Part shown: positions 1 to 64,000 of the stretch, in pieces
Layout: each line of letters starts with the position of its first letter
Position numbering within the stretch: the stretch's first letter is position 1
Assembly (NCBI GenBank): GCA_009914755.4
Contig: CP086569.2
Coordinates: 18,464,001-18,528,000, forward strand
DNA from: the human T2T-CHM13v2.0 reference genome, Homo sapiens
Direction: 5' to 3'
DNA: 64,000 nt
Notes under the pieces: generated by a model
Told to the model about the DNA's origin: nothing
Databases searched by the model: none
Seen by the model: the letters and a program-made list of their open reading frames with translations, nothing else
Made by a program: the position numbers and the translations under genes

Positions 1-10140: not shown

Positions 10141-12289
10141 GCTCACCTTTCGAATTACCAGCGAAGGCTTTCTCACCAAGTTTTTGTCACACTCTTTCCC
10201 CACCAGTTACCCCTTCCTGAAGATTCGCTCATGGACCCCTGGGGAAGATAGTGGTCTGCCTTATGACCAAAAGACTGGAAAATTTTGAGTGCTTTCTATC
10301 AGGGCCGTTGCCTGGCATGCATGCACTCACCCCCAAAGTCCCGCTGTTTATCCACCTTTCTCTCTGGGGCAAAAGGCCTCTCCGAGGCCGACACAACACG
10401 ATAGTACACAGAATCTTACCGCACTCGCTCCTGCGTCGTGGGCGCACTTGGCAGAGTGAAACAAGGAACTTGGCGCTCAACAGAGGAGGCAGCATCTCTT
10501 ATCGAGTGGGAGGGACCTGCCTCACTCATCCGCCTCGCCCCGCTCAACGACCTCTTCAGGATGCACTTGCAAACACCGTGGTGGCGGTTATACGAGAGGC
10601 CACTTGGGGTTGGCACAACCCGCCACCATTTTGTCTCGGGCAGTCTGGAGCACTCCTGGATCACCACAAAGGCCCTGGTCGTGTCAACCCTCTCGCATCC
10701 CAGAAAGGGCAGCATGATGTTTGGTAGGGACATGCCCCATGGCCCCGGAGAGGTGCAGTGTCCACCCGCAAGGCAACAACCACAGGAAGCCAGAGCAAAG
10801 GTGCCCGCTGTGTCAGAGGACCCCACCAATCTTCTTGAAGTCACGAGGCTCAAGGCGTGAGGGCAGCGAGGTCACCGCAAATTCCCTGCCCCATGCCTCC
10901 CAACACACTACCCGTGAGTGGGGAAGAGAGACAAGGGGCCCGACAAGCAGAAGAAGAAGAACTCTTCCATTAACTGTGTATTTCCATCCTTTGCTTCTCG
11001 TGGCTTACTCCCAGCCTGGGAGAGCGTAAAGTCACCACATCCATCGTGAAAAGCCCAATAATGGGCGGTGGTTGAGCTGGGGTCAGTCTTGAAGAAACTG
11101 ATGAGCATAACAGCCCAGCCAGGCTCACTCCGGGATAGGGACAGCAGACAATTTAAGGTGGAATGCCTGACATTCACAGCGAAGAGCCAACAGAGTGGGG
11201 TTGTTCTGACCACCCTGTGCCCGCAGCCGGGAGCACACTGGTCACGGGAGCCCGAGCTGCCTTCCCTGCCAGGGTCAAAGGCCCAGAAACCTGGGGCACC
11301 ACGGACAGTTATGACACTAGGATGCGTGAGAGCAGGCACACAGGTCCCAGCAATCAGCTAAAACTGGAACAGGGCCGGTTAGCTGGGTTACCAGTATACC
11401 AGAGCTTCACACGCATCTAGAGGCCCAATGTAATTGCCAGGCAGCGTGTCAGCAACAACCTGGTGGCCCAAAATGTCGACTCAGAGTGAAAGATATACCT
11501 TGCCTGGTGGAGGGGTGTCGAGTCAGTGACCACACCACCTGAGCAGAAACGCGTGACCTGGACATCTTTCCCAAAAAAAGGCCACCATGGCAGCCAGACA
11601 CGGAACACCCAGGGCCCTCTGGTTGACCCCAGGACACACACAGGAGCAGCACTGGGCCAGGGACAAACTCCTGGTTACCCGTACAATGCAGGGGCTGGCC
11701 CATTTTTCCAGAGCTAGACTGGGAGTTATTTTTGGCTGGCCCCTAGCATGACTGGATCACATGAGGGACCAAAGCCTGGCCAGGTGCCACCTCTTGGACC
11801 ACATGCATGCTCAGGGACCGCTCTCCAACTCTGCATGGGGACTTCAAAAAAAAGATCAGGGCAGAGGGACTAGGGCTTGGCAGGTGCATCAGACCTGCAC
11901 TGGCCTGCCACTGGGCCGGGAAGGGCATCCCCAGCCACCAGCGCCATGCCCAATACGTCCTTGTGGATCTCGGGCCAAGCCTCAGGAGTTGTGGCATGCT
12001 GTTCGACCAGCCAGGGCAGCCCCACACTGCCCTGGGGCACGGAAGCACCGCGACAGCCTCCCCCAGCAAAGCCCTGGACTGCCAGCTCTGACTCACAAGT
12101 GACGCGCCAGAGTCCCAGATGGCAGGGCAGCCCATGACTGGGAAACCCAAACCATGAGTCGAAGTCTTTTTGAGGCCGAAAACGCAGCCCCTCCTCCCCA
12201 ACTTCACAGAAACCGTTCTCCAAACGTGTCTCTGCATAGACTGCGACTGAGTCAAAAGACAACCCGTGGCGCATGAGAGTTTGAAGATG

Positions 12290-13200
<911 letters not shown>

Positions 13201-13324
13201 GAGGGCGGTGGGGGGTGGGGTGGGTGGGGGATCGGTGGCTATGATGCACTTTCCACTTTACCAATATGCTGGCTGGGGAAAGACAAATATTAAACATAAC
13301 TTAACGGTAAAAACTGACTATGGC

Positions 13325-13810
13325 GGCTTAGCCAAGGTACTTGAGTTTCCCTAAGGAGGGAGGGAGAGAGGAAGAGGAAAGCTGCCGGCATGAAGGAGAG
13401 AAACCGAGGTGAGGGGGAGGGGACAAAACAGGACGGGGAAGGGAAGGAGGCACAGTAGTTCACTCTGGAATGTTTTCTAGCCTGGGGTGGGTGGGGGGAC
13501 ACGGAGGGCAACTCAGGAAACAAGCTGATTCTGGAAAAGACACCGAATTCATAGTGTTGCCATCCCTGCTTTGAAAGGTGTGAAGTGCATGCTGCTTCCT
13601 CCACACTCATTCAGTTAATCCTGAGAAATGTCTTTTAGTCCCAAACGCCTGACATCTACCTGCTTTCACAACATCTGGGGAGAATCAGAAAAGTCCCCAC
13701 TAAAGAAAAGGCCTAGGGTGGAACTGCCGTCTGTAAAACCCAGGCAGAAGAGTCCACGCGGGTCAAACACACAAAGAATAGGAAGCAACTGATGAAGAAG
13801 ATCAACAATC
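13325..13810 (+). repeat. Low-copy LTR-like repeat, copy 2
   Basis: Related to 9880-10060 and 42600-42960 through the shared block ggaaacaag(c/t)tga(t/c)tctg(g/a)aaa..gtgttgccatccctgctttgaaaggtg(t/g)g..cttcctccacactcat.cag. Confidence 0.5.
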
Positions 13811-14226
13811 TGGCCCAGCCAGAATCTCCAGAGGTTTTCTAGGCAACGATGGAGGGGATGAACGGATGGAGGTAGGGCGGGCCTCTGAGGGTTGGGGTAG
13901 GACTGAGGGGAGCAGAGAGAAGACACACTCACCCCTTACCATGGGCGGGCGGCCACGGCATCCTGTGAGCCTCCTAGACTTCAAAAACGGTGACAGCTAG
14001 ATGACACGAGACGACAACGGATGGAAGTGTCAGCCCGGCGCCCTTTCAGGAGCTCCCAACAACTAATCCACCACAGCCCTTGCGGGGGAAGAAGCACCAT
14101 GGCTCGGGAAAACATGGAGAAACACATGTGCCTATGCACGTGCACACGCACACCATATCCCACAATATAGACACGTTTATACCGTGATAATGAGAGAGCC
14201 CATTTCTAGTGCAAAAGAAGCAGTCT

Positions 14227-14560
14227 GGGCTTGGCGGCCCAAGCCAGTAACCCCAGCACTTTGGGAGGCCAAGGCGGGAAGAACACCTGAGGTCAAGAGT
14301 TCCAAACCAGTCTGGTCAACATGGCAAAACCCCGTCTTTAAGAAAAACGCAAAAATTAGATGAGCATGGTGGTGGGCACCTGTAATCCCAGCTCCTCAGG
14401 AGGCTGAGGCAAGATACTCACTTGAACTCAGGAGGTGGAGGTTGCAGTGAGCTGAGATCTCACAACTGCACTCCAGCCTGGGCAACAGAGGAAGACTCCA
14501 TCGCAAAAAAAAAAAAAATAATAATAAATAATAAATAAATAAATAAATAAATTGATTCCA
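14227..14560 (+). mobile_element. Alu with poly-A followed by an (AAAT)n/(TAAA)n microsatellite
   Basis: gggcttggcggcccaagccagtaaccccagcactttgggaggccaaggcggg...gcctgggcaacagaggaagactccatcgc(a)n, then aataataaataataaataaataaataaa. Confidence 0.85.
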
Positions 14561-14775
14561 CCTTTAAATGTATGCACTGTTAAGATTACGCAGATAGCTT
14601 AGAAGGTATATAAGCTTTATACACATTTGTAATTTTGAGTCAATCTGGTGATATTATCAGGCCGTCTCCCTGTAAGTGGTCACAGAAATAAAAACTCCCT
14701 TTTTTTAGTTCATCTGTATGTCATTATCAGGTCGGGAGAATAAGCAGCCCCACCCTCAGTTTGGTCTGGGAACAA

Positions 14776-15030
14776 TTACACTCCAGCCTGGGTGACAGAG
14801 GGAGATTTTGTCTCAGAAAAGAAACAAGAAAACCATTTTTTAAAAAATCGAAGATAATTAGCGGGGCATTGTGCTGTGCTGTGGCTCATTCCCATGCCTG
14901 TAGGCCCAGCTACTCTGGAGGCTGAGGCAGAGGAATATTGCTTTGAGCCTAGCAGTTCAAGGTCACAGTAAGCTATGGTCCTACCACTGCATTCCAGCCT
15001 CGGCGACACAGGAAGGCCCCGTTTCTAAAA
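14776..15030 (+). mobile_element. Alu fragments (a 3'-end piece plus a right monomer)
   Basis: cactccagcctgggtgacagagggagattttgtctc ... ggctcattcccatgcctgtaggcccagctactctggaggctgaggcagaggaatattgctttgagcc... Confidence 0.6.
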
Positions 15031-16068
15031 AATACATGAATAAATGAATAGATGAATGTAAAAAAATGCAAGGAGGTGGCAGAGCACGGGAAGGCTTGAC
15101 TCATTCCTAAACACTAGAGCAGAAAAACAGGACCATCCATGTGAGACATAAGCTATTCCAAATCACAGTGGAATAAGCAAGTGGAAGAGCAAGGCCCTGC
15201 CATTATCTGCAGATAACCATTCTTTCTATCCAGCTAGCCTCTGGCTATTAGTAGAAACCAAATGCCCAACCATGGGGCCACGAAGTTACCATGTGAGCTG
15301 AGCCGCTCATCACACACTGGGCGTAAGTGGGTGTGCACAGCAGCACTCCAGCATGACACAGAAATGCTGTGGACCTGATTGGGTCCGAACAGATCCTGAA
15401 GCACAAGTAAGTTCCATGAGAAAGTGGCCCAAATGCCCATGATGCCTAGTCAAGAAATGAGCCGAGTTAAGAAATTACACATAGCCGGGCGCAGTGGCTC
15501 ATGCCTGTAATCTTATCACTTTGTGTTGGGGAAACCAGCCCTACACCAGCCAGCAGGTACCACGAGTCCAGCAGAGACAAAGGAGTTGTAAAGAGAAAAA
15601 AATAAATGTTTAAAAGGCGGGTCCAGGGGACCGGAGCATCTGAGGCTTGTTCACAGCCCAGAGCTCTCGAGCTCTGCTGAATTTGTTGGTTTACAAGCTC
15701 TTTGTTCTTAGGGCAGATGGGAGGGGTAGAAAGGGATAAGGTAGAGGATTAATCAGTGTCACTCAATAAGATGTGTAGCAGCAGTTTTTTGTGAATTTCC
15801 TTGAGCAAAGGCGTGTGTCTAAACTACTCAAGATCTTTAACTTATCAGGACTGAAATGGGTGTGAGTGGGTTTCAGGAGGAGCCAACACGTTTGGTTATA
15901 CTCCACTGCTTCAAAGGAGGTATCTCCCTTGCCAACCTGTGGAATGCCTCTGAGCTGTTATGCTTTCAGGGCATAAAGACATGAAGGCAATAAGGAGATA
16001 TTTCTCCTCAGAGGCCACCCATGGCTCCACATGGATGTCTCATACAGGGGAGACCAACCCATCTGGCA

Positions 16069-16351
<283 letters not shown>

Positions 16352-16587
16352 TTAATTTAATTAAAAAAAGAAAGTACACGTAAAATTATACATAGCTGGG
16401 TGCAGTGGCTCACACCTGTAATCTCAGCAATTAGGGAGCCTGAGACAGGTGGATCAGTTTGTAGCATCATTGCTGCCTTGAAAGGACAGAGAAGTATGTT
16501 TATGTCACTGTTGGTTTTATTTTTTTTTCCTTTTTTACCGGAAACACTTACTTTTTATATTATTATTATTATTATCATTATTATTAT

Positions 16588-17180
<593 letters not shown>

Positions 17181-17984
17181 ATGTATATTCATTTTTTTAA
17201 CTGATCAAAGAACAATCAGAACCACTCATCAGGGTGGCAATTCCCTTGGCAACAAGGGAGGGAGAAACTTGGAGGTGGGGGTGGGGGCAGTGGAGAAGAC
17301 ACAGCTGCCTTGGGCTGTGCCCAGGTGCCATGAGCTTTCTTCCTCCTTGAGGCCTCGGTTTTCAGAGTAACAATGGCTGCTAGGTGATGCCCATTAGGTG
17401 AATAGGGTGGCATATGCCAATGAGAGTGTCAGCCCGCAATGAATTGGCATCACCCGGAGTGGGGAAAGGAGGGGAAGGATGGAAGTCCCCACAGTACACT
17501 GGGTCACAGCACCCTCGCAGGCAGTCCCCATAACTAATCAACCAGGGCCCCTGGGGGGGGGACACAGCCTAAGTCCCCACCCATCAGATCATCTGGAACT
17601 TCCATCCAAATACCGACTGGAAATTCTCTCAGTCAAGCTCCAAACCTAAAAGAATCACTGCCACACCCACCAGGACTAACACAACTTTTAAAAGAATCAT
17701 TTCTGTGTTTTAGGTGCATCCGTGTATTTCTGTACAACAAAATTATTTATTTTAAATGTTACTAGTTTTTTGCTTCTTACGTGTACAGTCTCATGATAGA
17801 TAGACAAGGGGACTCTTCAGTCCAGAGTCCATGAGGCCAGAAGCTGACATCCTCAGTTCTTATTCAGAATGAATTTAAACAAGCCAGCCAAGCGCCCTGC
17901 CATGAAACTCCTGGAAAGACAAGCGATTAAGAAAAGAAAAGAAAAACAAAGTAAAAAACAAACAAACAAACAAAAAACAATGCC

Positions 17985-18125
17985 GTCAGGAGCAGTAGCT
18001 CATGCCTTTAATCCCCGCACTTTGGGAGCCTGAGAGCGGGTGGATTCCTTGATTCCAGGCAATCAAGACCAGCCTTGGCAACATGGTGAAACCTCATCTC
18101 TTCAAAAATACAAAAATTAGCTGGC
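17985..18125 (+). mobile_element. Alu left-arm fragment
   Basis: gtcaggagcagtagctcatgcctttaatccccgcactttgggagcctgagagcgggtgga... Confidence 0.6.
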
Positions 18126-18261
18126 TTCATAATTTGGACTCAAAATTAATAAATAAATAGTTTGAAATTTAAAATGTAAAAATATCTTAATTGCTGTATT
18201 CTGTTATTTTTGCATCCTATCGTGAGAAGGACATAATATAGGTATTATCTGTCTCTCTGTT

Positions 18262-18515
18262 TGCAACAGGGTCTCGCTCTGTCTGTAGCCCAGGATGGAG
18301 TGCAGTGACATCATCATGGCTCACTGCAGCCTCAACCACCCCAGGGTCAGGTGATTCTCCCACTTCAGCCTCCTGAGTAGCTAAGACCCCAGGCATGCAC
18401 CTCAGGTTTTGGCTGTGTTGTCCAAGGCTTGTCTCGAGCTCCCAGGCTCAAGAGATCCTGCCGCCTTGGCCTCCCAAAGTGTTGGGGTTTCAGGCTTGAG
18501 TCGCCGCACCCAGCC
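18262..18515 (-). mobile_element. Old, diverged Alu (AluJ-like) on the minus strand
   Basis: gggtctcgctctgtctgtagcccaggatggagtgcagtgacatcatcatggctcactgcagcctc...ctcccaaagtgttggggtttcaggcttgagtcgccgcacccagcc. Confidence 0.7.
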
Positions 18516-19090
18516 TGACTTAATACATCTGGTCTCACTACGTCCTGACTACATGCCCTTGAAGAACTCAAGAGAGTTAGCAAGAGACTTTCAGCATTCT
18601 CTCCATAAACCAGTGAGGTGGATGGCGGCTGAGTGTCCTGGGCTCCTGTGGTTTTAGGTGGCCATGCGTAGAGGATAGATTTCAAATGTTTCCAGAGAGG
18701 TGGGAGCCACAGTCATTCGGGGCATCCAAGCTTGGGATACAGTTTCTGACAGCATCTTAAGGGCCAGGAAGGGCCAGGATCTGCCAAGGCTGGTGTTCCA
18801 CGGTGGGGACAATGGAACCCAAGGTAGAGGGAGCCATCCATCCACACTGAGCTCCAGCCCTAGACCCCACCATGCAGATTAAGTCAGAAGGAACAGTCCT
18901 TCCTCCTACACGCCACATCCCTCCACTCAACTTGGGAGCAGATCTGTTTTCCAAACATGAGGTGACTCTCTGTTTGAAATGAATCACAAGGGGCCCAGCT
19001 TTCTTGAGTCGGCAGGATAAAGAAGTCATTCTGTGACATAGAATGAGATATGCCTCGAATCTAGACTCTCCAGTTAAAACCAATGATGGT

Positions 19091-19357
19091 GGCCAGGTGC
19101 AGTGCCTCATGACTGTCATCCCAGCACTTCGGGAGGTCAAGGCTGGCAGATCACGAAGTCAGGATTGTGAGATCAGCCTGGCCAATATGGTGAAATCCTG
19201 TATTTACTAAAAAAACAAAGGTTAGCTGGATAGGGTAGCACGCACCTGTAATTTCTGCTACTCGGGGGGCTGAGGCAGGAGAATCGCTGGAAGCAAGGAG
19301 GTGGAGATTGCAGCCAGCCGAGACCATGCCACCGCCTTGGCGACAGAAGGAGACACC
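19091..19357 (+). mobile_element. Alu
   Basis: ggccaggtgcagtgcctcatgactgtcatcccagcacttcgggaggtcaaggctggcagatcacgaagtcagga... Confidence 0.85.
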
Positions 19358-19627
19358 ATTTACCTAGAGGGATAAAAGAACAACAGGGTCCGCACCAGGA
19401 TGGAAGTTCCCTAGGCAGTGAGGGAGAGAGGGAGGGGCCTCCAGAAGGGAAGGAGAGAAAGCAGTTGCCCCAGGCTCTGTGAAGTGGCCAGGCGGCCCTC
19501 AGTGCCACCTTTAAATAACAGTGGCCACTTTCAATAACAGTGGCCTTTCAATAACAGTGGTCACTAGGTGATGACCTACTTTTAAAAAAAGCAAAACAAA
19601 ACATTTATTTTGAAAAATTGCAATTTA

Positions 19628-19890
19628 GGCTGGGCGCGGTGACTCACACCTGTTATCCCAGCACTTTGGGAGACTGAGGCAGGCAGATCCCTGAAGGTCA
19701 GCCTGGGCAACATGGTGAAACCCTGTCTCTACTAAAAAAACAAAAGTTAGGTGAGCAGGGTGGCATACACCTGTAATCCCAGCTACTCAGGAGGCTGTGG
19801 CAGGAGAATTGCTGGAACCAGGGAGGTGGAGATTGCAGCCAGCCAAAAAAACCCCACAGCCTGGGCTACAGAACAAGACTCTATTTAAAA
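19628..19890 (+). mobile_element. Alu
   Basis: ggctgggcgcggtgactcacacctgttatcccagcactttgggagactgaggcaggcagatccctgaaggtc... Confidence 0.85.
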
Positions 19891-20329
19891 TAAATTAGTA
19901 AATAAATAAGTGAACGAATATATGTAAAAAGAAAAATGCAAGGAAATGGCGGAACTCGGGAAGGCTCCCCTCATTCCTAAAGACCAGAGCAGAAAAACAG
20001 GACCATCAAGTTCAGACACAGGCCATTTTGAATCTGTTGTCACCATGCTCAATTGGTGCCAAAGAAGGGTAGGCTTCTGTGCCACCCATCTGTCATCACC
20101 ACCCTTGTCAAATATAATTGCAGGGTCACGACTGCACAGAGATCTCTCAACCCACTGAATGCATCCGTATTTTTATGAGCCCCGTTGGGAGAATAAACAG
20201 GATATTTAGAAAAGTACTCATCGTGCGTTATTTGGTCTCCCATGTCTCTTGTGAAACCAAACAAATTTATGGGCCATTTTTTTTTCTTTCCAGCACTTGA
20301 CCATCCATACAGTACCTAAATAAAAGAAG

Positions 20330-20700
20330 AATGAATGCATTTTATGAAACAAGGAGAAAAACAACGAAGCGAAAGTCTCAGAGGCTTGTGATACACAGGG
20401 GTATACAGAATGAGGAGACTTCCAGAATCCAAACAAAGACAGACGGAGGGATGGGAGGAAACGAATTGAGAAAAGAGACACACAAAAAGATGAAGAAAAA
20501 TAAATGCAAAGAAAAAGAGACAGAGATGTAAAGGGAAGAAAGATAAAGAAAATAGAAAGACAGAGAAACAGAAAAAGAGAATAAGAAATGACAGAAAGAA
20601 GGGAGGAAGAAAAAGAGAGAGAAGAAAGAGAAAGAAAAGAAAGAAAATGAAAGAAAGAAAGAGGAAGAAAAAAGAAAAATAAAGGAAATAAAAAAGAGAG
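20330..20700. repeat. Purine-rich low-complexity tract; paralog of 12330-12545
   Basis: aaagaaagaaaatgaaagaaagaaagaggaagaaaaaagaaaaataaaggaaataaaaaagagag. See feature 12290-12545 for the alignment. Confidence 0.6.
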
Positions 20701-20704
20701 AAGT

Positions 20705-20890
20705 GCATCAAGGTTTACACCTGTAATCCCAACACTTTGGGAGTTTGACATGGAAGAATTGTTTGAACCCACCATTTTGAGACCAGCCCTGACAATACAG
20801 TGAGACCATGCCTCTACTTAAATAAAATAAAATAAAATAAAATAAAATAAAATAAAATAAAATAAAATAAAATAAAATAAAATATAATAA
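20705..20890 (+). mobile_element. Degenerate Alu fragment followed by (AAAAT)n at 20815-20880
   Basis: gtttacacctgtaatcccaacactttgggagtttgac...ccagccctgacaatacagtgagaccatgcctctacttaaataaaataaaataaaat... Confidence 0.6.
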
Positions 20891-20894
20891 TGTT

Positions 20895-21260
20895 AGCCGG
20901 GCATGATGGCAGGCGCCTGTACTTTCAGCTCCTTTGGAGCCTGAGGTGGGAGCATCCCTTGGGCTCGGGAGGTGGAGGCTGCGTTGGGCCTTGGTCAGGT
21001 AATGCACTGCAGCGTGTTGTCCAGGCTGGTCTTGAACTCCTGAACTCTAGCCAACTGCCTGCCTCAGCCTCCGAAATTGCACCTGCCATATTCAACGGCC
21101 CTGGGGGTATCAGTGACAGACTTTAGTAAGCATGGTTGTTATGCCATATTGCCCAGGTTGGTCTTGAACTTGAACCCGGGAATTTGAGGCTACGGTGAGC
21201 CAAGGTCATGCCACTGTACTGCAGTCTGGGTGATAAAGCAAGACCCCATCTCTAAATATC
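20895..21260. mobile_element. Cluster of Alu fragments in both orientations
   Basis: gttagccgggcatgatggcaggcgcctgtactttcagctcc.. (plus strand), gcagcgtgttgtccaggctggtcttgaactcctgaactc (minus strand), and ccactgtactgcagtctgggtgataaagcaagaccccatctc (plus strand). Confidence 0.55.
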
Positions 21261-21429
21261 TAATTAATAAAAACAATAACAATAATATAAACAATAATAC
21301 AAATAAATAACAAACAACAGCAATAATAATAAACAAACTAGTGAGAGTGAAAAATATAAAAATAAAAAAGGTAATTTAGATCACAATTAATTGCAGTAAT
21401 TTCAAGGAGTTATTTCTTTAACCTGTCTC

Positions 21430-21625
21430 TCTTACTTTCTGAAACAGGGTCTTTCTCTGTCACTCAGGCTGGAGGGCAATGGCGTGATCATGGCTCACTG
21501 CAGCTTCGACATCCCAGAATCAAGCTATTCCTGCAATCTCAGCCACTTGGAAGGCTGAGATGGCAAGAACACCTGCGGGAGCCCAGGAAGGTTGAGGCTG
21601 TGATGAGCCGAGAATGCAATCTCAC
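21430..21625. mobile_element. Alu fragments (minus-strand left part followed by plus-strand right part)
   Basis: ctgaaacagggtctttctctgtcactcaggctggagggcaatggcgtgatcatggctcactgcagc.. and gaggctgtgatgagccgagaatgcaatctcacactcc. Confidence 0.5.
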
Positions 21626-21879
21626 ACTCCAACTTTTCAAAAAAAAGAAAAGAAGAATTAGAAGGAGAAGAAGTAAACATAAAACAACAGCAACTTCAGT
21701 GTGTAGAAAGGGGAGTAAGAAAAGTAAAAGGAAAAAGAAAAACAAAATGAAGAGCAGCTGAAAATACTGTGGAAACAGTTGGAGAGGAAGAAATGACGTG
21801 GTGAAAGAGCAGCCTCTAGTGGATGCAGGTGGTAGTGCTGCTGACCAGAGTTACCCGTTCTACCTTAACAATCCCAAGT

Positions 21880-22560
21880 TGACGGTCAAGTCCAGCGCTC
21901 GCCGATGACATCTTATGGACCCAGGGCTCGCGGAAGGACCCAGTTGGAACTTTATCACACCAAGCCGGCCCACCTTTGCTGCCATCTAACTCCGCCGACC
22001 TGCCCGCAGTTCCCCACTCTCCGCTGGTTGACCGGGGCAGCGGAGAGAGGAGGAAAGCACAAAGGCAGTGACTGGTTCATATCCCATCGCCGCGCGCCTG
22101 GGGTGGGGAGAGGGGCCGTGACCCCATCGGCCACCACTGGGCACGCGTGAACACTACTCGGACAGGAACCGCAGGGGCACACCCTCGGACAACCACTCCT
22201 GAGTCATTCTCACCAGGCTCGGTGAATCCAATCTCAGCCCCTGGAGGAGTTCCCAGCGGGGTGCGAGGAGGAGGTGGAATCGGAGAGGTGGAAGGAGGAG
22301 CAGGGGAGCCACCTCTACCTCAGCAACCCCTGGCGCGGCACCTTGGAAAGCCCGAGGGTGGGGACGTGAGCCTCCCAATGCACAGCGGGCGCCGATGAGC
22401 TCTCGCGAGAGACACCCACTGCGTGATCCGGGGCTCAGGGGTGGGTGGGCATGAGCGGGCCAGGGAAGAGGTTCTCGGGAACAGGAGAAAGGAAGGAAGG
22501 TATATGTCAAGGGCTGAATTACACAGGACACACCACATCACACACCACATCACCAGGTCC
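21880..22560 (-). other. CpG-rich segment probably derived from the rDNA 3' ETS and terminator region, contiguous with the 28S fragment
   Basis: It sits immediately 3' of the minus-strand 28S 3' end. The reverse complement of ..gcacccgtgtgcggaggacc.. resembles the start of the 3' ETS (CGCGCGCGTGCGTGCGGGGGGCCC). A degenerate Sal-box-like motif ctccgctggttgaccgggg lies at ~22025, about 525 nt past the 28S end, and many CpGs are retained. Confidence 0.4.
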
Positions 22561-23195
22561 TCCGCACACGGGTGCAGAGAGCCTTGTGTGGAGGTCTGAC
22601 TTTCAATAGATAGCAGCGAGGGAGCTGCTCTGCTCCATGGAAAACCCTGACCCAGAAGCAGGACGTCTGCGAATAGTTTAGCATCAGGTTCCCCACAAAC
22701 ACGTTATGTGATGGGTCAGGGGGTGACCGCCTTTCTGGCAGCAGCCCGTTTCCCAGGATGGGGGTTTCTCTGCACCGGATCCCGGTTTCCGGAGCACGGC
22801 AGGACATGCGCCCAGCGCGGGGCGGAGCGGCACACCGGAGGGGACTGCAGAAGACTGCCTACCCGAGGCCAACAAAGGTTCCGTGGCGCTGCCTTATCAT
22901 TCCTCATGGGCGGGATTCTTAGAGTCCTTCAGTCCTAATCCCGCTTATAGTAGCTTTACCCCATTGGCTCCTCAGACAAGGACATACACCAAATGTCTGA
23001 ACCTGTGATTTCTCTACTAATGAGCAGGATTACCATGGGAACAACACATGGGCAACAACACATGGGGAACACACGCAGTAAAACTAACCTGTCTCACATG
23101 GGTCTAACCATAATGCTTTCCAGGGCATGCGCACCGCTCTCAGGTGAATCCATTCCAGTCTGCCTTGTCCTTCGCAAAGAAAAGAGAGCTCTGCA
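22560..23195 (-). pseudogene. 28S rRNA 3'-terminal fragment (rDNA-derived pseudogene) with an internal deletion; truncated by an Alu at 23196
   Basis: ggtctgactttcaatagatagcagcgagggagctgctctgctccatggaaaaccctgacccagaagcaggacgtctgcgaatagtttagcatcaggttccccacaaacacg... is the reverse complement of the final ~300 nt of human 28S (..GGGGAACCTGGCGCTAAACCATTCGTAGACGACCTGCTTCTGGGTCGGGGTTTCGTACGTAGCAGAGCAGCTCCCTCGCTGCGATCTATTGAAAGTCAGCCC). The segment 22890-23100 matches the reverse complement of ..GGCGGGATTCTGACTTAGAGGCGTTCAGTCATAATCCCACAGATGGTAGCTTCGCCCCATTGGCTCCTCAGCCAAGCACATACACCAAATGTCTGAACCTGCGGTTCC..GAGCAGGATTACCATGGCAACAACACAT... It then jumps to the reverse complement of ..CCCTTCACAAAGAAAAGAGAACTCTCCCCGGGG. 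Heavy CpG-to-TpG/CpA decay is visible. Confidence 0.85.
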
Positions 23196-23440
23196 GGGGC
23201 GGTGGCTCATGCCTGTAATCCCAGCAATTTGGGAGGTTGAGGAGGGCCGATCATCTGAGATCAGGAGTTCAAGATCAGCTTGGCCAACATAGTGAAACCC
23301 TGTCTCTATAAAAATACAAAAATTAGCCGGGCATGATGGCGGGTGCCTGTAATCCCAGCTACCCAGGAGGCTGAAGTGGGAGAATCGCTTGAACCCGGGG
23401 AGGCGGATGCCTCCCGCTTGAACCCGGCAGGCGCACATGC
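23196..23440 (+). mobile_element. Alu (5' end slightly truncated, 3' end rearranged)
   Basis: cggtggctcatgcctgtaatcccagcaatttgggaggttgaggagggccgatcatctgagatcaggagttcaagatcagc... Confidence 0.8.
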
Positions 23441-23590
23441 CACCATGCTGGGCTAATTTTTGTATTTTTAGTAGAAACAGGGTTTCACCATGTTGGCCAG
23501 GCTGGTTTTGAACTCCTGACCTCAAGCAATCTGCCTGCGTTAGCCTCCCAAAGTGTTGGGATTACAGGCGTGAGCCACCGCACCCAGCGT
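23440..23590 (-). mobile_element. Alu fragment on the minus strand
   Basis: ctgggctaatttttgtatttttagtagaaacagggtttcaccatgttggccaggctggttttgaactcctgacctcaagc...ggattacaggcgtgagccaccgcacccagc. Confidence 0.8.
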
Positions 23591-23654
23591 ATGTGTATAG
23601 AGCTCCTCGAGAGGAAAGCCTCTATTATTACCATTGCAACAGTAGAAAAAGTAA

Positions 23655-23955
23655 AGCTTTTTTTTTTTCTTTTGAGTAAGAGTTTCACTCTTGTTGCCCA
23701 GAATGCAGTGCAATGGCCTGATCTCAGCTTACTGAAACCTCTGCCTCCCAGGTTCAAGCTATTCTCCGGCGTTGGCCTCTCAGGAAGGTGGGATTACAGG
23801 CATGTGCCACCACACCTGGCTAATTTTGTATTTTTAGGAGAGACAGAGTTTCACCATGTTGGTCAGGCTATTCTCGAACTCCTGACCTCAGGTGATACAC
23901 CTGCCTCGGTCTCCCAAAATGCTGGGATCACAGGCATGAGCCACTGTGTCTAGCT
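23655..23955 (-). mobile_element. Alu on the minus strand
   Basis: A T-run followed by gagtaagagtttcactcttgttgcccagaatgcagtgcaatgg...gctgggatcacaggcatgagccactgtgtctagc. Confidence 0.85.
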
Positions 23956-24320
23956 TTTTTTTCTTTTCTTTTTTTTTGAAATAGTGTCTCCATCTATTTC
24001 CTAGGCTGGAACACAGGGACATAATCCTAGTTCACTGCAGCATCAAACTCCTAGAGCTCAAGCAATCCTCCAGTCTCAGCCTCCCAAGGGCTAGGATTAT
24101 AGGTGCACGCCACTACACCTAGGTATTTTTTGTTTTTTGTTTTTTTTCTTTTTCTACACAAAAATGTCTCAACATGGATTTTTTTTTTTTCTTTTTTGGC
24201 AGAGATGCTGTCTCACTATGTTGCCCAGGGTGGTCTCAAACTCCCCGCCTCAAACCATCCTTCCACCTAAGCCTCTATAAGTGCTAGGATTACAGGCATG
24301 AGCCACTGAACCCAGCCCCA
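23955..24320 (-). mobile_element. Two minus-strand Alu fragments (a monomer-like copy at 23955-24130 and a fragment at 24180-24320)
   Basis: ..gtgtctccatctatttcctaggctggaacacagggacataatcctagttcactgcagc.. and ..gatgctgtctcactatgttgcccagggtggtctcaaactcc..ggattacaggcatgagccactgaacccagcc. Confidence 0.65.
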
Positions 24321-24357
24321 ATAATTTTTATTTTATTTTATTTTATTTTATTTTATT

Positions 24358-24661
<304 letters not shown>

Positions 24662-25519
24662 TAAAGGCACCTAGTGTCACAAGAACAGATAGCTAAACTG
24701 TATCTGAAAAAGTGGCTCAAGTGGGGAAATTTTTGGCAGATTTGGGGAAACTTAGGGCAAATTTTAAACATGAGGCCTTTTGTCAGATCACCTACATTCT
24801 TTGGATTCAATGTGGGTTTGTCACAGATGCTTGGTGTGACAAATTGCATGGCTTCTACCACTTCATTTGATCAGCCTCCTATTGACTTTCAGCTAAGTGC
24901 TGCAGAATTGCTTCTCAGATTGTATCTTTCCGCAAGACAAAGCTATTTCACAGTCTCTAACTGTCCCATTTTGTGGCTGTTAATTTATACTTACATGTTT
25001 TTCAACTACTTATTCTGGTTTTCTGTTTATGAAAGCTTTAACCTGTGCTATTTTGAGGGAAATACTGATGCATATCTAAACTTTAAGAGTGTTTTTCACC
25101 CTGGCTGCAGACACTTGGTGAATAATTTTTCAGGTGATAGAAAAACCCATCATCATGAGAATGTAGCAACTTTTATTTTGCAGTAACTGTTAAAACTGTA
25201 GCTGTGGTGCTCAGTAAAATGGGACCTTTCCCTTGTAGGTGTTTGGGGAGGAGTGAAGTCCTGTCCTCCATTTTGTTAGTAACCTGCTTATGGGTGGGCC
25301 ATTATCACCCAGAAAGGAAAGGGATACCATGGTATGCAGTTACACGGAGCTGCAGCAAGAGCAAAAAAAAGAAATTCCCTCATGTCTCCAATGCAGAGCT
25401 GGCATTTATACCTCTAACCCAGGCAGGGCCCACAAATCTCTGGCAGCTGTGAGCACCTGTTTTGTTTCTGCCTTCTTCCAGTTGGCAATTTTGGCTTTTG
25501 GGTTTTGGGTTTTTTTGTT

Positions 25520-25828
25520 TTTTTCTTTTTTGAGACAGAGTCTCACTCTGTTGCCCAGTCTGGAGTGTAGTGTAGTGATCTGGGCTCACTTCAAGCTCTG
25601 TCTCCCGGGTTCACGCCATTATCCTGCCTCAGCCTCCTAAGTAGCTGGGACTATAGGCACTCACCACCACGCCCAGCTAATTTTTTTTTTTTTTTTTTTT
25701 TTTGTATTTTTAGTAGAGACGGGATTTCACCATGTTAGCCAGGATGATCTCAATCTTCTGACCTCATGATCCACCTGCCTCAGCCTCCCAAAGTGTTGGG
25801 ATTACAGGCGTGAGCCACTGCACCCAGC
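25520..25828 (-). mobile_element. Alu on the minus strand
   Basis: gagacagagtctcactctgttgcccagtctggagtgtag...gttgggattacaggcgtgagccactgcacccagcc. Confidence 0.85.
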
Positions 25829-25829
25829 C

Positions 25830-26128
25830 TTTTTTTTTTTTTTTTTTAGACAGACTTTCACTTCGTCACCGGGCTGGAGTGCAGTGGTGTGATCTTGGCT
25901 CACTGCAGCCTCTGCCTCCTGGGTCCAAGTAATCCTCTTGTTTCAGCCTCCCAATTAGCTGGGATTAAGTTGCGCACCACCACAGACAGCTGATTTTTGT
26001 ATTTTTAGTAGAGATGGGGTTTTGCCGTGCTGCCCAGGCTAATCTCGACTTCGTGATCTCAAGTGATCCGCCCACCTCAGCCCACCTCAAAGTGCTGTGA
26101 CTACAGGTGTCAGTCACCTTGCCTGGTC
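25830..26128 (-). mobile_element. Alu on the minus strand (diverged)
   Basis: A T-run followed by agacagactttcacttcgtcaccgggctggagtgcagtggtgtgatcttggctcactgcagcc... Confidence 0.8.
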
Positions 26129-26477
26129 TGTTGACAATATGGGGGGCATGTAAAATATCTGCAGCCCTTTAGCCAGTAAAACACAGAAGACTGTAGTATG
26201 TGGCTTCTCCATTCTCCCTCTTTCTCTGCTCTCCTAAATATTAAAGGGTTCTCCTTTTGCCAAGCCCAGTGGCAAAGCCTCAGGAAGGGTGGAGGTATCA
26301 GAAGCATCCAAAGGGATCCCATCAAGTAGCTCTAAGTCACTCTCATTCACCCCATTGGAAGTTCCTGCCATCCTGTATGCCCTGGAAGCTTCCTAATGCA
26401 GGCAGATAATATCCTTGGTGTGCTGTTAGTGTGGAGACTCCCTCATCTTTGCTCTTCTGCTTGAGAAAAAAAACTGA

Positions 26478-26834
<357 letters not shown>

Positions 26835-27437
26835 TCATCACCTAACTTCTAAAGCTACTTCTCTGGATGAAATTCTGGGCACTTAGGAGTCAGCAGTGGT
26901 ATATTGAGTGTATGGCTCTTGCTCACAGGTGCTTCTTTTCTGTCCCATGGCAGGCAGCACAAAATGAAGGCTCCTGCAAAGCTAAGAGCTCCTTTTGCCC
27001 ACGGATCAGGAGCAAAGTTTGCAGCTACACTGTCGGCTGTGTTTGGATGTTAGCAGTTAGTTTAGCTTTGCGTCTTCAGAACGATTGTTCTTAGCTACTT
27101 TAAAAAAAAAAAAAAGAAGAAAATGAAAGAAAAGAAAACTTAAAATGTTCTTCATTGATCATTCAGGAGCATACTGTTTAATTTCCATGTAATTGTACAA
27201 TTTCAAAAGTTCGCCTTGTTGTTGACTTCTAGTTTTATTCCACTGTGGTCAGGAAAGATACTCAATATAATTTCAATAATTTTAAATTTGTTGAGACTTG
27301 TTTTGTGGCCTAACATATGGTAGAATAGACCAGAATAGGGAGAATATCTCTTGTGCTGATGAAGGAATGTGTTTTCTGCATCTGTTGGATGAAATGTTTT
27401 GTAAATATCTCTTTGTTAGCCTAAAATGTAGTTGCTT

Positions 27438-27655
27438 TTTTTGTTTTTCTTTGAGACAGAGTCTCTGCTGCCCAGGCTGGAGAGCAGTAGCATGATCTTG
27501 ACTCAGTGCAACCTCCAGCTCCCACGTTCAAGCAATTCTCATGCCTCAGCCTCCCAAGTAGCTGGAATTACAGATGCCCGCCACCACACCCAGCTAATTT
27601 TTGTACTTTTAGTAGAGACAGTGTTTTACCATGTTGGCCACGCTGGTCTCAAAAT
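27438..27655 (-). mobile_element. Partial Alu on the minus strand
   Basis: gagacagagtctctgctgcccaggctggagagcagtagcatgatcttgactcagtgcaacctccagctcccacgttcaagcaattctcatgcctcagcctcccaagtagctggaattacag... Confidence 0.8.
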
Positions 27656-30074
27656 ACACAAAAAATATATATATTTTTTCCTTTCTTCCCCTCTTAATTG
27701 TTCATCCTTGTAATTTGGTGGATTTGTGTAGTGATAAAGTTTGATTCTTGTCTCTTTCTCCTTTGTGTATGTGTTCTACCGTTGAGTTTTATACTTTTTT
27801 TGTGTGTTTTCTTGATAGTAATTATCATTTCACTTGCAGATGTGGGACTCCCTTGAGAATTTCTTGTAAAGCTGGTCTAGTGGTGATGAATTCTGTCAGT
27901 TTTTGCTTGTCTGAGACATTTCAGGCCTTTAGCTTCAGGAACTGATTCTAGTTCCCTGTCCTGTGGCGACAAATAGAAACAGATCCCTGGTACCATTCTT
28001 AGGTACAAAGCCAGCTAGATATGAGCAGATAAGAAAATCAAATCCTTCTATTTTGCCAGGGATTAATTCATTCCCAGGATTGTAAATATTACATTTCACT
28101 TTTCATCTCACAGAACCGTGAGACTGGAAGTTGAGCTGGGCAGCCTGCCCAGCAAGACATTATGATGTATGCAACACAATGAACTACTAAAGAAGTGTCT
28201 TTAAAGGTATTTACAGCACATAGCTTTTTTTTCTTTTAATTTTGCTGCTCTTTATTTGCAGTAGCAGGTAAGGAATTAAGAAAGCAAAAATAAGTGCTTT
28301 GACTAGGTCTTTTGCCTTTGAAAGTAGCATTCGTAAAATCCCCTCTTCTTTTTTATTCGTATAAACTTCACCCAATTCAATCTGCCCCTCCCCCCAGCCC
28401 ATCTGTGTTCACATGCTGTTCTTGCTGCTCTCAGTTTTTAAAAGCTTATTCCAAAATTACATGAAAGTAACCACATTTTGACAAAATCAGAATTCTGGTA
28501 GGAATGGCTTACCACAAGGCTGTTGAAAGACGCCCAGCAAAACTTTAGTACTTTTTATTTCAACCTCTCTCGGTTAAACCTACAATTTGGTAGTTGATAT
28601 TATTACCTCCCTTTGGCAGGCCTGTGTCTCTGCCTTGGAGAAATAACAAAGTCCAAAGTAGTCTTCTCATTCAAAGATGTGGCAAATGAAGGCTGTTTTG
28701 ATCTTTATGTATTAGCATTTGGGTTTTAATCTTTCTGGGGCTCCTGACAGACTATTCCTTTAAATTTATTATATAATTCTAAAATATTGGACACATTTGT
28801 TTCAAGCATCTGTCAATATCCTTACTATTTTCATTCCACTTCCCACTGCCCTCAATAGTCATTAGGTCCTACTGATTTTTATCTCCTAAGTATTTGTCAA
28901 ATCTGTCTTCTCTGTATGTATTGTTCCTTATATAACTGCATCTCCATTGTCACTGTGCTGCTTTGGACTATCTTTTCTTGTCTAGATCAGTGCCTGAATT
29001 ATATTATGAGCTTCGTAAAGTTGTATCAATGAATGAATGATTCATAATCTGGGCACTGCATTCTAACACTTAACTGAAAAAAAATCTTAGATCTATCTTC
29101 CATGTAAAAGCATATCTAAAATGCAAATCTTAATTTGATAATCTCCAGCTTAATAAAACTCTTAGATGGCTCCCAGACGTCCCCCAAACCATCTCTCATT
29201 TCACTGATCAAAAAAAATTTAAAATTTTAAAACTAAAAAAAAATTGAACACTTTATTGGTCAAAAAACAAAAACAAAAATGATCTCGGAGCGTACCTCAC
29301 TCACACCCCACCCTGCTCTGTTCCCCTCTCCCACCCCCAGCCTACAGGGACCATCCAATAACCCCTTCTTTGCTACATAACCCTTACCCTCCTTCTTCAA
29401 TACTCATACTTTCTCCTTAGAAACCTCCCCCCCACTTCCGGGCAACAGTAGATTCTTTCTTGCTTATGTTTTTTGTAATGACATCAGCCATTTAGAACTC
29501 ATGATGTGCCTAGGCCCCACTATCTGCCTCTCCACAGATCTTGCTCAGACAATTCTTCAGGATTTAGTCACAGATCCAAAGTAAGGAGCTAGAAGGGAGC
29601 TTCAGGCTTGGTTTTTTTGGGTTGAAGCTAGAAAGCTAATCTATGTTGAATGCAAAACAAACCAAGTAATAGCCAACCTATACATCCTAGGAATATCGAT
29701 TGCTTTTTATTTTTGCTCCCAGCCATTCTCTCCACAGGACTCTCTCCTTCTTTACATTTCTTTTAAACACAGTATATTAACACAACACTGTGTGAGAAAT
29801 GGGATTCAGAAAACCAAGATACAGGTCTCCTTCCGCTATGCTATGAGTCAGCCATGAAAACTCTCTGGGCCTCACTGACTGAATTGTAATATCTGACTTT
29901 AATGAGGATTATATTCATTGAACTCTGAGGTCCTGTCCATTTCTTACACCCTGATGCAAAGACCGCAGAGAACTTCTAACCCAGATGTTTTTAACTAGGC
30001 TTCTTGTATGTCTGGGAAGATGATGAAAGAACTTCAAGGGGATCACGAGCTCCTTAAATTCTATCTAAAATCCA

Positions 30075-30430
<356 letters not shown>

Positions 30431-30626
30431 TCAGATGGCTGCATCACCTTGGCCCACGGAGGGGGTTTTCTTTTCTTTTTTTCTCTTCCAAGGTAATGAT
30501 AGTCTATAGCTCACTGCTGCCTTGGCCGCCTGGGCTCAAGCAGTCATCCCACCTCAGCCTCCTGAGTAGCTAGGATAAAAAGCACACTCCACCCTGCCCA
30601 GTGAATTAAAAAAAAAAAAAATGAAG

Positions 30627-30925
30627 CTGGGCACAGTGGTTCATGCCGTGAATCCCAGAATTTTGAGTGGCCAAGTCAAGAAGACTGATTGGGTCCAGGA
30701 GTTCAAGAAGCTGAGAAATATACAGACCCCATTTCTACTAGTAAAAAAATAAAAAATAAAAACATTAGTTGGGCCCAGTGGCATTCACCTGTAGTGCCAG
30801 CCACTTATGAGTCTGAGGCAGAGGATTACTTGAACTGAGCAGTTCAAGGCTGCATTGAGCTATGATTGTGGCTTTGGACTGAGCCTTGGTGACACCACAA
30901 GACTCTGTCAAAAAAAAAAAAAAAA
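30627..30925 (+). mobile_element. Old Alu (AluJ-like)
   Basis: gctgggcacagtggttcatgccgtgaatcccagaattttgagtggccaagtcaagaagactgattgggtccaggagttcaag...ctctgtc(a)n. Confidence 0.75.
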
Positions 30926-31111
30926 AAAGAGGCTACAGGTAAGAAAGTACTTGGATAACACTAAAAAGTTAAACTCGTGACATTGGACCTTATGAAATGT
31001 GTGTTACCCAGAGCTGTTTATAGTATGATAGGTCCCTCCTAGATAGTATTCAAGGTTTAATACAGAAACAGAGCAAGACTCTGTTTCAGAAATAAAATAA
31101 AGTAAAATAGC

Positions 31112-31262
31112 TGGCCATCGTGGCTTGCACCTGCAGTACCAGCTGCTCAGGAGGTTGAGGCAGGAGGATGTCTTGAGCCCAGAGAGTTAGGGGCTACAGT
31201 GAGCTATGATCATGCCACTGTACTCCAGCCTACATGACAGAGGAAGACGCTGTCTCTAAAAA
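31112..31262 (+). mobile_element. Alu monomer-like fragment (right monomer)
   Basis: gctggccatcgtggcttgcacctgcagtaccagctgctcaggaggttgaggcaggaggatgtcttgagcccagagagtt...cactgtactccagcc. Confidence 0.6.
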
Positions 31263-32270
31263 AAATGATAACAAAAGTAACTAAAAAAGAACTCTGGGCC
31301 CCACCTGAGAGATTCATATTCATTTGCTTTATCACAGGGTCATGGAACCTGTCCCAGTATCCTAAAAGCCGCCTCAGTGAGTTAACAAAAGTACTGGTAT
31401 TGAAAGAGATGTCAACATGCTGTGACAAAGAGAAGTCTCCTCTGTGAGGCTGGGAAGTGGGGCCAAATGAGGTTTTTTTTTTTTTTTGAGGAGCTGATTT
31501 AGGACAACTAAAATGGTTGTCAGAGAGCACAAGAATCTAAGGAAGGCTTGAGACCATGAAACTGTGGTGGCCTCAGCTGGTGCTTCTGTGCGCTTTCTCC
31601 TCTCTCAGCATGGTGGAATCAGAAGCAGAGAAGGCAGATGGCGGGATGACTCAAAGTTCGGGTTTTATCAGAGAGGAGGAGTAGGAGGAGAGTGTGTAAG
31701 GCAGATCAAGGAGTGTTATTAAGGGGCTCAGGTCCTAGACCGTGGGCCTAGCAGGTAGGCCATGAGGGTCATGAGGGATGGGGAAGATGCATCGCAAAGG
31801 GCCCTGAGAACCAGGGGAATATGCAACACCAGGGGCCTGGCAGTTCCAGGAGAGTAGAAGGTCTAGCAAGAATGCCCATGCACCTGTGAAGGAGAGAAGC
31901 AAGGCTAGGAGGCTGCAGAGAGTGAATAATTTAGAGGTGAACTTTCTACTGGACAGCAAATCCCTCAATGCCATCCCAATGGAGAACTAAGATAAAAAAT
32001 ACTCTGCCGTGAAAATGCCTTACATGGTCATAATTATGAGTCGTAAAATTCCTTTTTCAGCTGAAAATGACCTGCAGCTTCATTTACCATTTTATGCTTT
32101 GGATGTCATGTTACATCTAGAAGCAATACCCTCTCCCATTGCAAGTCAAAGTAAAACTAGGAAATGTTCAGTGGAAAGGAAAAAAAAAAAAACACAGAAG
32201 ACAAAAAAACAGCAATAAAATAAAGCTGCAAACCCAAAGCACTAGGAAAGGAAAGGGAAAAAAACCTTCA

Positions 32271-35068
<2,798 letters not shown>

Positions 35069-35082
35069 GAAAATGTATAGAA
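35069..35082. repeat. Right target-site duplication of the L1 insertion
   Basis: gaaaatgtatagaa lies immediately after the L1 A-rich tail. See feature 32303-32316. Confidence 0.7.
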
Positions 35083-35964
35083 TTGTTACCATACCAAAAA
35101 ATTCCCAAAGTGCTTTACTTGCCAGCCACTGGAAGGAAGTAGAAATTCCCACTCAGGTTGTTACTTTTAATTGTCATTCCCTTTATGTTGTTTCCTAAAA
35201 TACCAACAGGCATTCTAGAGATGATTTACCAAGATGGCTTAATGAGGTGTCAGATGAGTACCTGTACCCATGAGCCCCTTTACCTGAGGCCTCCTTATGC
35301 AAATTTGATGGACTCTTCTGAGCCCCACTAGATTAAAAAAACAGACATAATTGGAGCAGCTGGGCTGGAAGCACAGCTGGGCCATCCCCTTAAAGACCAG
35401 ACTCTAGAACCACGTGCTCTTGCTTGCCCCAGGTTTCTCCCCACTGTTGATATTCATAGCTGCAGCCCACCTGGACCTGAGTCTTTTTCAGATGGTCTCC
35501 ACATCAGTGCTTGTTAGCATTCATGTGCACACAGATCACCTGTGCAACTTGTGAAAATACAGATTCAGACTCAGTGGCTGGGGTGGAGACTCTGGATCAA
35601 TGTGTCTAACAAGCCCCCGGGTGATGCATATGGTCGTCAGATGGTCCTAGTCCCACACTAGGAGGAGCTATTTAGAGCCTGTAAAATAGCTACTCCCCTA
35701 TCCAGTGTTTGAGTCCCAGAATTCTGGATTCTGCCAGCACTCAGATGCTTCTGGGACATGATGCTTCCTGTTCATCTTGGGTCAACACGTCAGAAAGGAT
35801 TTCCTATATTGAGCTGAGATCCGTCTACCTAGGACTCACATTCACATGGCCTACTTCTGGACCTTGGATTTTATGTAGCAGGCTTAAGGCCTTAGAAAGT
35901 GGCTGGAATGTCCCTCAAGTATTTTTTTCAGGCAAAACGTGCCAGGTCCTCTGGCTGTTATTTT

Positions 35965-36092
35965 TTAATTTTTTTTAGAGACTGGGTCTCATCATGTTTC
36001 CAGGCTGGTCTCAAATTCCTGGGCTTAAGTTATCCTCCTGCCTCACGCTCCCAAATTGCTGAGATTACAGGCATAAGCCACCATACCTGGTC
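35965..36092 (-). mobile_element. Alu fragment on the minus strand
   Basis: gagactgggtctcatcatgtttccaggctggtctcaaattcctgggcttaagttatcctcctgcctcacgctcccaaattgctgagattacaggcataagccaccatacctgg. Confidence 0.7.
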
Positions 36093-36182
36093 TTGGCTAA
36101 TCTTCTTATGCTATGGTTTGGTCATTCTGGTCATTTCTTTCTTTTCATTTTTATTAATTAATTTACTTATTTATTTATTTAT

Positions 36183-36461
<279 letters not shown>

Positions 36462-36784
36462 TAGTCATTTCCTTCTGATCCTGCTCTGTGTGTCTTTAGG
36501 CCTCTCCTCTTGTGATATCTATGCTGCAAAAGTAGCTTGGAACTGTCACCACCTCTCACTTACAGACAGTCTTTATGTGACTCAGGTTGTACTTGCTGTC
36601 AGCCATCATCCTTAATGCCATTTTTACACATGCTGTGGATCAGCCACATTTCTTCCTAGTCAGTAAAAATTATAATAATTATACTTAACACTCATGAGAA
36701 TTAGTATAGTAAGATGGTTAAGAACATAGGCTCTGGAATGAGACTGCCTAGTGGGAAGCACTGTGATTAGTACCATGTGTTATA

Positions 36785-37355
36785 TATCACCATCATCATC
36801 ATCATCATCATCATCATCTTCCATCACCATCACTATCACCACCATCATCATCACCATCACCATCACTATCACCACCATCAGCATCATCATCATCACCATC
36901 ACCACCATCAAGATCATCACATCACCATCAACACCATCACCATCACCATCACCATCACTATCACTACCAGTATTACCATCACCATCATTACCATTGCTAT
37001 AACCATCATACCAAAATCACCATCACCACCATCACCAACATCATCACCATAACCAATCATCACCATCATTTCCACCACCATCATTACCATAATGACGATC
37101 ACCATCACCACCATCACCATCACCACCATCATCACTGTCACCACCATCATCATCACCATCACTGTAACCACCACATCATCATACCATCACCATCATCACT
37201 ATCATCACCATCATCACCACCACCATCATCACCATCACCATAATCACCAGCACCATCACCATCACCCATCACCATCACCACCATCATCTTCATCACCACC
37301 TTCATACCATCACCATTATCACCACCACCACCACCACCATCATCATCACCATAAG
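36785..37355. repeat. Compound imperfect trinucleotide array (CAY)n of ~570 bp, with interspersed ACT/ATT variants
   Basis: caccatcatcatcatcatcatcatcatcttccatcaccatcactatcaccaccatcatcatcaccatcaccatcac... The poly-His/Thr/Ile ORFs on both strands (36751..37002, 36777..37052, 37092..37358, 36917..37174 and 37159..37392) are artefacts of this array. Confidence 0.9.
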
Positions 37356-38962
37356 TAAGCACTTTGCCTACATTAACTGATTTAATTCTCATAATAACGT
37401 CATAATGTTTTACAAGTGAGGAAGTGGGACTTCACAAGATTATGTTTTGTGCTGAGGGTAACATTGACAAGAATCTAAACCTTGGCAGGGTCCTTTGGTT
37501 GATTTTGTTTATGTTGTTGAGCAAAGTGCAAGATGGTATCTGTTCCTGCTATTCATAAATTTCATCTTTTAGTCAGCACTTTACCCTTATTTTACACTAT
37601 CTTTTGGATTCCTGGTTCTGTCATCTCAAATGTTCCTGCTTCTAGCTTCATGCTCTCTGTCATATTGTAAGAAAAATATGTATCTTCACCTAGATCATAC
37701 ACAAGGTCAGAGGCCATGTGGCAACTCCTACAGATTCTGCTCACTGAGGCCAGATGGTGCACATCTCCTGAAGCTCCCTGAGCCTGCAGTCATGTAACCC
37801 ACTCAGAGAAGCCTAGGGAGTGTTCAGGCATGATTTGTATTTGAACATTGCATTTGGTTCCTGGGAAACATATTTCCTCCCTGCTTTCAGGCCTCCATTC
37901 CAGAATATTTTCCAAGATGGACAGCTCCCTCCAAATTTATGTTTGCTGAAATCAATCCTCTGGGCAGGGCCAGATGTGAGGTACAAATAGAAAGCAGGGT
38001 CTGCAGAACACACATCCCAGAGGAGATAATGACCAGTTGATCTCTGTGAATAGTTAAATCTAGAAGACTATCTGTGGGCTTCAGGGCTCCCTGCCTCTGA
38101 ATCCAGCAGTGCAAATGCAAGCCTCTATGGTCCCCCTAAACCATAGGTGGCTGAGTAGCCATGGGGTTGCCAGCATTTCTATAAAGGAAGAGCTCAGGGC
38201 AGCAATCTCATCAGAGGGGAGGCTGGGGCTGGCCTTGAATGTAAATTGTATGTATATTTGGGGCAATTTGCAAGGAGGGGGTGCCCTGTAAGAGATTACA
38301 TGAGCTAAATTCCTCACATAAACCCATTTTGTGCCACTGCTGCTGTGCCAACTGACCAGAAAGCCTGGACTGATTTCTCCCCTCTCTCCTTTCCTTGTTG
38401 TGTTCTCTGACCCTGGGTGATTAATGTAACCTAGCTATGTTCAATTACCCATCCTTGTCACAATGTCAGGATGTCTGCCTCCTGTCCCTGGTGCTCTTCT
38501 TGGATTCCTGTGAGCCATGACAATGGGAGCCTCGCGAATTTGGAGGAGAGTAGTGGGCCCTGGGTCTGCCATCAGTCTGGGCTCCCTAATCACACGATTG
38601 TCACTGGAGCCTGCCTGAGCTCTGAAGTTCCAAAACAAGCTTGCAGGGAACATTCTTCCATCCCAATATATTTCCGTCATGAAATCGTCAAGCAAACCCT
38701 GAATGCTTTCTGTTGGTGCGGTCAGGGAGAAGTGCTGTCCCTCTAATACTAGAGCAGTCAGTGGCCATTTGCTGACTGAGACTAACAGCAGATCTAGAAT
38801 GATTTGGAGAAGGCTGTCTTTGATCTCTTAGAACTGCATGTGGCCCTAGCAGTGTGCATGTTTTTGGGACAGTGGTTCCCCCACAAGCCATGAAAACTGA
38901 AGGGACAGGTGGGGGAGCTCCAGCCAGTAATGGGAAGTGTCTCAAACGTTAGCGAAGTTGTT

Positions 38963-39940
38963 GTGGGAAGTCAGGGACCCCAAATGGAGGGACCAGCTGA
39001 AGCCATGGCAGAAGAACACAGATTGTGAAGATTTCATGGACATTTATTAGTTCCCCAAATTAATACTTTTGTAATTTCTTATACCTGTCTTTACTGCAGT
39101 CTCTAAACATAAATTGTAAAGATTTCATGGACACTTATCACTTCCCCAATCAATACCCTTGTGATTTCCTATGCCTGTCATTATTTTAATCGCTTAATCC
39201 TGTCAGCTGAGGAGGATGTATATCACCTCAGGACCCTGTAATAATTGCATTAACTGCACAAATTGTACAGCATGTGTGTTTGAGCAATATGAAATTTGGG
39301 CACCTTGAAAAAAAGAACAGGATAAGAGCAATGTTCGGTGAGCCGGGTGGAACAGAGCCATATTTCTCTTCTTTCAAAGGCAAATGGGAGAAATAACACT
39401 GAATTCTTTTTCTCAGCAAGGAATATCCCTGAGAAAGAGAATGCGAACCTGGGGGTGGGTCTCTGAACTGGCCCCCCAGGCGTGGACATCTCTTATGGTC
39501 GAGACTGCAGGGAAAAAAATAGACCCCAGTCTCCCATAGTGCTCCCAGGCTCATTAGGAAGAGGAAATTCCTGCCTAATAAATTTTGGTCAGACCGGTTG
39601 ATCTCAAAATCCTGTCTCCTGATAAGATGTTATCAATGACAATGGTGCCCGAATCTTCATTAGCTATTTTAATTTTGCCCCGGTCATGTGGTCCTGTGAT
39701 CTCACCCTGCCTCCTACTTGCCTTGTGATATTCTATTACCTTGTAAAGTACTTGATTTCTGTGACCCACACCTATTCGCACACTCCCTCCCCTTTTGAAA
39801 TTCCCTTATAAAAACTTGCTGGTTTTTGTGGCTTGTGGGATATCACAGAACCTACTGACATGTGATGTCTTCCCTGGATGCCCAGCTTTAAAATTTATTT
39901 TGTACTCTGTCCCTTTATTTCTCAAGCTGGATGAAACTTA
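38963..39940 (+). mobile_element. Solo LTR12-type (HERV9) LTR with an internal ~85 bp tandem duplication
   Basis: It begins tgtgggaagtcagggaccccaaatggagggaccagctgaagccatggcagaagaacacagattgtgaagatttcatggacatttattagttccccaaattaatacttttgtaatttc..., matching the LTR12 5' consensus TGTGGGGAAGTCAGGGACCCCGAACGGAGGGACCGGCTG..ATAAATTGTGAAGATTTCATGGACATTTATTAGTTCCCCAAATTAATAC. The cataaattgtaaagatttcatggaca(t/c)ttat.a.ttcccc block occurs twice (39020-39080 and 39105-39165). The 3' boundary is uncertain. Confidence 0.7.
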
Positions 39941-40097
39941 AGGAAAATAGAAAAGAACCTACGTGAATATCAGGGCAGATTCCTCGATATGAAGTGATCT
40001 TGAATCTCTGATATACAGGGGCTGATATGGACACATTATTCTCAAGAAAACAATGGTTTAGGGCATGGTCTCAAGCTCTATCTAGGTTGAAATTTTG

Positions 40098-40422
<325 letters not shown>

Positions 40423-40721
40423 CTAGCACAATTTATTTGAGTTTTGCAGGCCTCAAAGATAATAATTGGACTTACCTTATTGGTTATGACAACTAAAAAA
40501 ATAATACATGAAAAGTGCTTAAAACAGTTCCTGGCATTTAGTAAGAGCTTTGTAAGTATTAACTATTATTAGTACCATAATCATCTTTATTGCCACTATT
40601 TACTGGGTGTTTAATATGTACCAGACATGTTTAAGCACATACAGTACATTCATTATTAGCTTATTGAACGTCACTTTCTTTGACTGTTTGTTAGATTTTG
40701 CGGGGGGCGGGGGTTGTTGTT

Positions 40722-40998
40722 TTTTGAGATGGAGTCTCAATCTGTCACTCAGACAGGTATGCAGTGGTGTGATCTCAGCTCACTGCAGCACAGGTTCAAG
40801 CAGTTTTCCTTGTTCAGCCTCCCAAGTAGCTAGGACTACAGGTGTATGCCACCACACCTGGCTAATTTTTGTATTTTTAGTAGAGACAGGGTTTCACCAT
40901 GTTGAACAGGCTGGTCTTTAACTCCTGACCTTAAATGATCAGCACACTTCAACCTCCCAAAGTGCTGGGATTACAGGCTTGAGACATTGTGCCTGGCT
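40722..40998 (-). mobile_element. Alu on the minus strand
   Basis: ttttttgagatggagtctcaatctgtcactcagacaggtatgcagtggtgtgatctcagctcactgcagc...gctgggattacaggcttgagacattgtgcctggc. Confidence 0.85.
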
Positions 40999-41137
40999 GA
41001 ACTACACTTTGAAGTAGGGGTTAACCCCTTTGCTTCAGTTGAGGAAACTAAAAATGGGAGAGTTTAGTAACCTGCACAAAGTTAAACCTGCAAGTAATTG
41101 GAGTCAAAATCTGAATCAAGGGTTTTTTGTTAATTTT

Positions 41138-41448
<311 letters not shown>

Positions 41449-41499
41449 TAACTCCAGAGTTATGTTGTTATTGCCCTCTGCTATTGTCCATAGTAACAG

Positions 41500-54739: not shown

Positions 54740-55290
54740 AGAAGCTACACATTCCGTACCATCCGCAGTCTTCTGGAACAGTGAACACACCAATGGCCTT
54801 GTGAAAGAACACCTAATCAAATTGGCTCTTGAGACACGCCAATCATGGATAATCTTACTTCCCTTTGCCCTCGCGCGGCTCCAGGCAGCACCCTGAAGCC
54901 CCACAGGCCTTAGCCCCTTTGAACTCCTATACGGGCGCCCCTTCCTCTTTCAAGAGCTCCCTGTGAATACCCCACCTTTTGGCACATACCTGCCCTGCCT
55001 CACCCTGTTAAGGGAGTTGCTAAGAGAACATGCCAACCACAGCCTTCCAAAGCCCGGACGACTCAGCCCAGACAGTCTGGCCTAATAACCCCAGGAGATC
55101 AGGTACTAGTAAAAGACCTCCAGGCAAGAGGTCTCTCCCAACAGTGGAAAGGCCCCTATACGGTAATTCTTACAACACCAGTGGCAGCTAAACTTATAGG
55201 CCTTCCCTCCTGGTACCATATTTCCCATCTTAAGAGGGCACCTACACAACATCAGGCCACTTGGACTGTCACCTCCCTCTCCCCAACCAA
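54740..55290 (+). pseudogene. Integrase C-terminal remnant; RT/RNase H and most of IN (~2.5 kb) are deleted
   Basis: The decayed translation ..pYHPQSSGtV.., LSPFELLYGRPFLFQELP and ..QWKGPYTVILTTPVAAKLIGLPSWYHISHLKRA matches the motifs YHPQSSGQVER, PYELLYGRP and WKGPY.VLLTTPTA.K..G...WIH...LK of gamma-type integrase. The pro-to-env distance is only ~0.75 kb. Confidence 0.65.
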
Positions 55291-55317
55291 ACTGAAACTC
55301 TCTAAATCAAATACTGC

Positions 55318-57000
55318 ATGAATTCTCTGCATGACAGGCTCCAACAATTTATGCAGGTTCTTTTCGAGGAAAGCTGGTCATTCCCTAGTTTTGCTAACAC
55401 CCTTCGCTGGCCTGAAAATCTGTTGTCCTATATAGACGAACTGGTGTGGCAAGGCTCCCTCCAGAACTTTCACCAACATGAAGTTCGCTTTGACAAGCCC
55501 CCTCTCAGACTCCCTCTCACTGGGTTTTTTTCCCTCACTGAGAATTGGAGTTCCGGACAGGCAGTCTCCTCTAGACTAGTAGCCACAGCAGCATGCCTGC
55601 CAGCAGGGTGCCAGGCACCCATAGCTTTCCTAGGTCTAAAATTATCTTCCCTAGGCCCAGCTAGAAAAAAACCCTGCACTTTGCTTCCTGTATGATCAAA
55701 GTAACTCCAAATACAATACCAGCTGGGCCAAAGAAAATGTAGGCTGTCCGTGGCACTGGTGCAATATCCATGAGGCATTAACTCGTACTGAAAAAGGATC
55801 TGACCCAATGTTCTATGTCAATACCTCCACTGGAGGATGGGATGGCTTTAACGGATTTAACCTCCAAATCTCTGACCCTTGGGACCCCTGCTGGGCCTCC
55901 AGTGTAGATGGAGGACTATATGAGCACAGAACTTTTATGTATCCAGTAGCTAAGATCCGCATTGCCAGGACGCTTAAAACCACTGTCACATGTTTATCCG
56001 ACTTAGCCTCCTCAATCCAGTCAGCCAAGAAAGAGCTTGCCACCCAGCTTCAACTGGCAGCTGACCAGGCCAAGTCCTCCCCCTTCTCATGGTTAACTTT
56101 AATCTCAGAAGGTGCACAATTGCTCTAATCCACAGGGGTACAAAACCTCTCCCACTGCTTCCTCTGTGCAGCCCTGAGAAGACCTCCCTTAGTAGCAGTT
56201 CCTCTCCCTACCCCCTTTAATTATACAAGAAATTCATCCACCCCTATACCACCGATCCCAAAAGGACAGGTCCCACTATTCTCAGCCCCTACAAGACACA
56301 AGTTCCCGTTCTGTTACTCTACTCCAAATGCCTCTTGGTGTAACCAGACCAGGATGCTTACCAGCACCCCAGCACCTCCCGGAGGCTACTTCTGATGTAA
56401 CTCCATGCTAACTAAAGTTCTTAACTCAACTGGTAATCACACCTTGTGCTTATCCATCTCTCTCATCCCTAGCCTGACCCTATATAGTCAGGACGAACTT
56501 AGCCATCTGCTAGCCTGGACCGAGCCAAGGTCGTGAAATAAAAGCAAATGGGCTATTTTCCTACCCTTAGTACTAGGCATCTCCTTAGCCTCCTCCTTAG
56601 TGGCATCAGGGCTAGGAAAAGGAGCCCTCACCCACTCAATCCAAACATCTCAAGATCTGTCTACTCGCCTGCAGTTGGCCATTGAGGCATCAGCCGAGTC
56701 CCTGTCCTCCCTACAGTGACAGATCACTTCAGTAGCACAGGTCACGGCAAAGAACAGGTGGGCCTTAGACTTGCTTATGGCAGAAAAAGGAGGGACGTGT
56801 TTATTGTTACAGGAAGAATGCTGCTATTATCTCAATGAGTCAGGGGTAGTTGAGACCAATTTACAAACTTTAAAAAAAAAAAAGATCCAAGAGGAGTTAA
56901 AACACTCCTACGACCCTCTCTGCCCTGGTCTTTCTGGTAGTTTTCACCCGTGGTTCAACAGATGCTCCCTTTCTTTATCCCAATTATAATTCTCTGTATA
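55318..57000 (+). pseudogene. ERV env relic (SU and TM), interrupted by stops and frameshifts
   Basis: ORFs 55318..55695 and 55808..56128 belong to SU. The TM region around 56560-56990 encodes ..WAILLPLVLGISLASSLVASGLGKGALTHSIQTSQDLSTRLQLAIEASAESLSSLQ.QITSVAQVTAKNRWALDLLMAEKGGTCLLLQEECCYYLNESGVVETNLQTLKKK. This is a gamma-type immunosuppressive domain and CX6CC motif, comparable to [28 protein letters not shown]. Confidence 0.75.
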
Positions 57001-57189
57001 ATATGTGTTTTGCCCCAATTCTAGTACAGTTTCTCCACCAGCGGATACAAGAAATCACGAGGGTCGCTTTCAACCAGATATTACTTCACCCCTACATCCA
57101 ACTGCCAACCTCTGATTTAGGCCCCCTCCCCAACGATGCCCCTTAACAGCAGGAAGTAGCCAGACGATTTTGTCATCCCTTTTCTATAA

Positions 57190-57206
57190 CCAAAAAGAGG
57201 TTGGAC
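57190..57206 (+). promoter_or_regulatory. Polypurine tract immediately 5' of the 3' LTR
   Basis: ccaaaaagaggttgg directly precedes tgattggactcc. Confidence 0.6.
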
Positions 57207-57207
57207 T

Positions 57208-57547
57208 GATTGGACTCCAGTGAAGACTCCAAGATGGCGATCGCCACCTCGGATACTCTGACTCTGCATTTCCGGGTTCACCTTTCCTGTTCCCACCACC
57301 CCGACTAACGCGCATGCCCACTAGGGCATGTCACACTCAGAAGGGCAAAACTCAACCGACCCTGCCCCTTCCCCGCCCACTCCTCACCCAGCATCCATAA
57401 AAGCACACTGCACCTTTGGTACAGCATGACTTCCCTGGCCTTCCCCCTGCGGACCAGTGAACCTCGCCCGAGAGCTCAATAAAGAAGATTTTTGCCCTCT
57501 TTGTCTCGCCTCTCGGCCTTATTGATCCATGGTGCCCTTCCATTGCA
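57208..57547 (+). repeat. ERV 3' LTR
   Basis: See the parent feature. Confidence 0.8.
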
Positions 57548-58107
57548 GGGCTGTGGGAGCACAGCAGAACGCCACTCAGGGAGAGGACAGGACTGCACGA
57601 GGTGGGACGCAGGGATCCCCACTGCTGGCCCAGCCACCATCTTGTGGCCACAGGGGACTGACAGCCACGCTGCACAGGAGACTTGGAGCTGACCGTGGAG
57701 AGGCCAGTCCTGCCGGTTTTACAGGCTGCTCTCTTCTCTTGGGATGCCAAACCCCCATACTCTCCATTTCACAGCTTGCAGGATGTCCTGGTATCTTAGC
57801 TATGCGTTGGCAAGTACCTGCAGATTACAGGGCTATTAACAGAGACTGTGAGGAAGTCACCTGGAGCTCCCAACGTGGAGAAGGCGGAAGAGGAGAGATA
57901 GTTGCCAAGTTCCCAGCGCAAGGGAGAGAAAAAATTCCCGCCAAACACCAGAAGCCACGCCCTCCCTTCCTCTCCAACTGCTTGCCTGATTGGACGGTTC
58001 CCACGCCACTGCCAAGGATTAGATAAAGTTCCAGGGCCCACCCACTCCCGCCCCTACCCCCACTCCTGCCCCTACCCCCACTCCCCCTCAACCTTAGTGC
58101 CTTTCTG

Positions 58108-58145
<38 letters not shown>

Positions 58146-59019
58146 TCTGGGATACATGTGCAAAACGTGCAGGTTTGTTCCATAGGTTTACATGTGCCAT
58201 GGTGGTTTGCTGCACCTATCTCAAACTCCCGACCTCAGGTGATCCACCCCTCCACCTCCCAAAGTGCTGGGATTGCAGTCATGAGCCACCGTGCCCCTCT
58301 GCTGCACCTATCAACCCACCATCTCTGTTTTAAGCCACACACACTTTAGCTATTTCTCCTAATGCTCTCCCTCTTCTTGATGCCCATTCTCAGACAGGTC
58401 CGTGTGTGATGTTTCCCTCCTTGTGTCCATGTGTTTTCACTGTTCAACTTCCACTTATGAATGAGAACATGTGGTGTTGGATTTCCTGTTCCTGTGTTAG
58501 TTTGCTAAGGATGATGATTTCCAGTTTCATCCATGACCCTGCAAAGGACGGGAACTCATCTTTTTATGGCTACATAATATTCTGTGGTGTATATGTGCCT
58601 AATTTTCTTTCTCCAGGCTATCATTGATGGGCGTTTGGGTTGGTTCCAAGTCTTTGCTATTGTAAACAATGCTGCAATAAACATACGTGTGCATGTGTCT
58701 TTATAGTAGAACGATTTATAATGCTTTGGGTATATAACCAGTAATGGGATTGCTGGGTCAAATGATATTTCTGTTTCTAGATCCTTGAGGAATTGTCACA
58801 CTGTCTTCTACAATGTTTGAACTAATTGACACTCCCACCAACAGTGTAAAAGTGTATCTATTTCTCCACAGCCTCACCAGCATCTGTTGGTTCCTGACTT
58901 TTTAATAATTGCCATTATAACTGGCATGAGATGGTATCTCATTGTGGTTTTGATTTGAATTTCTCTAACGACCAGTGAAAATGAGGTTTATGTTTTTTGG
59001 TCACATAAATTTTTTTTTT

Positions 59020-59305
59020 ATTATTTATTTATTTATTGAGACAAAGTCTTGCTCTGTTACCCAAGCTGCAGTGCAGTGGCAGGGTCTCAGCTCACTGCAA
59101 TATCTGCTTCCCAGCTTCAAGTGATTCTCCTGCCTCAACATCCTGATAAGCTGGGATTACAGGGGCCCACCCAAAGACCCAGCTAATTTTTTGTATTTCT
59201 AGTACAGACGAGGTTTCACCATGTTGGCCAGGCTGGTCTCATGATCCTCCTGCCTCAGCCTCCCAGAGTGCTGGGATTACAGGCCCGAAACACCTCACTC
59301 AGCCA
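59020..59305 (-). mobile_element. Alu nested in the minus-strand L1
   Basis: attgagacaaagtcttgctctgttacccaagctgcagtgcagtggcagggtctcagctcactgcaatatc...gctgggattacaggcccgaaacacctcactcagcc. Confidence 0.8.
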
Positions 59306-59671
59306 AATGTCTTATTTTGAGAAGAGTCTGTTAATATCCCTTGCCACTTTCTCATGGTTTTCTTTTCTTTTTTTTTTCTTGGGAACTTATGTTCCTTCTA
59401 GATTCTGGATATTAGACCTTTGTCAGATGGATAGATTGCAAAAATTTTCTCCCATTCTGTAGGCTGCCTGTTCACTCTGATGACAGCTTCTTTTGCAGTG
59501 CAGAAGCTCTTTAGTTTAATTAGATCTCATTTGTCAATTTTTCTTTGTTGCAATTGCTTTCGGTGTTTTAGTGATGAAGTCTTTGTCCATGCCTATGTCC
59601 TGAATGGTATTGCCTAGGTTTTCTTCCAGGGTTTTTATGGTTTGGGTTTTTACATTTAAGACTTTAATCCA

Positions 59672-59975
59672 GCCAGGTGCAGTGGTTCACACCTGTAACC
59701 TGAGCACTGTAGGAGGCTGAGGCAAGCAAATCACAAGGTCTGGAGTTTGAGACCAGCCTGGCCAACATGGTGAAACTCCGTTTCTACTAAAAATACAAAA
59801 AATTATCTGGATGTAGTGGTGGGCACCTGTAATCTCAGCTGCTTAGGAGGCTGAGGCAAGAGAATTGCTAGAGAGGTATTTCCCTTTCTATTTGAAAATG
59901 GAGTTTCAGTGAGCCGAGATCAATCCACTGGACTCCAGCCTGGACAACAAAGTGGGACTCCATCTCAAAAAATAA
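59672..59975 (+). mobile_element. Alu nested in the minus-strand L1; it carries a ~30 bp non-Alu patch at 59868-59900
   Basis: ccagccaggtgcagtggttcacacctgtaacctgagcactgtaggaggctgaggcaagcaaatcacaaggtctggagtttgagaccagcc... Within the right arm, the expected tgaacccgggaggcggagg is replaced by agagaggtatttccctttctatttgaaaatgg. Confidence 0.8.
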
Positions 59976-60349
59976 CCCGTGAAACAAAAATCTTTAATCC
60001 ATCTTGAGTTAATGTTTGTATAAGATGTAAGGAAGGGATCCAGTTTCTGTTTTCTGCAAATGGCCAGCCAGGTTTTTCAGCACGATTTGTTAAATAGGGA
60101 TTTTTTTTTCCCCTTTGCTTGTTTTGGTAAGGTTTATTAAAGATCAGATGCTTGTAGATGTGTGGTGTTATTTCTGAGATGTCTGTTCTGTTCCATTGGT
60201 CTGTATATCTGTTTTGTACCAGTAGTTGTTGTTTTGTATAGTTGTTTTGGCTGCTATAGCTTTGTAATATAGTTTGAAGTTGGCTAGCATGATGACTCAA
60301 GCTTTGCCATTTTTGCTTAGGATTGTCTTGGGTGAACAGGCAAACAGGC

Positions 60350-60445
60350 TCAAATAGTTGGAGTCACATGCCCAGAGTATCACAGCTAATTAAGAAGTGA
60401 GCTGAGACTTGAAATGCACTTGTTCTTTCCCTTTCCTGAGTCTGT
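60350..60445. mobile_element. Possible MIR-like fragment
   Basis: agtcacatgcccagagtatcacagctaattaagaagtgagctgagacttgaa has a weak resemblance to the MIR consensus. Confidence 0.3.
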
Positions 60446-61183
60446 TGTATAATGCATCTTAGCAGCTATTTAAAGGTAGGAAGTAGAACATTTGGAAACC
60501 TTTTTCACAACTTTTTAAGCATTTTGATAAGCAGGAAAGACCCTTGTCCCATCCCTGAGCCCCTCTCTCACAACACTGCACCCCACTGCTGACCACATCG
60601 TGAGGTGGCCATTAGGAATCAGGCAGGAAGCCAGGGCTGGGAATAAATAAGCAGGAATTATATTGCCCAAATTTGCTCATCTAAGAAAGGCTCCTCAACC
60701 ATACTGTGTGAGGAGGTTATTCCAGGGTAGTTGTGCCCTGACTGTGCTGCATCTCAGGCTGACTTCTGTTTTTGAAAATCACTGTATTACTCTTATTAAC
60801 GGGGGTAATTCTCTTTCTATTTGAAAATGACCGACTGTCCTCTGCAGGTGTCCTGATTTGATTTGCTAGTTTAGATTCTGAAGGTAGTGGTGAGAAAATA
60901 TTCGGGCCACATTTAGAATATCTCATTCTCAGCTGGAGGACATATAGAAATTTCTTAATATCTAACCGTTTTCTCAATAACCATTATATTTAACTGTGAT
61001 AGCTTGGAGGGCAGGGCTGGACACAGATGACACAATCTTCAAAGTTTAATTTGGTTGTATTTTTTTGTTTCATTTTGTTTGGATTTTGGATACTAGGTCT
61101 TGCTCTGGTGCCCAGGCTGGAGAGTGGTGGTGCACTCATAACTCATAATTTGATTGTAATGGTTCTTTAAATAACATATTTTT

Positions 61184-61721
<538 letters not shown>

Positions 61722-64000
61722 TCACACTACACCTGCTGGGATACGACTGTGTACTCTTTTTTTAAAAATAAAATCTTTCACCTAAGAGAAGGAGAGGAGA
61801 AAATGAGGGTTTCACATTCAAAGACTTCATTTTCTTTTTTTTTCTTTATGAAACAACAGCCGCTTGTCATTTGAGTTGTCCAAAGGTGACTGACAGCACT
61901 AATACACTTAAGGAATCAACCAAAGAAAATAGGCCTCTCAGGTGAGGAGGAGGCACAATGGTAACTAAACCCAATCCATTCTCAGCTTTGCATGGTGAAG
62001 GCATCTCAAGAAGTGGTGTTAGCCATGTGAGCCGTGTTCACTGGACAAGGCCAAGGGAAAGGAATTTCTAAGACATAGAGCACTCTCTAAACACTTCAAA
62101 AGACATTCAGCTATACACATGGCTGATGACCTGCCTGCTCTGCAGAGGGATTGCTGAGCATCAGCCACCAGCTGTAAAAGCTGTAAACTCTTCCTCTCAT
62201 AGGGACAGGCCACCCCCACACACCTCCCCCACCGCGAGCCCATAGGCTCCGGTAGTAAGGTTCACCTGGGGGACTGCCTTCCTCCCATCTCATTAGCTCT
62301 CCAAGAGTGTCCAGATGACTCTAAAACCTAGCCCCACAGCCTGGCACCTCTCCCCCACCTAGCCTTCACACTGGCCTTTTCTCTTCTGTCACCAGTGTCA
62401 GGTGATGTTCACCAGAGCTACAGTCATGAGTCTGGTAAACGACAGGTGAGTAAACTCCACCTGAGTGCCTGTTAGTCCACCCTCTTATCACCCACACAAA
62501 TGACATTATAAGCATAATTTTACCTTTGATCTAATTTATACATATTCTTCTTTTCATAAGATTACTGACAACAGCCCTCACAACCAAATGAGTCTGGGTT
62601 ACAGAACACACGGGCGAGGCTGGTGTGGCAGGTTTCACTTACTTTATTCCAATGTGAAATGAAAATGTGATGGTTTAGAGACAAGAAAAAGTTATTTATC
62701 AAGTGTGGAGTTGCTGCACTTGCCAGTTCACCCTCACTTCCTTTGAAACAAGGTATCTGAACAGGCCATATTCAAAAGTAGCTCTTTGCAAAACCCCAGA
62801 CAGAAGCCCCAGTCAGACACAGCTTCCTCAGGCTCAGAGGGCGGCAGCCTCCTCCTCCATGTTGGGCTCTGCCAACAGGAAAGGGAAAGAGCACAGACAG
62901 GACTGACAGGGAGTAGCCCAGGGTCTTAGGGATCCCCAAACTTGCCAAACCTGGTCTCTGCAGACGGGGCTGTGTGGCAAGGATCAGGAAGGGAGCTGGG
63001 CTCCACACAGAGGTGACAACCACTCCTGTATCTCTAAATTTCCACCAGGATCCATGATCCAGCCCTGCTTTCCCCCAGGCCCTTCACCTCCCCCCCGCCC
63101 CCCCACACACTGTGCGTTAGGCAGCTCAGGTCAAAATGGCAGAAGAATACATTCAGATTGTAGCTTTCAGGTATTCCCATCTGGCATGCAAGGAGTAGGG
63201 AGGCAAGTCAGGGCCTGTGGTGGTGCCTCTTGCTATGTCTGAGGGCAGGCGGGCCAGAGTTGGGCACATGGATGTCTACATGACCACCATTGCTGACTCC
63301 CTGCCCATCACTCAGAGCTGCAACCAGCCCAGGCCTATCACGATTAACAAAACCACTGCAGCTCTCATCATGTCACAAAACTAATGTGCACCCAGTGCCA
63401 GCCCTACACAGATCTCTGGCTTCCTATTCCAGGACACAGAAAAGCCTCCTATCTTTGCTATTTAAAATCCAGATTTTAAGCCATATTGAGCCTGGGGATA
63501 GTGGCAGCAAAAGCAGCAGCCAGATGTATACACTCCAGGTGTATATACTCATGGCTTGGGCACGTTCCACAGTTGTTGGAGGATGAGGCCTGAGAGGCAC
63601 CTGTTTCTCAGCTGCTAACTGATGTCCACACACTCCATTCATGTGTCTTCATGTAGGCCTCTGCATCAAATATTCATTGAGCCATTGCAAACATATCTTT
63701 TTGGAGGCATCGTTAATTGCAGCACCAGCCCCCACTTGTTCTAGAGGCAGTCAGGAGCAATCTGGTCAGCTCCTAATCCCCTAGGACAAAGGTGCTGTCC
63801 TCTTGCCAGTGGTCACATCCAGCAGCACCATCTCAGGATGTTTTTTTCAAACACAAGCAGTGTGAGGTAGCAGGCATGGCATGACAGGCTCAGGACCATG
63901 GGCAGCTGACTGCTGGAGAAGAAGCACAGTGCAGATGCATCTGTGGGTGGTGCCATAACAAGCCAATGCAGCCACAGCCCCTGCCCCCCCCACAACCCCA

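What the first reader, a model, noticed from the sequence alone, without database searches (positions are those of the whole stretch)
21880..23195. rDNA-derived fragment: 28S 3' end plus downstream ETS/terminator-like sequence on the minus strand, with asymmetric CpG decay
Positions 22560-23195 are an unambiguous reverse-complement match to the last ~300 nt of 28S rRNA and to an upstream 28S block, with one internal deletion; an Alu cuts it off at 23196. Immediately beyond the 28S end, where the 3' ETS and Sal-box terminators lie in real rDNA, the sequence at 21880-22560 is CpG-rich. A degenerate TTF-I Sal-box-like motif (ccgctggttgacc compared with CTGGTCGACC) sits about 525 nt past the 28S end, close to where terminator T1 lies in functional rDNA. 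The 28S-derived part has lost most CpGs to TpG/CpA, as expected for a methylated pseudogene. The adjacent ETS-like 600 bp retains many CpGs and looks like a CpG island, which may mean it has been kept unmethylated and may be an active regulatory element. Upstream in rDNA orientation, at lower coordinates, lie CT-rich tracts (GA-rich on the plus strand at 21640-21790, 20330-20700 and 12290-13200). These resemble pyrimidine-rich stretches of the rDNA intergenic spacer. It is therefore possible that a larger, rearranged IGS-like block underlies 12-22 kb, but I cannot establish this by eye.
Basis: partly seen in the sequence, partly recalled or inferred. Interest (0 to 1): 0.55.

Follow-up and report, generated by a model that had tools for sequence, protein, structure and literature searches.

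The report
Decayed copy of an rDNA spacer
The flagged stretch is one end of a 13-kb, heavily mutated, non-functional copy of the DNA between two ribosomal RNA genes; this kind of genomic fossil is already described, and its CpG richness looks inherited from the parent sequence rather than a sign of a new regulatory element.

Summary
The 28S match is real: window 23107..22578 (minus strand) is the last ~540 nt of 28S rRNA (Rfam 82 bits; BLAST 78.5% to human rDNA, E 1e-115). BLAST stops at the 28S end. A transition-tolerant alignment shows the homology continues through the 3'ETS to terminator T1 (score 51.5; shuffles 20.2±2.7; wrong-region controls 18-21). The Sal-box-like site (CGGTCAACCAG, 22034..22024) aligns to human T1.

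On the same strand and in rDNA order lie an IGS unit (19529..19371, plus two weaker copies), distal IGS, a T0-like Sal box, UCE, core promoter (Rfam pRNA hit; start-site equivalent at 11453) and 5'ETS to about +1450 (down to 10140). It is a DNA-level copy of an inter-unit rDNA junction. Robicheau et al. 2017 described this kind of element.

The claimed asymmetric CpG decay is not supported. The 28S part keeps 35% of ancestral CpGs and the 3'ETS part about 27%; o/e is 0.56-0.61 in both. The CpG-island call is borderline (lenient criteria only) and not specific to the ETS part. The 28S part keeps about three times more CpGs than same-divergence Alus nearby. High GC content may account for this, and methylation cannot be tested here.

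The parts
22578..23107 (-). 28S rRNA 3'-terminal ~540 nt, decayed (76-78% identity to human 28S; 18-nt insertion/duplication and small deletions)
   Evidence: Rfam LSU_rRNA_eukarya 82.3 bits, model positions 3006-3399 of 3401; BLASTN E 1e-115; full alignment
22476..22577 (-). 3'ETS +1..+94 homologue, contiguous with the 28S end
   Evidence: Anchored transition-tolerant alignment runs from the 28S end to human +94; 54% identity with many CpG-to-TpG changes
22365..22475 (-). Segment of about 110 nt inside the 3'ETS-like stretch with no detectable counterpart in human rDNA (insertion in the copy, or loss from modern rDNA)
   Evidence: Scores at shuffle background against all references
22113..22364 (-). 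3'ETS homologue of human +73..+350 (58% identity, a further 18% transitions)
   Evidence: Local score 51.5 against shuffles 20.2±2.7 (maximum 33), z = 11.7; wrong-region controls 18-21
22000..22109 (-). End of 3'ETS plus terminator T1 region (human +290..+420)
   Evidence: Collinear local alignment, 61% identity, score 32.5; permissive BLASTN hit 22013..22055 to human +361..+403, E 6e-4
22024..22034 (-). Sal-box T1 homologue CGGTCAACCAG (consensus GGGTCGACCAG; central CpG decayed to CpA)
21800..21999 (-). CpG-rich stretch after T1 (o/e 0.64) with no detectable rDNA homology; where human rDNA has further Sal-box repeats
21714..21790 (-). Pyrimidine-rich tract that may correspond to the T-rich tract at human +911..+985 (weak, low complexity)
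   Evidence: Score 27, not significant on its own
19371..19529 (-). Unique IGS segment, homologue of human IGS about +10.65..+10.83 kb past the 28S end
   Evidence: BLASTN 83.5% over 133 nt, E 7e-33, single copy in the window after Alu masking; extended alignment at 76%
17201..17392 (-). Second, weaker copy of the same IGS unit
   Evidence: Score 33.2 against controls 16.3 and 15.7; shared blocks in the alignment
13722..13865 (-). Third, weaker copy of the same IGS unit
   Evidence: Score 34.1 against controls 17.6 and 15.8; alignment
11897..12493 (-). Distal IGS, homologue of human -1344..-536; includes a Sal-box homologue TGGTCGAACAG at 12009 (human Sal box at -648)
   Evidence: BLASTN 70-74.5% identity, E 1e-53 and 5e-32
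11619..11629 (-). Promoter-proximal Sal box (T0) homologue GGGTCAACCAG (human GGGTTGACCAG at -175)
11559..11609 (-). Upstream control element (UCE) homologue, 82% identity
   Evidence: element coordinates from PMC6281188
11501..11590 (-). Rfam pRNA (promoter-associated RNA) match
   Evidence: 39.1 bits against a gathering score of 34
11439..11498 (-). Core promoter element homologue (84% identity); transcription-start equivalent G at 11453
   Evidence: sequence read
10140..11438 (-). 5'ETS +19..about +1450 homologue (63-66% identity), truncated where an Alu fragment begins
   Evidence: BLASTN E 1e-104; alignments (score 403.5)

Best explanation
Window 23107..10140 (minus strand) is a degraded, DNA-level (not retrotransposed) copy of the junction between two tandem 45S rDNA units. 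In order it holds the last ~540 nt of 28S, the 3'ETS, terminator T1, a condensed and Alu-invaded intergenic spacer, the promoter-proximal T0 Sal box, UCE, core promoter, and the first ~1.45 kb of the 5'ETS. It was detached from an rDNA array tens of millions of years ago (inferred) and has since decayed by CpG transitions, other substitutions, indels and Alu insertions. It encodes no rRNA. Its terminator and promoter motifs have lost their CpGs, so it most likely has no Pol I function (inferred). The flagged 21880-23195 interval is its 28S/3'ETS/T1 end. The CpG richness there is left over from an extremely CpG-dense parent sequence, and high local GC content may have slowed its decay. Shown here: homology, collinearity, strand, truncation and CpG statistics. 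Inferred: age, mode of origin and lack of function.
For: - 28S: Rfam 82 bits; BLASTN E 1e-115 to human rDNA recovered from public contigs.
- 3'ETS and T1: transition-tolerant alignment z = 11.7, with 0 of 300 shuffles reaching the observed score. Reversed-reference, wrong-strand and wrong-region controls are all at background. The stretch also scores above background (33-36) against three other mammals' 3'ETS.
- IGS: a unique segment at 19529..19371, E 7e-33, with two weaker copies.
- Distal IGS, promoter and 5'ETS: collinear BLASTN hits with E 1e-53, 5e-32 and 1e-104; Rfam pRNA above its gathering score.
- Promoter elements: T0, UCE and CCE are 82-85% identical to human, against 64-66% for the surrounding spacer.
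- Not a gene: no SSU or 5.8S match anywhere in the window.
- Not a retrocopy: sequence continues past the mature 28S end into spacer.
- Decay: 28S non-CpG divergence is 11.4-11.8%, and two thirds of CpGs are lost, equally to TG and CA.
- Same kind of element described by Robicheau et al. 2017, PMC5381670.
Against: - Only about 14 kb of the ~31-kb human IGS was available as reference (first 11.4 kb and last 2.5 kb). Most non-Alu sequence between 21.7 and 13.9 kb is therefore unassigned, and part of it could be unrelated DNA inserted into or between two separate rDNA fragments.
- 3'ETS identity is low (54-61%). The T1 piece alone (score 32.5) is at the top of the shuffle range.
- 22365-22475 and 21800-21999 have no detectable rDNA counterpart.
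- The 28S part retains about three times more CpGs than Alus of similar non-CpG divergence in the same window (35% against 11%, p = 2e-5). Purely neutral methylated decay does not predict this unless GC context slows it.
Confidence: 0.88

Rival explanations
1. The CpG-rich 21880-22560 stretch is a maintained, unmethylated CpG island acting as a regulatory element (promoter or boundary) that was built from rDNA spacer sequence.
For: - The interval passes the lenient island thresholds: GC 0.63, o/e 0.61, 681 nt.
- The 28S part of the 3' block retains more CpGs than same-divergence Alus (35% against 11%, p = 2e-5), and the 3' block as a whole retains more than the 5'ETS block (31% against 15%, p = 8e-4).
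- The CpG substitution rate is known to fall with lower germline methylation (PMC3218846).
Against: - Retention is no higher in the ETS part than in the 28S part (27% against 35%), so nothing singles out the proposed element.
- The stricter thresholds (GC at least 0.55, o/e at least 0.65, at least 500 nt) are not met, and a sliding-window caller does not call the region.
- About two thirds of ancestral CpGs are already lost to TG/CA, which shows methylation-type decay has acted.
- The same o/e (0.56) is seen across 7 kb of neighbouring satellite.
- The CpG substitution rate also falls with GC content (PMC3218846), which offers an alternative cause.
- The comparison with the 5'ETS block is biased, because ETS reference CpGs are not all ancestral.
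Confidence: 0.08
2. Two unrelated events: a small 28S-containing fragment at 22-23.1 kb and a separate promoter/5'ETS fragment at 10.1-13.1 kb happen to lie 9 kb apart. The DNA between them is not IGS.
For: Most non-Alu sequence between 21.7 and 13.9 kb has no match in the IGS portions I could obtain. The pericentromere-like neighbourhood (satellite array, 5S-like units) is the sort of place where unrelated fragments accumulate.
Against: - Same strand and correct order.
- An intervening unique IGS segment at 19529..19371, again on the same strand and in collinear order, plus two weaker copies.
- Similar degrees of decay in all pieces.
- The untested ~17 kb of human IGS could account for the unassigned sequence.
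Confidence: 0.06
3. A processed (retrotransposed) 28S rRNA pseudogene that landed next to an unrelated GC-rich sequence.
For: rRNA-derived retrocopies annotated as LSU-rRNA fragments are common in primate genomes (general knowledge). BLAST alone stops at the mature 28S end.
Against: - No A-tail follows the 28S end (sequence read).
- The homology continues into the 3'ETS and T1.
- IGS and promoter, which are not part of mature rRNA, are present in order.
Confidence: 0.02

Closest known systems
Displaced, degraded rDNA units that include the IGS (Robicheau et al. 2017, Genome Biol Evol; PMC5381670)
   Same: 45S-derived and IGS-derived sequence in canonical order at a site outside a functional array. 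It is degenerate through SNPs and indels, cannot arise by reverse transcription because IGS is present, and sits in a satellite-rich, probably centromere-proximal setting.
   Different: Those examples were found by megablast (28-nt exact words, hits up to 2 kb) and span most of a 43-kb unit. This one is far more decayed (63-78% identity). It covers only the inter-unit junction (540 nt of 28S to +1.45 kb of 5'ETS) and has a spacer of about 11 kb (about 8 kb without Alus) instead of about 30 kb. That paper does not discuss CpG content, promoters or terminators.
Functional human rDNA 3'ETS and terminator cluster (Sal boxes T1-T5, consensus GGGTCGACCAG)
   Same: Same order (28S end, GC-rich ETS, pyrimidine run, Sal box). 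The window's site aligns to T1, including its CTTCCTCCTC flank.
   Different: Only one Sal-like site instead of four to five in about 320 nt. It matches 9 of 11 positions and the central CpG is lost. It lies at +544 rather than +382. CpG o/e is 0.58 rather than about 1.
Human rDNA promoter (T0, UCE -156..-107, CCE -45..+18) and pRNA
   Same: All three elements are present in order, at 82-85% identity. The Rfam pRNA match is above its gathering score.
   Different: Most CpGs within the elements are mutated. There is a 3-nt deletion just after the start site. The 5'ETS is truncated at about +1450 and no 18S follows.
CpG island
   Same: GC 0.63 and o/e 0.61 over 681 nt pass the Gardiner-Garden and Frommer type thresholds.
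   Different: Borderline, fails the stricter thresholds, not distinct from the adjacent 28S-derived DNA or from the nearby satellite, and shows clear TG/CA decay products.

Membership tests
Degraded displaced rDNA unit (non-processed rDNA pseudogene) | Significant homology to rRNA coding sequence | tested here: met
   Rfam LSU 82.3 bits; BLASTN 78.5% over 493 nt, E 1e-115
Degraded displaced rDNA unit (non-processed rDNA pseudogene) | Homology extends into spacer that is absent from mature rRNA (ETS, IGS, promoter) | tested here: met
   3'ETS z = 11.7; IGS E 7e-33; distal IGS, promoter and 5'ETS E 1e-53 to 1e-104
Degraded displaced rDNA unit (non-processed rDNA pseudogene) | Pieces collinear with, and on the same strand as, a canonical unit | tested here: met
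   All pieces lie on the minus strand in the order 28S, 3'ETS, T1, IGS +10.7 kb, IGS -1.3 kb, T0, UCE, CCE, 5'ETS
Degraded displaced rDNA unit (non-processed rDNA pseudogene) | Pseudogenic: truncated and diverged, cannot yield rRNA | tested here: met
   Only 540 nt of 28S; no SSU or 5.8S hits; 11.5% non-CpG divergence and indels
Degraded displaced rDNA unit (non-processed rDNA pseudogene) | Located outside a functional NOR, typically centromere-proximal | not testable with these tools
   No genome coordinates are available. The adjacent ~200-nt GC-rich satellite array fits a pericentromeric setting but was not identified by sequence.
Pol I terminator (Sal box / TTF-I site) | 11-nt consensus GGGTCGACCAG | tested here: not met
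   CGGTCAACCAG, 9 of 11, central CpG lost. The decay-aware core GGTYRACCAG occurs twice in the window against 0.77 expected, which is not significant as a count.
Pol I terminator (Sal box / TTF-I site) | Homologous position downstream of the 28S 3' end | tested here: met
   Aligns to human T1 with its flanks
Pol I terminator (Sal box / TTF-I site) | Cluster of several Sal boxes | tested here: not met
   One site within 1.5 kb of the 28S end, against four within 2 mismatches of consensus in human +382..+710
Pol I terminator (Sal box / TTF-I site) | TTF-I binding and transcription termination | not testable with these tools
   Needs ChIP or an in-vitro termination assay
CpG island | At least 200 nt, GC at least 0.50, o/e at least 0.60 | tested here: met
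   21880-22560 has GC 0.63 and o/e 0.61. The 28S-derived 22611-23017 also passes.
CpG island | At least 500 nt, GC at least 0.55, o/e at least 0.65 (stricter definition) | tested here: not met
   No call in 21.5-23.3 kb
CpG island | Unmethylated in the germline, with active chromatin marks | not testable with these tools
   No methylation or chromatin data. About two thirds of ancestral CpGs are lost to TG/CA.
Functional 45S rRNA gene / active Pol I promoter | Promoter followed by complete 5'ETS, 18S, 5.8S and 28S | tested here: not met
   5'ETS stops at about +1450 at an Alu fragment; no SSU or 5.8S Rfam hits
Processed rRNA retro-pseudogene | Ends at the mature 3' end, A-tail, no spacer sequence | tested here: not met
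   Spacer homology continues past the 28S end; no A-run at 22577

The most novel reading that the evidence does not exclude
The relic is more than inert junk. Its GC-rich 28S/3'ETS end (and perhaps the promoter block) has been partly protected from germline methylation, as the threefold excess of retained CpGs over same-divergence Alus might suggest, and it now acts as a CpG-island-like regulatory or boundary element. In parallel, the locus would preserve a usable snapshot of an early-primate rDNA spacer (about 8 kb without Alus, with T1, T0, UCE, CCE and a repeated IGS unit already in place) next to decayed 5S-like units. That would hint at a former nucleolus-organiser-like region.
Probability: 0.08. 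Interest if true: 0.5.

Novelty: new member of a known kind. Interest (0 to 1): 0.3.

Why it matters
As an example of a known class it matters little on its own. It has some value for people who study rDNA:

- Very old rDNA relics escape BLAST-level searches in their spacer parts but can be recovered with scoring that tolerates CpG decay.
- It offers an outgroup-like fossil of the spacer, terminator and promoter from before most of the Alu insertions and expansions of the modern 30-kb human IGS.
- It is a caution for annotation. Rfam pRNA, LSU and 5S hits, and borderline CpG-island calls, at such loci are inherited features of the parent sequence and not evidence of function.

Tried and rejected
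- **Standard BLASTN** (word 9; also word 7 with +1/-1 scoring) of 21700-22600 against human rDNA found nothing in the 3'ETS except a 43-nt hit at T1 (E 6e-4). A transition-tolerant alignment overturned it.
- **Semi-global alignment with plain scoring** was not significant (z = 1.3).
- **23108-23195 as 'upstream 28S block'**: rejected, scores at shuffle background against 28S and all other references.
- **GA/CT-rich tracts (21640-21790, 20330-20700, 12290-13200) as evidence of IGS homology**: rejected as evidence, because they score equally against the reversed reference.
- **Sal-box motif count as statistical evidence**: rejected; 2 observed against 0.77 expected, and 21 of 100 shuffles reach 2. 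Only the positional agreement counts.
- **Shared Alus between the relic and the human IGS for dating**: the Alu next to the 19.5-kb IGS piece is in the opposite orientation to the one in the human reference. The AluY-like element at 12549-12833 is much younger than its surroundings. Neither is usable as an orthologue.
- **The ~200-nt satellite and the 5S-unit spacer as rDNA-derived**: no convincing similarity to the rDNA references.
- **Viral-contig scan for the rDNA promoter**: no hits.
- **Literature search for the satellite's sequence words**: no hits.
Full report
**What is in the flagged interval**

Reading 21500-23700 and scanning the whole window with Rfam confirmed a minus-strand large-subunit rRNA match at 23046..22578. 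It covers model positions 3006-3399 of 3401 at 82.3 bits, so it includes the 3' end of 28S. The same scan gave three unexpected hits:
- the NoRC-associated promoter RNA family (pRNA) at 11590..11501, on the same strand as the 28S piece (39.1 bits; gathering score 34);
- two full-length 5S rRNA matches on the plus strand at 402-514 and 2312-2427.

A permissive scan added only Alu-type (SRP-like, mir-1268-like) matches. The window is Alu-rich primate DNA.

**Getting a real reference**

No human genome database was available, so I searched public contig collections for exact rDNA words.
- The 28S 3'-terminal 30-mer found 34 metagenome contigs. Most are human rDNA running from the 28S end into the spacer: L032 reaches 11.4 kb past the 28S end, L006 reaches 11.0 kb, and L011 holds 3147 nt of 28S plus 6.2 kb.
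- A 22-mer at the human transcription start found 7 contaminated bacterial assemblies. These include L038 (2.5 kb upstream plus 3.1 kb of 5'ETS) and L039.
- The middle ~17 kb of the human spacer was not obtained.

**The 28S part**

BLASTN aligns 23049..22582 to the last ~500 nt of human 28S at 78.5% identity, E 1e-115, with a short extra hit at 23107..23078. A gapped alignment shows one continuous match, 23107..22578, to the last ~540 nt. It contains an 18-nt insertion/duplication and deletions of 4, 11, 7 and 2 nt.

The next 88 nt (23108-23195) resemble no rDNA reference. The Alu starting at 23196 therefore does not directly truncate the 28S homology.

**Does homology pass the 28S end?**

With BLASTN it does not. 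The alignment stops at 22582. Even a permissive search found only a 43-nt hit, 22013..22055, against human +361..+403 (E 6e-4).

The parent sequence has GC about 0.82 and a CpG roughly every 6 nt, so CpG transitions alone would wreck BLAST seeds. I therefore used Smith-Waterman with transitions scored 0.
- Window 22577..21800 (minus strand) against human +1..+900 scored 51.5.
- 300 dinucleotide shuffles gave 20.2±2.7 (maximum 33), so z = 11.7.
- The reversed reference scored 21.5 and the wrong strand 20.
- Equally GC-rich wrong regions (four 900-nt tiles of human 5'ETS, and ITS1) scored 18-21.
- The stretch also scored 33-36 against three non-primate mammalian 3'ETS sequences.

The collinear pieces are:

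| Window (minus strand) | Human position past the 28S end | Note |
|---|---|---|
| 22577..22476 | +1..+94 | contiguous with the 28S end |
| 22364..22113 | +73..+350 | 58% identity plus 18% transitions |
| 22109..22000 | +290..+420 | ends on Sal box T1 |
| 21790..21714 | +911..+985 (T-rich tract) | possible only; score 27, not significant alone |

Two stretches, 22365-22475 and 21800-21999, have no detectable counterpart. The ETS/terminator interpretation therefore survives its own refutation test, though only with a sensitive method.

**The Sal box**

Human references carry GGGTCGACCAG at +382/+388, +643/+649 and +700/+706, and a one-mismatch copy at +547/+553. The consensus is as given by Agrawal and Ganley 2018 (PMC6281188).

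The window has one site within 2 mismatches in the 1.5 kb past the 28S end: CGGTCAACCAG at 22034..22024, which is +544. Its central CpG has become CpA.

As a bare motif count it is not significant. GGTYRACCAG occurs twice in the window against 0.77 expected, and 21 of 100 shuffles reach 2. What matters is position:
- this copy aligns to human T1 together with its CTTCCTCCTC flank;
- the only other copy (11628..11619, same strand) aligns to the human promoter-proximal Sal box T0 at -175;
- a third, more decayed site (TGGTCGAACAG at 12009) corresponds to the human Sal box at -648.

**The larger structure**

The minus strand after the pRNA hit reads as a CpG-decayed core promoter and start site. 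BLASTN against L038 gives collinear matches:

| Window (minus strand) | L038 | Identity and E-value |
|---|---|---|
| 12484..12120 | 1198..1592 | 70.4%, E 1e-53 |
| 12112..11904 | 1780..1990 | 74.5%, E 5e-32 |
| 11870..10418 | 2114..3625 | 66.3% over 1540 nt, E 1e-104 |

- The gapped alignment runs from human -429 to about +1450. The start-site equivalent is at 11453, and truncation is at about 10140, where an Alu fragment begins.
- Identity by element: T0 region 85%, UCE 82%, CCE 84%, inter-element spacer 66%, 5'ETS 64%. This is the pattern expected if the modern functional elements evolved slowly and the copy simply decayed.
- After masking Alus, one further unique match appeared on the same strand and in collinear order: 19529..19371 against human IGS about +10.65..+10.83 kb (83.5% over 133 nt, E 7e-33).
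- Two weaker copies of the same unit lie at 17392..17201 and 13865..13722 (scores 33-34 against controls 16-18). Repeated units are reported in the human spacer (PMC6281188).
They are compositional resemblance only.
- No SSU or 5.8S sequence is present.

The simplest reading is a single DNA-level copy of an inter-unit junction, 23107..10140. Its spacer is about 11.1 kb, of which about 3.0 kb is Alu.

**CpG content**

The interval 21880-22560 has GC 0.63 and o/e 0.61, against 0.23 for the low-side flank. The asymmetry claim, however, fails.

| Segment | Reference CpGs retained | CpG o/e |
|---|---|---|
| 28S part | 19-20 of 55-56 (35%) | 0.56 |
| 3'ETS pieces | 20 of 74 (27%) | 0.58 (3'ETS to T1) |
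| post-T1 stretch | not measured | 0.64 |
| distal IGS | 16 of 66 | 0.37 (promoter/IGS) |
| promoter + 5'ETS | 38 of 246 (15%) | 0.49 (5'ETS) |
| ~200-nt satellite | not measured | 0.56 |
| Alus (pooled) | see below | 0.24 |
| rest of window | not measured | 0.21 |

The 28S and 3'ETS retentions do not differ (Fisher p = 0.34).
- Runs passing the lenient island thresholds occur in both halves (21795-22255 and 22611-23017).
- The stricter thresholds are not met, and a sliding-window caller places the window's clear islands in the satellite at 5.8-8.2 kb.
- The ETS part holds more CpGs because its source is richer: human 3'ETS has o/e 0.93-1.18 and GC 0.82, against human 28S 3' end at GC 0.65.

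**Is decay nevertheless slow?**

I used the window's 47 Alu pieces as a clock. The Alu consensus sequences were written from memory; the copies align to them at 69-88% identity.
- Alus with 9-12% non-CpG divergence keep 26 of 243 CpGs (11%).
- Those at 6-9% divergence keep 17%, and those at 12-16% keep 12%.
- The 28S piece has 11.4-11.8% non-CpG divergence and keeps 35% (p = 2e-5).
- The 3' block as a whole keeps more than the 5'ETS block (p = 8e-4). That comparison is biased, because ETS reference CpGs are not all ancestral.
- Alus inside the relic decay like Alus elsewhere in the window. The effect therefore belongs to the GC-rich sequences and not to the whole domain.

The CpG substitution rate is reported to fall with GC content as well as with lower methylation (Mugal and Ellegren 2011, PMC3218846). 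The ordinary explanation (GC context) and the interesting one (partial hypomethylation) cannot be separated here. I weight the ordinary one.

**Age and origin (inferred)**

Non-CpG divergence of about 11.5% in a segment whose parent is essentially invariant places the copy between the window's AluS (about 7-11%) and AluJ (about 12-20%) populations. That means tens of millions of years, probably early anthropoid or older. The orientation and age of neighbouring Alus gave no usable shared-insertion markers. Spacer sequence rules out reverse transcription. Whether this is a transposed array fragment or the last decayed unit of a former array cannot be told from the window.

**Comparison with what is known**

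Robicheau et al. 2017 (PMC5381670) described degraded near-full-length rDNA units with IGS on non-NOR chromosomes, enriched near centromeres. They were detected by megablast and dot plots. The present locus is the same kind of object, but older and smaller and visible only in part to BLAST. That paper does not discuss CpG content, promoters or terminators. I rate it a new member of a known kind, of modest interest.

**Neighbourhood**

Immediately beyond the truncated 5'ETS lies about 7 kb (2900-9850) of a very diverged ~200-205-nt GC-rich tandem repeat. Its period, composition, divergence and array size fit the published description of gamma satellite (PMC8125562), but I could not test the sequence. 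Before it are two 5S-like units 1.9 kb apart. To the right of 27.7 kb the window is ordinary AT-richer DNA with o/e 0.21.

Noticed in passing
window 400-1030 and 2310-2940 (+): Two full-length 5S rRNA Rfam matches (402-514 and 2312-2427; 53-54 bits, CpG-decayed). Each is followed by a T-run and each sits in a ~630-nt direct repeat, 1.9 kb apart and 72-87% identical. They look like two units of a decayed 5S-rDNA-type tandem repeat, lying 8-10 kb from the 45S rDNA relic and on the opposite strand.
   Followed up: partly
window 2900-9850: About 35 very diverged (60-80% identical) copies of a ~200-205-nt GC-rich (0.62) tandem repeat, some inverted, with CpG o/e 0.56. This array contains the only clear CpG-island calls in the window (5756-8171). 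Period, composition and array size fit published descriptions of gamma satellite (GSAT family), but the sequence identity was not tested. It shows no similarity to rDNA.
   Followed up: partly
window 11619-11629 (-) compared with L038 position -175: The promoter-proximal Sal box has lost its central CpG in both lineages, in opposite ways: the relic reads GGGTCAACCAG and functional human rDNA reads GGGTTGACCAG. This implies an ancestral GGGTCGACCAG, and shows that the functional human T0 is itself a CpG-decayed variant.
   Followed up: partly
window 12549-12833 (+): An AluY-like element (4.5% non-CpG divergence, 14 of 25 CpGs retained) is inserted in the IGS-derived block next to a (GAAA)n tract. 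It is much younger than its surroundings and unusually CpG-rich compared with the other young Alu in the window (25532-25829, 5 of 26 retained).
   Followed up: no
window 19500-19565: A short tandem triplication (17-19-nt unit CAGTGGCCACTTTCAATAA) has arisen inside the best-preserved IGS segment. The human reference has a single copy of this motif.
   Followed up: no
window 22578-23107 (-): At non-CpG sites the 28S-derived piece shows about equal numbers of transitions and transversions (23-25 against 22), an unusually low ratio for neutral decay. It may reflect misalignment around indels in the GC-rich expansion segment.
   Followed up: no
loci L001-L041: Human rDNA is present as contamination in many public metagenome contigs and in several bacterial genome assemblies and MAGs (e.g. 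records labelled Atopomonas, Chryseobacterium, Shinella, Rubrobacter MAG). L032 carries a ~740-nt duplication of the terminator repeat region relative to L006 and L011 (extra Sal boxes at +1289, +1385 and +1442).
   Followed up: no
window 15030-15164 and 19900-20034: A non-Alu direct repeat (77% identical, 4.87 kb apart). Each copy lies just upstream, in rDNA orientation, of one of the copies of the repeated IGS unit. This suggests the relic's spacer contains a multi-kb internal duplication.
   Followed up: no
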